Below, piece after piece: positions 1 through 64,000 of a stretch of 64,000 bases of DNA. The DNA is taken from assembly GCA_963707505.1 (NCBI GenBank), contig CAVPQB010000006.1, positions 480,001-544,000 on the forward strand, given 5' to 3'. Origin of the DNA: an uncultured Gemmatimonadales bacterium. Its GTDB lineage: Bacteria; Gemmatimonadota; Gemmatimonadetes; Gemmatimonadales; Gemmatimonadaceae. The translations under genes were made by a program, and so were the position numbers. The notes beneath the pieces are model-generated. The model ran no database searches. It saw nothing but the letters and a program-made list of their open reading frames with translations, and had not been told where the DNA came from. How positions within the stretch are numbered: the first letter of the stretch is position 1; every line of letters starts with the position of its first letter.

Positions 1-520
1 CGCGGCGATCTGTTTCCGCCGGCGACGTACAACATCATGTTCTACGACAAGACGGCGCAGGTTCTCGCCGCCTTGCGTGGCATGTTGGGTGAGCCGACTT
101 TCCATCACGCATTTCGCGAATACGGCAAACACTGGGTCGGCAGGCATCCGTATCCAAACGACTTCTTCAATGCGATGGATGCAGGCGCCAAACAGGACCT
201 CAGCTGGTTCTGGAATACGTGGTTCTACAATGCATGGCCGCTGGATCAGGCAATCACGAGTGTCACCCCCGATGCAAACGGCGTCGCGATAACGATCGAG
301 GATCACGGTCTCGCGCCGATGCCCGTGAAGCTGGCCGTAACACGTGCCGACAAGACAGTCCAGCGAATTGACATCCCGGTGGATGTCTGGCTAAAGGGCG
401 CACGGAGTTACGTTGCGCACGTCGCAGCGGCACCAGAAGTCGTACGCGTCGAGATAGATCCGGATGGATTATTTCCGGATATCAACCGCAAGAACCAGCT
501 GTGGGTCAAACCCGCTGTAC
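1..520 (+). CDS. M1-family aminopeptidase, C-terminal part (begins before window)
   Basis: YDKTAQVLAALRGMLGEPTFHHAFREY...HPYPNDFF...DLSWFWNTW...EIDPDGLFPDINRKN is a typical M1 peptidase C-terminal region. The ORF track runs on to 942 antisense to the next gene, so the true stop near 510-530 is probably lost to an indel. Confidence 0.8.
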
Positions 521-587
521 GACGACGATCGGCGATTCATCGGTGTCGCGCACGTGATCCCCGCATCAGGGTGGGGGGCCGGCCGCC

Positions 588-3500
588 CTACGGCTCGTTC
601 GGCACCAACGGCTTCACTCTCTTGCCCCACATGGCCGGCGGCGGCTCGTGCGTGGCACGCTCCACCGGATGCGCAGCCAGCTTCCTGCATCGCGCTCGGC
701 GACGGCGCGCTCGAGTTGCGCGTCGTGTCCCGCCGCGATGTCCTTCGGCCAATCTTCGACTTCGATGTTCGGCGAGATGCCTTCGTTCTCCACGGCCCAC
801 GATTGTTCCGTCCATCGCGAAGAATCCGCCGCGCGGCGCGTACATGATGCCACCGTCGACAAAGAGCGGCGTGTCCCAGATGCCCACCAATCCGCCCCAC
901 GTGCGCTTGCCTACGAGCTGGTCCGACGCTTGCGCAGCTTGAACATGTACGGCATGAGGTCGCCGCCCGATCCCGACATCTCGTTGATGATCATCACCTT
1001 CGGTCCCCAGATGCCGGCGGCCGGACTGGTGAACGGATATCCGCTCGCCGACGGGATTGTTGAAGTACCCGTCGAACGTGCGCTGCAACACATCGATGAT
1101 GTAGTCCGCCGCCGAGCCGCCGCCGTTGTATCGCTCGTCGATGATCGCGCCCTTCCGATCCTGCTGCGCGAAGTAGTAGCGGTTGAAGCTCGTGTACCCG
1201 CCCTCGCCTGTGTTAGGCAAGTGCACGTACGCCAGCTGTCCGTGCGACAACGAATCGACGATGTGGCGGTTGCGCTCGACCCACGCACGAGCGCGCAGGC
1301 CGGCATCGTTCGGCTATCGGAATCACCGTCACCCGACGCGCGCCCTCCATCGTCGGACGCGCGTTGACCGTGATCACCGTCTGATGGTTCGCCGTGCCGT
1401 CGAACAACCGATAGATGCTTGTCCGGCGCGCGAGCGTCGCTGTCCGTTTACGGCGAGTAGATAGTCGCCCGCGTGCACCTGCACGCCGGGCGCCGTGAGC
1501 GGCGCGTGCAGATCCGGATTCCAGCTGTCGGTGCCGTAGATCTTCGTGATCTTGTACTGGCCGTTGTCGACCTCGAAGTCAGCGCCTAACAGACCGACTG
1601 GCGACGCGGTACGCGCCGGCATGTCGCCGCCACGCACGAACGAGTGGCCGATCGCGATCTCCGAGCCCATCATGTCGAGCAGATAGTTCAGGTCGGCGCG
1701 ATGCATGACGTACGGCAGCAGCTGTCCGTACATCTCCTTCGTCCCGCACCCAGTCGGTGCCCTGCAGATTCTTCACGTAGATGTAGTCGCGCTGGTTGCG
1801 CCATCCCTCGTCGAAGATCTGCTTGAACTCGGCTGTCGGATCGACCAGCATGCGCAGTTGCGCATTGAGCTTGCCGTGGCCCGCCGTCGGCGGGTCCTTC
1901 GTCGTGGCGTCGACGAGATAGAGCGCGCCCTCCGGTCCCGGCGATTGGTACAACAGCTTCTTGCCGTCGGCACTCACAAGATACCGGCACGTTCTGCACG
2001 AACTCGATCGCCTTGCGCTCCTTGAGATCGTACCGATGCAGCCGGCCGCCGCGAAGCGGGACTCAGTGGTACCGGTTTCGGGAATGTTCTCCATGAAGAA
2101 CACCGTGCCCGGAACGCCGCTCTGCAACCGCCATAGTCGCGCTCTGCAATCTCCGACACCGGCACGATACGCTGTTGACAATCCGTCGAAATCGATCTCG
2201 ACGTGCCGACGCGGCGCCAGCATCGCCTTGAGCGAATCGGCGGGAATGCGATGCGCTGTGCTCGTGTCGCGGTACTGTCGCTGCGCGCCGTACGCTGTTG
2301 CCGTTGACGCGGCGTCGGTGGCACACCCGGCGTCTGCTCCTGCGGGCACTCCCGCGTCCTCATCGCTCTCCGGCAACAATGGCGATGGATCGTTCTTGGA
2401 CAACACGGCCAAGTAGAGCGCCTTGGTCTCCGTGTGTCCGTAGCTCGACATGTCCAACCAGCCGGAGCCGAGTGCGAGGTCGGTGGACGCGAAGAACCAG
2501 AGATACTTGCCGCTCGCGTCCCACGCCGGCGCACGTCGCGTCGGCCAGGCCATCGGTGATCTGGTGAGTCTGCCCCGTGGTCATGTCGTACACGAAGATC
2601 GCGCGATAGAGCGACTTGAGACGCCTAACGTACGCGATCCATCGCGAATCCGGACTCCACGTCGGATTGAGCGAGCGCTCGGGCACCATGAATTCGTCGC
2701 CACCGATGTCCGTGGCCTTTCCGGTTGCGACGTCCACCACCCACAGGCGGAGATTCGTGTCCTGGAACACGATGTGCTTTCCGTCGGGCGACCAGCACGG
2801 CGTGTAGTAATGCGTCGGATGCTCGAGCGCGATCGTGCGCGCCGGCGCGCTGCCGTCGGCGGACGCGATGACTAACTGATACTCGCCGGATTTGTCGCTG
2901 AAGTACGATATCCACTTTGCCGTCCGGCGACCACGCCGGATCGCGCTCGGCAGAGCCGCTCGATTGCGTCAGATTGCGCACGTCGCCCTTTTCCGCCGGC
3001 ACCGTGAAGATTTCGCCGCGTGCTTCGATCGCCGCACGCTTGCCCGTAGGCGACAGCGCGATGTTCGCGATGTTGCGCGATGACTTCCTTCCATTGCGGC
3101 ATCATCCACGGAAAGTCGCCGACCGACGCTGATCTTCACGATGTGCTCGTGATCGGTCGCCGGGATCCAGCTCGTGAACGTAGCCGCCCTGCTCGAATAC
3201 GAGCGCATCAGCGTCCGACGTCGAGCGTCTTTACGTCGAAGTCGGAAAAGTTCGTGACCTGTTTGACCTGCTTCGACTCCATGTCGTACGACCAGACGTT
3301 CGACACACCATCGCGGTCGGACAGGAAGTACACCGTTGGTTGCCGTACCACACCGGATACATCTCCTTTGAGTTCGGCCGGGGTATGGTGTCGACGTCCA
3401 GCGTCTTGCTATCGAGATCCAGATCGGACGATTCTGGCCACCACGATAGTTGCGTCGCTCTTCGTCCCACGAGTTGTTCATCCGGTAGGCGATGTGCGCG

Positions 3501-3989
3501 CCGTCGGGCGAGATCTTTCCCTGATACGCGCGATACATCGGCATCGCCGACCGACGGGCCGCCCTCGACCGGCACGGTGAACCATCTGGGCTCGGGCGAC
3601 GGAAGATTGGACGATCGCGTCGACGAGAACACGATCGACTTGCCGTCCGGCGTCCATCCCTGGACCAGGTCCGGCGCCGGGTGCCAGGTCAGCCGTCGCG
3701 GCTCGCCGCCCGCGGCGGGCATGACGTACACGTCGGTATTGCCTGCGTACTCCGCGCTGAACGCGATGAACCGCCCGTCTGGCGAGAAGTGCGGCGACGA
3801 CGTCTGTCCCTGAAAGCTCGTCAGCCGCTGCGCAGAGCCGCCCGCGCGCGATACGACCCAGATGTCGTTCGCATATGCGAAGGCTATCTGCGTTGCACTG
3901 ACAGTTGGCGAACGGAGCATACGCGTCTGAGCCGGTGCGATTGCCGGAATGAACCAGACGATGGACGCGAGACAGATGGCGCGACGCAT
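588..3989 (-). CDS. Tricorn-like S41 protease (PD40 propellers, PDZ, S41 domain), several frameshifts
   Basis: Signal peptide MRRAICLASIVW, then MLRSPTVSATQIAFAYANDIW, RNYRGGQNRPIW, IIDERYNGGGSAADY, INEMSGSGGD and GKRTWGGLVG, spread collinearly over successive frames. Confidence 0.9.
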
Positions 3990-4135
3990 GGTGGCGGGAG
4001 TGGGAGTTGGCGTGTCGGCGATCACGAACAGCTGCAGGGATCAGCTGCGAAAATGCACACGCCTTACGCCTGCCGCTAGAGCAGGAATGCCGAGCGGCTG
4101 TGGGAGCGCCGTCAGCGGCTCGGCATTCCGGGCGG

Positions 4136-4951
4136 CTACATGGAGATGTTCGTGTTTGTCGTGTATCGATATCCCGATGGTATCTCGAACAACGCCGCCG
4201 GCTGCGCGCCGAGCTTGACACTTGTTATCGCCATCGAGCGGGTGTTGGTGTGTTGGATTCCTTTCTCATTGACCGTGCTTTCCTTCATCTCGGTCCGCAA
4301 TGGCGTCCCTGCGAGTGCCTGGGAGCGCACGCTGGTCTCCTTGTCGACAAAGTCAGCGTCGGTTTGCGCCTCCGCTGTAGCGGCGTGCTCGAGTAGCGCC
4401 ATGATCGGGTTGTTTCCAAGATCGAGTCCGGGGCTGACCCAGTAGTCGGTGATGACTGTATGGCGTTCGGTTCCCCCATCGAAGCCCATCGCCACGATGT
4501 GCACATCGAACTGTTCCGTAATCCGGATCTGCTCCGTTCCGTAGCCGAGTAGTTTCTGTCCCGTTGCGACACGCCCGAACGAGATCTTCGCGTTCTGAAC
4601 CTTGAACTTGACGATGGGCGACACCGCCTTCAGCGACGTCCCGATGATGCGCTCGAAACTCGGTGAGCTGATCTGACTCACTTCCTTGCGATCGGGATGC
4701 ACTGACAGCATTCGCTTCCCGCCGTCGGTGAGAATTATGTAGTCGCGCGAGTCGTTCTTATCCATGTCGATGCGGGTGCGATCGCCGTGCACACGGACGG
4801 TTCCATTACTCTCGGAGCCGGACTCCTCCCTTGTGGTGAACGTGTACATGTAGTCGCCCGCTGGCGGCGGTGTTGCCACGTCGCGGCATGAACGCGTCGC
4901 GCTGTTACCCGCCAGAGTCGCACCGATTAGCATCGCAATTGTACCGATCAT
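4136..4951 (-). CDS. Secreted DUF4412-like protein
   Basis: Signal peptide; KLLGYGTEQ motif; C-terminal PAALFEIPSGY typical of this family. Confidence 0.6.
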   Translation of the reverse strand: MIGTIAMLIGATLAGNSATRSCRDVATPPPAGDYMYTFTTREESGSESNGTVRVHGDRTRIDMDKNDSRDYIILTDGGKRMLSVHPDRKEVSQISSPSFERIIGTSLKAVSPIVKFKVQNAKISFGRVATGQKLLGYGTEQIRITEQFDVHIVAMGFDGGTERHTVITDYWVSPGLDLGNNPIMALLEHAATAEAQTDADFVDKETSVRSQALAGTPLRTEMKESTVNEKGIQHTNTRSMAITSVKLGAQPAALFEIPSGYRYTTNTNISM

Positions 4952-5032
4952 CTCTCCCCCATTGTTCTACACGAACCGCTCTACCAGATGGGTCACAGCA
5001 AATGGAGATACGGTTCGCGGAGCGGCTGGCGA

Positions 5033-5048
5033 GGGCATGGTCCATGCA
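5033..5048 (+). promoter_or_regulatory. Possible sigma54 (-24/-12) promoter
   Basis: GGCATGGTCCATGCA has GG-N10-GC spacing, about 35 nt upstream of the small ORF at 5084. Confidence 0.3.
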
Positions 5049-5083
5049 CCCTCCGTACGTGCCCATTCTGTCCCGGAGGAGAT

Positions 5084-5263
5084 ATGGACAAGCGCGAAAA
5101 AACAGATTCGAACGATCGTTCTAAGGCCGATTCGACAGCCAGGACGCAGAAGCCGGCGCGTCCCGATCCGCCCCGCACTACGAAGGGAAAGTGGACTGCA
5201 CCGAAATTCGGTTCCGCTGGCAGTGGCGGGGCAGAGCTGGAGCCCGGTCCGGAAAAAGATTGA
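5084..5263 (+). CDS. Small hydrophilic hypothetical protein (59 aa)
   Basis: Strong RBS GGAGGAG just before ATG; MDKREKTD...KWTAPKFGSAGSGGAELEPGPEKD. Confidence 0.6.
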   Translation: MDKREKTDSNDRSKADSTARTQKPARPDPPRTTKGKWTAPKFGSAGSGGAELEPGPEKD

Positions 5264-5371
5264 TCGTGTCGCTGAATGTGTAGTTGCATATTCTTCACGT
5301 AGCGGCGAAGTAAGTACTTCGCCGCTCAGGTCTCCCTGCAACACGATCCATCCGCGAAGGAGCGATCAGGA

Positions 5372-7167
5372 ATGGCCAGCGTGACAGCTACCAAGGCGAC
5401 ACACAATGCACCGCACCTGGCGGCGCCGGACATCAACCCGTCGTTCACCAAGGGCGTCTTCCTGGGCGAGATCCGCGAGGACCTGGTCTTTCCGTTCCCC
5501 GCGCTGTCGGCGGAGGAGAGCGAGTCGCTTCGCATGATCCTCGACTCCTTCCGCGCCTTTGCCGCGAGTAACATCGACTCGGCGAAGATCGACCACGACG
5601 GAAAGTTTCCCGACGACGTCCGACACGGATTGCACGAGCTCGGCCTGATGGGGCTCAACATTCCGGAGGCGTACGGCGGATTCGGCGCGTCGGCCAAGGT
5701 GTTCAACCGCGTCTTCGGCGAGATCGGCGGAACCGACCCGGCGCTTGCTGTCTACTTCGGTGCGCACCAGTCGATCGGGTGCAAGGGGATCACGCTCTTC
5801 GGCACCGAGGAGCAGAAGCAGCGCTGGCTGCCGCGCTGCGCGAGGGGCGAGATGGTCGCCGCGTTCTGTCTCACCGAGCCCGGCTCCGGCTCCGACGCGC
5901 AGGCGATGACGACGACCGCGATCCTCAGCGACGACGGCACGCACTACGTACTCGACGGCACGAAGATCTGGATCTCGAACGCCGGCTACGCCGGCCTGTT
6001 CACGGTCTTCGCCAAGGTGCCGGTGACGATCGACGGCAAGATGAAGCAGCGCGTCACGGCGTTCATCGTCGACGCGCACGCGCCTGGCATCACGCTCGGC
6101 CAGCCCGAGCAGAAGATGGGCATCAAGGCGTCCGACACGCGCACGGTGACGTTCGACAAGGTGCGCGTCCCCGTCGCAAACGTGCTCGGCGAGGTCGGAC
6201 AGGGATTCCAGATCGCGCTCGAGATCCTCAACTCCGGCCGGCTCGGCCTCGCTGCCGGGTCGTCGCGCGGCGCGCGCAGAATCATGACCGAAGCTGCGAG
6301 TACGCCAAGCAGCGCGAGCAGTTCGGCCGATCGATCGGCTCGTTCGAGATGATCCAGCACAAGATCGCGCTGAACGCGGCGGAGACCTACGCGGCCGACT
6401 CGGCGGGGATGCTCACGGCGGGGATGGTCGACCGCGGCGGCGATCGACTTCTCGCTCGAGACGGCGGCGTGCAAGATCTTCGCGAGCGAGCTCGCCTTCC
6501 GCGCGGCGAACGACGCGCTGCAGATCGCCGGCGGCATCGGCTACTCGAAGGAGTATCCGTACGAGCAGGCGGTGCGCGACTCGCGCATCAACCTGATCTT
6601 CGAGGGGACGAACGAGATCCTGCGCGCGCTCATCGCGCTGATGGGCTGCAGCAGCCGGGCGAGCGCCTCAAGGAGCTCGGCAAGGCGTTCAAGGATCCGC
6701 TCCACTCGATCGGCGCGATCGGCTCGTACGTCGCCGGCCGCGCGAAGCGCGAGGTGACGAAGCCGGCGTTCACGCGCGTGCATCCGGCGTTGTCCAAGGA
6801 GGCGGATCGCGTCGCGACGCTGATTCACACTCTCGCGCTCGCCGTCGAGAGCGCCGTGCTGAAGCACGGCAAGGAGATCGTCGACCGGCAGTTCCTTCAG
6901 CAGCGCATCGCCAACGCGGCGATCGACATCTACATGAGCGCCGCGGTGCTGTCGCGCACGACGTGGGAGATCGAGCGCGCCGGAGGCGTCGATGCTGTAA
7001 AACCGGAGATGGATTGTGCACGTCTTTTTCTGGCGGACCGTTATCGCCAGGTGCGCCGCTCGATCCGACGCATAGCGCGCAACCAGGACGATCGAATGAA
7101 AGCCGTCGCCGAGCGCGTGCTGGAGACCTCCGAGGCAGCGCCGCTATCGCCGTCGGATCGTGTGTAG
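5372..7167 (+). CDS. Acyl-CoA dehydrogenase (ACAD9/VLCAD-like), frameshifted
   Basis: [45 protein letters not shown]. Frame changes near 6295, 6440 and 6650. Confidence 0.92.
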
Positions 7168-7213
7168 GGTGGGACGAGTATGCGAGCGCGACCCAGTGCC
7201 TACAATTCCGGAG

Positions 7214-7504
7214 CTACCCGACCTTTCTCACCCCGAATCTGATTTCCATCTGCGGTCTGGGCTCTGCTCGTTCAGGTTCGTCGAGCTCGGTGGACTCATC
7301 CACCAGGTGGCTCAGCTTGTAGAAGAGGTGGAGTGCCTGGATCGGGGCGATGTGGCTGGTTGGGCCGGCCTTGGCGATTACGGTCGCTTCTTCGCGGACG
7401 ACGCGTGGAAGCTGGCGAGCCTGCGGAAGAGCAAGCAGGCGATAGATCTCTATCGAGTGGCGGGCCAACAAAGCTGCGCAGAGGGCGTCAAGGAAGGCTA
7501 GCAC
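7214..7504 (-). CDS. Hypothetical protein
   Basis: 96-aa ORF filling the gap downstream of the LigD polymerase gene; plausible helical sequence. Confidence 0.5.
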   Translation of the reverse strand: MLAFLDALCAALLARHSIEIYRLLALPQARQLPRVVREEATVIAKAGPTSHIAPIQALHLFYKLSHLVDESTELDEPERAEPRPQMEIRFGVRKVG

Positions 7505-7573
7505 AAGTTCTCCGTCTGTCAGGTCTTAATGTACATATTGCAACTATTATCGGCAAAATGGAAGGGGAATTAA

Positions 7574-8539
7574 TCACAAAGTGGTAACAATTCGAGCAGG
7601 ATTTGGCTTCTTCATTGCCTGTCCCCAGAGGTCGCCGACCTCCTCGAGGCGGGCGGCCATGGTGCGAACGGTGAAGTCTCTTGGGTCCAGGGCGGGTGTC
7701 AGCTCGTCCCAGTCGATGGGCGCGGATACCGTTGCCTCTGGACGGGCCCGTACGCCATAGGCGGCCGCGACGGTCTTGCCTCGGGCGTTCTGGCCGAAGT
7801 CCACGTAGATCTTCGAACGGCCCCGCTCACTTATCGATCGCACGACTGTCGCGGACTGCGGATGGGCGCCGGCAACCGCTTCGGCAATCAGGCGGGGGAC
7901 TCGCTCCGCGACGGCGTCCGTGGAGTTGGCCGGAAGCGGGATGACGATGTGGAGTCCGGTCGCACCGGATGTCTTGATGCCCGCATGAAGGCCGAGATGA
8001 TCGAGCGCTTCCTTCACCCATAGCGCGACTTCGATGACACGCGCGAACGGAGATTTGGGACCGGGATCGAGATCTATGACGGTGAAGTCGGGGTTACCCA
8101 GCGATCCCACTCGCACGTTCCACGGATTGCACTCGAAGGCGCCGATCTGGGTGCAGTAGAGAGTGGTGCCAAGCGTGCCGCCGATGATGCGTTGCTGGAC
8201 TTCTCCAGCGGCCGACTTTATCGACTCCACGTGGACGACGTCGGGTGGATTGGGCGGAGCCTTTTGCTGGAAGAAGAATTTGCCAGTGACGCCGTCGGGA
8301 AAACGCTTGAGGGACAGAGGGCGATCAACCAGCACCGTGCGGAGATACGGCCACACGCTCGTGTAATAGCGCATGACTTCGCCCTTGGTGACCCTGGGCT
8401 TCGGAAAGAAGATCTTCGCAAGGCTCGACACCTTCAACGAACTGTCGCGCCCGAGTTGAATCACTCCGTCGCCGCTGCCGCTCTCGATGGCCTGAAGTTG
8501 CTCGGTGATTTTCCGGAGCGCTGCAGCGGACGGCGTCAT
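7574..8539 (-). CDS. ligD: LigD polymerase (primase-polymerase) domain, stand-alone
   Basis: RPLSLKRFPDGV..FFFQQK, IDLDPGP, KTSGATGLHI, YVDFGQN..GKTVAAAYGVR, ATVSAPIDWDE. Confidence 0.92.
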   Translation of the reverse strand: MTPSAAALRKITEQLQAIESGSGDGVIQLGRDSSLKVSSLAKIFFPKPRVTKGEVMRYYTSVWPYLRTVLVDRPLSLKRFPDGVTGKFFFQQKAPPNPPDVVHVESIKSAAGEVQQRIIGGTLGTTLYCTQIGAFECNPWNVRVGSLGNPDFTVIDLDPGPKSPFARVIEVALWVKEALDHLGLHAGIKTSGATGLHIVIPLPANSTDAVAERVPRLIAEAVAGAHPQSATVVRSISERGRSKIYVDFGQNARGKTVAAAYGVRARPEATVSAPIDWDELTPALDPRDFTVRTMAARLEEVGDLWGQAMKKPNPARIVTTL

Positions 8540-8549
8540 GCAGCTGCGA

Positions 8550-9397
8550 TCAGCGTGATGAATGCCAGACGCGCGTGCCGTCGGCTATCTCGTCCATGGT
8601 GCGGTTTGTCGTCACCGACTTCACGTACTTCGTGGTGAGTGCCGATTCGCTTTCGGGATGCGCGTCCTCGTCGCGATGCTTGATGAGGAGCCATGATGGC
8701 TTCGATGCGCTTCTGCCAAAACCGCGCGTACGAACGAGTGCGTAGGATCCCTTGATGCGTTTTCCGTGGAAGTTGATCTTGAGCTCGCCGTGCTCGTACT
8801 GATCGTGTGCAGCCGAGTTCATGTCATCTTCAAGTGGATTCTCGATCTCGTATGTGCCGTTGTCCCACAGCATCACCGTACCGCCGCCGTACTCACCAGA
8901 CGGGATCGTTCCCTCGAAGGTGTTGTACTCGACGGGGTGATCCTCGACCTGCATCGCGAGGCGCTTCACGCTGGGATCGGCGGATGGGCCTTTTGGTACG
9001 GCCCAACTCTTCATCACTCCATCGATCTCGAGTCGGAGGTCGTAATGGAGTTGAGTAGCGGCGTGCTTCTGAATCACGAACTGGAGTCTGTTCGCCGCTG
9101 CGGAGCGTGAGGACTTTCGCGCGCGCGAAGATGCGCGCGAAGATGCGCCCGAAGGCTCCGCCGTTTTCTCGAAGTCACGTTTGCGCTGGTATTCCGTCAG
9201 CTGCTCGGCGGCGCTCAGCGCTTTCTTCGGCGCAGTTTTGCTTGCGCGCTCTTGCTTGCGCTCTTGCTTGCGGTTTTGCTGGAACTTTTGCGCGCCGTCT
9301 TCGCCGCCGTTTTGCTTGCTGCGGTCGTGGTGCGCGTTACCGACTTTCTCGCCGGTCTTGACGTCGTCTTCTTCGCGGTCTTTTTGCGAGCAGCCAT
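8550..9397 (-). CDS. ligD: LigD 3'-phosphoesterase domain protein with K/A/S/T-rich N-terminal tail (one frameshift near 9240)
   Basis: LTEYQRKRDFEKTAEPSG is in frame with FVIQKHAATQLHYDLRLE..KSWAVPKGPS..EDHP..GEYGGGTVMLWD. The nearest ATG is at 9397, in a shifted frame. Confidence 0.88.
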
Positions 9398-9461
9398 GAT
9401 CAGCGTTGCAAGGTTTGCCAGCGGTGCATGAAACAGAAAAGATCGGACGACGCGATTCGCA

Positions 9462-9671
9462 TCATCCGATCTTCACGACGTCGGCAGCTTGCGGGCCTTT
9501 CTGACCCTGAACGATTTCGAACTCGACCTTGTCGCCTTCAGCGAGCGACTTGAAGCCGTCCGATTTTACCGCGCTGTAATGAACGAACACATCCGGGCCG
9601 CCTTCGCGTGATATGAAGCCGAAGCCCTTGGCGTCGTTGAACCACTTGACAGTTCCCTTGATCCGTTCCAT
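9462..9671 (-). CDS. cspA: Cold-shock protein
   Basis: [15 protein letters not shown] and DVFVHYSA (RNP1/RNP2); RBS GGAGG. Confidence 0.97.
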
Positions 9672-9718
9672 GCCCGGGGTTTCCTCCGGAGTTTATCCGG
9701 GGCAAGTTTTGTGCACCA

Positions 9719-9931
9719 TCATGCTGCGCCAGCTATGTAACGCGCGATGCGCCCACATTTGACACAGCGCAGCGTCACGTGCGACTGCGGTGGTGGCGGC
9801 GTAATGTGTGGCTCGCGCTCGATGTTCGCAGCGCCGCAAGCGGGGCAGCTCAATGGATCGCCAGTGCGATCTCTGCTTACGAGTGCCAGGACCTGGGCGG
9901 GGTTGTAAGTATTCGGTCGGGGTTTGCGCAT
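9719..9931 (-). CDS. Small Zn-ribbon protein
   Basis: 70 aa with CPAC...CVKC. Confidence 0.65.
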   Translation of the reverse strand: MRKPRPNTYNPAQVLALVSRDRTGDPLSCPACGAANIEREPHITPPPPQSHVTLRCVKCGRIARYIAGAA

Positions 9932-9948
9932 ACTATCCTACGATATGC

Positions 9949-9962
9949 CGAACGATTGTTCG
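9949..9962. promoter_or_regulatory. GAAC-N4-GTTC palindrome (LexA/Cheo-box-like)
   Basis: CGAAC-GATT-GTTCG, ending 17 bp upstream of the Zn-ribbon start codon. Confidence 0.45.
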
Positions 9963-9985
9963 ACCTGGTTGGCTGTAGTGCTGGG

Positions 9986-10008
9986 GACGTGCCACGAGGC
10001 ACGTCTAC
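9986..10008 (-). repeat. GTAG-foot REP-like hairpin
   Basis: Minus strand reads GTAGACGTGCC-TCGT-GGCACGTC. Confidence 0.45.
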
Positions 10009-10089
10009 GTACCGCCAGCTCAGAATGGACGCACCGACGGATAACCTGAATAGTAGTAGCTCAAGTCCGCGGATGGTCCTCCGCCCGTC

Positions 10090-10117
10090 TTATACCTGAG
10101 GTGGAACTGAAGGTTCC
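10090..10117 (-). promoter_or_regulatory. Possible ECF-sigma promoter
   Basis: Minus strand reads GGAACC-N16-GTATAA, facing the Zn-ribbon/cspA/ligD genes. Confidence 0.35.
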
Positions 10118-10156
10118 CATCACTCGATTCGAGTTCGATTGCATCTAAATGGGCCA

Positions 10157-10180
10157 GGCGCGGATATATCCGCGCCCTAC
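10157..10180 (-). repeat. GTAG-foot REP-like palindrome downstream of the HD gene
   Basis: Minus strand reads GTAG + GGCGCGGATA/TATCCGCGCC, a perfect 20-bp palindrome. Confidence 0.55.
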
Positions 10181-10200
10181 GGGGGAATGACGGCGCCCGG

Positions 10201-11190
10201 CTAATCCCAGTCGTGTCCTCTTCTATAGACGTGGCGTTTCACGCGCCACGGCTTGGTGTCGCTGGTCTCTCGGCCCGATGCAAAGTTGGTAGGGTCGTCG
10301 ATCGAATCGCTCATGTCGCACGCCTTCGCCGACGCCTCGTCGGCCCAGTGTACTATCTCGGCCTCCACGGTCATTGGCTGCACGGGGCTTCCGAATTCGA
10401 GGCTGCCATGATGAGACAGGATCATGTGCTGGAGCTCGAGTATCTGCCCTTCGCTGCAGATCGGAGCGCCGAGCTGGGCAAGTGCGCGCTCGAGCATGAG
10501 CGCGCCCAGGACTACGTGGCCGAGTAGAAGGCCGCAGGGAGTGGTGGAGAAGCCTGTGGGGGCGACGTCGTACGCTTCGACCTTGCCGATGTCGTGCAGC
10601 AGCGCGCCGGCGAAGACCAGATCCTGGTTCGCGCGAGTGGTGCGTGCAGTGGCTCGTGCGATCGAGGCGACCTCGAAGGTGTGGAGTAGGAGGCCGCCGA
10701 GTTTGGCGTGGTGTCCTGCTGGTGATCCCGGAGTGCGCTCGAAGCGGACGCGGAATTCGTCGTTGGCGAAGAAGAGATCGACGACGCTTTTGAGGGTGCG
10801 CGATTGCATTGCTGCACGCTGTTTGTCCATCCAGTCCCAGAGCGCAGTGCAATCGCCGATTGATTCGAGGAACGACAGGACGTCGATCTGATTTTGCGGG
10901 ATGACTCTGAGCGGGGCGCTGAGTGCGAGCTGGCGTTTCGCAGATCCGTTGCGGCCGTAGAGCGCGATGTCGCCAATCGCCTGGACCACCTTGCCGCGGT
11001 CAGCGCCGTCGGCCCAGTCGAGCTTGTCGGACCAGATGGGCGATGTGTCGATTCGGCCGGAGGAATTGCCGAGTGTGAGGATTGCGAACGGGTCGCCGTT
11101 GGCGGTTTTCTTGTCCGCGCGCTCGATCACGAGGAAATCACTCTGGACCCGCTCGCGCTCCTGGAGCGCAGGGATGTTGACGGCTGGCAT
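10201..11190 (-). CDS. yhaM: YhaM/Cbf1-family OB-fold + HD 3'-5' exonuclease
   Basis: N-terminal OB fold (KTANGDPFAILTLGNSSGRI), HHAKLGGLLLHT, LLHDIGK, GHVVLG, HMILSHHGSLEFGSPVQP..EAEIVHWAD. ATG at 11190 preferred over TTG at 11226. Confidence 0.88.
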   Translation of the reverse strand: MPAVNIPALQERERVQSDFLVIERADKKTANGDPFAILTLGNSSGRIDTSPIWSDKLDWADGADRGKVVQAIGDIALYGRNGSAKRQLALSAPLRVIPQNQIDVLSFLESIGDCTALWDWMDKQRAAMQSRTLKSVVDLFFANDEFRVRFERTPGSPAGHHAKLGGLLLHTFEVASIARATARTTRANQDLVFAGALLHDIGKVEAYDVAPTGFSTTPCGLLLGHVVLGALMLERALAQLGAPICSEGQILELQHMILSHHGSLEFGSPVQPMTVEAEIVHWADEASAKACDMSDSIDDPTNFASGRETSDTKPWRVKRHVYRRGHDWD

Positions 11191-11244
11191 CGTGATGAAG
11201 GTGATGGTGCGGGGTCGATCCGGCAATAGCGGGGAGCAGCTTCC

Positions 11245-11273
11245 TTGCTTTCGGTATTTGTTCGGTATAAGCT
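11245..11273 (+). promoter_or_regulatory. sigma70-like promoter overlapped by a direct-repeat operator
   Basis: TTGCTT-N17-TAAGCT, with TTCGGTAT at 11250 and again at 11261 (11-bp period). Confidence 0.55.
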
Positions 11274-11300
11274 TTCCTCATCTACCACGCCGGGTGCGCC

Positions 11301-11918
11301 ATGCCGAAAACAGATGTCTGGTTCGATCCAAGCCGGTACGCGACAGTCGCGGAGCGGATAGCGCTGTTCTACAAGAGTCATCCAAACGGGCGGATACTGA
11401 CCGAGCTGGTGAACCGTGATACGGAGTCGGTGACGTTCAAGGCGCTGGTATTTCGGGGCGAGGGGGATACGGTGCCGGCGGCTACGGGGTGGGCGACGGA
11501 GCGTGAGGGGGACGGCGACATCAATACGGTGGCGTGTCTGGAGAACACGGAGACGTCGGCGATCGGGCGGGCGCTGGCGAATCTTGGGTTCACGGCAGCG
11601 AGAGAGCGGCCCAGTATCGAGGAGATGACGAAGGCCGGCCGAACTCGGCGAAACCGCGAAATGGCGGCTAGAAGAGCCGATACTGTCGCCATACTGGCTG
11701 AGCAATCGCCGGAGTACCGGAGCGCCTCGTCCGACTTGCTGGGTCTTCTTCAAGAAGCGCAACGTGCCGGACTGCCGAGTGACCGGGCTCAGCGGCTGCG
11801 CGACCGGCTGGAGCGAGGGCCGGCGATTCTTCCGTCGCGAATGGCTGAGCTGGAGCGGTCGCTGAGGAACTGGCTTTACCGGAAGGAGAATGTCACCGGG
11901 TCTCGTCTATCCCCATGA
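11301..11918 (+). CDS. Rad52/Sak-like single-strand annealing protein (putative)
   Basis: YATVAERIALFYKSHPNGRILTEL...ATGWATE...CLENTETSAIGRALANLGF resembles the core of phage-type Rad52-superfamily SSAPs; helical C-terminal tail. Confidence 0.65.
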   Translation: MPKTDVWFDPSRYATVAERIALFYKSHPNGRILTELVNRDTESVTFKALVFRGEGDTVPAATGWATEREGDGDINTVACLENTETSAIGRALANLGFTAARERPSIEEMTKAGRTRRNREMAARRADTVAILAEQSPEYRSASSDLLGLLQEAQRAGLPSDRAQRLRDRLERGPAILPSRMAELERSLRNWLYRKENVTGSRLSP

Positions 11919-11955
11919 ACGGCGGAACCTGAGCAGAACATGAAAGGGGGCGGAC

Positions 11956-12672
11956 GTGGAGGGTTGGCGGTTTGGGGAGCGGAGCGACGGGGAGACAGAT
12001 ATCGAGCTGCTGGCTGGGATTCGGCGGAATGAGCTGAATGCGCTACGCACCTTCGTTCTCCGGTTCGAGCCGGTGCTTCTGGACCAGGCTCGGCGACTCT
12101 CCGTAAGCCCGAGCGATCGGGGGACGATCGTAACCGGATTCCTGGACGACATCCTGGTCAAGCTCGCCGATACGAATGCCGAGTCACCGCGGTCGCTGAC
12201 TGCATTCGTGATCACGTCGTTCCGCAACTGCGTGATCGATCTGCATCGCGAGGCGACGGTGCGTGAGCGGCATGCGCGATCGGAGGAGGAGGCGATCGGC
12301 ACGGAGTACGTGGTGCGTGCCACGTGTTCCGAGTTCATGCTGCGCGCGGCGCGGGGGAACGGTGATGGCGAAGAGTCGTCATCGACTGCGGCAGCCAGAC
12401 TGGTTCATGTGCTGTTGGATGGCTGCTCATCGGACGAGCGACAGTTGCTCGTATGGAGCGCGCACCGCGTTCCGTTGCGTGAGTGCGCCGCGTGGCTCGG
12501 AATCGGTTACGACGCCGCAAAGCAGAAATTGTCGCGGCTGCGCGCGCGGCTCGTACGCGACAGCATCACGCACCTGTCCTCCCTTGCCGACCCGGATCGC
12601 AGAGAGCTCTCGCGTCTGCTGAGTCGCGCCGGCATACGAATCAATACTGAAGGCATGAGGTCCACAGCATGA
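11956..12672 (+). CDS. Atypical ECF sigma-70 factor
   Basis: Sigma2-like DIELLAGIR..ALRTFVLRFEPVL..LTAFVITSFRNCVIDLHR and sigma4 HTH PLRECAAWLGIGYDAAKQKLSRLRARL. Start uncertain. Confidence 0.75.
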   Translation: MEGWRFGERSDGETDIELLAGIRRNELNALRTFVLRFEPVLLDQARRLSVSPSDRGTIVTGFLDDILVKLADTNAESPRSLTAFVITSFRNCVIDLHREATVRERHARSEEEAIGTEYVVRATCSEFMLRAARGNGDGEESSSTAAARLVHVLLDGCSSDERQLLVWSAHRVPLRECAAWLGIGYDAAKQKLSRLRARLVRDSITHLSSLADPDRRELSRLLSRAGIRINTEGMRSTA

Positions 12673-13406
12673 AGGGAGAGAATCAGAAGCATTCATATCG
12701 TCAAGAGGTCGATGGTGGCGACGATACCAATTCATTGATCCGGCTCGTGGGCGATGCGTTGGATGCGAGCGGTGATTGCAGCGCGTACGAGAACGATCGG
12801 TTTCTCGCATGGCTCGAGCGTGAAGTGCATGGACGGAGTTCTGTTGCGGATCGGCAGTCGAGCGAGCGTGCGGCGCAACAGATCGCGAAACGCGCTCAGG
12901 CGCGCATTCGTGCGGCTCGCGTAGCTGCAGCGCTGCCGGCGCGTTCGTTCAGGGTTCGTCCGGCCGCACTGGTGGGGGACTTCGATCACGTCGCGAGAGC
13001 AGCTTCGGAGTCCGGTTGCGCGCCGTGGGTGGAATCGCTCGCGGTCGCGGCAGGTACCGGGCGTGAGATCTGGGACGAGCCGTGTGAGCAGTGGGTGGAG
13101 CTGCCAACCGGATTTGCGGGCGCGGGCAATCTCGCGCTCACCGTTACGGGCGACAGCATGACGCCGTGTCTCGAGAGCGGTGACGTGATCCTCGTCAACA
13201 CACGCAAGGCTGTGACGCGCGATTGCATGGTCGTCGCGCGGCGCGCGGAGAATGGCTACGTGGTGAAGCACGTCACGAAGTGTGGGCGGGCTGCGTTGGA
13301 GCTGTCATCGTTCAACAGCGCGTACGAGCCGTTCGTGATCGATCGAGTGCCGGGTGCTGTGGTGGGCGTGGTGGTAGCGAAGCTCGTGCGTTGTGAAGAA
13401 GCGTGA
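12669..13406 (+). CDS. S24/LexA-type autopeptidase with a novel N-terminal domain
   Basis: AVAAG scissile-site motif, VTGDSM catalytic Ser, YVVK catalytic Lys, LSSFNSAYEP. ATGA overlap with the sigma stop codon. Confidence 0.88.
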   Translation: MKGENQKHSYRQEVDGGDDTNSLIRLVGDALDASGDCSAYENDRFLAWLEREVHGRSSVADRQSSERAAQQIAKRAQARIRAARVAAALPARSFRVRPAALVGDFDHVARAASESGCAPWVESLAVAAGTGREIWDEPCEQWVELPTGFAGAGNLALTVTGDSMTPCLESGDVILVNTRKAVTRDCMVVARRAENGYVVKHVTKCGRAALELSSFNSAYEPFVIDRVPGAVVGVVVAKLVRCEEA

Positions 13407-13566
13407 GAGAGCTGGCAGAGTAGTGGTGCACGGAGAGTGGTGCAGGTATTCCGGCTGTATGTGGCGGCAGTTGCAACGCGTGGGTTCGGTAGGCGAAGTG
13501 ATTGGGTATGTGGACTGGATATGTAGTGCCTGGCGTGATGAAGAAGAATATTTGAACGGAGGGAAG

Positions 13567-13827
13567 ATGCAGCAGGACGTATCGACACAGAACAAGATCA
13601 CGAACGCAGTAGCGACTGCAATAGCCATAGCGGGGGCTATAGTTGCGTCACCGGCTGCGATGGAAAAGCTGCCGGGAACGGTCGTGACGATTCTCAAGAC
13701 TGCTACGACGCTCGGCAATACGACACAGCCGTTGATCGTAACAGTGATTGGAATAATGGTGGCTGCAATAACGCATCCACCGAGTTGGTTGAGCGGATTG
13801 GCGAGCGGAGTGCGAAGACGGTTGTGA
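13567..13827 (+). CDS. Small membrane protein (86 aa, two hydrophobic segments)
   Basis: RBS GGAGGG; AVATAIAIAGAIVA and LIVTVIGIMVAAI; basic C-terminus VRRRL. Confidence 0.6.
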   Translation: MQQDVSTQNKITNAVATAIAIAGAIVASPAAMEKLPGTVVTILKTATTLGNTTQPLIVTVIGIMVAAITHPPSWLSGLASGVRRRL

Positions 13828-13857
13828 GCGGTACGTTCGACGGGAGAACCATGTATT

Positions 13858-13899
13858 AACGCCAGGCCGTTCATGAACGGCCTGGCGTTTCTGGTTTCT
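13858..13899 (+). terminator. Rho-independent terminator
   Basis: Perfect 32-bp palindrome AACGCCAGGCCGTTCA/TGAACGGCCTGGCGTT followed by a T-rich tail. Confidence 0.75.
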
Positions 13900-14107
13900 G
13901 ATGCTTGTCAACTCCGGGATCTGGCCGTGGTGCGGATGTCGGTACGGGCGCCGTTTACGACCCCGAACCCGCCTCGACGCAACACTTATCAATAGATTTG
14001 ATTCACGCGCTGGCTGATCGCTCCATTCCTGCGCGCCGTGGGTCGGAGCGCGCTCCGGCGATTCGTGCTCGAGCCGATGCGTTCGGCCACACATGGAAGA
14101 TTCTCGA

Positions 14108-15154
14108 ATGACTGATACAGCTCCGCCAGCCGGCAAACAGCCACAACGCGGTCCATTTGCATGGGTGCACGCCTTCACGGGTTTCTATCCGGCGATGGCC
14201 GAAGAATTTTCTCACCTGGATCCGGTGACGCGGTTCCTGTACGCGTCGCGCAGCGTCATCCTGGTGATCTCCGCACAGGCTGCTTTGATCGCCGGACTGC
14301 TTGCCGTGATCGCCGGCGGCTTCGAGCCCATTCCGTTCGTGCTGGTGCTCGTTGGCTACGTGGTGCTCCACGCGATCAGCAACCTGTCCAACGATTATTT
14401 CGGATATCGCAGAGGACATGACACGGCTGACTCGCCGCGCCGGCGCTACACGCTGCACCCGATCGCAAGCGGAGCAGTCACACCGCGGCTGCTGATCACC
14501 GGTCTCGTCATTCTCTCCGTCATCGCAGCGGCGATTGCGGTTTACTTCGTCACGTTGCGCGGACGGAATGCACTTGGACTGGTAATCGCAGGCGCACTCC
14601 TGCTCTATGCATACGACGCCGCCCCGAAAGCATTGAAGGAGCTCGGGCTCGGTGAGGCAGCTGCCTTCGTCGTATGGGGACCGCTGATGATCGGTGGCGG
14701 CTACTACGTCATCACCGGACAGTGGTCGGCGGCCGCGTTTCTCGCATCCGTACCCTACGGGCTCGGCGTCGCGTCGATTCTCATTGGAAAGCACATAGAT
14801 CAGCGCGGCTTCGACTCGTCGCAGGAGCAGCGGACGCTGCCGGTCCTGCTTGGCGAGCGTCGCGCGCGATTGTTGAATCAATCGGTGCTGGTTGCCATGT
14901 ACGTTGTGATCGTAATCGCGGTCATCACGCGCGCGCTGACGCCATTCGCACTGCTGGTGGTGTTCGCGGCCCCGCGCGCGATGCGTGCGCTCCGCGTGAT
15001 GTCGCGACCCGCACCGGCCGAACCGCCGGCTGGATATGTCGGATGGCCGCTATGGTATCATCGGATGTGCTTGGTGCACAATCGCGCGTTCGGCTGGCTG
15101 TACATCGCAGGCCTCGGCGCAGGCGCGCTGTTCGCCACGTTTCTCGCGCGCTAA
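14108..15154 (+). CDS. MenA/UbiA-family prenyltransferase
   Basis: SNLSNDYFGYRRGHD, LKELGLGE, KHIDQRGFD..RTLPVLLG; multiple TM segments. Confidence 0.85.
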   Translation: MTDTAPPAGKQPQRGPFAWVHAFTGFYPAMAEEFSHLDPVTRFLYASRSVILVISAQAALIAGLLAVIAGGFEPIPFVLVLVGYVVLHAISNLSNDYFGYRRGHDTADSPRRRYTLHPIASGAVTPRLLITGLVILSVIAAAIAVYFVTLRGRNALGLVIAGALLLYAYDAAPKALKELGLGEAAAFVVWGPLMIGGGYYVITGQWSAAAFLASVPYGLGVASILIGKHIDQRGFDSSQEQRTLPVLLGERRARLLNQSVLVAMYVVIVIAVITRALTPFALLVVFAAPRAMRALRVMSRPAPAEPPAGYVGWPLWYHRMCLVHNRAFGWLYIAGLGAGALFATFLAR

Positions 15155-16422
15155 CTCCTGACCAGCCGCACCAGCCTCCGTATACTCCATATACCGGCCA
15201 CAGGCCCCAGCGCAAGCACGGCAAAGGCCCAGCGCCAACTCACCAACTGCGCCATGTGCGGAATTCCCTGAATCGTCACCATCGTCAGGAGAAAACCGAG
15301 TGACGTCTGCACGGTAAGTGCAGTCCCCACGGCGTGCGGCGGAACGCTTTCCGTAACGAGCACCGAAAACTGCGCACTGTCCGCGATCACGAAGAATCCC
15401 CACACGAGCGCAACTGGCACGACTATCCACAACGTCATGCCGAAGGTGAGTCCGATGAGCAGCGCACACAAGCCGCTCATCGTCATCGCAACCGTTACAA
15501 GCCACTCGCGCCCGCGGCGGTCCGCGACCAGACCACCCCAGATGCATCCCGCTCCACCGATCGCGAGCGCGGCGAACGATACCGCGGACGCAATGGAAGT
15601 CGCACCGCCTGCGTGACCCTGGTGCGCGATGATGCTCGCCGAGATGAACAATGGCAGCCACGTCCACGCTGCGTACAGCTCCCACATGTGACCCAGATAT
15701 CCACCGGTCGCGAGCCGGAAACGCGGCTCGCGCATGATGTCGGCAACGAGTCTCCATGAGAACGGACGCGGTGGAAACGGATACGGGCCGTCGCGATATC
15801 CGAACGTCACGAGCGCCGCTGCAAGGAGTGCGGCAACGGATGCGGTGAGAACCACGGGGCGGATTCCAGCGCCGGGAATTGCGTGCACGAGATAGGGCGT
15901 CGCCTTTCCAACTGTCAGCGCGCCTACTATCCCTCCGACAGCGAGCCCGCGGCGCGCGCGAAACCAGGTCGATATCATCTTCATCGCTGGCGGATAGACA
16001 GCGGCGAGCGCGATACCGGTGAGCATGCGACACGCGAGTGCGGTACGAAATCCCGGTGCGAGAAGCAGCGCGGCGTTCGACGCCGATCCAACCAATGCAC
16101 CAGCCGCGAACAGGCGCCCGGCTGGTACGATGTCGACCACGTTGAGCGTCGCGAGCACCGCGGTGCCGACCACGAACCCGAGCTGGACGATCGTAGTGAG
16201 CCAGCCTGATTGAGCTGCGCTGAGATCCCACAACGTGCGATACTGCGCCGAAACGGCGCTCGCAGCAAACCAGAGCGACATCCCAAGCAGCTCAGCGCAC
16301 GCAAGCAGCACGAGCATGCGCCAGCGCGACGGATGCGTGTCAGCTGGAAATGTCACGGACGGGGCGCGCACTGCGCCATCACCAGCAGTTACAGATCGCG
16401 CGAACGAATTCGGTGAGACCAT
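15151..16422 (-). CDS. MFS transporter
   Basis: About 12 TM segments; GYLGHMWELYA, ADRRGR, IADSAQFS. Confidence 0.9.
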   Translation of the reverse strand: MVSPNSFARSVTAGDGAVRAPSVTFPADTHPSRWRMLVLLACAELLGMSLWFAASAVSAQYRTLWDLSAAQSGWLTTIVQLGFVVGTAVLATLNVVDIVPAGRLFAAGALVGSASNAALLLAPGFRTALACRMLTGIALAAVYPPAMKMISTWFRARRGLAVGGIVGALTVGKATPYLVHAIPGAGIRPVVLTASVAALLAAALVTFGYRDGPYPFPPRPFSWRLVADIMREPRFRLATGGYLGHMWELYAAWTWLPLFISASIIAHQGHAGGATSIASAVSFAALAIGGAGCIWGGLVADRRGREWLVTVAMTMSGLCALLIGLTFGMTLWIVVPVALVWGFFVIADSAQFSVLVTESVPPHAVGTALTVQTSLGFLLTMVTIQGIPHMAQLVSWRWAFAVLALGPVAGIWSIRRLVRLVRS

Positions 16423-16501
16423 GTTGGAGGAAACTGGCTGACCAGCGGCTCCGCCGCAATCCGACAGGCGGCCAATTGCTCGCCTGCCAAGGCCATCCGT
16501 G

Positions 16502-17107
16502 CTACAACCAGCCCTTTTCCCGCGCGATCCGCGCCGCTTCCACCCTTGTCGACGCGCCCAGTTTGGACATCGCCTCGGACAGATAATTGCGCACGGTCCC
16601 CTCCGACAGACACAGCATCGACGCTATCTCGGCGCTGGTCTTTCCTTCTCCGGCAAACCGTAACGCCTGCCTTTCCCGATCGGTGAGCGGATCAGGTGCG
16701 CTCCACGCCTCGGCGGCAAGCTCGGGGTCCACCGCGCGAAGTCCGGCGTGAACGCGGCGCACGGCACTCGCCAGCATCTCCGGTGGGCTGTCCTTCAACA
16801 GGTATCCACTGGCGCCAGCCTCCAACGCGCGGCGCAGATAGCCCGCGCGCGCGAATGTCGTCAGAATCACGACTCGCGTGGTCAACTTGAGTCGCTTGAG
16901 CTCTGCCGACACCTCGAGGCCCGTGAGATGCGGCATCTCGATATCCGTCAGCAGCACGTCGGGTACATGCTCGAGCACGAGCGACACCGCTTCGCGGCCA
17001 TCGTGCGCACGCGCGACGACGCGAATATCAGGCTCGATTTCCAGCAGCGCAGTCAGTGCGCCGAGCACCATTCCCTGATCCTCGGCGACAATCACACGAA
17101 TCGTCAC
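16502..17107 (-). CDS. desR: NarL/DesR-family response regulator
   Basis: REC domain (AEDQ, TDIEMP, TTF..GY, LLKD) plus LuxR HTH (LSEGTVRNYLS). Confidence 0.92.
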   Translation of the reverse strand: MTIRVIVAEDQGMVLGALTALLEIEPDIRVVARAHDGREAVSLVLEHVPDVLLTDIEMPHLTGLEVSAELKRLKLTTRVVILTTFARAGYLRRALEAGASGYLLKDSPPEMLASAVRRVHAGLRAVDPELAAEAWSAPDPLTDRERQALRFAGEGKTSAEIASMLCLSEGTVRNYLSEAMSKLGASTRVEAARIAREKGWL

Positions 17108-18249
17108 GCCAGTATCGCGAGCCGCGCGGGCGTTGAAGTGTCGGATTGTGCGGAAGTAATTGACGCGAGCGTCACACGAATACGCGTTCCGTCGATCGAC
17201 TCGACCGAGATATAGCCGCCGAGTGACGCCACACGCTCGCGCATTCCGGTAACTCCATTGCCATCAGGTGAGTTCTTGCCGCCGCCGTCGTCCTGAATGG
17301 AGAACGTCCGCACTCCGTTCAGGTTGGTGAGTGCAATGTCGCAGGACTTTGCGTTGGCGTGTCGAACGACGTTGGTCACCGCTTCGCGGAGGATGAGCGA
17401 CAGGACCGCCTCTTCAGCTGGCGATAGCTGCACCGGCTCGATGTTCGCGCGCATCGCGATGCCGGCTGCGTGAAGCATCGACTCAGCGCTGGCTACCTCG
17501 CTCGCCAATCCAGTGTCACGATAACCAGCGACCGCCGCTCTAACTTCCGAAAGCGCGTCGCGCGAGATGCGCTCGACGTCTCTTATCTCCACGGCGGCGC
17601 GCGCCGGATCGCGATCGGCGAGACGCGACGCAAGCGAGGCCTTGAGTGTAATGAGAGAGAGCGTGTGGCCGAGCAGATCGTGCAGGTCGCGCGCAATACG
17701 CTCACGCTCGGCGACTTTCGCGAGATGTGCGATTTCCTCATTGGCGCGACGCAGCCGTCGATTTGTTTCGCGAACCGTTGCAAAATGACTATTCGTGAAT
17801 CCCACGACCGCACTGATCAATACCTGCCAGATCCACGTAGTGGCGGGCAGACGGAACACAACGGTCTCGAGCAACGCAGTGGCAATGACGAGAAGGATTG
17901 CCTCCGTGGCACGTCGAGCAGGGCGCAGATTGCCAGCGAAAGATGCTGCGTATACCGTGAGCACCGGAGCGCCCGGATTGATTGGCGTGAGCAGCAGCCC
18001 AATCGCTGCGATGCTGGCGATTATCCAGTACGTCTCAGGATTGCCCCGGCACCAGAAGCCGCGGAAATACAGCGGAAGGAATAGAGCCCCTCCAACGATC
18101 GTGGCGATCCATACTCCAGCGCCCGTGTGGCCGAGCACTGGCCACATGAACAGCGCTGGAAAGTAGATCAGCCAGGCGAACGGTGTCCAACCGATTTCGG
18201 GGTCGGGTGGGAGAATCCTGAAATGTGACAATCGCATCGTGCTCATCAC
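17104..18249 (-). CDS. desK: DesK-like sensor histidine kinase (HisKA_3)
   Basis: TM N-terminus, ERERIARDLHDLLGHTLS, EAVTNVVRHA, DDGGG..GNGVTGMRER. Confidence 0.92.
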   Translation of the reverse strand: MMSTMRLSHFRILPPDPEIGWTPFAWLIYFPALFMWPVLGHTGAGVWIATIVGGALFLPLYFRGFWCRGNPETYWIIASIAAIGLLLTPINPGAPVLTVYAASFAGNLRPARRATEAILLVIATALLETVVFRLPATTWIWQVLISAVVGFTNSHFATVRETNRRLRRANEEIAHLAKVAERERIARDLHDLLGHTLSLITLKASLASRLADRDPARAAVEIRDVERISRDALSEVRAAVAGYRDTGLASEVASAESMLHAAGIAMRANIEPVQLSPAEEAVLSLILREAVTNVVRHANAKSCDIALTNLNGVRTFSIQDDGGGKNSPDGNGVTGMRERVASLGGYISVESIDGTRIRVTLASITSAQSDTSTPARLAILA

Positions 18250-18252
18250 GGG

Positions 18253-19077
18253 TCAGCCGTAGGTCTTGCCTTCGTCGCGGCGGTAGCCGATGGCGGCGAT
18301 GACAGTGAATAGTGCGCCGAATCCAATGAGTGCTGCAATGTGTCCCAGTGCATGTGACGCTGACTCGATGCCCACCGCCTCCAGCGCCAGCCGGGCGAGG
18401 TGGTAGGGCGGAAGGGCTACGGCGAATCCCTGTAGCAATTTGGGCAGCATTTCTGCCGGAATGAAGAGGCCCGACAGGAATGCCATTGGAAGATAGAGAA
18501 TATTGACCACCGGCGCTGCCGAGTTGGGGCCGGCGAGATACCCGATCGCGAGCCCCATGGCACAGAACGGAATTGCGCCGAGCGTCTCGGACACGATCAG
18601 CATCGTCCATTGCGTCGCAGACATTCTCACATGTCCGAACACCGCGCCCACTGCGCACATGAGCAGCATCAGGGCCGCTCCGATCGCGAGCGTCGTCAGA
18701 TATTTGGCGGTGAAGTACGCAGGCAGCGGCATCGGACTGGCCTTCTTGACCGCCAACCATCCCTGTCCCCGCTCGACTGCGACGCCAACGCCGAGCGCAA
18801 AGAGGGCGATGCTTATCACACCGAACGCACCGTACGTCGCGAGCGTGTATGTCGCGATCATCTCGGAGTTCTTGCTCCCGTGCTGCATCACGAGCCCGAA
18901 CAGGACGTAGAACATGATCGGAAATCCAATAGTCGGGATCATGAACGCCGGAATTCTGGTTTGCTTTCGAAGCTCGTACTTTGCCTCCGCGAGGTAGATC
19001 CGGATGGACCGGAAACGTGATGGCGCGATGGCAGTGTCGTCGAGAGATGGCCGTGTGGTAATTGCCGCGCTGGTCAT
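18253..19077 (-). CDS. ABC-2 permease
   Basis: VAVERGQGW, six TM segments, coupled to the ATPase gene. Confidence 0.9.
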   Translation of the reverse strand: MTSAAITTRPSLDDTAIAPSRFRSIRIYLAEAKYELRKQTRIPAFMIPTIGFPIMFYVLFGLVMQHGSKNSEMIATYTLATYGAFGVISIALFALGVGVAVERGQGWLAVKKASPMPLPAYFTAKYLTTLAIGAALMLLMCAVGAVFGHVRMSATQWTMLIVSETLGAIPFCAMGLAIGYLAGPNSAAPVVNILYLPMAFLSGLFIPAEMLPKLLQGFAVALPPYHLARLALEAVGIESASHALGHIAALIGFGALFTVIAAIGYRRDEGKTYG

Positions 19078-19985
19078 GCCGCCTCCCGTGGTTGCGCGAT
19101 CGATTGTGTGAGCGCGAGGAACGCTTCCTCGAGCTGGATGCCGGATATTTCGAGATCGGACAGCGACTCGTCGCTCCACAACAGCTCTCGCGCAACGGAC
19201 TCGGCGTTCGTCACGACGAGATCCGCGTTGCCATGATCGTAGCGCAGCTGCGTAACGCCAGGAATGGCGCGGAGCTCTTCCTCGCTCAATCGTGTCGTGC
19301 AATGGATCTTGCGCCCGGAGACTCGTTGCTTGATCGCAGCCGGTGTTCCATCGGCGATGATCGATCCGTGATCTATCACGACGATGCGATCCGCGAGGGC
19401 GTCGGCCTCTTCCATGTAGTGCGTCGTGAGGAGAATTGTACGACCGCGCGACACGAATGCGCGGATCTGCTCCCAGAAACTTCTGCGAGTCTCCACGTCG
19501 AAGCCCAGCGTTGGCTCGTCGAGAAACAGCATGTCGGGATCGCCGCAGATTGCGAGCGCGAACAGCACACGCTGACGCTGACCGCCGGACAGATCGCCGA
19601 ACTTGCGATCGCCAAGTCCATCGAGACCCGCGGCCGCGAATATTTCGGCTGTCGGCATCGGGTTCGGGTAGTAGGTGCGAAAGAGATCGATGTGCTCGGA
19701 TACTCGCAGTGTTTCGGGAACCTTGCCAACCTGCAGCATCGCGCCGATGCGCTGGCGTGAGGACGAGCGTCGTGGATCGCCGCCGAATAGTGTTACCGAG
19801 CCTGCGGTCGGTGCTGCAAGGCCGAGCAGCAGCTTGACAGTCGTTGTCTTGCCAGCGCCGTTGGGGCCAAGTAGAGCGACTACGCCACCCGGTTCGATGT
19901 CGAGCGAGACGTTGCGCAGCGCGACTTTATCATTGTATGTCTTGGATACCGATGACATGCGTGCGGCGGGAGTTGTTTGTGTCAT
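19074..19985 (-). CDS. ABC transporter ATP-binding protein
   Basis: [27 protein letters not shown]. Confidence 0.95.
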   Translation of the reverse strand: MTQTTPAARMSSVSKTYNDKVALRNVSLDIEPGGVVALLGPNGAGKTTTVKLLLGLAAPTAGSVTLFGGDPRRSSSRQRIGAMLQVGKVPETLRVSEHIDLFRTYYPNPMPTAEIFAAAGLDGLGDRKFGDLSGGQRQRVLFALAICGDPDMLFLDEPTLGFDVETRRSFWEQIRAFVSRGRTILLTTHYMEEADALADRIVVIDHGSIIADGTPAAIKQRVSGRKIHCTTRLSEEELRAIPGVTQLRYDHGNADLVVTNAESVARELLWSDESLSDLEISGIQLEEAFLALTQSIAQPREAA

Positions 19986-21826
19986 TTGAAGCTCACCTCA
20001 TCGATTCGCAGGCTGAACGGGCCTGGAGTCGGTCCGGCGGTGAAGGCGATACCCATCACGTCGTGACCGTCGATTCCCTCGAACGCAGTGAATGGAAATG
20101 TGTATTCCTTCCATTCCGGGCCGGCGACGAAGTCAACAGAGAGCGGCATGAACCCCTTGCTCTTGGCGAACAACATTACGTGGTACGTGTGGCCGTCGCC
20201 TTTTGCCCAGAAGTGCAATGATTTGGCGGATGACAGATCTGCCGGCGCCATTGCCTGGATGCCGGGCATGAACATCGGGCCGGCCCATGCGTATTGCAGA
20301 CCTGGTGCGACTGTGCCAGTGGTCTCGAGCGATTTCGCCGTTCCGTTGGCACCGCCGTCGACGACCTTCATGGCGGCTGTCGATTTGCCACCGGCGAGCT
20401 GATCGGTGCTGACGATCCATCCCAGTCCGAACGACGCCTTTGTTGTACCGTCGTCGAAGTTGCTCACCATGCCGACGACGGATCCATTCGGTGCTGCACT
20501 CGGTGCTGCACTTGGAGTTGCACTGGTGGATGCCGGTGGCGGAGGTGGTGCGGGGACGCGATCGTACTTCACGCCGCCTTTCCATATTCCCTTGATGTCA
20601 CGAGTTGCAGTGATGTCGGATGTCGGGTCGCCGGCGACCAATAGAAGATCCGCACGCTTGCCGACCGCAATCGTGCCGCGATCCGCGAGGGAGAAAGTGC
20701 GTGCAGGAACGCTCGTCGCGGCGGCGAGTGCCTGCGGTGGAGTGAGACCTGCGCGCACGAGCAGCTCGAGCTCGCGGTGCAGCGCGATCCCGTGCGCGGT
20801 ACCGGGATTGGGGGCGTCGGTACCGGCGAGAATCGGCACATTCGCTGCAAGCAGCTGCCTTACCGTAGCTTCTGCGAATGCGAAATTCATCGCTGCGCGC
20901 GCACTCTTCGGGAACGGGAACGATGCGTCGATCGTAGCTCGGCTACTCGCCGAGAGGTATGGCGACAGGCGCGGGTCGATCGCGAGCGCCGCGACACCGG
21001 AGCTATCGGCGATGCTCTTGAGAACGGTGAGCGTTGGTGTGACGAATGCGTGATGCGATGCGACGACTCGTCCGAACTCCGGATCCGGCGCGTGATCGAT
21101 GAACAGGTGCTCGAGCCCGTCGACGCCAGCATCGATTGCCATTCGTGCGTCGGCGAGCGAGCCGATGTGTGCGACCGCAAGCTTGCCGCGTGCGTGTGCA
21201 GCCCTGGCGAGCGCAGCGACGATTGGAGCGGACAGAGTCGGGATGTGTCTGCCATACGTTGATCCGTCGTCGATTATGATCTTGATGTAGTCCGATCCTT
21301 CAGCGATGCGCGCATCGACCCAGGCCTGTGCGGAATCCGGTGACGTGATCGTGGGAACCTGCACGCCATACTCGGTGCCGTGTCCAGCGGGGGCGGTGGC
21401 GAGGATGCCTGCGGAGTAGAGGTCAGCGCGGTCTGCTACGTTTCCCTTCTTCTGCTCTGTGCGCATGCTGGCGGCGAGACCCGGATCTGTGAACATGTCG
21501 AGCTCGGTCGTCACACCGAAGGCGAGTGCCTGTTGCAGCGCATCGCCGAATGCGTGGGTGTGCGAATCTATGAGACCCGGCAGTAGTGTTGCTCCGGTGC
21601 CGTCGACAACAGTTGCGCCTGACGGTGTTGGAATGTGTGAAGCGATGGCGGATATTTTTCCATCGCTGATCAGTACATCACGCTCGCCGAGTGTTTTCGA
21701 TCCGTCGAATACGCGGACGTGGTGAAAGAGAGTCGCGCCGAGCTCGGATTGCGCGGTGGCGGAATGTGCTGAAGCGAGACTGATGAGACTCGCGATGACG
21801 ATCTGATATGAAAACGGTGCACGCAT
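19982..21826 (-). CDS. Secreted amidohydrolase with C-terminal CIA30/CBM11-like domain
   Basis: Signal peptide, PGLIDSHTH, AGTDAP, GKRADLLLV, Pro/Ser/Ala linker, then DLSSAKSLHFWAKGDG..WKEYTFPF. Confidence 0.88.
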   Translation of the reverse strand: MRAPFSYQIVIASLISLASAHSATAQSELGATLFHHVRVFDGSKTLGERDVLISDGKISAIASHIPTPSGATVVDGTGATLLPGLIDSHTHAFGDALQQALAFGVTTELDMFTDPGLAASMRTEQKKGNVADRADLYSAGILATAPAGHGTEYGVQVPTITSPDSAQAWVDARIAEGSDYIKIIIDDGSTYGRHIPTLSAPIVAALARAAHARGKLAVAHIGSLADARMAIDAGVDGLEHLFIDHAPDPEFGRVVASHHAFVTPTLTVLKSIADSSGVAALAIDPRLSPYLSASSRATIDASFPFPKSARAAMNFAFAEATVRQLLAANVPILAGTDAPNPGTAHGIALHRELELLVRAGLTPPQALAAATSVPARTFSLADRGTIAVGKRADLLLVAGDPTSDITATRDIKGIWKGGVKYDRVPAPPPPPASTSATPSAAPSAAPNGSVVGMVSNFDDGTTKASFGLGWIVSTDQLAGGKSTAAMKVVDGGANGTAKSLETTGTVAPGLQYAWAGPMFMPGIQAMAPADLSSAKSLHFWAKGDGHTYHVMLFAKSKGFMPLSVDFVAGPEWKEYTFPFTAFEGIDGHDVMGIAFTAGPTPGPFSLRIDEVSFK

Positions 21827-21914
21827 TGTCGTACGCTCCGATCGATACTGATGTGGTGACCGCCCAGGACCTGGCGGTACATGGAGTATCCCGGATCGCT
21901 GAATGTGCGGGTAG

Positions 21915-21950
21915 TGGAACGTGTCACCTGGATGACGTGACAAGTGTCAT
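21915..21950. promoter_or_regulatory. Candidate DesR-type operator
   Basis: Inverted repeat TGACA-AG-TGTCA (21938-21949) plus a second GTGTCA half-site 23 bp away, upstream of the operon that encodes DesK/DesR. Confidence 0.55.
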
Positions 21951-21975
21951 GTGGAGCGGGTAAGTTTTAGCAGCT

Positions 21976-22317
21976 ATGACGACACCGACGATTACTCCCG
22001 ACGAGTTTTTTGCGGCCGATCTGCGTGTGGGGCGTGTTCTGTCAGCGGAGCCGTTTCCGGAAGCGCGTAAGCCGGCCATCAAGCTGCGTATCGATTTTGG
22101 GGAGTTGGGCGTGCGGAGGTCGAGCGCGCAGTTGACGGCGCATTACACGCCCGACGAGCTGGTGGGACGGTTGGTGATAGCGGTGGTGAACTTCCCGCCG
22201 CGTCAGATCGGGCCTTTCATCTCCGAAGTACTGGTGCTTGGCGCGTGCACGACGCCGAGTGATGTGGTGCTGCTGGCGCCGGATGTGGACGTGCCGGTGG
22301 GGACGCGTATTCTATAA
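21976..22317 (+). CDS. csaA: CsaA-like tRNA-binding/chaperone protein
   Basis: DLRVG..FPEARKPAIKL..SSAQLT..VVNFPPRQIGPFISEVLVLG. Confidence 0.92.
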   Translation: MTTPTITPDEFFAADLRVGRVLSAEPFPEARKPAIKLRIDFGELGVRRSSAQLTAHYTPDELVGRLVIAVVNFPPRQIGPFISEVLVLGACTTPSDVVLLAPDVDVPVGTRIL

Positions 22318-22343
22318 GAAGGGCGGAGTGGTCTTCACGACGA

Positions 22344-22544
22344 TCACGCCGTTCGTCCCTGCGGGATTAGAAAGCCGGCCGTGAGATCGGAGCGTTTGTC
22401 GGATTCGTCAGGCTCGTGGGTTCCCTCTCCGGATGCGAACGGATCCGGGCCCTGTTCGAGGTAGACTTTGAGTAGATCGGACGTCTGTTCGATAGCCGAT
22501 TGGCGCCTTACTCGGGAGATTCTGGGGTGGAGCTCGAGTGCCAT
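22344..22544 (-). CDS. Small hypothetical protein
   Basis: 66-aa ATG ORF filling an intergenic gap; no motif. Confidence 0.35.
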   Translation of the reverse strand: MALELHPRISRVRRQSAIEQTSDLLKVYLEQGPDPFASGEGTHEPDESDKRSDLTAGFLIPQGRTA

Positions 22545-22649
22545 TTGGGGTGCCTATCTTGTTTGACGGTCGGCACGGCACCGTGCAGGATACGCACCAG
22601 GGAGGCCGGTAGGCAGCGTTCGAATCTGTAAGGATATCGAGGAGCGGGG

Positions 22650-23192
22650 TCAGGCCAGAGGTATCGTCGGGGGATAGGCGTAGATCGCGGTTGGGAGGCC
22701 TTCGGGCTTCATCTGACGCAGCTCGATGAAGGAGAAGCCGATCTTCTCGAGCAGCTTTATGGAGCGCGCGTTGTCCGGAGAGACGAGGGCGAGGGTGCGC
22801 GACGCCTTGAGTGTGGTGCGGGCGAATTGCAGCATTGCGGTCGCCGACTCGGTGGCGAACCCCTGGTACCAGAAGTCGGGGAGGAACGCGTAGCCCAGAT
22901 CTGCGTCGTCGAACTGGATCCGCTTGAGGAGTCCGCAGATCCCGATCGGGACGAGGGTGGTCTTGAGGGCAACCAGATAGAGGCCGTGGCCGTGCCGCTC
23001 GTAGCTCGCGATCGGACCGTTGAGCAGGTAGGTGGCTGCATCGTCGCGGGTTCGGATGCCGCGGTCGCCGATATTCGCGATGAACGAGGGATCGTTGACG
23101 AGCTCGAGGATGAAACCGGCGTCGTCGGTAGTGAAGTGGCGGAGGACGAGCCGATCGGTTTCCAGGACGGTCATGGGTGGCGGCGGCGTCAC
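22650..23192 (-). CDS. GNAT (RimJ/RimL-like) acetyltransferase
   Basis: LETDRLVLR, DLGYAFLPDFWYQGFATE, NARSIKLLEKIGF. Confidence 0.92.
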   Translation of the reverse strand: MTPPPPMTVLETDRLVLRHFTTDDAGFILELVNDPSFIANIGDRGIRTRDDAATYLLNGPIASYERHGHGLYLVALKTTLVPIGICGLLKRIQFDDADLGYAFLPDFWYQGFATESATAMLQFARTTLKASRTLALVSPDNARSIKLLEKIGFSFIELRQMKPEGLPTAIYAYPPTIPLA

Positions 23193-23256
23193 GAACGACG
23201 AGCTAGCGCTGAGGTAGCGTGGCTTGGTTCTGACATGTAATGGCAGGCTACATTTG

Positions 23257-23304
23257 TGGGGTCAGGTCTTGCGCCGTGCGCGCACGGCGCAAGACCTGAC
23301 CCCA
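23257..23304. repeat. Perfect 48-bp palindrome, REP-like
   Basis: TGGGGTCAGGTCTTGCGCCGTGCG/CGCACGGCGCAAGACCTGACCCCA. Confidence 0.8.
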
Positions 23305-23327
23305 TTCACAGTTTTTCGAGGCGTTCA

Positions 23328-25004
23328 GTGGCACCACAGTTCATATATGTAATGAAGGATCTCCGGAAGGTAGTTCCACCTTCGCGCGAGATACTGAAAG
23401 GAATCTGGCTCTCGTTCTATCCAGGCGCAAAGATCGGTGTCCTGGGCGCGAACGGAGCGGGTAAATCATCGTTGCTGCGCATCATGGCCGGCGTGGATCA
23501 GGATTTTCAGGGCGAGGCGTGGGCGCACGCGGGAACGCGAATTGGATATCTGCCGCAGGAGCCTCAGCTCGATCCTACAAAGAACGTGCGTGAGAACGTC
23601 GAGGAAGGGGTGAAGTCGACGCGGGATCTTCTCAAGAAGTTCGAGGAGATCTCGATGAAGTTCGCCGAGCCGATGGGCGACGACGAGATGAACAAGCTGC
23701 TGGAGCAACAGGGGCGGGTGCAGGAGCAGATAGATGCAGCGAACGCGTGGGAGCTGGATCGCACGATAGAGATCGCGATGGACGCGTTGAGATTGCCGCC
23801 GGGTGATGCGGCGGTGACGAATCTGTCGGGCGGTGAGAAGCGTCGTGTCGCGTTGTGTCGTGTGTTGCTGGAGCAGCCTGACATGTTGTTGCTGGACGAG
23901 CCGACGAATCACCTGGATGCTGAATCGGTTGCGTGGCTGGAGCGGCATCTCGCGGACTTCAAGGGAACGGTCGTCGCCATCACGCACGATCGTTATTTCC
24001 TTGACAATGTTGCGCAGTGGATACTGGAGCTGGATCGCGGCGCTGGTATTCCGTACGAGGGCAACTACACGGCGTGGCTGGAGCAGAAGCGCGATCGTCT
24101 CAAGTTGGAAGAGAAGACGGAATCAGCGCGGCAGCGAACACTGGAGCGCGAGCTCGATTGGGTGCGCATGGCGCCGCGCGCGAGGCAGGCGAAGAATCAG
24201 GCACGCGTGAAGCGATACGAGGAGCTGGCTGAAGCGGACACCGCGGAGAAGACGATGTCGCACGAGATCGTGATCCCGCCACCGCCTCGACTTGGCAACG
24301 ATGTTGTCATCGCAAAGGGATTGAAGAAGGGATACGGCGACAAGTTGCTGTATGACGATCTCACGTTCTCGCTTCCGCGCGGTGGAATCGTCGGCGTCAT
24401 CGGACCGAACGGTGCGGGAAAGACGACGATGTTCCGGATGATCGAAGGAACGGAGAAGCCGGACGCGGGATCGTTGACGATCGGTGATACGGTGGTGCTT
24501 GCGTACGCCGATCAGGAGCGCGCGCTGGACGGAGCCAAATCGGTGTATGACGAGGTGAGTCAGGGACACGATCTGATTCAGGTCGGGAAGCGCGAGATGA
24601 ATGCGCGGGCGTACTTGTCGACGTTCAATTTCAAGGGGACGGATCAGCAGAAGAAAGTTGGTGATCTTTCTGGTGGCGAACGGAATCGTCTGCAGCTAGC
24701 GAAGGTGTTGAAGGCCGGCGGGAATCTGTTGTTGCTGGATGAGCCGACTAATGATCTAGATGTCGATACGCTGCGCGCGCTGGAAGATGCGTTAATTGAT
24801 TTTGCAGGATGTGCGGTGGTGATTTCGCACGATCGGTGGTTTCTGGATCGTATTGCGACGCACATGCTGGCGTTTGAAGGGGATAGCGAGGTGGTGTGGT
24901 TCGAGGGGAATTACAAGGAGTACGAGGCGGATCTGCATAGACGGAAGGGGATAGATGCGGATCAGCCGAAGAGGATCAAGTACAAGGCGTTGGTGCGGGG
25001 GTAG
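23328..25004 (+). CDS. ettA: Energy-dependent translational throttle ABC-F protein
   Basis: [19 protein letters not shown], two ABC domains, [21 protein letters not shown]. Confidence 0.95.
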
Positions 25005-25080
25005 ATTGGTGCGTGACGAACGGTATAGGAACTGCCCAACTTGACCAGAGCGCGGCACTGGTGACCAAACCCGGAGAACG

Positions 25081-25845
25081 ATGAGACGGACTGTGTGTAT
25101 CGCCTTCCTGTGCTCCGCTTTCGCGTCAGTCGCTACCGCGCAAACACAGCGACTGACATCTTCGTCAACCGAAGAGGCCAGTCTCGCGCGAGAACTGAGC
25201 AGGATTGCTCGCGAGAGAATACTCGCGTTCGACAAGGGGGACACCGCGTCATGGTCGCCTTACGTTGCTGACGACTATGTCGTCGCGACACCGTCGGGTG
25301 TCCTCCAGACCAAGCAGCAAGTCATGCAGGGGTTCCGGCCTCCGCTTGCTGGATACAGGGATGTATTCTCATTCGAAGATGCTCATGTCAGGCGCGACGG
25401 CGACGTCGCGGTGATGAGCTACGTCATCGACGAGTACGAGTTCTGGGATGCGCAGCGGTACGATGTCCCGAAGCTTCGGAAGACCGACACATACATCCTG
25501 CGAAACGGACGTTGGCTGATCGTCGCTTCACAGGAGGGCTTTATTCCAGCGGTCCCCAAGGCCGTCAAGCTCGACCCGACGATCTACGATGCATACGTCG
25601 GTCGGTATCAACTGATGCGCTCGCTCACCTATGCCGTGACGAGAAACGGGGACAGGCTGATGATGCAGGAGATCGGTCAACCTGGGAAGCGAACGCTCAT
25701 CCCTGCGTCGGGGACTACGTTCTTTTCGACCGGAGAGAGCGGACGGATCATCTTCGTGAAGGGCGCGAGGGGGAAGGTCACGCACCTGATAATTCGCGAC
25801 AACAATTACGATATACGCGTCAGGAAATTGCAGGCAGCTCGGTAG
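25081..25845 (+). CDS. Secreted NTF2/DUF4440 + DUF3471-like protein
   Basis: Signal peptide, DTYILRNGRWLIVASQ, LDPTIYDAYVGRYQL. Confidence 0.75.
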   Translation: MRRTVCIAFLCSAFASVATAQTQRLTSSSTEEASLARELSRIARERILAFDKGDTASWSPYVADDYVVATPSGVLQTKQQVMQGFRPPLAGYRDVFSFEDAHVRRDGDVAVMSYVIDEYEFWDAQRYDVPKLRKTDTYILRNGRWLIVASQEGFIPAVPKAVKLDPTIYDAYVGRYQLMRSLTYAVTRNGDRLMMQEIGQPGKRTLIPASGTTFFSTGESGRIIFVKGARGKVTHLIIRDNNYDIRVRKLQAAR

Positions 25846-26718
25846 AGCGCCGCCCTCGCCCTCTCTGAGAATCGATGGCCGCCTCCGCGATCGTCTCGAT
25901 GCGGCGCTCCTCGCTCTGGGACGACTGGACAGCGTGTCCACTTTGCTACCGGACACGCGCCTCTTTCTGTACATGTATGTGCGAAAGGAGGCGGTCCTGT
26001 CGTCGCAGATCGAGGGTACTCAGTCTTCACTTTCCGACCTGCTGCTCTACGAGGCGGATGCGTCCCCCGGCGTGCCCCTCGACGACGTCGTCGAGGTTTC
26101 GAGCTACGTGGCGGCCATGGAGCATGGCCTGGCGCGGATTCGTGATGGCTTCCCACTCTCCAACCGCCTGATCCGCGAGATCCACGGTATCCTGCTCCGG
26201 GAGGGCCGGGGTGCCGACAAGAGCTCCGGGGAGTTCCGACGCTCCCAGAACTGGCTCGGCGGAACTCGGCCGGGCAATGCACGCTTCGTCCCGCCACCGC
26301 CGGAGGAAGTGCCCGCGTGCATGGGAGCGCTGGAGCGCTGGCTGCGCGACGAGCCCGAGCGCACACCAACGCTGCTGAAGGCGGCGCTGTCGCACGTTCA
26401 GTTCGAGACCATCCACCCGTTCCTGGACGGTAATGGCCGCGTAGGTCGGCTACTCGTCACTCTTCTCTTCTGCGTCGAGGGTGTGCTCCAGGAGCCGCTA
26501 CTGTACCTGAGTCTGTATCTCAAACAACACCGGGACGAATACTACGATCGTCGCAGCTCGTCGAGCGCACGATGCTCTCGATGCCGGCGGTGAACAACGG
26601 GCTCACCGCGCTCGCGGCGAGCGGAATCATTCACGAGCTGACCGGTCGGCGTCGAAACCGGCTGTACAGCTATGCATCCTACCTGCAGATCCTGGGCGAG
26701 GGAACGCAGCCGATCTGA
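25846..26718 (+). pseudogene. Fic-family (DUF4172-Fic-wHTH) gene remnant
   Basis: KEAVLSSQIEGTQ and canonical HPFLDGNGRVGR. No start codon or N-terminus, and a jump at ~26550 straight into the C-terminal HTH (ELTGRRRNRLYSY) in another frame. Confidence 0.75.
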
Positions 26719-26939
26719 CGCCTGGTAGCTGGTGGCGACCCGAAGGCCATCGATAGCCGATCTCGGCGATCCATCGCTGATGGTCTAAGACTGAGGATTC
26801 GTGGGGGTGATATATGCGACCCCCAGAGGGAATCCAACGATCCTGCTTCACCGACATCACGCAAGTCATCGACCGGGAACGCTAGTTGCCGGTGGCCGGG
26901 TGGGTGCGTGAGTAACGGTCACGTCATGGGGGAGGAGCT

Positions 26940-27665
26940 ATGCTGATGCAGACGACGGGTGGGCTCGCGATCGACTGGACTCAGATGCCGACGTACAACA
27001 CCATCATGGCTGTTGCGGCGGGGAGCGGACTGATATCACTCGTGTACTTCGCCCGCGATCTCAAACGTGAGACCGATGTGCATCTGGAATCGTGGGCGCT
27101 CGCGCTCGCGGTACCGGGATCCATTCTCACGATCACGGGCGTCCACATGACGTTGACGTGGCCATTCGCGAAATACTTTCCGTACGACAACGTCATCTTC
27201 GGGGAGACGAGTTTTGCGTTTGGCGTGCTGCTGCTTGCCGCCACTTTCTTCCTGTGGCGTCGTGGGCCAGGTGTGATTGCGAGCGGTGATCCGGCCCGGT
27301 ATCTGGCGCGGGTCGCGAGACCTCTATCACTGTTCATTTTCGGAATGGGGCTGGCGCTGTGTGCGATCGCCATGGCTGGTCTGGTATTCAAACTGTTCGC
27401 CGCGCCTCCCGAGGAACCGATTTCTGGCATGTTTGCCGGCTATCCGTGGATCGAGGCGATATTCATGTCGGGCCTGTTCGGCCTCGTCGGAATCGGCGCG
27501 CTGCTATTTCCATTTGCGCTGCGTGGGTTCGCGCATGGTTCGGCTGATACCGTCGCACAGCGAATCATCGGGTGGTTCTGGCTGATTGGTGGTGCGGCAT
27601 TCTTTCTGTTTGGCGCTCTCAACTTCTTCACGCACATCGGGTTGATCGTTCACACGATGGGGTGA
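26940..27665 (+). CDS. DUF981-family membrane protein
   Basis: RBS GGAGGAG; IDWTQMPTYNTIM, HMTLTWP, FAAPPEEPISG. Confidence 0.75.
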   Translation: MLMQTTGGLAIDWTQMPTYNTIMAVAAGSGLISLVYFARDLKRETDVHLESWALALAVPGSILTITGVHMTLTWPFAKYFPYDNVIFGETSFAFGVLLLAATFFLWRRGPGVIASGDPARYLARVARPLSLFIFGMGLALCAIAMAGLVFKLFAAPPEEPISGMFAGYPWIEAIFMSGLFGLVGIGALLFPFALRGFAHGSADTVAQRIIGWFWLIGGAAFFLFGALNFFTHIGLIVHTMG

Positions 27666-27765
27666 AGAGTGACGCTACGAGATCGTTCTCTCGAATACCA
27701 GCGAGTAATACGAACTGCGAGCGTTAAATGGGTGATTGATCGGAGACGTGTTGCTGATCGTCACC

Positions 27766-28680
27766 TTACTGTCTTCCGGTCAGCTCGAAGCTGAAAGGTT
27801 CCTGGACAAACTGCTGCACGCTGCATCCTCCAATGCGCGCGGGTTCGAACTCAGCGTTCGGCAACCAGCGCATGACGGAATTCAGGAAGTCATTGTAGGC
27901 GGCGAGCAATTGTCCGGTCGGCCGCTTTTGCCTTGATGCCCAAACTTCCCTGATCGATCCGGGGATCACGTGACCGGTCGTGTCGATCTGGAACGCTGCT
28001 ATCACGACGGCAGTGATTCCGGCACGCCGTTCTGTGGGTGGGTAATCGGGTCCGGAGCCAGCCTTCATCCTTGCTGGTACTTCCGGTGGAAAGAGGACGG
28101 AGAATATGGGAGATGCAAAGCGGCCGGAATGTGACAGTTGAATCTTGCCGGGATCTGTCAACTCGACGCTGAGACCGAATGTCAAGGAGTCGCCGGACGT
28201 GCCCTCAGGCCAGAATGGTCCTTCGTCTTCGTCCAGGGTCTTGTGTACAGCAGTGAGCAATATTGCTGCTGCAGCGGAGTCGGTATGCGGTGATATTAGC
28301 TGGAAGACGGGAGCGGCGTTGCGATAGATAGTGACGGCGAGGGCAATGTGGGACTCGATCCTGTGCCAGGTGATGAGGGGCTCACCGGGCGGAAGCGTGT
28401 CGCCTTTGGCGTTGAGAAGACCGCGCACGTGCAGCGATACCGACTGCGCAAACAGGTCCGCCATTTGTCCAACGCCGGAATCGACTGGCTCCTTGATGGT
28501 GGCTCTCAAGTAAACAATGCTCGGAATCGACGGTACTATGGAGACCGTGTCCAGACACGATGTCGCGTGCGTGATTGGACTCTTGTCGGGAGACTGCGCG
28601 AAAAGTTCGGGCGTCGACAGAGCGATGCACGCGGTGACTGCAAGCCAGACGATGTCATTCGGACTTCGTGTGTGTTGCAT
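27766..28680 (-). CDS. TonB C-terminal domain protein
   Basis: Signal peptide; PDYP..GITAVVIAAFQIDTTG..FEPARIGGCSVQQFVQEPFSF. Confidence 0.8.
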   Translation of the reverse strand: MQHTRSPNDIVWLAVTACIALSTPELFAQSPDKSPITHATSCLDTVSIVPSIPSIVYLRATIKEPVDSGVGQMADLFAQSVSLHVRGLLNAKGDTLPPGEPLITWHRIESHIALAVTIYRNAAPVFQLISPHTDSAAAAILLTAVHKTLDEDEGPFWPEGTSGDSLTFGLSVELTDPGKIQLSHSGRFASPIFSVLFPPEVPARMKAGSGPDYPPTERRAGITAVVIAAFQIDTTGHVIPGSIREVWASRQKRPTGQLLAAYNDFLNSVMRWLPNAEFEPARIGGCSVQQFVQEPFSFELTGRQ

Positions 28681-28936
28681 GATGAGTGAAAGTGTCGGAC
28701 CAAATAAGCGAACGTGATTCCGAAGCTACCAACACCAGCAATATCCAGTGGAAAATCCCCGCTCGCCAATGTAGCACTTTCAGTTGATACAAGCTTGAGG
28801 TTCCTGGATCGCGCATCGGCCTCAGGCTCCGGGGCCAGCCTCCATCCAGATGCGCCGTCACTCTGTCACTTCTTCGCTCTGGCGCGACGCGTCAGTTACG
28901 CGCAGCTTTTATCCCTCTCCTCAACCCCACGTCTCC

Positions 28937-29843
28937 ATGACGACACGCCGGCAGGTAGCGCTCGGACTGGTCTCAGTTTGCTGCTGTCTCATCGCTGGCA
29001 AAGTTGGTAGTCAGGCACCATCATCCGGTTCGTCCACGGGTGACACTGCTGCGAGTCACGTACGCGCCGCGGAGCGGTTCCTCGTCGCGACCGACGCAGA
29101 GAAGATGATGAATGAAGAGACAGATCAGGTGCTTCAGGTTCAGCTCAGGCGCAGTCCCTCAATGGCGCAACTGCTCGCGCCGCAGCAGGCGATCATACGC
29201 AAGTACATGAACTACGCTGCCGTCAAGCCTGACCTGATCAAGGCTTATACTGCGACTTACAGCGAGAGTGAGCTGAATCAGCTCATCGCATTCTATCAGA
29301 CGGATCTTGGCAGGATGATGCTGGAACGCACACCGAAGGTCGTTGAGCTGACTCGCGCTGCGACGGAAGCGCGGATGAAGGCTGCGGAACCGGAGTTGAG
29401 GGAGGCGATTCGTCGTTCGATCACTTCGCAATTTTCCAATCCGGCAAGTGACAGCCTGCAGAGATCCAACAACACTTACTTCGAGTTTCAGGTGGAGAAG
29501 CCAGCGGTTCCGCTCGATACATCCACTACGCTCGCGTATCCGGCGTCACTCAAGGGCAGCGATATAGGAGGTCAGGTTTCGGTGCAGTTCATCGTCGACA
29601 CAACCGGAGCGATCGAGACGGGGACCACGAAGGTTGCTGCGAGCGACGTACGATTTCATGGTTCCGATAGCTCGTCGGCACCTGGCGGAGCTGCGTTTCA
29701 GTCCGGCGGAAAGGAACGGTCAGAAGGTAAGGCAGCTGGTGCAGATGACGTTCAGATTCGAGCCGGCACGGTCAAGTGCCAAGGGTAGTTCCAGCCCGGG
29801 CTCCATCGCAGCCACATTGCCTTTCAGTGCGTACACTATCTAG
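28937..29843 (+). CDS. DUF2059 + TonB C-terminal fusion (frameshift near 29635)
   Basis: YSESELNQLIAFYQTDLGR, then YFEFQVEKP..VQFIVDTTG, continuing in another frame as FSPAERNGQKVRQLVQMTFRF. Confidence 0.75.
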
Positions 29844-29908
29844 CGAGTATTTTCGCAGCTAGAATTTCCAGTCTCAGTCCAGTTTCCTTTTCAGAAGGCC
29901 CATTTCGA

Positions 29909-32900
29909 ATGTCGATCTCTCGCTTGATCACCATCGTCGCCATTGGTCTGGCGGCGCTCACTTCTATTGCCGGCTCCGTCGCTAGCGCTCAGTCCACCGA
30001 TGCCCTCTACGCCGAGATGCACTGGCGGGAGATCGGGCCGACGCGCGCGGGGCGCGCCCGGGCGCTCTCGGGGGTGGCCAATCAGCCGAATGTCTTCTAT
30101 GTCGGATACGACAATGGCGGCGTCTGGCGGTCCACTGACTACGGCTCGAACTGGGTCCCTCTGTTCGATAACGAACCAACGGGATCGATCGGCGCGATAG
30201 CTGTCGCGCCTTCGGATCCGAACATCATATACGTGGGAACAGGCGCGGGAATCATCCGGCCTGATCTCTCGGTCGGCGACGGTGTGTACAAATCGACCGA
30301 TGCGGGAAAGACATGGACGCATCTAGGTCTCCGTGATACGCAGATGATCGCGAACATCGAAGTCGATCCTACCAATCCGAATCGGCTCTTCGTCGCCGCG
30401 CTTGGCCATCCGTACGGACCGAATGCAGAGCGCGGAATTTTTCGCTCGACGGACGGCGGCAGGACTTTCGAAAAGGTGCTGTACAAGGACGAGTACGTGA
30501 GCGGCAACGACGTTCGCATCGATCCAAAGAATCCGAACATCGTTTACGCCGCACTCTGGCAACAGCAGCAGAGCTATATAGAAGGCGCTGAGTTCGGCGG
30601 CACCGAAGGCGGCATCTTCAAGTCGACAGACGGCGGCACTACATGGAAGCAGTTGACGAACGGACTTCCAGCAGGGGTGATCGAGGCGAACCTCAGCATG
30701 TCGATGAGTGCGCCGAGTACCATCTATGCGATGGTGGCAGGCACGTCCGGGTCGGCGACGCCGGCTCGCGGCGGAACTACGGGATCGATCGGTTTCTATA
30801 AGTCGACCGATGCCGGTGAGCACTGGACACTCGCAGCGCGAGATGCCAACAATCCAGCGGCATCCCCAAGTGCAGTGCTGGATCCGCGTCCGCTCGCGCG
30901 TATCGGCGGCGGTGACCTCCCGACAATCGCTGTAGATCCAAAAAATCCGAACGTCGTCTACAGTGCATCGACGGTGTTCTGGCGCACTGAAGATGGTGGT
31001 GTCACATGGAGCGCGGTGCGCGGTGCACCGGGCGGTGATGATTATCAGAAGGCATGGGTAAACCCGAACGATACGAACATTCTGCTCGTAGTCGCGGATC
31101 AGGGCGCTATCGTTTCAGGCAATCGCGGCGTGTCGTGGAGCAACTGGTACAATCAGCCGACGGCCGCGATGTATCACGTGTCCACTGACGACGCATTCCC
31201 ATATCGCGTTTGCGGCGGACAACAGGATTCCGGCTCCGCCTGCGTGGACAGCAGATCGATGGACGGTGAGATCACGTTCCACGACTGGCATCCGGTGAAC
31301 ATTCAGGAGTACGGTGTCGCGGCGAGCGATCCGAAGGATCCGGAGCTGGTATTCGGAAGCCAGCGCACGAACATCTCGCTGTATAACCGCACGACTGGTC
31401 AAACTACACTTGTCGGTCCGGATGCAGAGGCCCGTGGAACCGAATTCGGTCGCAACGTTCGCACGATGCCGATCATGTGGTCGCCCGTAAATCACAACAC
31501 CCTCTTCTACGCGTCGAACGTCGTGTGGAAGTCGACCGATCAGGCGCACAGCTGGACGCGGATCAGCCCAGATCTGGCGCGCCAGACGTGGGCGGTGCCG
31601 GCCACTGTCGGCAAGTACTCGAGCAGCGTGAAGCCGGCGCCGCAGGGAAGCATCACTGCACTATCCGCGTCGCCGCGCGATCTGAACGTCATATGGGCGG
31701 GCACCGACGATGGCAACATTCAGGTGACGACGAACGGCGGCGCCAAGTGGACCAACGTCACGCCAGCCGCAATCAAGCCGTGGACGCGCATCTTCAACAT
31801 CGACGCGGGCCACTTCGATACGCAGACAGCGTATGCAGCGGCGAACACGATGCGCATCGACGATCTCAACCCCCACCTCTGGCGCACGCATGACGGTGGC
31901 AAGACGTGGACCGAGATCGACAACGGAATCGCCCCCGGCGCCGCTACGAATTCCATTCGTGAAGATCCGCACAAGAAGGGGTTGCTGTATGCATCGACGG
32001 AAACCCAGGTATGGGTTTCGTTCGACGACGGTGATCACTGGCAGTCACTCAGGCTGGACATGCCGGCTGTGTCGGTGCGCGACATACAGATCAAGGATGA
32101 CAGCATCTGCATGTGCTCCGACCTGATCGCTGGCACGCACGGACGCGGCTTCTACATTCTCGATGACGTGACGCCGTTGCGTCAGGCGGCGGAGGCACGC
32201 AGTGCCAGCGGTGCGTATCTGTTCAAGCCGCAGACGGCATTGCGCATTCGTCTCGCGACGAACGACCCGACGCCGTGGCCACCGGAGCTTCCGGCTGGGG
32301 AGAATCCGCCGAATGGTGCGATCATCGACTACTATCTGTCGGCGAACGTGTCGGGACCGGTGACGATCGACATACTCGATGCAGGCGGTAAGGTGGTTCG
32401 CACGTACTCGAGCGAGCTCAAGCGCGATCCCGATCCGGGAGTGGATCGCGCTGCTTACGACAAGGTCTGCAAGGCGAATCCGGAGTCGCCGGATTGCGAT
32501 GTGCCGTTGTACTGGCCATCGCGCATCAAGTCGATGCCGACGAGTGCCGGCATGCATCGGATCAGCTGGAACATGAGATATCAACCGCTCGCCGCAGAGC
32601 GCGGCTCGGTCGATGCGACCGGTGCGGTGCCGAATCGCAGCTCGCCGTCGCCGAGCTCGCCCTGGGCGCCGCCAGGTCAGTACACTGTTCGCCTTACGGT
32701 TGCGGGCAAGAGCTACACGCAGCCGCTTACGGTGCGTCTCGATCCGCGCGTCAAGATTTCACCGTCTGCGCTCGCGGAGAACACGAAGCTATCGCTCGAG
32801 ATGTACGAGCTTGCGCGCACGACGCGCATGGCGTACGGGCAGGCGCATGATCTGGGAGAGAAGGTCGATCAGCTGGTGAAGGAGCAGCACGTCGATGGTG

Positions 32901-33277
32901 GCGCGTTCAAGACGGCGATCGATTCGGTCGCGCCGGACGAGCCGCGCGGCGGTCGCCGATTCTTTGGGCGCGGTGGTGGTCGTCCGGCCGTCACACTCAA
33001 CGCGGCGAGCAGTGCGGCGCTGGCGGCATCGTTGTCGATGCAGGCGGCGGAGACGGCACCCACCGCGGCACAGATCGCAGCGTGTGCGCGGGCCAGAGCA
33101 CAGGCGCAGGCGGCGATGGCGCGCTGGAACACGGTCAAGACGACGGAACTGTCGTCGTTCAACGCAATGCTGAAGACGAAGGGTCAACCGGCGCTGACGT
33201 TGCCCGCACTCAGGTTGCCGGCAGCGTTGCCGAGTGATGAGAATGGAAACGTGAATGAGAAGGAGAACGAAGGGTAG
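29909..33277 (+). CDS. Secreted VPS10/BNR-repeat beta-propeller (glycosyl-hydrolase-like)
   Basis: Many SxDGGxTW Asp boxes, WREIGPTRAGR, GGQQDSG, AGTHGRGFYILDD. Confidence 0.88.
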   Translation: MSISRLITIVAIGLAALTSIAGSVASAQSTDALYAEMHWREIGPTRAGRARALSGVANQPNVFYVGYDNGGVWRSTDYGSNWVPLFDNEPTGSIGAIAVAPSDPNIIYVGTGAGIIRPDLSVGDGVYKSTDAGKTWTHLGLRDTQMIANIEVDPTNPNRLFVAALGHPYGPNAERGIFRSTDGGRTFEKVLYKDEYVSGNDVRIDPKNPNIVYAALWQQQQSYIEGAEFGGTEGGIFKSTDGGTTWKQLTNGLPAGVIEANLSMSMSAPSTIYAMVAGTSGSATPARGGTTGSIGFYKSTDAGEHWTLAARDANNPAASPSAVLDPRPLARIGGGDLPTIAVDPKNPNVVYSASTVFWRTEDGGVTWSAVRGAPGGDDYQKAWVNPNDTNILLVVADQGAIVSGNRGVSWSNWYNQPTAAMYHVSTDDAFPYRVCGGQQDSGSACVDSRSMDGEITFHDWHPVNIQEYGVAASDPKDPELVFGSQRTNISLYNRTTGQTTLVGPDAEARGTEFGRNVRTMPIMWSPVNHNTLFYASNVVWKSTDQAHSWTRISPDLARQTWAVPATVGKYSSSVKPAPQGSITALSASPRDLNVIWAGTDDGNIQVTTNGGAKWTNVTPAAIKPWTRIFNIDAGHFDTQTAYAAANTMRIDDLNPHLWRTHDGGKTWTEIDNGIAPGAATNSIREDPHKKGLLYASTETQVWVSFDDGDHWQSLRLDMPAVSVRDIQIKDDSICMCSDLIAGTHGRGFYILDDVTPLRQAAEARSASGAYLFKPQTALRIRLATNDPTPWPPELPAGENPPNGAIIDYYLSANVSGPVTIDILDAGGKVVRTYSSELKRDPDPGVDRAAYDKVCKANPESPDCDVPLYWPSRIKSMPTSAGMHRISWNMRYQPLAAERGSVDATGAVPNRSSPSPSSPWAPPGQYTVRLTVAGKSYTQPLTVRLDPRVKISPSALAENTKLSLEMYELARTTRMAYGQAHDLGEKVDQLVKEQHVDGGAFKTAIDSVAPDEPRGGRRFFGRGGGRPAVTLNAASSAALAASLSMQAAETAPTAAQIAACARARAQAQAAMARWNTVKTTELSSFNAMLKTKGQPALTLPALRLPAALPSDENGNVNEKENEG

Positions 33278-33316
33278 GGATCAGTTATACCGACTGTGGT
33301 AAACGGAGGAATTCGC

Positions 33317-33691
33317 ATGGCTATTCGAGCACGGATACGTGAGCATCCGCACGTTACCGCAGCGGCTACGTTCGTTCTGGCATTCCTCATTTTTGGATGG
33401 CTGATGCCGTGGTTATGGCATCAGCCTCGCGATTGGGCCGAGACAATCTCGATGGCGGTTGTGCTTGGACTAGTCTCGTACTTCAACCGCGTTCCAGCGG
33501 GGCGAGTGAAGGCGCTTATCCTGACCGCGGTTTCACTTGGCGCACTCGTACTGTACGCCTGGTCAGTGCACACTCACGGAATTCCTCAGGACACGACAGA
33601 ACGGTTCTCTTTTGCGGGCGTGGTTGCGATTCCAGTATTTGGCGTGGCGTTGGCATTCCGGATGTTGCGAAAGCCGCGAATGCTTGCATGA
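33317..33691 (+). CDS. Hypothetical membrane protein
   Basis: RBS GGAGG; four hydrophobic segments. Confidence 0.6.
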   Translation: MAIRARIREHPHVTAAATFVLAFLIFGWLMPWLWHQPRDWAETISMAVVLGLVSYFNRVPAGRVKALILTAVSLGALVLYAWSVHTHGIPQDTTERFSFAGVVAIPVFGVALAFRMLRKPRMLA

Positions 33692-33893
33692 ACGAACGGT
33701 GACCGCAACCGAGCACTCGTGAGTCTGATGGCATAATGGTAGAAATGCATTGACGTCGCTCGTACTCTTTCGGTGGCTGTTGCTCGCACTCTCCGGCTTC
33801 GCAGTACTGACCGGTGTCGCGATGCACGGCCTTGTGCGCCGCGTGCTGCTACAACACGTCGTGAATGCCTCGCAGCATCACCAACTCCTTACA

Positions 33894-35144
33894 ATGAAAC
33901 TTGCGCGACTGCTAGCTGTCCTCACTGCTGTGATGGCGCCGAATATTGCTGCGAGCCAATCCTCGTATCTGTTCGTGTGGGCCGGCGGAACCGGCGCAAG
34001 TGACTTCATGGCGACGATCGACGCCAACCCTGCGTCGCGGAGTTACGGACACGTGGTCGCAAGCGTTCCGACCGGCACTGTCGGCATGCCGCATCACACC
34101 GAGCAGGAGCTCGGACCAAGCGGGCACCTGCTTGCGAACGATTTCGCGGCCGGACGCACCTGGCTGTTCGATCTGCACGATCCGCTCAAGCCGCGGATAA
34201 TCACGTCGTTCGGTGATGTAGCAGGATTCAGTCATCCCCACACATTCAGCCGGCTCGCGAACGGGCACGTGTTGACCACGTTTCAGTATCGCGCGGACGC
34301 GAATACTGCAAAGCAGATGCGAACGCACTCCGCGAGCATGGCGGGCATGACGAATTCGCAACCGAACGTGACCGGTGGACTCGTCGAGATGGATGAGCGA
34401 GGCCGGCCGCTCCTGTCGGCAAGTGCTGTCGATCCGTCGATCAAGGATCGCTTCATCTATCCGTACAGCGTCCTTCCGATTCCCAGCATCGATCGCGCCG
34501 TGTCGACGACGACCGACATGAACCTCGGCGACACGGTGGCGACATCGCAATGGGTGCAGATCTGGCGTCTTTCGGATCTCAAACTGCTGCGCAGCATTGC
34601 ACTGCCGTCCGGATCAGGCACCCATGCCAAGGCAAACGAATTTTCGGGCGAGTCGAGGCTTCTGGCCGATGGCCGGAGTGTTTACATCCACACCTTCAAC
34701 TGCGGATTGTATCTGCTCCGCAACGTGACGGGTTCGGCGCCAACTGCAACGCTCGTGCACACGTTCGACGGCACCGAGTGCGGGGTTCCAGTACTTACAT
34801 CGCACTACTGGATTCAGACCGTGCCGGCGGATCACGGACTCGTCACACTCGATGTAACTGATCCGGAGCATCCGCGTGAGGTATCACGTGTCGGCGTCGG
34901 TGCTGACGAGCAGCCGCACTGGATAGCAATCGATCATACTGGGAGGAGACTCGTGTTGAATTCAGGCGGCAAGGGGAACCGGCTGTTCATCATCAACTTC
35001 GATCCCGCGAATGGACACATGTCGGTCGATAGCGCGTTTCGCGATTCGGGAAGCACAGTGCCTGGAATCAGCCTTGCCGGCGCGAACTGGCCGCGTGGCT
35101 TCAAGGGGAACATCGTGCCACACGGGGCGGTGTTCTCGCGGTAG
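33894..35144 (+). CDS. Secreted SBP56/methanethiol-oxidase-like beta-propeller
   Basis: DFMATIDANPASRSYGHVV, MPHHTE, SHPHTF, QPHW, terminal PHGAVFSR. Confidence 0.6.
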   Translation: MKLARLLAVLTAVMAPNIAASQSSYLFVWAGGTGASDFMATIDANPASRSYGHVVASVPTGTVGMPHHTEQELGPSGHLLANDFAAGRTWLFDLHDPLKPRIITSFGDVAGFSHPHTFSRLANGHVLTTFQYRADANTAKQMRTHSASMAGMTNSQPNVTGGLVEMDERGRPLLSASAVDPSIKDRFIYPYSVLPIPSIDRAVSTTTDMNLGDTVATSQWVQIWRLSDLKLLRSIALPSGSGTHAKANEFSGESRLLADGRSVYIHTFNCGLYLLRNVTGSAPTATLVHTFDGTECGVPVLTSHYWIQTVPADHGLVTLDVTDPEHPREVSRVGVGADEQPHWIAIDHTGRRLVLNSGGKGNRLFIINFDPANGHMSVDSAFRDSGSTVPGISLAGANWPRGFKGNIVPHGAVFSR

Positions 35145-35247
35145 TTCACCGTCGATGCCGCAGAGGAATTGTGGCGATACTTGATATGCTGGACGCCGCA
35201 CGCAACGCTGCACGGCGAACCTCACGAGAACGCTTACCACTGGAAAC

Positions 35248-37119
35248 GTGCTAAATCCTTCGCGGAAGCGGTCGATCCTTCGTCCCACGGAACTTGTCGC
35301 GGGTCTCACAATCCTGCTGGTATTTAGCGCGTGTGGTGGTGATGCCAGATCACCCACGGATCCACCGACTCAACAGTCCGGAAACTCATCGATCGTCATT
35401 GTGAGAATCAATACGACGCCAGACACGATGTCGGCTGGTGATTCGGTAAAGATGAGCGCAACCGCCTCATCCGCCACCGGTGGCGCGATCTCGGGTGTGC
35501 AGATGACGTGGACAAGCAGCGATACGACTGTCGCCAGTATCGATACAGCCGGCATGATACGGACGGTTGGCACCGGGCCGTTCACCATTACCGTAACCGC
35601 GTCGGCAAAGGGATCGACAACGACCGCGCAATCCACCAAGTCGATGTTCGCTCGCCGGACCATCTTCAACATCGCGCTCTCTCGCGTCGCTGGCAGCGAC
35701 ACGATCACCATGGGTGATACGGTTCGCGTCGGCGCCGTCGTGCACGATGGGTTGGGTGCAGTGTTCCCCGGTGTCCAACTCACCTGGGCGGTAAGCGATA
35801 CCGCGGCCGCAAGCGTCGACGCATCCGGTCTCGTTACGGCGCGTGCCATGGGACCTGTCACGGTGACCGCAACAGTTGTCGGTCCCGTCGATGCGCTGCT
35901 GAAACCTGTGTCTGGCACAACGGCGATTGCTGTGCGACTCGCGTTCACGCACATCGAAGCTGGTACCGTGCACACGTGCGGGCTCGCGCGTGGAGGATCG
36001 GTCTACTGCTGGGGCGAAGGTGCCTGGGGACGACTCGGTGACGGCTCGCCGTATCCCGCATGGACCGCCGTTTCGCACCCGGTTCGCGTGCTCAGCAAGG
36101 ACACATTTACGGCGATCTCACTCGATGAGCAGCAGGACAGCCGAAGCGGTCACACATGCGGTGTTACCGCGGATCACGGACTGGACTGCTGGGGATCCGG
36201 ATCATGGGGCATGCTTGGTGACGGTACCGACGGCCAGGGAACGCCTCCGCATTCGACTGCGATACCGATTCGCGTTGGATCGGGGGTGTTTGTGGACGTG
36301 GCGCTGGAAGCAGAGGATAGCTGCGCACTGACTGCATCCGGTGTGGCGTATTGCGCCGGCGGCAATTATTTCAAGCAGCTTGGCGTCGACACGGTGCCGA
36401 ACGTGTGCATCCAGCCGCAGCTTCCCAACAATTACGGCGAGAGTTGCTCGAACACATTCGTTCAGGTAAGTGGTTCCCAGACGTTCAGTCGGATTTACGC
36501 GTCGGGCTATACCACGTGCGGGCTGACCAGTGCAGGATCCGCATGGTGCTGGGGAGGGAATATCGCTGGTGAAGCAGGTATAGGCACATACTCGACGGTA
36601 CCGACACCGACGCAGGTTCAGGGAGGACTGACGTTCACGACCCTGGCTGGCGGATCATCGCACATGTGCGGCCTCACTCCGGCTGGAGCCGCGTACTGTT
36701 GGGGCCATGGCGGTTTCGGCGCACTCGGGACCGGGCTTCAAACGAACATGCAGACGCCGGTACAGGTCGCGACATTGCTATCCTTCACACAGATCGCAGC
36801 AGGCGGTGATCATGCCTGCGCTCTCACGTCGTCTGGTGATACGTACTGCTGGGGAACCAACACTGACGGAGAACTGGGCAGCGTGACGACCGAGAGCTGC
36901 AACGGCAATTCCACTTACAGTCTCCCGTGCTCGACGCGGCCAGTGCAGGTACGGGGCGTGCCGAAGTTCGTCGGTATCGCTGCTGGTGCGAATCACACTT
37001 GCGGTCTCGTAGCTGACGGCTCCGTGTACTGTTGGGGTGCAGGCGATCGCGGCCAGCTTGGCAACGGCTCGACTGTCGCATCGTCGATTGCGGCGGTGAA
37101 GGTAAAGGATACGAAATAG
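35248..37119 (+). CDS. Lipoprotein with Ig-like (Big_2) domains and RCC1 repeats
   Basis: Lipobox FSAC, WTSSDTTVASID, repeated HTCG..G..YCWG...GQLG. Confidence 0.9.
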   Translation: MLNPSRKRSILRPTELVAGLTILLVFSACGGDARSPTDPPTQQSGNSSIVIVRINTTPDTMSAGDSVKMSATASSATGGAISGVQMTWTSSDTTVASIDTAGMIRTVGTGPFTITVTASAKGSTTTAQSTKSMFARRTIFNIALSRVAGSDTITMGDTVRVGAVVHDGLGAVFPGVQLTWAVSDTAAASVDASGLVTARAMGPVTVTATVVGPVDALLKPVSGTTAIAVRLAFTHIEAGTVHTCGLARGGSVYCWGEGAWGRLGDGSPYPAWTAVSHPVRVLSKDTFTAISLDEQQDSRSGHTCGVTADHGLDCWGSGSWGMLGDGTDGQGTPPHSTAIPIRVGSGVFVDVALEAEDSCALTASGVAYCAGGNYFKQLGVDTVPNVCIQPQLPNNYGESCSNTFVQVSGSQTFSRIYASGYTTCGLTSAGSAWCWGGNIAGEAGIGTYSTVPTPTQVQGGLTFTTLAGGSSHMCGLTPAGAAYCWGHGGFGALGTGLQTNMQTPVQVATLLSFTQIAAGGDHACALTSSGDTYCWGTNTDGELGSVTTESCNGNSTYSLPCSTRPVQVRGVPKFVGIAAGANHTCGLVADGSVYCWGAGDRGQLGNGSTVASSIAAVKVKDTK

Positions 37120-37136
37120 CGATTCAAGCAACTACT

Positions 37137-38066
37137 TCACGGTGCTTTCACGCCGTTCCTCAACTCCTCCACTACAACGGGCAAGCCGTCTCTCACGCTC
37201 GCGTATTGCGGTTTCCAACCTGTCTTGGTACGTATCTTCCGGTTCGACACGCGCTGCGACCGGCTCAGACATTCAACAGTCGATCCCATACGACTGGTCA
37301 ACCATGTGGGAAAGAACCGCGGCGGTCTGACTCCAAGATACGATGCTAGTGAGTCACAGAAATCCTGGCGCGAGAGTGGCTCATCATCTACCACGTTGTA
37401 GACGCCCGCTGAAACTCCAAGCGACCCAACGATGGCCGACGCAGCGTCGCTCTGCGCGACGGATGGGAAGTACGCCGCCGGACTTCCCGGAAGTGGCGAC
37501 CATCCCTTTCTCACTGTCTCGATCATCTCACGCGTGAGCGCATCGGGGCCATACAGGCTCGCAAACCGCAACACAATTCCCGTTCCGCCGCCCGACGTGA
37601 AACGCTCCGCCGAGCGCTCGGCGTCGACGATCGTCCGATTGTAGGACGCCGGCGCGAGCGGAGTTGTCTCTTCAATCCAGCGGTCGCCGCAATCGGGGTA
37701 GACAGGTGCGAACGATTCCTGAATGAAGCGCGTAGCGCCGACTCGGAGCGCGATATCGACCAGGAGCTTCGATCCGTCGCGTCGAATGCGGTCGTTCTCC
37801 TTCCATGACCAGGGAAACATCATCCTGACCGCAGACGACGGCATGTGTGTCGCGAGATTCACGATCGTATCATGACCGTCGATTACACGTTCAACTGCTT
37901 GAGCGTCGAAGAGATCGACGGTGATGACAGATGCACCAATTCGCTCGAGTGCAGCGAGTTTTTCCCGGGAGCGACCGGCGGCGGTGACGTTGTGTCCAGC
38001 GGCAATCATTAACGGCACCGCGCGTCGTCCGACGACTCCGGTAGCTCCAGTAACAAAAATCTTCAT
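37137..38066 (-). CDS. NAD-dependent epimerase/dehydratase
   Basis: MKIFVTGATGVVG, LRFASLYG, YNVVDDEP. Confidence 0.9.
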   Translation of the reverse strand: MKIFVTGATGVVGRRAVPLMIAAGHNVTAAGRSREKLAALERIGASVITVDLFDAQAVERVIDGHDTIVNLATHMPSSAVRMMFPWSWKENDRIRRDGSKLLVDIALRVGATRFIQESFAPVYPDCGDRWIEETTPLAPASYNRTIVDAERSAERFTSGGGTGIVLRFASLYGPDALTREMIETVRKGWSPLPGSPAAYFPSVAQSDAASAIVGSLGVSAGVYNVVDDEPLSRQDFCDSLASYLGVRPPRFFPTWLTSRMGSTVECLSRSQRVSNRKIRTKTGWKPQYASVRDGLPVVVEELRNGVKAP

Positions 38067-38224
38067 ATTCCGATTCGTCAGCGATAGGCGATCACACAAT
38101 CGGAATATCTACCAATCCATGATTGGGTGGTAGTGTCGACGGACGTACAACCTTCCGAGCCATTCCGCTGTCCAAGGAACAAGACACCGATTCATCATCG
38201 GTATGTCGTAACCTGGAAACAATC

Positions 38225-39100
38225 ATGGCCCGATTGAATATGAGACGTCTGCTTGCATCTTCCATAGTTGTCGCAGTTATCTGCGCGACTGGCCTTGGCG
38301 CTCAGGTCGCCGACCCCGTCGCTGTAATCAGTCTCGACCCGTATCAGGACAATCCCGACTTCCTGACGGTGCGCGCGAGTGTGAATGGTCATGACCGTAC
38401 CTTCGCATTCGACAGTGGCGAAGGCGTGTCGATGATCAGCCCCGAACTTGCGCAGGCCATCGGATGCAAACCATGGGGACAGGTCACCGGCTTCCGCATG
38501 AACGGCGAACGGATCGATGCTCCGCACTGTGACGACATCACATTCGATGCTGCCGGTCAGCACTTTGCAGCGCCGAGTGTGATCGTGTTCGACTTGATGA
38601 AATTCTTCAAGCCAGGGCAGCCGCGTCTGGATGGTTCGCTCGGCTTCGATCTATTCGCAGGGCGTGCAATTACTTTCGAATTCTCGGCGAGGTCGATTGT
38701 CGTGGAGAGTCCGGCAAGTCTTGCGGCACGTGTCGCGAATGGAACGGAAGTGCCGATTCGCATCGTGCGTGACGCCGAGGGTCTCGCGCTCACGGTTGAT
38801 ATCGGCGTGCCGACTCCGGAGGGGATGGCATGGATGGAGCTTGACTCGGGCGGCGGTAATTCGATCATAATCGGAAAGCACATCGCGTCGTTGTTCAAGA
38901 CTGGATCCGGAATCGAAAGCCATGCAGCAGGTGAGCTTCACACTTGCCGGAAAGATTCCCGGTGACGGCACCAGCTCGCGTTATGGATCACATGATCATG
39001 GACGGAAATGTCAACGTGCCATTTCTCAGAAATGGGACGTGACGCTCGATCTTGCGACTAAGGACGCGCGTGGGTCGCGCCCGCCGATCGCGCGACTCGC
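38225..39100 (+). CDS. Secreted tandem retropepsin-like aspartyl protease, frameshifted at the 3' end
   Basis: FAFDSGEG and MELDSGGG motifs, DGSLGFD. End approximate. Confidence 0.7.
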
Positions 39101-39134
39101 TAGTCCCGGTCGGCCGCCAACAGCTCTGCTCGCA

Positions 39135-39756
39135 TTATCGTCCCTGTGTGACGTCGCTGGACGCTCGTGGCGAAGCTGACTTCCCGGTCAGCAGATTGCG
39201 GATTGCGCGCCAGACCGTACGAACGAGCAACAAGACGAGTACGAGCAATACCAGCGCGGCCGACAAGGGCGATTATCGGATGTTGCCACAGCGTGTAACT
39301 CATCGTTGCGACGACCCCGAGCTCAGCTACGTTGACGATACCATTGCTGACTGGCTCCGGCGATGTGTCGACAGCGGCGCGCAGGCCGAGCTTCGCAAGA
39401 TTGGTTGTCAGCCCGAGGCCGCCGCCGAGTAATCCGGCGAGGACGATGATTGCCGGGTCGGCGTGCCAGGCAGTGGCAATGGCCAGTGCCGCTGCGGCCG
39501 GTGTGCGGATCAGTGTGTGAGTCGCTTCCCATGCGGACGCGACTCCGGGGATCAATGTCGCGAGAAACTCGACGATCGCCAGAAGCAGCGCTACTCCGAT
39601 GATTATCGGATTGGCGAGTGTGGACAGCAGGCCCGGGAGGGGCCCGATCCAGCCGAAGCGTTCCCCGATCCCCACGAGGACCACCGTAGCGTAAAGGCTG
39701 ATTCCGGATGCATACGCGATCCCGAGCGACTCGGCCAGCGTAATTAGAGAATCCAT
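39135..39756 (-). CDS. DUF4126 membrane protein (frameshift near 39265)
   Basis: YASGISLYAT, EFLATLIPGV..W...HTLIR, DTSPEPVSN. Confidence 0.8.
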
Positions 39757-39879
39757 GCGCGAGTTTGGCAGTTAGGATTCGACGTTTCGACGAGCGCGCT
39801 TATCTGCCGGAATGTATCATACCTTTCGCGAGCACGCCTGGCGGCCGGGCCTATACTGCGGCTAAACCGACCTGAGCCA

Positions 39880-41754
39880 ATGACCGAGAGATGCCAAGTG
39901 GCGGATGAAAATGACGTCGCGGAGTTCTACACCAGGCGAATAGCGAGTCTGCGTGCATCGCACGGCGTCGCCGCGCAGCAATGGCGTCGTCTTGCCAATC
40001 TGCGGCTGGTCGTATTCATCCTTGCCGCGGCGTCGATATGGTGGCTGGTCGATGCAGGGCTCGGGGGGCGTGCGATACCAGCGGTCGTGACGATCGTCAC
40101 GATTGTTCTGTTCTCGTATCTGGTTGCGCGCAGTTCACGGGCCAGGACCCGGGTGACTCGCCTCGCCGATCTCGTGCTGATCAATGAAGAGGCGGTGCAT
40201 CGCGTTCGGAGAGAATGGTCTGCGCTCGAGCGGCGTCCATGGGCTGACGTCCCGGTCTCGCATCCATATGCGTACGATCTCGATGTGTTCGGATCGGCGT
40301 CGCTTGCTCAGCTATTCCCCGGAGTCAGCGCCGCGCCGGGGCGCACGACGCTCGCATCATGGCTTTTGGCACCGGCGTCAGTGGCCGATTTACGGAAGCG
40401 CCAGGAAGCCGTGGCTGAATTGAAGAACAGGATCGACTGGCGGGATGAGCTGGTACTTCATACACGACGCATCACAACCGGCGCCGAGCGGTTGCGTGCA
40501 TTTGTCGAGTGGGCAAATCGTGAAGATTGGCCTGCTGACAATGGCTGGATCTTCGTGGCGGCGATCGCACTCCCCGTCGCTCTGGTACTCCTGGCCGCGG
40601 CGCAAGCGGTGGGAGCGGTTTCCGGTGCATACTGGCTGATTCCGATCGCGCTCGGCGGCTCCCTGACCGCGCGGTTCAAAAATCCGCTAAGAGTTGCGCT
40701 CGGCCAGGTTCAGGGCCAGCGCAACATGTTGAAAGGATACGCGACCGTTACTCAGTTGGTGGCGACCGAGTCATTCGAGTCCGATGCACTGCGGGACATT
40801 CAACGTGATCTCACTGGTGATGCGAACGCGGCGGGCCAGATGCGCGTGCTCGAACGACTGGCGGATTGCGCAGATGTGAAATTGTCGCCGATGCTTCATT
40901 TTGTCGCGCAGGGGCTCACGCTGTGGGATTTTCACGTCGCGTATCTGCTGACGAGGTGGAAGCGTGATACCGGGAAGCACATCGGTGGATGGCTCGGGGC
41001 GATCGGCGTCGTCGAAAGTATCGCGGCGCTCGCCACGCTTGCGCATGACAACCCCGATTGGGTGTTTCCGAGTGTTGGAGCGCGCGATCCGGCGATGGTA
41101 TCAGCGACGGCGCTCGGCCATCCGCTGTTGCCTGCGTCGAGCAGGGTCGCCAATGACGTGACGGTCGGACCGGAGCGAACGTTGTTGTTCGTGACTGGCT
41201 CGAACATGGCGGGGAAGAGTACGCTCCTGCGTGCCATCGGGTTGAACGTCGTGCTCGCGCAGGCCGGATCGGTGGTATGCGCAGAAGCGATGACATGTCC
41301 ACCAGTGTTGCTCTATACCAGCATGCGCGTACAGGACTCGCTTGCGCGCGGCGTGTCGTACTTCATGGCGGAGCTGGAGCGGCTCAAGCTGATAGTGGAC
41401 GCGGCCGAGGCGGTGAAGGAATCGCATCAACGAAAGTTGATGTATCTGCTGGATGAGATTCTGCACGGGACGAATTCTGCGGAGCGTCTGATTGCGGCGC
41501 GGCACGTGCTGGTACGGCTCATGGATCTGGGTGCGATCGGCGCAGTGACGACGCACGATCTTCAACTTGCGGACGCCAGCGTGTTGGAGCGTGCAGCGCA
41601 GCACGTTCACTTTCAGGAAGTGTTCTCGCGCACCGCGGATGGTCGTGCGACGATGTATTTCGATTACAAGTTGAGGCCTGGGAAGGCGACATCGAGCAAC
41701 GCATTGAAGTTGCTGGAGCTGGTTGGGCTTACGACGGGTGGGGAGATTTCGTAG
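39880..41754 (+). CDS. Membrane-anchored MutS-related ATPase (MutS domain V)
   Basis: TM segments, DLDVFG..SL, TGSNMAGKSTLLR, SYFMAEL, DEILHGTNS, TTHDL. Confidence 0.9.
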   Translation: MTERCQVADENDVAEFYTRRIASLRASHGVAAQQWRRLANLRLVVFILAAASIWWLVDAGLGGRAIPAVVTIVTIVLFSYLVARSSRARTRVTRLADLVLINEEAVHRVRREWSALERRPWADVPVSHPYAYDLDVFGSASLAQLFPGVSAAPGRTTLASWLLAPASVADLRKRQEAVAELKNRIDWRDELVLHTRRITTGAERLRAFVEWANREDWPADNGWIFVAAIALPVALVLLAAAQAVGAVSGAYWLIPIALGGSLTARFKNPLRVALGQVQGQRNMLKGYATVTQLVATESFESDALRDIQRDLTGDANAAGQMRVLERLADCADVKLSPMLHFVAQGLTLWDFHVAYLLTRWKRDTGKHIGGWLGAIGVVESIAALATLAHDNPDWVFPSVGARDPAMVSATALGHPLLPASSRVANDVTVGPERTLLFVTGSNMAGKSTLLRAIGLNVVLAQAGSVVCAEAMTCPPVLLYTSMRVQDSLARGVSYFMAELERLKLIVDAAEAVKESHQRKLMYLLDEILHGTNSAERLIAARHVLVRLMDLGAIGAVTTHDLQLADASVLERAAQHVHFQEVFSRTADGRATMYFDYKLRPGKATSSNALKLLELVGLTTGGEIS

Positions 41755-41851
41755 GCGGTTGCGTTTGACACCCGGCCGCCAACGGTACACGTTTGGTCGG
41801 CGTAAATACGACGTAACCACCATACCCGCGCTGTCGCGCACAGGGGACCCA

Positions 41852-44449
41852 ATGTCGCTCATCGCCCGGATCACTACCTGTGCGGCCGTACTGGTAGCCG
41901 CCGTTCCAGTCGCAACTTCCGCTGGCGCGCAGGGAGTCGCGTCATCGCAAGGTTATCAGGAACCGCCTGAATCCATCCGTCGCATTCTGGATGCGCCACC
42001 CGCGGCAACGGGGAGTGTCAGTCCCGACGGAAAGTGGATCGTCATCGCGGCGCGAGAGCCGGCCGTCACGACCATTGCGGACATGGCGGAGCCGACGCTG
42101 TATCTCGCCGGTCGGCGTTTTCATCCGGTCGCGAGCTACAGAGTGGATACCGTGGGAATTCGCTCGATGCGGTTGAGGCCGGTTACAGGGAGTGCGGCAA
42201 AACCGGTTCCGGTGCCGCCCGGTGGACGGATCGCGCAGTACTCGTGGAGTCCCGATGGTCACATGATCGCCTACACGACCGTCGACAGGTCACTGGGGAT
42301 GGGCATCAAGCTGTTTCCGGTATCCAGCGCAACAGAGATATCGGTGTCGGCCACGGGTCTGCACGGGAAACTCGGCGCGCCGTCGTGGTCGCACGACGGA
42401 AAGTACGTCGCATTGACGGAAGCAACGCGCAATGGAACTGCGCTCTGGATGGTGAACGTTGCAACGCACACGGCCAAACGCATAACGCCTTACACCATCA
42501 ACACGGTAACTGGTGGATGCGACTGGCTCTCGAAGGCGCCGCAGCTCGTTTGCGTCATGAACGTAGCAGGACGTGGCGCACCACCGCCCGAAGGCCAGAC
42601 GCCAGCCGGGCCGATAGTGCAGGAGTCGTACGGGCGCGCCGCTCCAGTGCGCACTATCGAGTACCTACTCAAGAACCAGCATGACGAAGCGCTGTTCGAT
42701 TACTACTTCACCAATCAGGTCACTATAGTCACGCCGGACGGTGCGAGCAGAAATGTCGGCAACCCGGGAATCCATACCCGCGCCGACGCGTCGCCGGACG
42801 GCAAATGGCTGCTGGTTCGCACGGTGCACCGGCCGTATTCGTATCAGGTCGCGCTTAACGATTTTCCGGAGCGCATCGAGGTGTGGTCGCTGGATGGCAA
42901 GGTTGCACGCACCGTCACCGACCAGCCGCTCACCGACAATGTCTCCAGCGCGCGCGACGCGGTCGCAGCTGGAATACGCGTTGCGTCGTGGCGGCCGGAC
43001 GTGCCTGCTGCGGTGTTCACGGTCGAAGCGCTGGATGGCGGTGATCCGCGAAAGCAGATGGACAAGCACGACCGCGTGAGCCTCGTCCCCGCGCCGTTCA
43101 CGAGTGCGCCACAGCCATTCATGGATCTCGAGATGCGTTATCGCGGGATCACCTGGATGTATCCCGATCTGGCGCTTGTAAACGAAGGAACTTCGCGTAC
43201 GGCGAAGCTGCGCACGTGGGCGGTGAATCCGTCTTCGCCTGCTTCAGCACGCATACTGTTCGACCGGAGCTCGGAGGACCGTTACGGTGATCCGGGACGA
43301 TTTGTAACGGTGTACGACTTCGCGAGCGACCGGATGGTGCCGCTTCGCGCCGCGGATGGGCACACGATGTACCTCACGGGTGATGGTGCGTCGGCTGAGG
43401 GCGACCGCCCATTTCTGGATGCGATCGACATGCAGACTGGCAACAAGCGTCGCATCTGGCAGAACTCAGGCGACCATTACGAATTCGTTGCATCGCTCAC
43501 CGATCCGGCTGCCAGGAGCTTCGTCACAAGGCGCGAGTCACCGACCGAGCCGCCGAATTTCTTCCGGCGTGAGGTGGGAACTGATGCTGCCACGAAGCTC
43601 ACGGAGCTTGCCGATCCGGCACCGGCCTTCGCCGGTGTTACCGGAAAGCTGATCACGTACACACGAGCGGATGGCGTCAAGCTCTCGGCGACGATGTATC
43701 TGCCCGCCGGCTACACGCCATCGCAGGGCCGCCTCCCGTTCTTCTTCTGGGCCTATCCGCGCGAGTTCCTATCGGCGGCTGCTGCTTCGGAAGTGCGCGG
43801 ATCGCCGTACGAATTCAAACGGCCCTCTCTGCCGCGCGACCGCCAGTTGCTGCTGCTCGCCGCGGGTTACGGGGTTCTGGACGGACCCTCGATGCCGATC
43901 GTTGCGAAGAACGGCAAGGAGCCGAACGACAGTTATGTCGAGCAACTCGTGGCGAGTGCGAAGGCTGCGATCGACGCAATAGACTCGCTCGGCGTCGGCG
44001 ATCGCAACCGCGTTGCAGTAGGCGGACACTCGTATGGCGCATTCATGACGGCGAATCTGCTGGCACACTCGACGCTGTTCCGTGCCGGAGTTGCCGAGAG
44101 CGGTGCGTACAACAGAACACTCACTCCGTTCGGATTCCAGGCGGAGCCGCGTACGTTCTGGCAAGCAGAAGACATTTACAGTACGATGTCGCCATTCTAT
44201 TACGCCGACAAGATCAAGACGCCGATTCTGTTGATCCACGGCGTGAATGATGACAACGACGGAACATTCCCGATTCAATCGGAGAGAATGTTCGCCGCGA
44301 TCAAGGGAAATGGTGGCACCGTGCGATACGTGCAGCTGCCACTGGAGCCCCATGGATACACGTCGCGCGAAAGCCTGCGGCATGTGATGTGGGAGACAGT
44401 TACGTGGCTGGACAAGTACGTCAAGAACACGACGGAAAAGACCAACTAG
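41852..44449 (+). CDS. Secreted S9 (prolyl oligopeptidase/glutamyl endopeptidase-like) peptidase
   Basis: GGHSYGAFM, SGAYNRTLTPFGFQ, DDNDGT, EPHGY. Confidence 0.92.
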   Translation: MSLIARITTCAAVLVAAVPVATSAGAQGVASSQGYQEPPESIRRILDAPPAATGSVSPDGKWIVIAAREPAVTTIADMAEPTLYLAGRRFHPVASYRVDTVGIRSMRLRPVTGSAAKPVPVPPGGRIAQYSWSPDGHMIAYTTVDRSLGMGIKLFPVSSATEISVSATGLHGKLGAPSWSHDGKYVALTEATRNGTALWMVNVATHTAKRITPYTINTVTGGCDWLSKAPQLVCVMNVAGRGAPPPEGQTPAGPIVQESYGRAAPVRTIEYLLKNQHDEALFDYYFTNQVTIVTPDGASRNVGNPGIHTRADASPDGKWLLVRTVHRPYSYQVALNDFPERIEVWSLDGKVARTVTDQPLTDNVSSARDAVAAGIRVASWRPDVPAAVFTVEALDGGDPRKQMDKHDRVSLVPAPFTSAPQPFMDLEMRYRGITWMYPDLALVNEGTSRTAKLRTWAVNPSSPASARILFDRSSEDRYGDPGRFVTVYDFASDRMVPLRAADGHTMYLTGDGASAEGDRPFLDAIDMQTGNKRRIWQNSGDHYEFVASLTDPAARSFVTRRESPTEPPNFFRREVGTDAATKLTELADPAPAFAGVTGKLITYTRADGVKLSATMYLPAGYTPSQGRLPFFFWAYPREFLSAAAASEVRGSPYEFKRPSLPRDRQLLLLAAGYGVLDGPSMPIVAKNGKEPNDSYVEQLVASAKAAIDAIDSLGVGDRNRVAVGGHSYGAFMTANLLAHSTLFRAGVAESGAYNRTLTPFGFQAEPRTFWQAEDIYSTMSPFYYADKIKTPILLIHGVNDDNDGTFPIQSERMFAAIKGNGGTVRYVQLPLEPHGYTSRESLRHVMWETVTWLDKYVKNTTEKTN

Positions 44450-44459
44450 CACCAACTCG

Positions 44460-44514
44460 AGAATGCGCCCGCTGCGATTTCGACTGATATCGCAGCGGGC
44501 GCATTCTTCGTTTC
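44460..44514 (+). terminator. Rho-independent terminator
   Basis: 19-bp stem AGAATGCGCCCGCTGCGAT/ATCGCAGCGGGCGCATTCT followed by TCGTTT. Confidence 0.75.
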
Positions 44515-44523
44515 CGGCAGGTG

Positions 44524-44560
44524 TAGGGGTTTCCCCTAGCGCCTTTCCAGTTTCCCCCGA
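44524..44560. promoter_or_regulatory. Tandem 15-bp boxes, 22-bp period
   Basis: TAGGGGTTTCCCCTA (44524) and TCCAGTTTCCCCCGA (44546). Confidence 0.6.
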
Positions 44561-44624
44561 CTGAACGGGCGGGCGCTCGCTGATAGGTTGCGGAAGATCC
44601 TCCACAACCTACGGGACGAATATC

Positions 44625-45734
44625 GTGAGCAGGTCGCCCATCAATATCGAAACCATGGAAAATGCAGTGAATGCCGTTGTATCGCGGCGTGAGTCGCGGC
44701 GTTCATTTCTTCGCAACAGCGCAGTTGCCGCGGTGGCAGGAACGCTGGTGAGCGCGTGCAAGCCCGCTGGTGCATCCGAGCGCTCGCCGGAAGTAGTCGC
44801 AAAAGCGGCAACGGTGGTATCGCCGCCTGTCGCGTTTGGCGCCGACGACGTGAGCGCTGCGTCGATCGCCGCTGCCGACGCGATGGACAAGATGCACGAG
44901 GCCGGCATCAAGGCATTCCCGGCCAGAAGCAAGGGACGCGGTAATCAACTTCTCGCACCACGTATCGAGCGTGGAGTGAAGGTATTCGACCTCACTGCAA
45001 AGAGAATGCAGTGGGAAACTGAGCCGGGGAAGGTTACAGAGGCGTGGGCGTACAACGGAATGGTTCCCGGTCCGATGATGCGCGTTCGCGCGGGAGACCG
45101 CGTTCGGGTCAACATCAAGAACGAATTGCCGGAGTCCACGTCCATCCACTTTCACGGTGTTGAGCTCGCAAATTCCCAGGATGGAGTGCCGTTCATAACG
45201 CAGCCTCCCATCAAGCCGGGCGAGAGTTATACGTATGAGTTCGTTCCGCCGAATCACGGCTCGCACATGTATCACTCGCACCACAACTCCACCAAGCAGG
45301 TCAGTCTCGGTCTGCTCGGCGCATTCATCGTCGAGCCAAAGGACAGTTCGGAAGAGCCGCACGCGGACGTCGATCACGTACTGATTCTGAACGACGGGCT
45401 GAACGGCTTTACCATCAACGGTAAGGGGTTTCCAGCTACCGAGCCGATCGTTGCCAAGCTCGGGCAGACGGTGCGGATCCGTTTCATGAATGAAGGGATG
45501 ATGATCCACCCGATGCACCTGCACGGCATGCACATGACGGTGTTCGCCAAGGACGGGTGGGCTCAGCCGCAGCCATGGAAATGTGATACCCTCAACGTGG
45601 CCCCTGGTGAGCGCTGGGACGTACTGGTGAAGTGCAACAACCCCGGCACCTGGGCGTTCCACTGTCACATTCTGCCGCACGCGGAGTCGGAGCATGGAAT
45701 GTTCGGAATGGTGACGGCGCTGATTGTGAAGTAG
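44625..45734 (+). CDS. Tat-exported two-domain multicopper oxidase
   Basis: SRRSFL Tat motif; HFHG, YHSH, HPMHLHG, HCHILPH..GM (type-1 Cu ligands only in domain 2). Confidence 0.9.
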   Translation: MSRSPINIETMENAVNAVVSRRESRRSFLRNSAVAAVAGTLVSACKPAGASERSPEVVAKAATVVSPPVAFGADDVSAASIAAADAMDKMHEAGIKAFPARSKGRGNQLLAPRIERGVKVFDLTAKRMQWETEPGKVTEAWAYNGMVPGPMMRVRAGDRVRVNIKNELPESTSIHFHGVELANSQDGVPFITQPPIKPGESYTYEFVPPNHGSHMYHSHHNSTKQVSLGLLGAFIVEPKDSSEEPHADVDHVLILNDGLNGFTINGKGFPATEPIVAKLGQTVRIRFMNEGMMIHPMHLHGMHMTVFAKDGWAQPQPWKCDTLNVAPGERWDVLVKCNNPGTWAFHCHILPHAESEHGMFGMVTALIVK

Positions 45735-45791
45735 CCAGGGGCAGGCGACGGGCAGGTAGTCATCTTCGTTGGTCATGGTAGCTTTATAGCC

Positions 45792-47390
45792 ATGACCAAC
45801 GAGAGTCAGGCCAGCGCCGACCATACCACCCCGGGCAGTCCGACCGAGTCACCATCGCGGCCGCCATCTGCCGGCATGTACGAAAGGATTCTGGAGGTCG
45901 CGGCGGATGCGATTATCACGATCAACGAGGCACAGGAGATAGTGCATTTCAATCGCGGCGCGGAGCAGATTTTCGGATACCGGAAGGACGAAGTACTGGG
46001 GACAAACCTGAACAATCTGTTGCCGCCGCAGTTCCGCGCGAGCCACGCCGCATATGTCGTCGCGTTTGGCGATTCCACTGAGACGGCCCGGCTCATGGGT
46101 CATCGGCGTGAAGTGTTCGGACTCAGGAAGGATGGAACGGAGTTTCCAGCCGAAGCCTCGATCCTGAAGCTGGATGCGCCGGATGGCCGCCGGCTGTATA
46201 CCGCTCTGGTACGCGATGTGACCGATCGCAAGCGAATGGAAGCGCACCAGCGGTTTCTCGCGGAGGTCGGAATCGCACTCAGTCGCTCACTCGACTACGA
46301 AGCGACGATTGCGTCGGTGGCGCGCCTTCCCGTGCCGACGCTTGCAGATGCCTGTGTTATCGAAGTGATCGACGAGTTGGGGGAGATTCATCGGGCGACG
46401 TACGGCAGCGCCGAACTGTTGAGCGGAGCTGCATCTTCCGATGCAAAGAGGCAGGAATTACCCCTTACCGCGCGCGGCCAGCCGGTGGGCGTGTTGACGC
46501 TACTACACGCCGGCTCGTCACGCGGCAACGACCGGGGCGATGCGATCATCGCAGGCAATTTTGCCGCGCGTGCAGCGCTCGCGATCGACAACGCACGCCT
46601 CTATCAGCACGCGCAACGCGCGACCGCCGCGAGAGACGAGATACTGGGAGTCGTATCACACGACCTCAGGAATCCACTGAGTGCGATAGCGATGTGTTCG
46701 CGGGTGCTCGTGGACACACCCCCTGCCGATGCTGGCGCGCGGCGCGACCTGGCGAAGACCATACACGAATCGACAACGTGGATGTCGCGCATGATTCAGG
46801 ATCTGCTCGACGTTTCTGCGATTGAAGCGGGAGTACTATCCGTAATCTGCGATAGCGAGGATATCGGCCAGATCGTGACACGGGCAGCTGGACTCTTCAC
46901 GCGGAGAGCGGCCGATAACGGTGTCGCCCTCGTAGTCGCAGTGGAGGAACCGCTGGCGCGCGTGTCCGCAGACGCCGAGCGAATGGCACAGGCCATAGCA
47001 AACCTCATAGGGAACGCGGTGAAGTTCACCCCTTCAGGCGGCCGCGTCTCGATCGATGCGCGCACGCGTGGCGGAGTCGTCGAGGTTTCCGTGGCGGACA
47101 CAGGACGCGGGATCGCCGAAGCGGATATTCCATTCATTTTCGATCGATTCTGGCATACACGCGTGTCTGCAGCCGGAACAGGCTTGGGACTGGCGATAGC
47201 GAAGGGAATCGTCGAAGCACATGGTGGAACCATTGCGGTTGGCAGCAAGATCGGAGAAGGAAGTCGTTTCACCATCAGCCTGCCGCGCGAGGGTGCGTCG
47301 GCTGACCGAAACGAAAGTCGGGGACGTTCAAAAGCAAACCCATTGACAGCAGGAGGCGGCGATGACGACCCAGTCAGACTCGGGGCATGA
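45792..47390 (+). CDS. PAS/GAF sensor histidine kinase
   Basis: PAS (FNRGAEQIFGY, GLRKDGTEFP), SHDLRNPL, NAVKFT, GTGLGL. Confidence 0.92.
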   Translation: MTNESQASADHTTPGSPTESPSRPPSAGMYERILEVAADAIITINEAQEIVHFNRGAEQIFGYRKDEVLGTNLNNLLPPQFRASHAAYVVAFGDSTETARLMGHRREVFGLRKDGTEFPAEASILKLDAPDGRRLYTALVRDVTDRKRMEAHQRFLAEVGIALSRSLDYEATIASVARLPVPTLADACVIEVIDELGEIHRATYGSAELLSGAASSDAKRQELPLTARGQPVGVLTLLHAGSSRGNDRGDAIIAGNFAARAALAIDNARLYQHAQRATAARDEILGVVSHDLRNPLSAIAMCSRVLVDTPPADAGARRDLAKTIHESTTWMSRMIQDLLDVSAIEAGVLSVICDSEDIGQIVTRAAGLFTRRAADNGVALVVAVEEPLARVSADAERMAQAIANLIGNAVKFTPSGGRVSIDARTRGGVVEVSVADTGRGIAEADIPFIFDRFWHTRVSAAGTGLGLAIAKGIVEAHGGTIAVGSKIGEGSRFTISLPREGASADRNESRGRSKANPLTAGGGDDDPVRLGA

Positions 47391-47847
47391 TGCAGGAGAG
47401 CCGGATGGTGCGAACCCCGTATTCCGCAAGCTCGATCGCGAGGAGATGGAGCAGCTTCTCGCTCGTAACAACGTCGGGCGGATCGCATTCTCACTGCACG
47501 ATCGTGTGGACATAGAACCGATCAACTACGTGTTCGATTCGGGCTGGATATATGGCCGTACGAGTCACGGTACGAAACTCGCCACGATCGCGCACCATCG
47601 CTGGGTTGCGTTCGAGGTGGACGAGGTCCACGGCATGTTCCAGTGGTCAAGTGTGGTGGTCAAGGGTGCATTCTATCTGATAGATGCGGACACATCGATA
47701 CGGCAGGATCCTGCGTTCAATCGCGGCGTCGACCTGCTTCGGGCACTGATACCTCAAACGCTCACGGCCAACGATCCAACTCCGTTCCGCAATTCGGTGT
47801 TTCGCATTCACCTTGACGAGGTCACCGGCCGCGCGGCGAATGGATAA
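47362..47847 (+). CDS. Pyridoxamine 5'-phosphate oxidase-like flavin-binding protein
   Basis: VGRIAF, PINY, RTSHGTKL, VAFEVDE..WSSVVVKG. Confidence 0.85.
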   Translation: MTTQSDSGHDAGEPDGANPVFRKLDREEMEQLLARNNVGRIAFSLHDRVDIEPINYVFDSGWIYGRTSHGTKLATIAHHRWVAFEVDEVHGMFQWSSVVVKGAFYLIDADTSIRQDPAFNRGVDLLRALIPQTLTANDPTPFRNSVFRIHLDEVTGRAANG

Positions 47848-47883
47848 CGCTTTGGGATATTGCAGCGAAGTCAGAGTGTCCTA

Positions 47884-49590
47884 GTGCTGGTTCCAAAGCT
47901 CGTCACCACGCTCAAGACGTACGATCGCGATCAGTTCCTTGGTGATCTTACAGCTGGAGTGATCGTTGGGGTCGTTGCACTTCCACTTGCCATAGCATTC
48001 GCAATTGCGAGTGGTGTTCCACCAGGTCGCGGCCTGTGGACGGCGATCGTGGCTGGCTTCATCATCTCTGCACTGGGCGGATCACGCGTTCAGATCGGCG
48101 GGCCGACCGGTGCGTTCGTGGTCATCGTGTACGGCATCGTTCAGAAATACGGTATCGACGGCCTCACCGTGGCAACGCTAATGGCGGGAGCGATACTCGT
48201 CATCATGGGGCTGGCGAAGCTCGGCTCCGCGATCAAGTTCATTCCGCGGCCCGTTGTGACCGGTTTCACCAGCGGAATTGCGGTGATCATCTTCTCCGGA
48301 GAGATAAAGGACTTCTTCGGACTTTCGATGGGCACGGTTCCGTCCGCGTTCATCGCGAAATGGCAGGCGTTCGCTGCGCATGCCGGAGCTATCACGCCAG
48401 CTGCGCTCGGTGTGTCAGTTGCCTCGATGGCCATAATTCTGGTGTGGCCGCGAGTGAACCGGCGCATACCCGGGCCGTTCGTTGCCCTGATAGTGATGAC
48501 GGTGGTTGTGCAGCTGCTGCACCTTCCCGTCGAGACGATTGGCTCGAGATTTGGAACAATCGCCGCGTCTGTGCCGCATCCACAGGTGCCACACCTGTCA
48601 CTGGCTCAGATCTCGGCGCTGGTCGGTCCCGCGTTTACCATCGCATTTCTCGCTGCCGTAGAATCGTTGTTGTCCGCCGTAGTTGCGGACGGAATGATCG
48701 GCAGCAGACATCGGTCGAACATGGAGCTCGTCGCTCAGGGAGTTGCCAATCTTGCGGCGCCGTTGTTCGGAGGTATCCCGGCGACCGGTGCCATCGCGCG
48801 CACGGCGACGAACATCAAGAATGGCGGCCGCACTCCAGTCGCTGGAATGGTGCATGCGCTGACGCTGTTGGTCATCACCGTGTTTGCAGGACAGTGGGCG
48901 GCGCTCATTCCACTCTCGGTACTCGCTGCGATCCTCGTCGTGGTCGCGTACCACATGAGTGAGTGGCGGACGTTTCTCGCGGAGCTGCGGTCACCAAAGA
49001 GCGACGTGGCGGTGCTGTTGACGACCTTCCTGCTGACACTGCTCGTCGATCTGACCGTCGGAATTGGTGTCGGAATGGTACTGGCCGCCTTCCTGTTCAT
49101 TCGCCGGATGGCGGAGGTTACACAGATCAGTTCTGTGGCGGATGAGTCAGATGAAGATGCCCATGGCGGTGATCCATATGAGACGGATCCAAACGCCGCG
49201 CATCGCAGGTCGGTGCCGAAGGGTGTCGAAGTCTTCGAGATCAACGGACCCTTCTTCTTTGGCGCCGCAGAAGCATTCAGGGATACGATTGGACAGGTGG
49301 CTCGCAAGCCGCGCGTTCTCATAATTCGAATGCGCTACGTACCGGCGCTCGATTCCACGGGGATGTACACGCTGAGCGAACTGGCGCGTCGCTCCAGGAA
49401 GGATGGAACGACGGTTCTTCTCTCCGACGTGCACATGCAGCCGATGGTTGCACTCAGCGGATCGCCCGCGCTCGCGGAGATCGGGGCGGAGAATCTGTTC
49501 GATAATCTCGATGCTGCGCTGGTCCGGGCCCGCGAGCTGATCGGTGCTCCAGTGGTGGAGAGTGAGATACCGGTTCGCGGGGAGCGCTAG
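47884..49590 (+). CDS. SulP/SLC26 anion permease with STAS domain
   Basis: VALPLAIAFAIASG, GGPTGAF, ATGAIART, GPFFFGAA, ALDSTG. Confidence 0.95.
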   Translation: MLVPKLVTTLKTYDRDQFLGDLTAGVIVGVVALPLAIAFAIASGVPPGRGLWTAIVAGFIISALGGSRVQIGGPTGAFVVIVYGIVQKYGIDGLTVATLMAGAILVIMGLAKLGSAIKFIPRPVVTGFTSGIAVIIFSGEIKDFFGLSMGTVPSAFIAKWQAFAAHAGAITPAALGVSVASMAIILVWPRVNRRIPGPFVALIVMTVVVQLLHLPVETIGSRFGTIAASVPHPQVPHLSLAQISALVGPAFTIAFLAAVESLLSAVVADGMIGSRHRSNMELVAQGVANLAAPLFGGIPATGAIARTATNIKNGGRTPVAGMVHALTLLVITVFAGQWAALIPLSVLAAILVVVAYHMSEWRTFLAELRSPKSDVAVLLTTFLLTLLVDLTVGIGVGMVLAAFLFIRRMAEVTQISSVADESDEDAHGGDPYETDPNAAHRRSVPKGVEVFEINGPFFFGAAEAFRDTIGQVARKPRVLIIRMRYVPALDSTGMYTLSELARRSRKDGTTVLLSDVHMQPMVALSGSPALAEIGAENLFDNLDAALVRARELIGAPVVESEIPVRGER

Positions 49591-51542
49591 CCAAGTACCG
49601 TATCGCATGCATGCCGGAGCGCAGTGATGAATCCGGCGACGTGATCCGGTGCAGGTGGAGGCGCGGCGAGAAATGGATCCATCACCGTGGAGCGAAGGAT
49701 GACAAGTCCGTCGCTGCCGGCGCGCTTCCAGTCATCTTCGGTACAGACGCCGAGCTCGTGAAGTAATGCCACGATCGCACCATCGTACATCGGCGTCTGG
49801 AATCGTGTTCGAGATATGATGTATTCCGGTGTTGCACCCGGGGTCTCCAGACTCATCAGCGAGTAGATGCGCTCGTTGAAGGCATTTACCGAGGCGAGAG
49901 TGGTGAGTGACGGATGATGAACCGCGTAGCAGATGATATTGATGTCCGGCTGCGGCAGCAGTACCACTCGGAATGGCGCGAGATCCGCCGTGTACAATGC
50001 GTCGTACAGGCGGCGCGCGCCCGCGGCAGTCTGTTCGATGAGATGACCATAGCCAGTCTCATTCAGCGGAAGGACTTTGTGGCTCAACCACACCGCCGCC
50101 GCGGCTGCGCCGGGCTTCGATCCCTCGAAGATGAAGCGTCCGAGGTAGAGATCTTCGGCAGAGTCGAGGCCGGCCGTCGGCGCGAGATAGGGTGGGTCGG
50201 TGGCGACCAACTCGCGCGCGCGTCGTTCCTTGAGCAGGAATGCTCCTGCAGGGTAAGGTACATAGCCCAATTTGTGAGGATCGATCGTGACGGAGTCAGC
50301 ATCGCGCAGTGCGGTAATCGCGCGAACCCATTGCTCGCTGGGCCAGTCGCAGCCGGACGATGCGCGGATCTCGGCGGCCGAGCGCCGCTCGCCGTCTTTG
50401 CGCCACGTTACTGCTGCTGAATAACCGCCATAGCACGCGTCCGAGTGCACGTGGAATGTGACGCCGAGCTCGGCTTCGGCTCTGGACCGCACTGCGAGAA
50501 CCTCGTCGAGCTGGTCGACAGCGGATTCTTCAGTCGTGCCACAGACGGTTACGCACCCCATGATGGGAACGCGTCGGCTGGTGAGAGAACGGATCTGATC
50601 CCATAGCGCCACAGTATTCAGGCGAAAGTGACCGTCGACTGGAATACGGACGATCTGGTTGGAGCCGATGCCGAGTGCACGAACGATCTTTTCCCAGGAG
50701 TAGTGCGCTGTTGACGTTACGAGGATGACACTTGCAGGCAGAGGATCGCCGTAATCCAGGGCCAGCCGGCGCCCGTAATCCTGATAACCGACCGTGGCAA
50801 GCGAGTGATTTGCAAGTGCTACTGTCACGCGCTCCAGCGAGTCCGATTTCCAGAGTGCGCTCCACAGATCGAGCGCGTCCGGCGTGCGGATGTTCAACAA
50901 CTGTTGCAGAGAGAGTGACTCGAGCGGTACAGTCGCGCCCGTCGGTAACGTGACGGCGAGGTCGACCTGGAGATCGAGTGCGGCTCCAGCGGCTGCGAGC
51001 GGAAGGTAGAACACGTTTCGAGCGATCCAGAGTGCCTCGAAGTTTGCTACCGTTCCACCGGAAGTGAGATGTCCCCAGGAGTTGGTCGGATCGTAGCCGA
51101 TCATGCCGGCCAGCTGCGCCGCGACTTCCAGCTCCAGTCGCGAGGTGACCGGCGAGGCCTCGATCGAAACGTTGTTCGGATTGTACAGCATGGTCGCGAA
51201 GAAACCAACCTGCGCGGCGATCGTCTGCTCCGACAGCATGTGCGCGCGATATCGCCCGCTGAAAAACGGGACTCCTCGTTTAAGCTCTGCAAGGAGTCCC
51301 ATCAGCTCCTGCGTCAGCGTTGATACTGCTTCCTCGTACCCCCGCCTTCGCTTGTCCGTCTCGCGAATCGTGAAGCCATCTTCCGGATGATAATTGCGGC
51401 GCCAGAACACATGATCGCGCAACGCCTCGACGATCAGGCGCTCCAGCAGGTCGGCATTCTCGGCGCGAGGGCCCAGGAACCATGCGCGAAGAGCGTCATG
51501 GGATTCTGATGAATTCGGTGTAGGCGTGTCAGTCGCCGTCAT
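49587..51542 (-). CDS. Group II PLP-dependent decarboxylase (tyrosine-decarboxylase-like)
   Basis: TSGGTVANFEALW, HSDACYGG, DPHKLGYVPY, EGSKPG. ATGA overlap with the upstream gene. Confidence 0.88.
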   Translation of the reverse strand: MTATDTPTPNSSESHDALRAWFLGPRAENADLLERLIVEALRDHVFWRRNYHPEDGFTIRETDKRRRGYEEAVSTLTQELMGLLAELKRGVPFFSGRYRAHMLSEQTIAAQVGFFATMLYNPNNVSIEASPVTSRLELEVAAQLAGMIGYDPTNSWGHLTSGGTVANFEALWIARNVFYLPLAAAGAALDLQVDLAVTLPTGATVPLESLSLQQLLNIRTPDALDLWSALWKSDSLERVTVALANHSLATVGYQDYGRRLALDYGDPLPASVILVTSTAHYSWEKIVRALGIGSNQIVRIPVDGHFRLNTVALWDQIRSLTSRRVPIMGCVTVCGTTEESAVDQLDEVLAVRSRAEAELGVTFHVHSDACYGGYSAAVTWRKDGERRSAAEIRASSGCDWPSEQWVRAITALRDADSVTIDPHKLGYVPYPAGAFLLKERRARELVATDPPYLAPTAGLDSAEDLYLGRFIFEGSKPGAAAAAVWLSHKVLPLNETGYGHLIEQTAAGARRLYDALYTADLAPFRVVLLPQPDINIICYAVHHPSLTTLASVNAFNERIYSLMSLETPGATPEYIISRTRFQTPMYDGAIVALLHELGVCTEDDWKRAGSDGLVILRSTVMDPFLAAPPPAPDHVAGFITALRHACDTVLG

Positions 51543-52210
51543 ACGGCTGCAGTGTGAGATACGTACGCCAGCACCGCCCAGTAGTGACAGAAGCTTCCAG
51601 CCATCACGAACAGATGCCATATCTCGTGAAAGCCGAACGTCCGCGGCGCAGGATTGGGCCACTTTGTGGCGTATACGACCGCACCTACGCTGTAGAACAC
51701 GCCGCCCGCGATGATCCAGAGAAAGAACCCCAGCGGAGCAGCGCCAAGCAACGGCTTCGCGACTATCATCGCAGCCCAGCCCATGCCCAGGTACAGCACC
51801 GTCGAGAACCAGCGTGGTGCCTGCATCCACGACAGTTTCTGTACGATTCCCGCCAGAGCCATCATCCACACCGCAATCAGTAGACCGATGCCCAGCCGAC
51901 CTCGGAGCAGTACCAGACACACGGGCGTGTATGTGCCGGCGATCAGTACGTAGATCATCATGTGATCCAGGCGTCGCAGCACTGCCAGGCCGCGCTCCGA
52001 GCAATTGACCGAGTGATAGATCCCGCTGGCGCTGTACAGGAGCACGAGGCTGGTTCCAAATATCGCGAACGCTACTATCTGCCGAGCGCTGTCGTTGGCC
52101 ACGCCATTGAGGAGCAGCACCACCATGCCAACCGCAGCCAGCACTGCGCCAAACAGATGCGTCAACGCATTGACTGGTTCGCGGATCGAAAGCTGATATC
52201 TATTTCGCAC
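51539..52210 (-). CDS. Hemolysin III / PAQR (TrhA-like) membrane protein
   Basis: EPVNALTH, SGIYH, RRLDHMMIYVLIAGTYTP, FHEIWHLFV. Confidence 0.92.
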   Translation of the reverse strand: MRNRYQLSIREPVNALTHLFGAVLAAVGMVVLLLNGVANDSARQIVAFAIFGTSLVLLYSASGIYHSVNCSERGLAVLRRLDHMMIYVLIAGTYTPVCLVLLRGRLGIGLLIAVWMMALAGIVQKLSWMQAPRWFSTVLYLGMGWAAMIVAKPLLGAAPLGFFLWIIAGGVFYSVGAVVYATKWPNPAPRTFGFHEIWHLFVMAGSFCHYWAVLAYVSHTAAV

Positions 52211-52265
52211 GGGGATGCTCCTGGTATCGATGATGCAAGGTAGAAGCCCGGCGTCGCTGGCGGTG

Positions 52266-52324
52266 TCGGTATTTCCCTGAGATGGCGACGGAAGTTCCCT
52301 TATGAAGAATCCGATGATGCCCGA
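52266..52324. promoter_or_regulatory. Three 15-bp boxes, 22-bp period
   Basis: TCGGTATTTCCCTGA (52266), ACGGAAGTTCCCTTA (52288), TCCGATGATGCCCGA (52310), in a divergent intergenic region. Confidence 0.55.
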
Positions 52325-52396
52325 CGGTGGGGTGCCGACCGCGGTCGTAGATTTCATTCCGAGCCGGTTTCTCGCGATCACTTCACACATACCCAT

Positions 52397-52927
52397 ATGC
52401 CGCCGCTAACCTGGCCGTACACTCATCTCCTGATCAATCACTTTCCTATCGTCCTGGTGACCATGGCACTGGTTGCTGCGCTCGGCGGTCTGTTGCTGCG
52501 ACGTCGCGGCCTGTGGCTTTACGCGATGGGGACACTTACGGTCGCCGGGTTGTCCATATATCCGGTGCATTTCAGCGGGGATCAGGCGGACCACACGCTA
52601 CACGATCCGTGGTACATCGCTCGTGGCGCAATCGACGCGCACGACAACGCGGCCGGAATCGCCATGACTATCATTCTGATTGCGGGCGTGGTAGCTGCAT
52701 ACGGATGGTGGCGCGCTCTGCATCGGCGCGATGAAGTCATCCCTGTGTGGATCCGCACATTGGTACTTGCGGGTGCACTCGCAGGTTTCGCGTCGGTAGC
52801 GTACACGTCGTATCTCGGAGGCAAGATAATCCACGACGCTCCCATACTCACGTTACCGACAGCTCCCGCAAACCTTCCGCCAGGTATCGCCACTCCACCA
52901 CGCGCGCCCGGTCACGGAAGCAACTGA
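52397..52927 (+). CDS. DUF2231-like membrane protein
   Basis: HLLINHFPIV, DAHD, TSYLGGKIIH; four TM segments with His residues. Confidence 0.7.
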   Translation: MPPLTWPYTHLLINHFPIVLVTMALVAALGGLLLRRRGLWLYAMGTLTVAGLSIYPVHFSGDQADHTLHDPWYIARGAIDAHDNAAGIAMTIILIAGVVAAYGWWRALHRRDEVIPVWIRTLVLAGALAGFASVAYTSYLGGKIIHDAPILTLPTAPANLPPGIATPPRAPGHGSN

Positions 52928-52959
52928 CACAGTCACCCTGATTTAGAAGTCTGGCGGCG

Positions 52960-53460
52960 TCAGACGCCGCGCGCGAGGCGCACGGCCGCGATTACGATGA
53001 TGATACCGAGCACGGCGTTCGCGCGTGCGAGATGCGAAGCGTGGCGCCGGAATACAATCGCGCGTGGCGAGCCTGGTTTCTGGCGGCCGGCCGCTGGCCC
53101 CAAGATGAAGTCATGGATGGCGCTCACCGCGACCATCGCGGTGACGGCGATGAGCTTGCATGCGAGCGAGTGCCCAACGCCACTGTGCCAGAACGCCGAT
53201 GAAGCCCACACGTCATCCCACTGGAGCCAGCCGCGGTAATACAGATTGATCACGCCGGTGACGATGAGAATTGCGATCGCAGTCCAGCCGGCGGTGCGGA
53301 ATCTCAGTCCCATTTCCCGAAACAGACGCTGTCGCAGCTCTGGAGGCTCGACAGATCGCAGGAGCGGAGCGCCAATAACGGCGAGGAAGAACATGCCACC
53401 GAGCCAGAAGAGAGCGGTAAGTACGTGGATCGTTACGACGGCGTAGTATGTTGCCGACAT
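52960..53460 (-). CDS. CopD/DUF4149-like membrane protein
   Basis: HVLTALFWLGGMFF, VTGVINL, KL..SAIHDF. Confidence 0.75.
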   Translation of the reverse strand: MSATYYAVVTIHVLTALFWLGGMFFLAVIGAPLLRSVEPPELRQRLFREMGLRFRTAGWTAIAILIVTGVINLYYRGWLQWDDVWASSAFWHSGVGHSLACKLIAVTAMVAVSAIHDFILGPAAGRQKPGSPRAIVFRRHASHLARANAVLGIIIVIAAVRLARGV

Positions 53461-53527
53461 GTTATGGATGCGTGTCGCGGGACGATTTTACGTTGCTCAG
53501 GTATGCCATGCAAGATCACACGACACC

Positions 53528-54319
53528 TTACCGAGGCGCAGTGACGTTTGTCACACTTCCGGCGTTGCACGAGGGTCCTGGCGCGACATACGAATCCATT
53601 GTCAGCACGAACGAACCCATGCCGGGAACGGAGCTCTCGATCCGGACAGGGAGGCGGCACCTGTCGTCACTCAGAAATACGCGAATGATTCCGTCACCGC
53701 GGTAGCGTCGCGGGTCATGCACGTGCATTTCCATCAGCGTCGTCACGAAAATACCGGATGATGTCTCGATCGCGCCGCCCGGTGATTCGTGGACTGTGAC
53801 CGGATTGCGGGTCGCGTCGAAGTGGCTGCTGAATTCGTAAAGCGTATCCTTGCCCGGTGGAAGCGTCCGGAGAAAGTAGATGAACGAGAGCTCATCCAGC
53901 GAAGTGCTGGTGATGCTCTCACCGGAACCGCCGTCGTCATCGGTCCAGCGGCGCTCGTCCGGGAGGATCTCCGTCCTGACGTTGCGAGAGCGAAAAAGGC
54001 GACGCTCCTGCTCATGGAAGCGAAGCGACCGGAACGTCGATGGATCCAGCCATGATTCCATTAGCTGAGTTCCCCTGAACGGGCCCATCCCAGCTCTCGT
54101 TTGAGACCGGAGCAGGTATGTCGATGTCCCGCGTACATCCACGGGTCCTTCGACCGACATGGTCGCACGACCGATCGTACCGACGCCACTGACGTTCACT
54201 CGGTAGGTGATTCTCTCACCGGGAGCAAACGGCAGTGGCGTCTGACCGCGAGCCGGCGCGCCGAGCGTAGAAACTATGAACGCTGCGGCGGCCGGTACGA
54301 TGGATTGCAGCCTGTTCAG
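53528..54319 (-). CDS. DUF3108-family secreted protein (probable CTG start)
   Basis: PFAPGERITY, DELSFIYFLR, LSDDRCRLPVRI. The open frame extends to a CTG overlapping the upstream stop codon. Confidence 0.75.
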   Translation of the reverse strand: MNRLQSIVPAAAAFIVSTLGAPARGQTPLPFAPGERITYRVNVSGVGTIGRATMSVEGPVDVRGTSTYLLRSQTRAGMGPFRGTQLMESWLDPSTFRSLRFHEQERRLFRSRNVRTEILPDERRWTDDDGGSGESITSTSLDELSFIYFLRTLPPGKDTLYEFSSHFDATRNPVTVHESPGGAIETSSGIFVTTLMEMHVHDPRRYRGDGIIRVFLSDDRCRLPVRIESSVPGMGSFVLTMDSYVAPGPSCNAGSVTNVTAPR

Positions 54320-55662
54320 AACGATACCGTTCCTTCCACCATGAAACCCTTGATCTTTCCACCATTCCGGATGTCAGTAGTTGGGAAATCGTTGTAGTTC
54401 TGAACCATGTACTCGCCCTTTAGCAGAACTGTCGGAGTGACGAACCAGCCTCCACCAGCCTGTGTTCGGTTGACGTTCACGTCGGTAGGCATTCCGAGGA
54501 AGCTTCCCTTGACGTAGTTGTATCGGCCGCCGACGTACAGCTTGTCATCCATGAAGCGATACAGGCCCTCGCCGACATACTGGTGCCAGGTACGATCTAC
54601 AGACTCCGTGGCGCCTCGTCCTTTTGCCATCTCGGCGTTACCGAAGAATTCGAAGCCCTGATACTTGATGAACGGATTGACGACGACCGCGGTGACCTTG
54701 CTGCTCAGCTTGGGCTGAATCGCACCTGACCATGCGTTCGCGTCCTCGGTGGATGCGGTATTCTCCATCACGTCGTAGTAGCGCGATCCGGCACGATCGC
54801 CGCTGTACAGTGTGTTGTTCACCGAGCGCGATGTGCCGTAAACGGAGCCGGTCAATCTGAAGCGCAGATCGGGATTGACCTGGGTGTCGTAGCCGACCTT
54901 GCCAAGGAATGTTGGCGAGCGCTTCTGCGGTTGAGTAACCTGGCCGTGGACTTCGCCACCCGTAACACCTGCCATGGCCAGGAATCCGTTTGCGCGCACG
55001 TACGCCTCGCCACCGATCTCGGTGGTGAAGGCGTCCATTATGAAGTTGCCGACGAACGGGTTGTACATCGCAAGTCCATTGTCGGTTCTGCGATAGTGCT
55101 CATCGCCGTAGTCCACCTCGAAGTGCCCGACCTTCAACGTCAGGTATTTCATGATGGAATTGAGAACGTCCACATCGATGGGTGATGCGTCGACAAGCAG
55201 ATATCCGTCCTTTACCCAGGTGTCCTGGTGGTGGCGGGACGACAGGTAGGTGGTAACCTCCACACGCATTCCCTTTGCGAGCTGTGCGTTGAGATAGAGG
55301 TTTGCAACGGCGTTGTTGAAACCGTGTCCTATCTGAATGAGCTGGTTGGCGTTGACACCGTTCACCACATTGGGCGCTGCGGTGTTACTGTGCTCGAGCC
55401 CCTGAAATTGCTGCGTGAACGCCGCGCCGAGTCCAATCTTGAAATTGGTGAACGGAGTGGTGTCGTCCTTGGGTGGCTCGAAGACGTTGATGCCGCGCTG
55501 GTCACGCGGGCGCATGTGCTGGATCTCTATGAGTGGAAGCAGTGACGCGCTCGTGGTGCTATCAGCGGCGCGTGTGGCAGGCACGACGTCCTGGGCCGAG
55601 AGCGTTGGGGCAATCGCACCGATCATCGCTATGCCGATCGCGCTAAACAGGAACGGTTTCAT
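54316..55662 (-). CDS. Outer-membrane porin-like protein
   Basis: Signal peptide, alternating beta-strand pattern, C-terminal Phe (VEGTVSF). Confidence 0.7.
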   Translation of the reverse strand: MKPFLFSAIGIAMIGAIAPTLSAQDVVPATRAADSTTSASLLPLIEIQHMRPRDQRGINVFEPPKDDTTPFTNFKIGLGAAFTQQFQGLEHSNTAAPNVVNGVNANQLIQIGHGFNNAVANLYLNAQLAKGMRVEVTTYLSSRHHQDTWVKDGYLLVDASPIDVDVLNSIMKYLTLKVGHFEVDYGDEHYRRTDNGLAMYNPFVGNFIMDAFTTEIGGEAYVRANGFLAMAGVTGGEVHGQVTQPQKRSPTFLGKVGYDTQVNPDLRFRLTGSVYGTSRSVNNTLYSGDRAGSRYYDVMENTASTEDANAWSGAIQPKLSSKVTAVVVNPFIKYQGFEFFGNAEMAKGRGATESVDRTWHQYVGEGLYRFMDDKLYVGGRYNYVKGSFLGMPTDVNVNRTQAGGGWFVTPTVLLKGEYMVQNYNDFPTTDIRNGGKIKGFMVEGTVSF

Positions 55663-55707
55663 TTTCGATTTCCGTCAGGGAGTGAGATTGTATGTTTGAC
55701 GCGCGGG

Positions 55708-56403
55708 TTACTTGTGTGACTCCGGGAGCAACGGACGGACGCGCGATGTGTTCAGGGCAAGCTCTGATGAGAGCTCGGACATTGCGCCAGCAATCGCCGC
55801 TTGTGTTGCCTTCAACGTGAACTTCACCTTCAACTGGTCACCAACGCGAAGCGTCCCGAGCATGAACGTCGGCGGTTTGATACCGAAAGCGCTCATCTTG
55901 ATTCCCTGCTCGGAAGTCGCCGATACGACTCCATCGGATCCGCGCGCTGCGTCGATGGTCATTCGGATGGGATTTTCCTTACCGGCAATCGTGAGCTCTC
56001 CCTGTGTTGCAGCGCTGAATTTCGATGCCGCTGCACTCTCGGCGATCATGTCGTAACTCGTGAGCTTGTATATCACGTAAGGGAACTGAGTTGCATTCAG
56101 AGTCTTGTACATGTTGCCCTCGAGCTCGCCTCCGCACTTCAGGCTCTTCACTGGAATCACCACCTGCACATTCACAATAGGATGCGCGATGGTGTTCAGG
56201 TTTGCGGTTTGATATGATGGATCGACGTCTATGTATGCCTGCATGGTGCTTGTGGTGCAGGTGAACCCATGCAGCGTGGATGTGCCGTCGAAGCTGAGTT
56301 GACTGCCTGGAGCAAGCTGCAGACGTACTGCGCTTGCCTGTGCAGATAATGTGGTGCCAAGCAGCGCGATGGCCGCCGCTGTCAATACTGTCCGTGTGAT
56401 CAT
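55708..56403 (-). CDS. YceI-family protein
   Basis: GTSTLHGF, GELTIAG, MSAFGIKPP..G.LRVGD. Confidence 0.85.
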   Translation of the reverse strand: MITRTVLTAAAIALLGTTLSAQASAVRLQLAPGSQLSFDGTSTLHGFTCTTSTMQAYIDVDPSYQTANLNTIAHPIVNVQVVIPVKSLKCGGELEGNMYKTLNATQFPYVIYKLTSYDMIAESAAASKFSAATQGELTIAGKENPIRMTIDAARGSDGVVSATSEQGIKMSAFGIKPPTFMLGTLRVGDQLKVKFTLKATQAAIAGAMSELSSELALNTSRVRPLLPESHK

Positions 56404-56476
56404 GGCTCGTCCGTTCTGGTGTGAGTTTGTCCTGACTTCACGATCGAACGATATGACCGAGAGCTATCCGTGTCTG

Positions 56477-56552
56477 TCAGTGCTTACCTGATTTGCGGTA
56501 GGGGTAATTCCGATACGCGGATCGTGGGCGTCCATGGTACTGGAATGCCCTA
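56477..56552. promoter_or_regulatory. 15-bp boxes in the divergent yceI/usp promoter region
   Basis: TCAGTGCTTACCTGA (56477), TAGGGGTAATTCCGA (56499, +22), and a weaker TACTGGAATGCCCTA (56538). Confidence 0.55.
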
Positions 56553-56630
56553 CAATCATTCCGGGAACGGCCGACAGACGGTGGGTGCGCGCTGAAGCAG
56601 ATTGCAGTATCACTCACTGGAGGTGCACAG

Positions 56631-57620
56631 ATGTCCAGCTCCGCTTTCTCCGCTGCCGCGACACCGGCGGAAGAATTCCACGGCATCACTCGTCGCGGGT
56701 TGCATCCGGCACTCGATGCTGTGTTTCCACTGTTGCTGGCAATCACCGATGACGAGCGCGCGGCGCCTGCCATCGGCATGACACGTGAGCTGGCGCGCAC
56801 TCACGGTGCGATTCCGACGGTGTTGCGCGCGCTTGGCAGAGATCACGAGACGGAAGTACTGATCCAGCCGTTCGCTGGTTACGTCGCAGAGGGCGCACTG
56901 AGCCCGGAGTATCGTGACGAATCCAGGGACATGTTGCAGAGACAGGTGACTGCCGTGGCTGGTGACGTGCGATGGCAGTTCGAAGTCGCCGATGAGCCGC
57001 CGGTGGAGGCGATCGTCAATCATGCGCGACAGTTGCGCGCCGGCCTGATCGTCATCGGACTGCGACGGCACGGCGTGATGCATCGCGTGGTCGTTGGGGA
57101 CTTGCTTCGATCCGTCGTCCGTCTGGCTGGCGTACCAGTACTTGCGGTTCGGCCGGATCTCGTTGCTCTGCCAAGGCGCGTCGTCGTCGCGATCGACTTC
57201 GGCGAGGCGAGCGTTCGCGCAGCGAGCATGGCACGACACATCCTTGCTGACGATGGCGAAATGCATCTCGTACACGTGGTAACCAACCCGACGCATCAGG
57301 ATTACTCGCCGACGGGCATGCCAGGAACCGGCACCTTCTCACGCGCGATGCGCGACCTGACATCCATGATCGATGATCTGAGGCCTGGGCCGGGGATGAC
57401 AATTGAGTCCCATGTGATCGAGGGCGAGAGAGAGGGGGCAATCGACGGCTTCGCCGAACGCGTTCGCGCCGATCTGCTCGCGGTCGGGAGTGATGAACAC
57501 CCGTTGCTCGACAGACTGGTAAACAGAAGCGTGTCGATGGGGCTTGCCAGAACGGCGCATCGGTCGATGCTCGTGGTTCCTGCCAAGTCCCACGATCACA
57601 ACCCGACGGGCGCTACGTAA
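56631..57620 (+). CDS. Tandem-domain universal stress protein
   Basis: LIVIG..PVLAV, VVVAIDFGEAS, ADLLAVGS..SMLVVP. Confidence 0.9.
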   Translation: MSSSAFSAAATPAEEFHGITRRGLHPALDAVFPLLLAITDDERAAPAIGMTRELARTHGAIPTVLRALGRDHETEVLIQPFAGYVAEGALSPEYRDESRDMLQRQVTAVAGDVRWQFEVADEPPVEAIVNHARQLRAGLIVIGLRRHGVMHRVVVGDLLRSVVRLAGVPVLAVRPDLVALPRRVVVAIDFGEASVRAASMARHILADDGEMHLVHVVTNPTHQDYSPTGMPGTGTFSRAMRDLTSMIDDLRPGPGMTIESHVIEGEREGAIDGFAERVRADLLAVGSDEHPLLDRLVNRSVSMGLARTAHRSMLVVPAKSHDHNPTGAT

Positions 57621-57654
57621 ACACGCTACGTAAACAGCGTAAAAAGGAGGACCG

Positions 57655-58629
57655 ATGAGCACCACAGGAAAGGACTACATGGACGAGCTGGACGCGCTGG
57701 TCGAAGAGCCGTCAGCTGCACCGGAGGCTCTCACGGCATCCGGAGAGTTTGGCGTTCTCCTGGCGCTGACGGAGGACGAGCTTGCGGATTCAGCCGTCGC
57801 CGTCACGCGCGCGCTGAACGAGCGGCGTGGCGCCGGGCCTTCCGCGCTCTATGTCATCGAGGTCGGTACGTCGGTGCCGGAAGCGGCGATCGTCATCGTC
57901 TCGATCGAGGAGGATCTGCAGGATCCGCGAATACGTGAGCGGCAGACGTTGGAGATGCGAAAGACGCTGCACCTGGACCACGGTCCTGCAGCGGCGTGGC
58001 CGCTGACACTCGCAGTAGGCAATGTTGCGCGAGTCGTGGTCGAGCACGCCGAGCGGAGTGGTGCACGGATGGTTGTACTGGGATTGAATCGCCACGGCAC
58101 GGCCGGCCGTGTGATGGGCAAGGATACAGTCCGCGGCGTGATGGCGATCAGTAGTGTGCCGGTGCTGGCTGTACGTCCGGAACTGACGGACCTTCCAAAA
58201 CGGATCGTCGTGCCAGTCGACTTCAGCCGAGCCAGCATTCGCGCGGCGCACCTCGCGCGGCGCATCGTCGATGAACATGGAACGATTCATCTCGTGTTCG
58301 TAGAGCCCTCGACATCGCAGGCCAGGACGGAAAGCGACGAAGCGTTCGAGCTGATTCATGCGCGTGGAGTCGAGGCAGCGTTCAAGGAGCTAGCAGCGGA
58401 GCTCTGGCCATCGGTTGGCGTGACGATCGATACCGTGGTGCTTCGGGGAAGCCCCGTCGCAGAGATAACCCGCTTCGCCGCGGAATGCGATGCCGATCTC
58501 ATAGCCGTTGGAAGCCAGCGGCATCCATTTCTCGATCGATTACTACTCGGCAGCGTAGCCAAGGCTATCGCGGCAGATGCCAGATGGTCGGTTCTGGTGA
58601 CGCCGCCGGACCGGGCCGGCCGTCACTGA
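57655..58629 (+). CDS. Tandem-domain universal stress protein
   Basis: RBS AAGGAGG; IVVPVDFSRAS, ADLIAVGS..LLLGSVA..SVLVTP. Confidence 0.92.
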   Translation: MSTTGKDYMDELDALVEEPSAAPEALTASGEFGVLLALTEDELADSAVAVTRALNERRGAGPSALYVIEVGTSVPEAAIVIVSIEEDLQDPRIRERQTLEMRKTLHLDHGPAAAWPLTLAVGNVARVVVEHAERSGARMVVLGLNRHGTAGRVMGKDTVRGVMAISSVPVLAVRPELTDLPKRIVVPVDFSRASIRAAHLARRIVDEHGTIHLVFVEPSTSQARTESDEAFELIHARGVEAAFKELAAELWPSVGVTIDTVVLRGSPVAEITRFAAECDADLIAVGSQRHPFLDRLLLGSVAKAIAADARWSVLVTPPDRAGRH

Positions 58630-58652
58630 TCGCAAAGCGCGGCGAGCAGATG

Positions 58653-59621
58653 CTATGGCTGCTCGCCGCGCTTTCGCCACCACCGCGCGATGCCGTCAAC
58701 ACTCATTCGATAGTTGCCGGCTTCCTCGTATCGGCGTAGCAGCGAAGGATCTCCGGTTCGGGTCAGGGTAGCGTCTTCCATTGCTCGCAGTGCGTCCGAC
58801 GCAGCGTCAGCCGCCTCGCCTGTGGCGAGCCGGCCGCCGACCCATCCGGCCCAGAACCACGTGCGCGAGAGCAGTTCGTCCAGATGCCACGCTACGTCGT
58901 CATAGCCGCCAAAGTGCGTGAGATACAGACGACGTGGCTCCAGAGCACGCAGAATGGCTACGCTCTTCTGCCACTTTTCGGGGGAAAATTCCGGTGGTGG
59001 TGTCGGAGGCCTCAAATGCATCGTGCCATCGAGTCGAACGCCGGCGACGTCACCCGTGAAGACAGAGCCAGTGTCAGGGTCGTGCAGCGCAAGATGGTGA
59101 TTCGCGTGTCCGGGAGTGTCGTATGCGCGCAGCGTACGCGCACCCGTGTGAAGATCGACGCGATCCTCGAGCACGCTGAGACGCTCCTCTGGTATCGGAA
59201 TCATCTCGCCCCAGAGCGGTCCCATCAGATCGCCGTAGATTCGCGTCGCACTCGCCATCAGTTTGGCTGGATCGATCATGTGCGGAGCGCCGACGGGATG
59301 TACGTACAGTCGTGCACGCGGCAACACGCGAAGCAGGGATCCGGCGCCGCCGGCGTGATCGAGGTGTATGTGTGTCACGACGACCCGTTCAATATTTTCT
59401 GGGTCGAAGCCAGCCTGGCGCACACCGGCAAGCAGAGTCTCGAGGGTGCTGGCGGGGCCGGTCTCGATCAGGGTTAGTGCATCGCCGTCAGCGACGAGAT
59501 ACGACGCGATGACGCCGGGCGAGCCGCGGAAGTGATGGTCTAGCAGGAATACACCAGGCTCGACCTCGCTCGCAAGACGGTTGGAGGATGGAGTGTGATC
59601 CACGGAATCTGTCATCTGCAT
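58653..59621 (-). CDS. MBL-fold metallo-hydrolase
   Basis: THIHLDHAGG, TPGHANHH, FTGD, THFG. Confidence 0.92.
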   Translation of the reverse strand: MQMTDSVDHTPSSNRLASEVEPGVFLLDHHFRGSPGVIASYLVADGDALTLIETGPASTLETLLAGVRQAGFDPENIERVVVTHIHLDHAGGAGSLLRVLPRARLYVHPVGAPHMIDPAKLMASATRIYGDLMGPLWGEMIPIPEERLSVLEDRVDLHTGARTLRAYDTPGHANHHLALHDPDTGSVFTGDVAGVRLDGTMHLRPPTPPPEFSPEKWQKSVAILRALEPRRLYLTHFGGYDDVAWHLDELLSRTWFWAGWVGGRLATGEAADAASDALRAMEDATLTRTGDPSLLRRYEEAGNYRMSVDGIARWWRKRGEQP

Positions 59622-59625
59622 GTGT

Positions 59626-60866
59626 TCAGTGCGGCTCCTTGCCAGTTACCACGCGCCAGGTATCGCGCGCTATGAGCAGCTCCTCGTCCGTCGGTATTAC
59701 CCAGAGCTGGATTCGTTCTCCCTCGCGGTCGAAGCGACCTTCCATACCGCGCTCGAGCGCCGAGTTGCGACTGGTATCGATCCGTATGCCGAGCCAGTCC
59801 ATTCCGGTACAGATACGCTCCCGGACAGCAGGGGAGTTCTCGCCGATGCCGCCTGCGAATACTATCGCGTCCGCACCGTTCATGGCGGCGAGATATGCAC
59901 CGATGTATTTCCGCGCCCTGTAACAGAAGACGTCTATCGCCAGTCGCGCGCGACGGTCACCATTCTCGTCGGCTTCTGCGAGAAGCTCGCGCATGTCGGC
60001 GGTGAGACCGGAAAGTCCAAGGAGACCCGACTGCTTGTTGAGCATTACGTCCATGTCGCGACTACTGAGTCCTTCCTTGGCGCCAACGTATTCGAGAATT
60101 GCCGGATCGATGTCTCCCGAGCGCGTTCCCATCACAAGTCCCTCGAGCGGGGTGAATCCCATCGACGTATCGATGGATTCTCCGTTCACGATCGCGCATG
60201 CAGACGCACCATTCCCAAGGTGCAGCGTGATGATGCGCGTCTGCTCGCGAGTCCTGCCGGTGAGCTGGCGATAGCGATATGCGACGTACCTGTGTGACGT
60301 CCCATGAAATCCATAACGTCGTACCCTGTATCGCCGGTAGAGCTGGTACGGAATGGCGTACAGGTGTGCGGTCTCCGGTATGGTCTGGTGAAACGCGGTG
60401 TCGAATACCGCAACCTGCGGCACGTTTTCACCGAGAACTTCGCGCGCGGCCGCAATACCGAGCAGATTGTGCGGATTGTGCAGCGGTGCGAGGTCGATGA
60501 GTCGCTCGAGGTCACTTCGGACGGCCGCGGTGACGAGAGTTGATCGTGTGAACTGCTCACCGCCGTGTACTACCCGGTGGCCGACGGCTTCGATGTCGGA
60601 TGGCGCAGTAATATCGACACCAGAATCAGCTCCAGCCATCCAGCCGATGACGCGCTCCACTGCCTCAGCATGATTGCGGATCTGGGCTGTGGTGTGCGAC
60701 GGCGGCGCTGATCCTACACCGAGAGTGAGGATTGCCTCGCCACCAATGCGCTCGATCTGACCCATGGCGAGCCGGCGGTCACGATTGCCGTCGATCGCGC
60801 CTGATCGGTATCGATGAGCTGAAACTTGAGCGACGACGATCCGACATTCAGGACCAGGATCTTCAT
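59626..60866 (-). CDS. ackA: Acetate kinase (frameshift near 60800)
   Basis: [16 protein letters not shown] at 60866, then [46 protein letters not shown]. Confidence 0.95.
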
Positions 60867-63272
60867 GAGGCGGCGTGTCCGGTCCAACGCCAGTCGCGAA
60901 TCTCGGGCATGTCGTCGCCGTACTCATTGACATAGGCACGATGCTCGACAAGTCTGCGAGCGGAAGAGATCAGCTGCCACAGATGCAGCCGCGTGATTTC
61001 TGAGACGCGGTACACGTGCGATGACGTCCAGTGCCAGGTGGAATCGGTCCATCTCATTGAGTACTGTCATGTCGAACGGTGTCGTGGTCGTGCCCTCTTC
61101 CTTGTAACCGCGCACGTGCATGTTGTCGTGGTTTCTGCGGCGATACGTGAGACGGTGGATCAGCAGCGGATAGCCGTGAAATGCAAATACTACTGGCCTG
61201 TCTTTCGTGAACATCGCATCGAACTCATCATCCGGCAAGCCATGCGGATGCTCGCTGTCAGGCTGCAGAGCCATGAGGTCCACGACGTTGACCACACGCA
61301 TGCGGAGGTCGGGTATGTGAGTCCGCAGCAGATCCACGGCCGCAAGGATTTCGAGTGTCGGCACGTCGCCGCAGCATCCGAGCACCACGTCCGGGTCGGC
61401 GCCACCGTCATTGCACGCCCAGTGCCAGATGCCGAGCCCCTTGCTGCAGTGTGCCGCCGCTGCATCGATGTCCAGCCATTGCGGTTCAGGTTGTTTACCG
61501 GCAACAATCACGTTCACATAATTCCTGCTGCGCAGGCAGTGGTCCGCTACCGACAGCAGAGTATTCGCATCTGGCGGGAGATACACACGCACCACATCAG
61601 CCTTCTTGTTCACCACATGGTCCAGAAATCCGGGATCCTGGTGACTGTTGCCGTTGTGATCCTGTCGCCACACATGTGACGTAAGAAGGTAGTTGAGCGA
61701 TGCGATGGGCCGGCGCCACGGGATGTTGCGAGCAGTGGCGAGCCATTTCGCGTGCTGGTTGAACATCGAGTCCACGATATGAATGAACGCTTCGTAGCAG
61801 GAGAACAGGCCGTGCCTGCCGGTAAGCAGATATCCTTCCAGCCATCCCTCGCACATGTGCTCGCTCAGCACCTCCATCACCCTGCCATCGGGTGCGACGT
61901 GGTCATCACTCGGAAGTATTTCCGCCGTCGAGGTACGATCGGTGACCTCGAATAGTGCATCGAGTCTGTTGGAGCTTGTTTCATCCGGCCCCATGATTCG
62001 AAAATTGCTCGAGCTCATGTTGAGTCGCATCACATCCCGAAGGAAGTTGCCGAGTATGCGGGTGGATTCTGCGTCGACTGCGCCCGGCGCCGGTACGGCC
62101 ACCGCGTAGTCACGGAACGCCGGCATTGCGAGATCCTTGAGCAACAGCCCACCATTGGCATGAGGATTGGCACTCATGCGGCGTGTTTCTGTGGGCGCGA
62201 TGTTGGCGATCTCCGGAATGAGTGTGCCTTTCTCATCGAACAGTTCTTCAGGTCGGTAGCTCTTCATCCACTGCTCGAGCAATGCGACATGCCCGGGATT
62301 GTGTGCAAATCCGGTAATCGGTACCTGATGCGAGCGGAACGATCCCTCCGTCTGCTTTCCGTCGACGAACTTTGGACCGGTCCAGCCCTTGGGCGAACGG
62401 AGGACTATCATCGGCCATGGCACCCGATGCGTGAAGCCGTGCTCGCGCGCATCGTGCTGGATGCGCTTGATATCAGCCAGCACAGTATCCATGGTCGCCG
62501 CCATGAGCTGATGCATCACATGCGGGTCGTCGCCGGAGACGAAACGCGGATCGTAACCGTAGCCTTGCAACAGCGACGTAAGCTCGTCGTCGTCGATTCG
62601 CGCGAGAACCGTAGGGCCTGCGATCTTGTAACCGTTGAGGTGCAGAATCGGGATCACTGCGCCGTCGCGTGCGGGATCAAGAAACTTGTTGGAATGCCAG
62701 CTGGTCGCGAGCGCGCCCGTTTCCGCCTCACCGTCGCCGATTGCGCAGCAGACGAAGAGATCCGGATTGTCGAACACGGCTCCGTACGCATGGAGCAGTG
62801 AATATCCCAGCTCTCCGCCTTCGTGGATGGATCCAGGTGTTTCCGGAGCGACGTGACTGGGAATGCCTCCGGGGAAGGAGAACTGCTTGAACAACCGTTG
62901 GAGTCCGTCAGTATCGCGGCTTACCGCTGGATAGACCTCGCTGTACGTCCCCTCGAGATAGGTGTTGGCGACGACCCCAGGTCCGCCGTGGCCCGGACCA
63001 GCGACGAAGATCGCGTCGATGTCGTGCTTCCTGATCAGCCTGTTCATGTGCACGTACATGAAATTCAGTCCTGGAGTCGTACCCCAGTGGCCGAGCAGCC
63101 TGCGCTTGATGTGGTCGAGGCTCAGCGGTGCGCGCAGGAGAGGATTGGCGAGGAGATAGATCTGGCCTACCGAGAGGTAGTTCGCGGCGCGCCAGTATGC
63201 ATCGATCAACCCGAGTTCATCCGCGGAAAGTGGATTCCGGCTCGGCGTTTCATTCGCAATGACGGGCGTCAT
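60863..63272 (-). CDS. xfp: Xylulose-5-P/fructose-6-P phosphoketolase (frameshift near 60960)
   Basis: [55 protein letters not shown]-terminal [12 protein letters not shown] lies in the next frame. Confidence 0.95.
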
Positions 63273-63391
63273 GTCGATTGCTCCATGGAAATTGCAGGAT
63301 CAGGAGGATCCTGCCGGCCAGCCAGTAGCTGGCAGGGCGGAATACGCCGATGCAGCGAACGCGACATGCTGCGGGATTGGCGACATGCGCG

Positions 63392-63862
63392 TCAGAACCG
63401 CTCGCCCTTCGCCTCGCGTGCCTGACTGCCCACCGGCCGAATTCTTGTCCACATCGTGAAGAAGAACACCCCGATCGCGATTCCCTGCAGGAAGCCGGCC
63501 GCGACGATCGCGACGCGCAGCCACATTGCGGAGACGTTCATGTTGAACAGGCTCGATCGCATTACTTCGCCACCGACCCGCGCGACGGTTCCGATCGTGA
63601 TCAGCCAGTAAGCGGTTTCGGCCAGTCGCGGATTGTATTGCGCGTCGGTCTTTTCCGGACGCGGAAAAAGCCACAGCGCAACACCCATGATCATCATCAT
63701 CACGAAGCCGACGAACAGCGCGTGCGTGTGAGCGCTGACGAGATATTCGTCCGGTGCTGCACCCTGGAATTCCCGGCGCGCGATGAGGTACCCGCCTATC
63801 GACAGCCCGACTGCCAGAAAGGCGATTGCGGTCTTGAGGTAACGGCGGACGAGCGTGTACAC
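63392..63862 (-). CDS. Four-TM membrane protein resembling a heme-copper oxidase subunit I fragment
   Basis: SAHTHALFVGFVMMMIMGVALWLFPRP; terminal EAKGERF. Confidence 0.7.
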   Translation of the reverse strand: MYTLVRRYLKTAIAFLAVGLSIGGYLIARREFQGAAPDEYLVSAHTHALFVGFVMMMIMGVALWLFPRPEKTDAQYNPRLAETAYWLITIGTVARVGGEVMRSSLFNMNVSAMWLRVAIVAAGFLQGIAIGVFFFTMWTRIRPVGSQAREAKGERF

Positions 63863-64000
63863 GTCGCGCTACGCGCCCGCGCTCATGCAGCGACGCTCAT
63901 GCAGCGACGCTTTCACGCAGGTAAACTCATGCAACTGCATTCATGCAGCAGCGCTCGTGCGGCCGCCTGGCCTGGGCGTGATCGCTGCCAGCACGACGAA

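Follow-up and report, generated by a model that had tools for sequence, protein, structure and literature searches.

A divergent ECF-type sigma factor encoded with a putative self-cleaving S24 anti-sigma factor in a candidate SOS operon of Gemmatimonadota

Introduction

RecA filaments switch genes on by destroying repressors. The locus analysed here raises the question of whether the same chemistry could act on the inhibitor of a sigma factor. In the window, a stretch of 64,000 nucleotides from an uncultured Gemmatimonadales bacterium, three consecutive genes potentially encode a Rad52-like protein (gene 1), an ECF-type sigma factor and an S24 autopeptidase. A preliminary description had interpreted the S24 protein as a self-cleaving anti-sigma factor of the ECF sigma factor. 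The computational analysis reported below lends support to that interpretation, with amendments.

Results

Organization of the locus and linkage of its genes

The features of the locus are listed in Table 1. The three open reading frames are co-oriented, with a 37-bp gap between gene 1 and the sigma gene and an ATGA overlap between the sigma and S24 genes, as first described. The named relatives belong to Gemmatimonadota.

Table 1. Features of the sigma/S24 locus (positions in the window).
Feature	Position	Strand	Details and basis
Putative housekeeping-type promoter: -35 TTGCTT (11245-11250), 17 bp, -10 TAAGCT (11268-11273)	11245-11273	+	Columns conserved across an alignment of 50 upstream regions
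Candidate LexA operator TTCGG-N6-TTCGG, inside promoter spacer	11250-11265	+	Comparison
Gene 1	11301-11918	+	205 aa
Gene 1 domains: N-domain (residues 6-102) Rad52/Sak-like, C-domain helical			Pfam and structure match
TGT(A/C)AC-N7-YGTC, candidate autoregulatory site with atypical 7-bp spacing	11891-11908	+	Conserved upstream of sigma
Divergent ECF-type sigma factor (sigma2 and sigma4 with a conserved linker and, at the C-terminus, a short helical extension)	11956-12672	+	238 aa, GTG start
S24 autopeptidase, anti-sigma-like N-domain where HTH would be	12669-13406	+	245 aa
Four-helix N-domain (residues 18-88), predicted sigma-binding part	12720-12932	+	Secondary structure, predicted interface
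Val-Ala-Ala-Gly, predicted scissile bond A128-G129	13044-13055	+	Alignment to LexA VAAG
Catalytic dyad S163 (13155-13157) and K200 (13266-13268)	13155-13268	+	Invariant

The neighbourhood was surveyed from both genes, and the sigma-S24 linkage was found to be conserved. Starting from the S24 alignment, the best 80 of 88 genome loci, all from Gemmatimonadota, were inspected; in each of the 73 loci with sufficient room, the gene immediately preceding the S24 gene encodes the sigma factor. Sigma and S24 genes overlapped in 63 of these 73 pairs, a count favoured by the rule applied, which picks the start codon closest to the stop of the sigma gene. Starting from the sigma factor, 56 matches were obtained in 45 of 401 genomes. 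The window itself, the unpublished entry G320, which enters only the count of 45 genomes, a fragment at a contig edge and four weak matches (two of which were fetched and proved to be canonical ECFs) were left out. Among the 49 remaining sigma genes, 40 were followed by an S24 gene (39 detected by script, plus L159, which the script had overlooked owing to its overlap), four lay on sequences that ended too soon and five were orphans, giving 40/45. The genomes of the two surveys overlap and are kin, so that these counts do not represent independent events.

The module is patchy, being present in 12 of 200 genomes of the phylum, and no relatives were found on viral contigs. The orphan sigma factors are scattered across the family tree. 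The neighbouring ligD and yhaM genes, which had been thought to fit a DNA-damage role, adjoin the module only in its closest relatives: among the best 80 of 88 loci, yhaM flanks three and pieces of ligD flank four. They were thus rejected as part of the system. Other candidate neighbours were also discarded, their conserved clusters being clade-specific.

The second gene encodes a divergent ECF-type sigma factor

Judged from its sequence, the product of the second gene is a divergent ECF-type sigma factor with only sigma2 and sigma4 domains. It had no Pfam match, and its hit to TIGR02937 (E 2.5e-6) fell below the cut-off. Profile-profile comparison by hhalign with 19 ECFs of the host genome gave a probability of 97.6% and an E-value of 3.7e-12 over a region spanning sigma2 and sigma4. 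Within the family, Sigma70_r4_2 was recognised in 37 of 60 members and Sigma70_r2 in 10 of 60, and the Atlas neighbours of the protein are ECF clusters. In a tree with nine canonical ECFs, the family formed its own long-branch clade (support 0.73). The acidic motif of sigma2.2 is partly eroded in the subclade of the window, and the best hit of a sequence search of the PDB was CnrH, at E 0.14.

The S24 protein retains the features of autoproteolysis

The C-terminal part of the third protein has the S24 domain PF00717 (residues 125-236, E 1e-14). In structure comparisons it comes closest to LexA and lambda CI, with T. maritima LexA at Z 13.1 (rmsd 3.6, 126 residues). Databases name these proteins LexA. 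The complete autoproteolysis set attributed to the protein is indeed present: A128-G129, S163 and K200 are invariant in the 68 homologues aligned by phmmer, and the Ser-Lys dyad is likewise invariant in a further alignment (60/60). The corresponding scissile bond of LexA is Ala84-Gly85 (PMC3834820, available part). The Ala-Gly site lies 34 residues ahead of the serine in 58/68 homologues; the full spacing, 34 residues from Gly to Ser and 37 from Ser to Lys, is kept in 56/68, and five Gemmatimonadota LexA proteins show 34 and 38. All three motifs were detected by regular expression in 84 of the 95 distant representatives of at least 200 aa among the 150 listed, out of 155; several of those missed keep the motifs on inspection, and P0329 has lost them. 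The invariance of W135-W142 in the locus set follows from the construction of the search pattern and was not used.

In the available part of the preprint by Cory et al. (bioRxiv 10.1101/2023.10.30.564768), F203 of RecA sits in a LexA pocket formed by V79, V82, F111, L113, V146 and V153. By offset and alignment, the last five correspond to V126, L155, L157, V189 and Y197 of the S24 protein, V79 being ambiguous. These positions are hydrophobic in 68, 68, 68, 68 and 65 of the 68 homologues, respectively, and the loop phenylalanine is kept in the host RecA. Since cleavage site, dyad and RecA pocket are conserved, the protein would be expected to cut itself on RecA-ssDNA.

Cleavage at the predicted bond would leave an N-terminal fragment ending in VAA in the window protein, and in VAA, AAA or IAA in all 68 homologues. 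According to the portions consulted of two articles, a Val-Ala-Ala degron is known in the anti-sigma factor RsdA (PMC8165232) and RpoE is freed from a fragment of RseA by ClpXP (PMC8103513). By analogy, the V/A/I-Ala-Ala end could be a ClpX-type degron, and clpX is present in the host genome; this is a fit rather than a proof. As canonical Gemmatimonadota LexA also carries VAAG, the degron could be an ancestral trait and not a product of selection.

The N-terminal domain is predicted to bind the sigma factor

The N-terminus had been described as helical without a recognisable HTH, and this description holds. In the AF2 model the N-domain consists of helices 18-34, 38-41 (short), 43-56 and 59-88. 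When 59 N-domains were compared with Pfam, 58 had no family and one had a weak, unrelated match, none of them matching an HTH family (E 0.05); HTH matches were likewise absent among 36 distant S24-type representatives at E 0.01. The host LexA, by contrast, matches PF01726. The N-domain family is small, with 155 representatives among 1.84 billion proteins, and a PDB sequence search with the N-domain gave no match to a solved anti-sigma factor, the best hit (E 0.18) being unrelated. In fold searches with the S24 protein, the S24 domain (residues 115-244) took up the hit lists, so that the N-domain was barely probed.

To what extent the two proteins may interact was addressed by complex prediction with residues 8-232 of the sigma factor and 15-245 of the S24 protein. 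The scores were 0.82, 0.83 and 0.82, against 0.00 for the best control; the runs agreed in at least 89% of the contacts and the partner pLDDT was 81. The score mark is reached by 116 of 157 solved pairs and 2 of 215 mismatched pairs, a calibration roughly valid with the alignments used here. The controls were unrelated proteins, with no non-cognate ECF among them, and the score may reflect a learned likeness to ECF/anti-sigma pairs, despite the lack of a sequence-related solved anti-sigma factor. Binding of the sigma factor by the S24 N-terminus, as originally suggested, thus corresponds to a predicted contact far above the controls.

Although nearly the whole S24 protein was offered, its predicted contacts are limited to residues 20-84. 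Helix 1 would touch sigma residues 165-169, in sigma4, and helix 4 residues 25-34 and 67-68, in sigma2, while the peptidase domain makes no confident contact. In class I anti-sigma factors, helix 1 lies on sigma4 and helix 4 on regions 2.1-2.2 of sigma2 (PMC7406223, in the part available). The S24 N-domain is therefore predicted by the model to bind the sigma factor as a class I-like anti-sigma factor. In a mirror-tree comparison, the N-domain tracked the sigma factor no better than the peptidase domain did (Spearman 0.40/0.47 vs 0.52/0.55), and this approach was not retained.

Two database proteins, P0375 and P0381, fuse sigma4 to the N-domain. A metagenome scan for the corresponding DNA recovered two relatives, both unfused; the fusions are therefore treated as a lead only. 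They would be compatible with a lasting partnership. On such a reading cleavage would activate, and the sigma factor would depend on the N-fragment or on the trimmed S24 domain as a cofactor or chaperone instead of being inhibited by it. UmuD offers a precedent, as an HTH-less S24 protein activated by RecA-mediated cleavage (PMC9578287, from the accessible portion). The predicted contacts, however, cover regions 2.1-2.2 and 4, the very surfaces blocked by class I anti-sigma factors, and no confident contact involves the peptidase domain. A cofactor role seems to us quite improbable, and the N-domain is taken below as a predicted inhibitor.

The operon is preceded by a candidate LexA box

The direct repeat TTCGG-N6-TTCGG lies between a TTG-type -35 and a -10 element in all 50 gene-1 upstream regions aligned (49 loci and the window), although a strict sigma70 scan did not call the promoter given in Table 1. 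In 8 of the 11 loci without gene 1, the box stands directly before the sigma gene. It precedes 35 of the 38 S24-linked sigma genes with room, and none of the five orphans.

The host genome contains 22 exact sites. Among them are sites before lexA (two), recA, uvrB, ruvB and gyrB, as well as before an imuA-like gene and genes for a helicase of the UvrD/PcrA family and a radical SAM protein resembling Rv2578c, these last three names resting on matches below curated cut-offs; one further box faces away from gyrA. Since the total is not enriched (22 sites at spacing 6, compared with 8-39 at other spacings), the case for the box rests on the genes that it precedes. In five genomes devoid of the module, two boxes were found before lexA in every case, with near-matches before recA. 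This occurrence before lexA in the absence of the module indicates an operator of LexA and not of the S24 protein, and its presence in the operon promoter would place the operon itself in the LexA regulon.

LexA would thus repress the operon through the direct-repeat box. Of the SOS-like boxes mentioned in the preliminary description, the existence of an SOS box is borne out, but it is a direct repeat and not a box of the E. coli or Firmicutes type. Another repeat, GAAC-N7-GAAC at 11925-11939, did not recur as a conserved motif ahead of the sigma genes. No LexA box of Gemmatimonadota was found in the portion of the full-text literature covered by our search, subscription journals lying outside its scope.

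These observations bear on the view that the S24 protein acts as a conventional repressor, whose DNA-binding domain has escaped recognition and whose operator is the direct repeat. Most S24 proteins are repressors, the database label of these proteins is LexA, and an N-domain so little probed by the fold search could hide such a domain. Against this, the box precedes lexA in 5/5 genomes without the module and so is LexA's, 0/59 N-domains match an HTH, and the N-domain is buried against the sigma factor in the model; we regard a repressor of this kind as extremely improbable. The host has separate HTH-bearing LexA genes. Being additionally under canonical LexA, the predicted sigma/anti-sigma operon would form a second tier of the SOS response and not a replacement for it.

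Gene 1 probably encodes a single-strand annealing protein

The product of gene 1 belongs to the Pfam family PF27148 (Slr1353_N), for which no functional paper was found in the literature searched. RAD52 and Mgm101 were the top three of 48,161 chains compared with its model (Z 8.5-8.6, rmsd 3.0-3.6, 90-93 residues), and the best Foldseek match was Mgm101 (E 2e-3). The earlier assignment as an SSAP-like, Rad52-like protein is therefore in line with the fold that its model matches best, and gene 1 probably encodes a single-strand annealing protein. As dsRBD folds reach a Z of about 7, about 1.3 below RAD52/Mgm101, this reading is good rather than overwhelming. The likeness to Rad52, Mgm101 and phage Sak concerns the fold of the N-domain; the identity is 10-14%, and the helical C-domain of gene 1 is additional.

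Gene 1 lies ahead of the sigma gene in 54 of the 65 loci with room and is missing in 11 (best 80 of 88 loci). The sigma gene was also found in 18 of 20 other genomes carrying gene 1. This association would suit the alternative, already raised in the preliminary description, that the Rad52-like protein on ssDNA, and not RecA, triggers release, as would a solved complex of the phage SSAP Sak with the SaPI2 Stl repressor (PDB 8qe9, from the available part of its record). Nevertheless, the 11 loci without gene 1 keep the sigma factor and an intact S24 protein, eight of them with the SOS box; the RecA-pocket positions are retained; and distant gene-1 homologues are solitary in two genomes, one beside a ligD polymerase gene and one behind TTCGG-N6-TTCGG. 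Triggering by the Rad52-like protein is accordingly considered very improbable, and RecA* is the likelier trigger because gene 1 is missing in 11 of 65 loci.

A second upstream element and the search for a regulon

The strict pattern TGT(A/C)AC-N7-YGTC occurs in 40 of 67 sigma upstream regions, compared with 56 of 1980 random windows. Its TAA often coincides with the stop codon of gene 1; the element persists outside coding sequence and in loci without gene 1. We take its halves to resemble ECF -35 and -10 elements. Its spacing is 9-10 bp short of that of ECF promoters (16-17 bp spacer).

No sigma regulon emerged from the scans of the host and of five genomes with and five without the module. 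Scanning the host with a PWM yielded 38 sites, compared with 30-85 for column-shuffled matrices, and spacing 7 showed no excess in the host, with 15 intergenic sites against 5-17 at other spacings. The pattern had 34 matches in the five module genomes and 30 in the five without.

It is possible that the freed sigma factor reads the compact element and drives, beyond the RecA*-cleaved anti-sigma factor, a late positive branch of the SOS response together with the Rad52-like protein, but this extension appears rather unlikely. If true, the promoter would fall short of ECF promoters by roughly one helical turn. A different possibility keeps the proposed binding and cleavage, but the freed sigma-like protein would open no regulon; it would sit on RNA polymerase or DNA and bring growth to a halt, in the manner of a toxin-antitoxin-like damage switch. 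The lack of a regulon in the scans, the patchy presence of the module, a divergent sigma2.2 and an only conserved upstream element with a 7-bp spacing unlike that of ECF promoters would agree with it. On the other hand, both sigma2 and sigma4 retain the usual conserved positions, viral contigs yielded no relatives, orphan sigma factors persisting without an adjacent inhibitor are awkward for a toxin, and a small or clade-specific regulon would escape the scans used. A growth-arresting switch is unlikely in our opinion, and the second protein is treated below as a transcribing sigma factor.

Discussion

Taken together, these features suggest that the locus encodes an ECF/anti-sigma pair with a previously undescribed RecA-triggered autoproteolytic release, forming a double-locked, positively acting second SOS tier within the LexA regulon. 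We consider this likely, though by no means certain. LexA would hold the operon off by binding the direct-repeat box in its promoter. The sigma factor and S24 protein would be made together, the N-domain holding the sigma factor between sigma2 and sigma4. Upon damage, RecA-ssDNA filaments would remove LexA and stimulate self-cleavage of the S24 protein at Ala128-Gly129. As some 45 residues separate the cut from the end of the predicted interface, cleavage alone would not free the sigma factor; the exposed V/A/I-Ala-Ala end would allow ClpXP to strip off the anti-sigma fragment, as with the RseA fragment. The freed sigma factor would then transcribe what is probably a small gene set, its own gene perhaps among them, with the Rad52-like protein as a repair passenger induced together with both partners. 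Once the damage is over, newly made, uncut anti-sigma factor would shut the sigma factor off.

The statement that no described ECF is controlled by a self-cleaving S24 anti-sigma factor agrees with our literature search, which found none in the part of the full-text literature covered (subscription journals and bioRxiv supplements being outside its scope). The main text of the ECF re-classification (PMC7826278) contains no S24, LexA or DNA damage, and in the available part of its supplement S24 appears only as a signal peptidase near ECF02. Neither the review PMC8999054 nor the text of PMC7406223 mentions RecA or LexA; the supplementary table of the latter, being without Pfam domains, is no test. 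If the proposed mechanism is true, RecA co-protease substrates would gain a third functional class next to repressors and UmuD, and ECF control a mode not listed in the surveys of ECF regulation consulted. DNA damage would gain direct positive control of a sigma factor via LexA chemistry on an anti-sigma domain, and the pair could possibly be used as a portable damage-activated transcription switch. For Gemmatimonadota, a soil phylum of high abundance that has received little study, the analysis additionally provides a candidate LexA box and a candidate SOS regulon.

Compared with LexA, lambda CI and PrtR-type proteins, the S24 protein shares the S24 fold, the Ala-Gly site, the Ser-Lys dyad, their spacing and the RecA-pocket positions. 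It differs in having no HTH by sequence and instead a different four-helix N-domain with predicted sigma binding, and its output would be activation and not derepression. With UmuD it would share a double lock, LexA control of the gene combined with a proposed RecA*-dependent cleavage of the product (PMC9578287, in its accessible portion). Unlike UmuD, it has a 128-residue N-terminal part with a folded domain of about 70 residues in place of a short arm, its partner gene encodes a sigma factor and not umuC (73/73, among the best 80 of 88 loci), and cleavage is proposed to eliminate an inhibitor. A link between a sigma factor and the DNA-damage response is also found in SigN (ZpdN) of B. subtilis pBS32, according to the part of its literature available. 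SigN is LexA-repressed and lethal, and we know of no self-cleaving anti-sigma factor for it.

The likeness to class I anti-sigma factors (RseA/RpoE, RskA/SigK, ChrR, RsdA) lies in the gene position directly after the ECF, the four N-terminal helices, the contacts of helix 1 with sigma4 and of helix 4 with sigma2 in the predicted complex, and a proteolysis that here would likewise expose a VAA-type end for ClpXP. The N-domain has no Pfam or PDB sequence match to known anti-sigma domains, which diverge strongly in sequence. In contrast to class I proteins, the S24 protein is soluble, with no evident zinc motif or membrane anchor; its protease is built in, and the signal that it would sense is RecA-ssDNA, not an envelope or redox cue.

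LexA-like genes and boxes in the host genome

The genes lying behind TTCGG-N6-TTCGG boxes in the host genome (G000, contigs C2 to C5) form, as judged from sequence, a candidate Gemmatimonadota LexA regulon, which includes gyrB and a 209-aa gene without annotation (C5:116594-117223). Many frameshifts were observed at C5:16000-20000, where lexA is affected too, and these are probably sequencing errors. The host also carries a second LexA-like paralogue with an HTH (C3:213040-213768), which has relatives in loci L101-L104. No box was found upstream of this paralogue in the host or in L101-L104. The Ala-Gly/Ser/Lys-like residues are kept in the host copy and lost in three aligned relatives.

Boxes of the candidate regulon and features near the operon
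Feature	Location	Strand	Remark
TTCGG-N6-TTCGG box	C2:43713
TTCGG-N6-TTCGG boxes	C3:426245, 488010, 746199, 799265
TTCGG-N6-TTCGG boxes	C4:396677, 1068859, 1110806
TTCGG-N6-TTCGG boxes	C5:17764, 17792, 117268
Split LigD genes and yhaM	window 7574-9077, 10201-11226
Zinc-ribbon ORF, 70 aa	window 9719-9931	-	conserved in L001, L003, L006
144-aa ORF, lower GC	window 13393-13827		3' of S24 gene; no match in family search
Terminator-like hairpin	window 13858-13889		3' of S24 gene

Genes around the operon

In the window, LigD is split into separate phosphoesterase and polymerase genes; Ku is located on another contig (C2:50723). The yhaM gene is on the opposite strand, and its start lies 24-60 bp from the SOS box. 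In one clade of relatives, an Xre/MbcA antitoxin gene is divergent from the operon (L039:1629-2099 and seven related loci). Slr1353_N genes, the family of gene 1, also stand alone in another family (L229 and L230), one directly 5' of a LigD polymerase gene and the other behind a TTCGG-N6-TTCGG SOS box.

Additional copies of the second element, TGT(A/C)(A/G)C-N7, adjoin the operon at L141:5402, L144:3386 and L064:7644, the first facing a divergent gene that was named by eye as a trypsin-like protease. From their sequence, these copies are possible sigma targets. One ordinary host ECF gene is also preceded by a TGTCGC-N7-CGTC element (C4:1347208, minus strand).

Variant, orphan and fused members of the module

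In L027, gene 1 is replaced by a degenerate S24 paralogue (5152-5979), which lies behind the SOS box and from which Ala-Gly, Ser and Lys are all absent. The family sigmas of L150, L191, L193, L198 and L199 are orphans, having neither S24 nor SOS box. Next after the sigma, L150 and L193 both encode one unannotated protein that looks secreted, and this protein is also found after the module in L148. In L199 a secretion ATPase-like gene comes next.

In two database proteins whose DNA was not recovered (P0375 and P0381, 69% identical and from different sources), sigma4 with its extension is fused to the anti-sigma-like N-domain. Both fusions stop after helix 4 of this domain.
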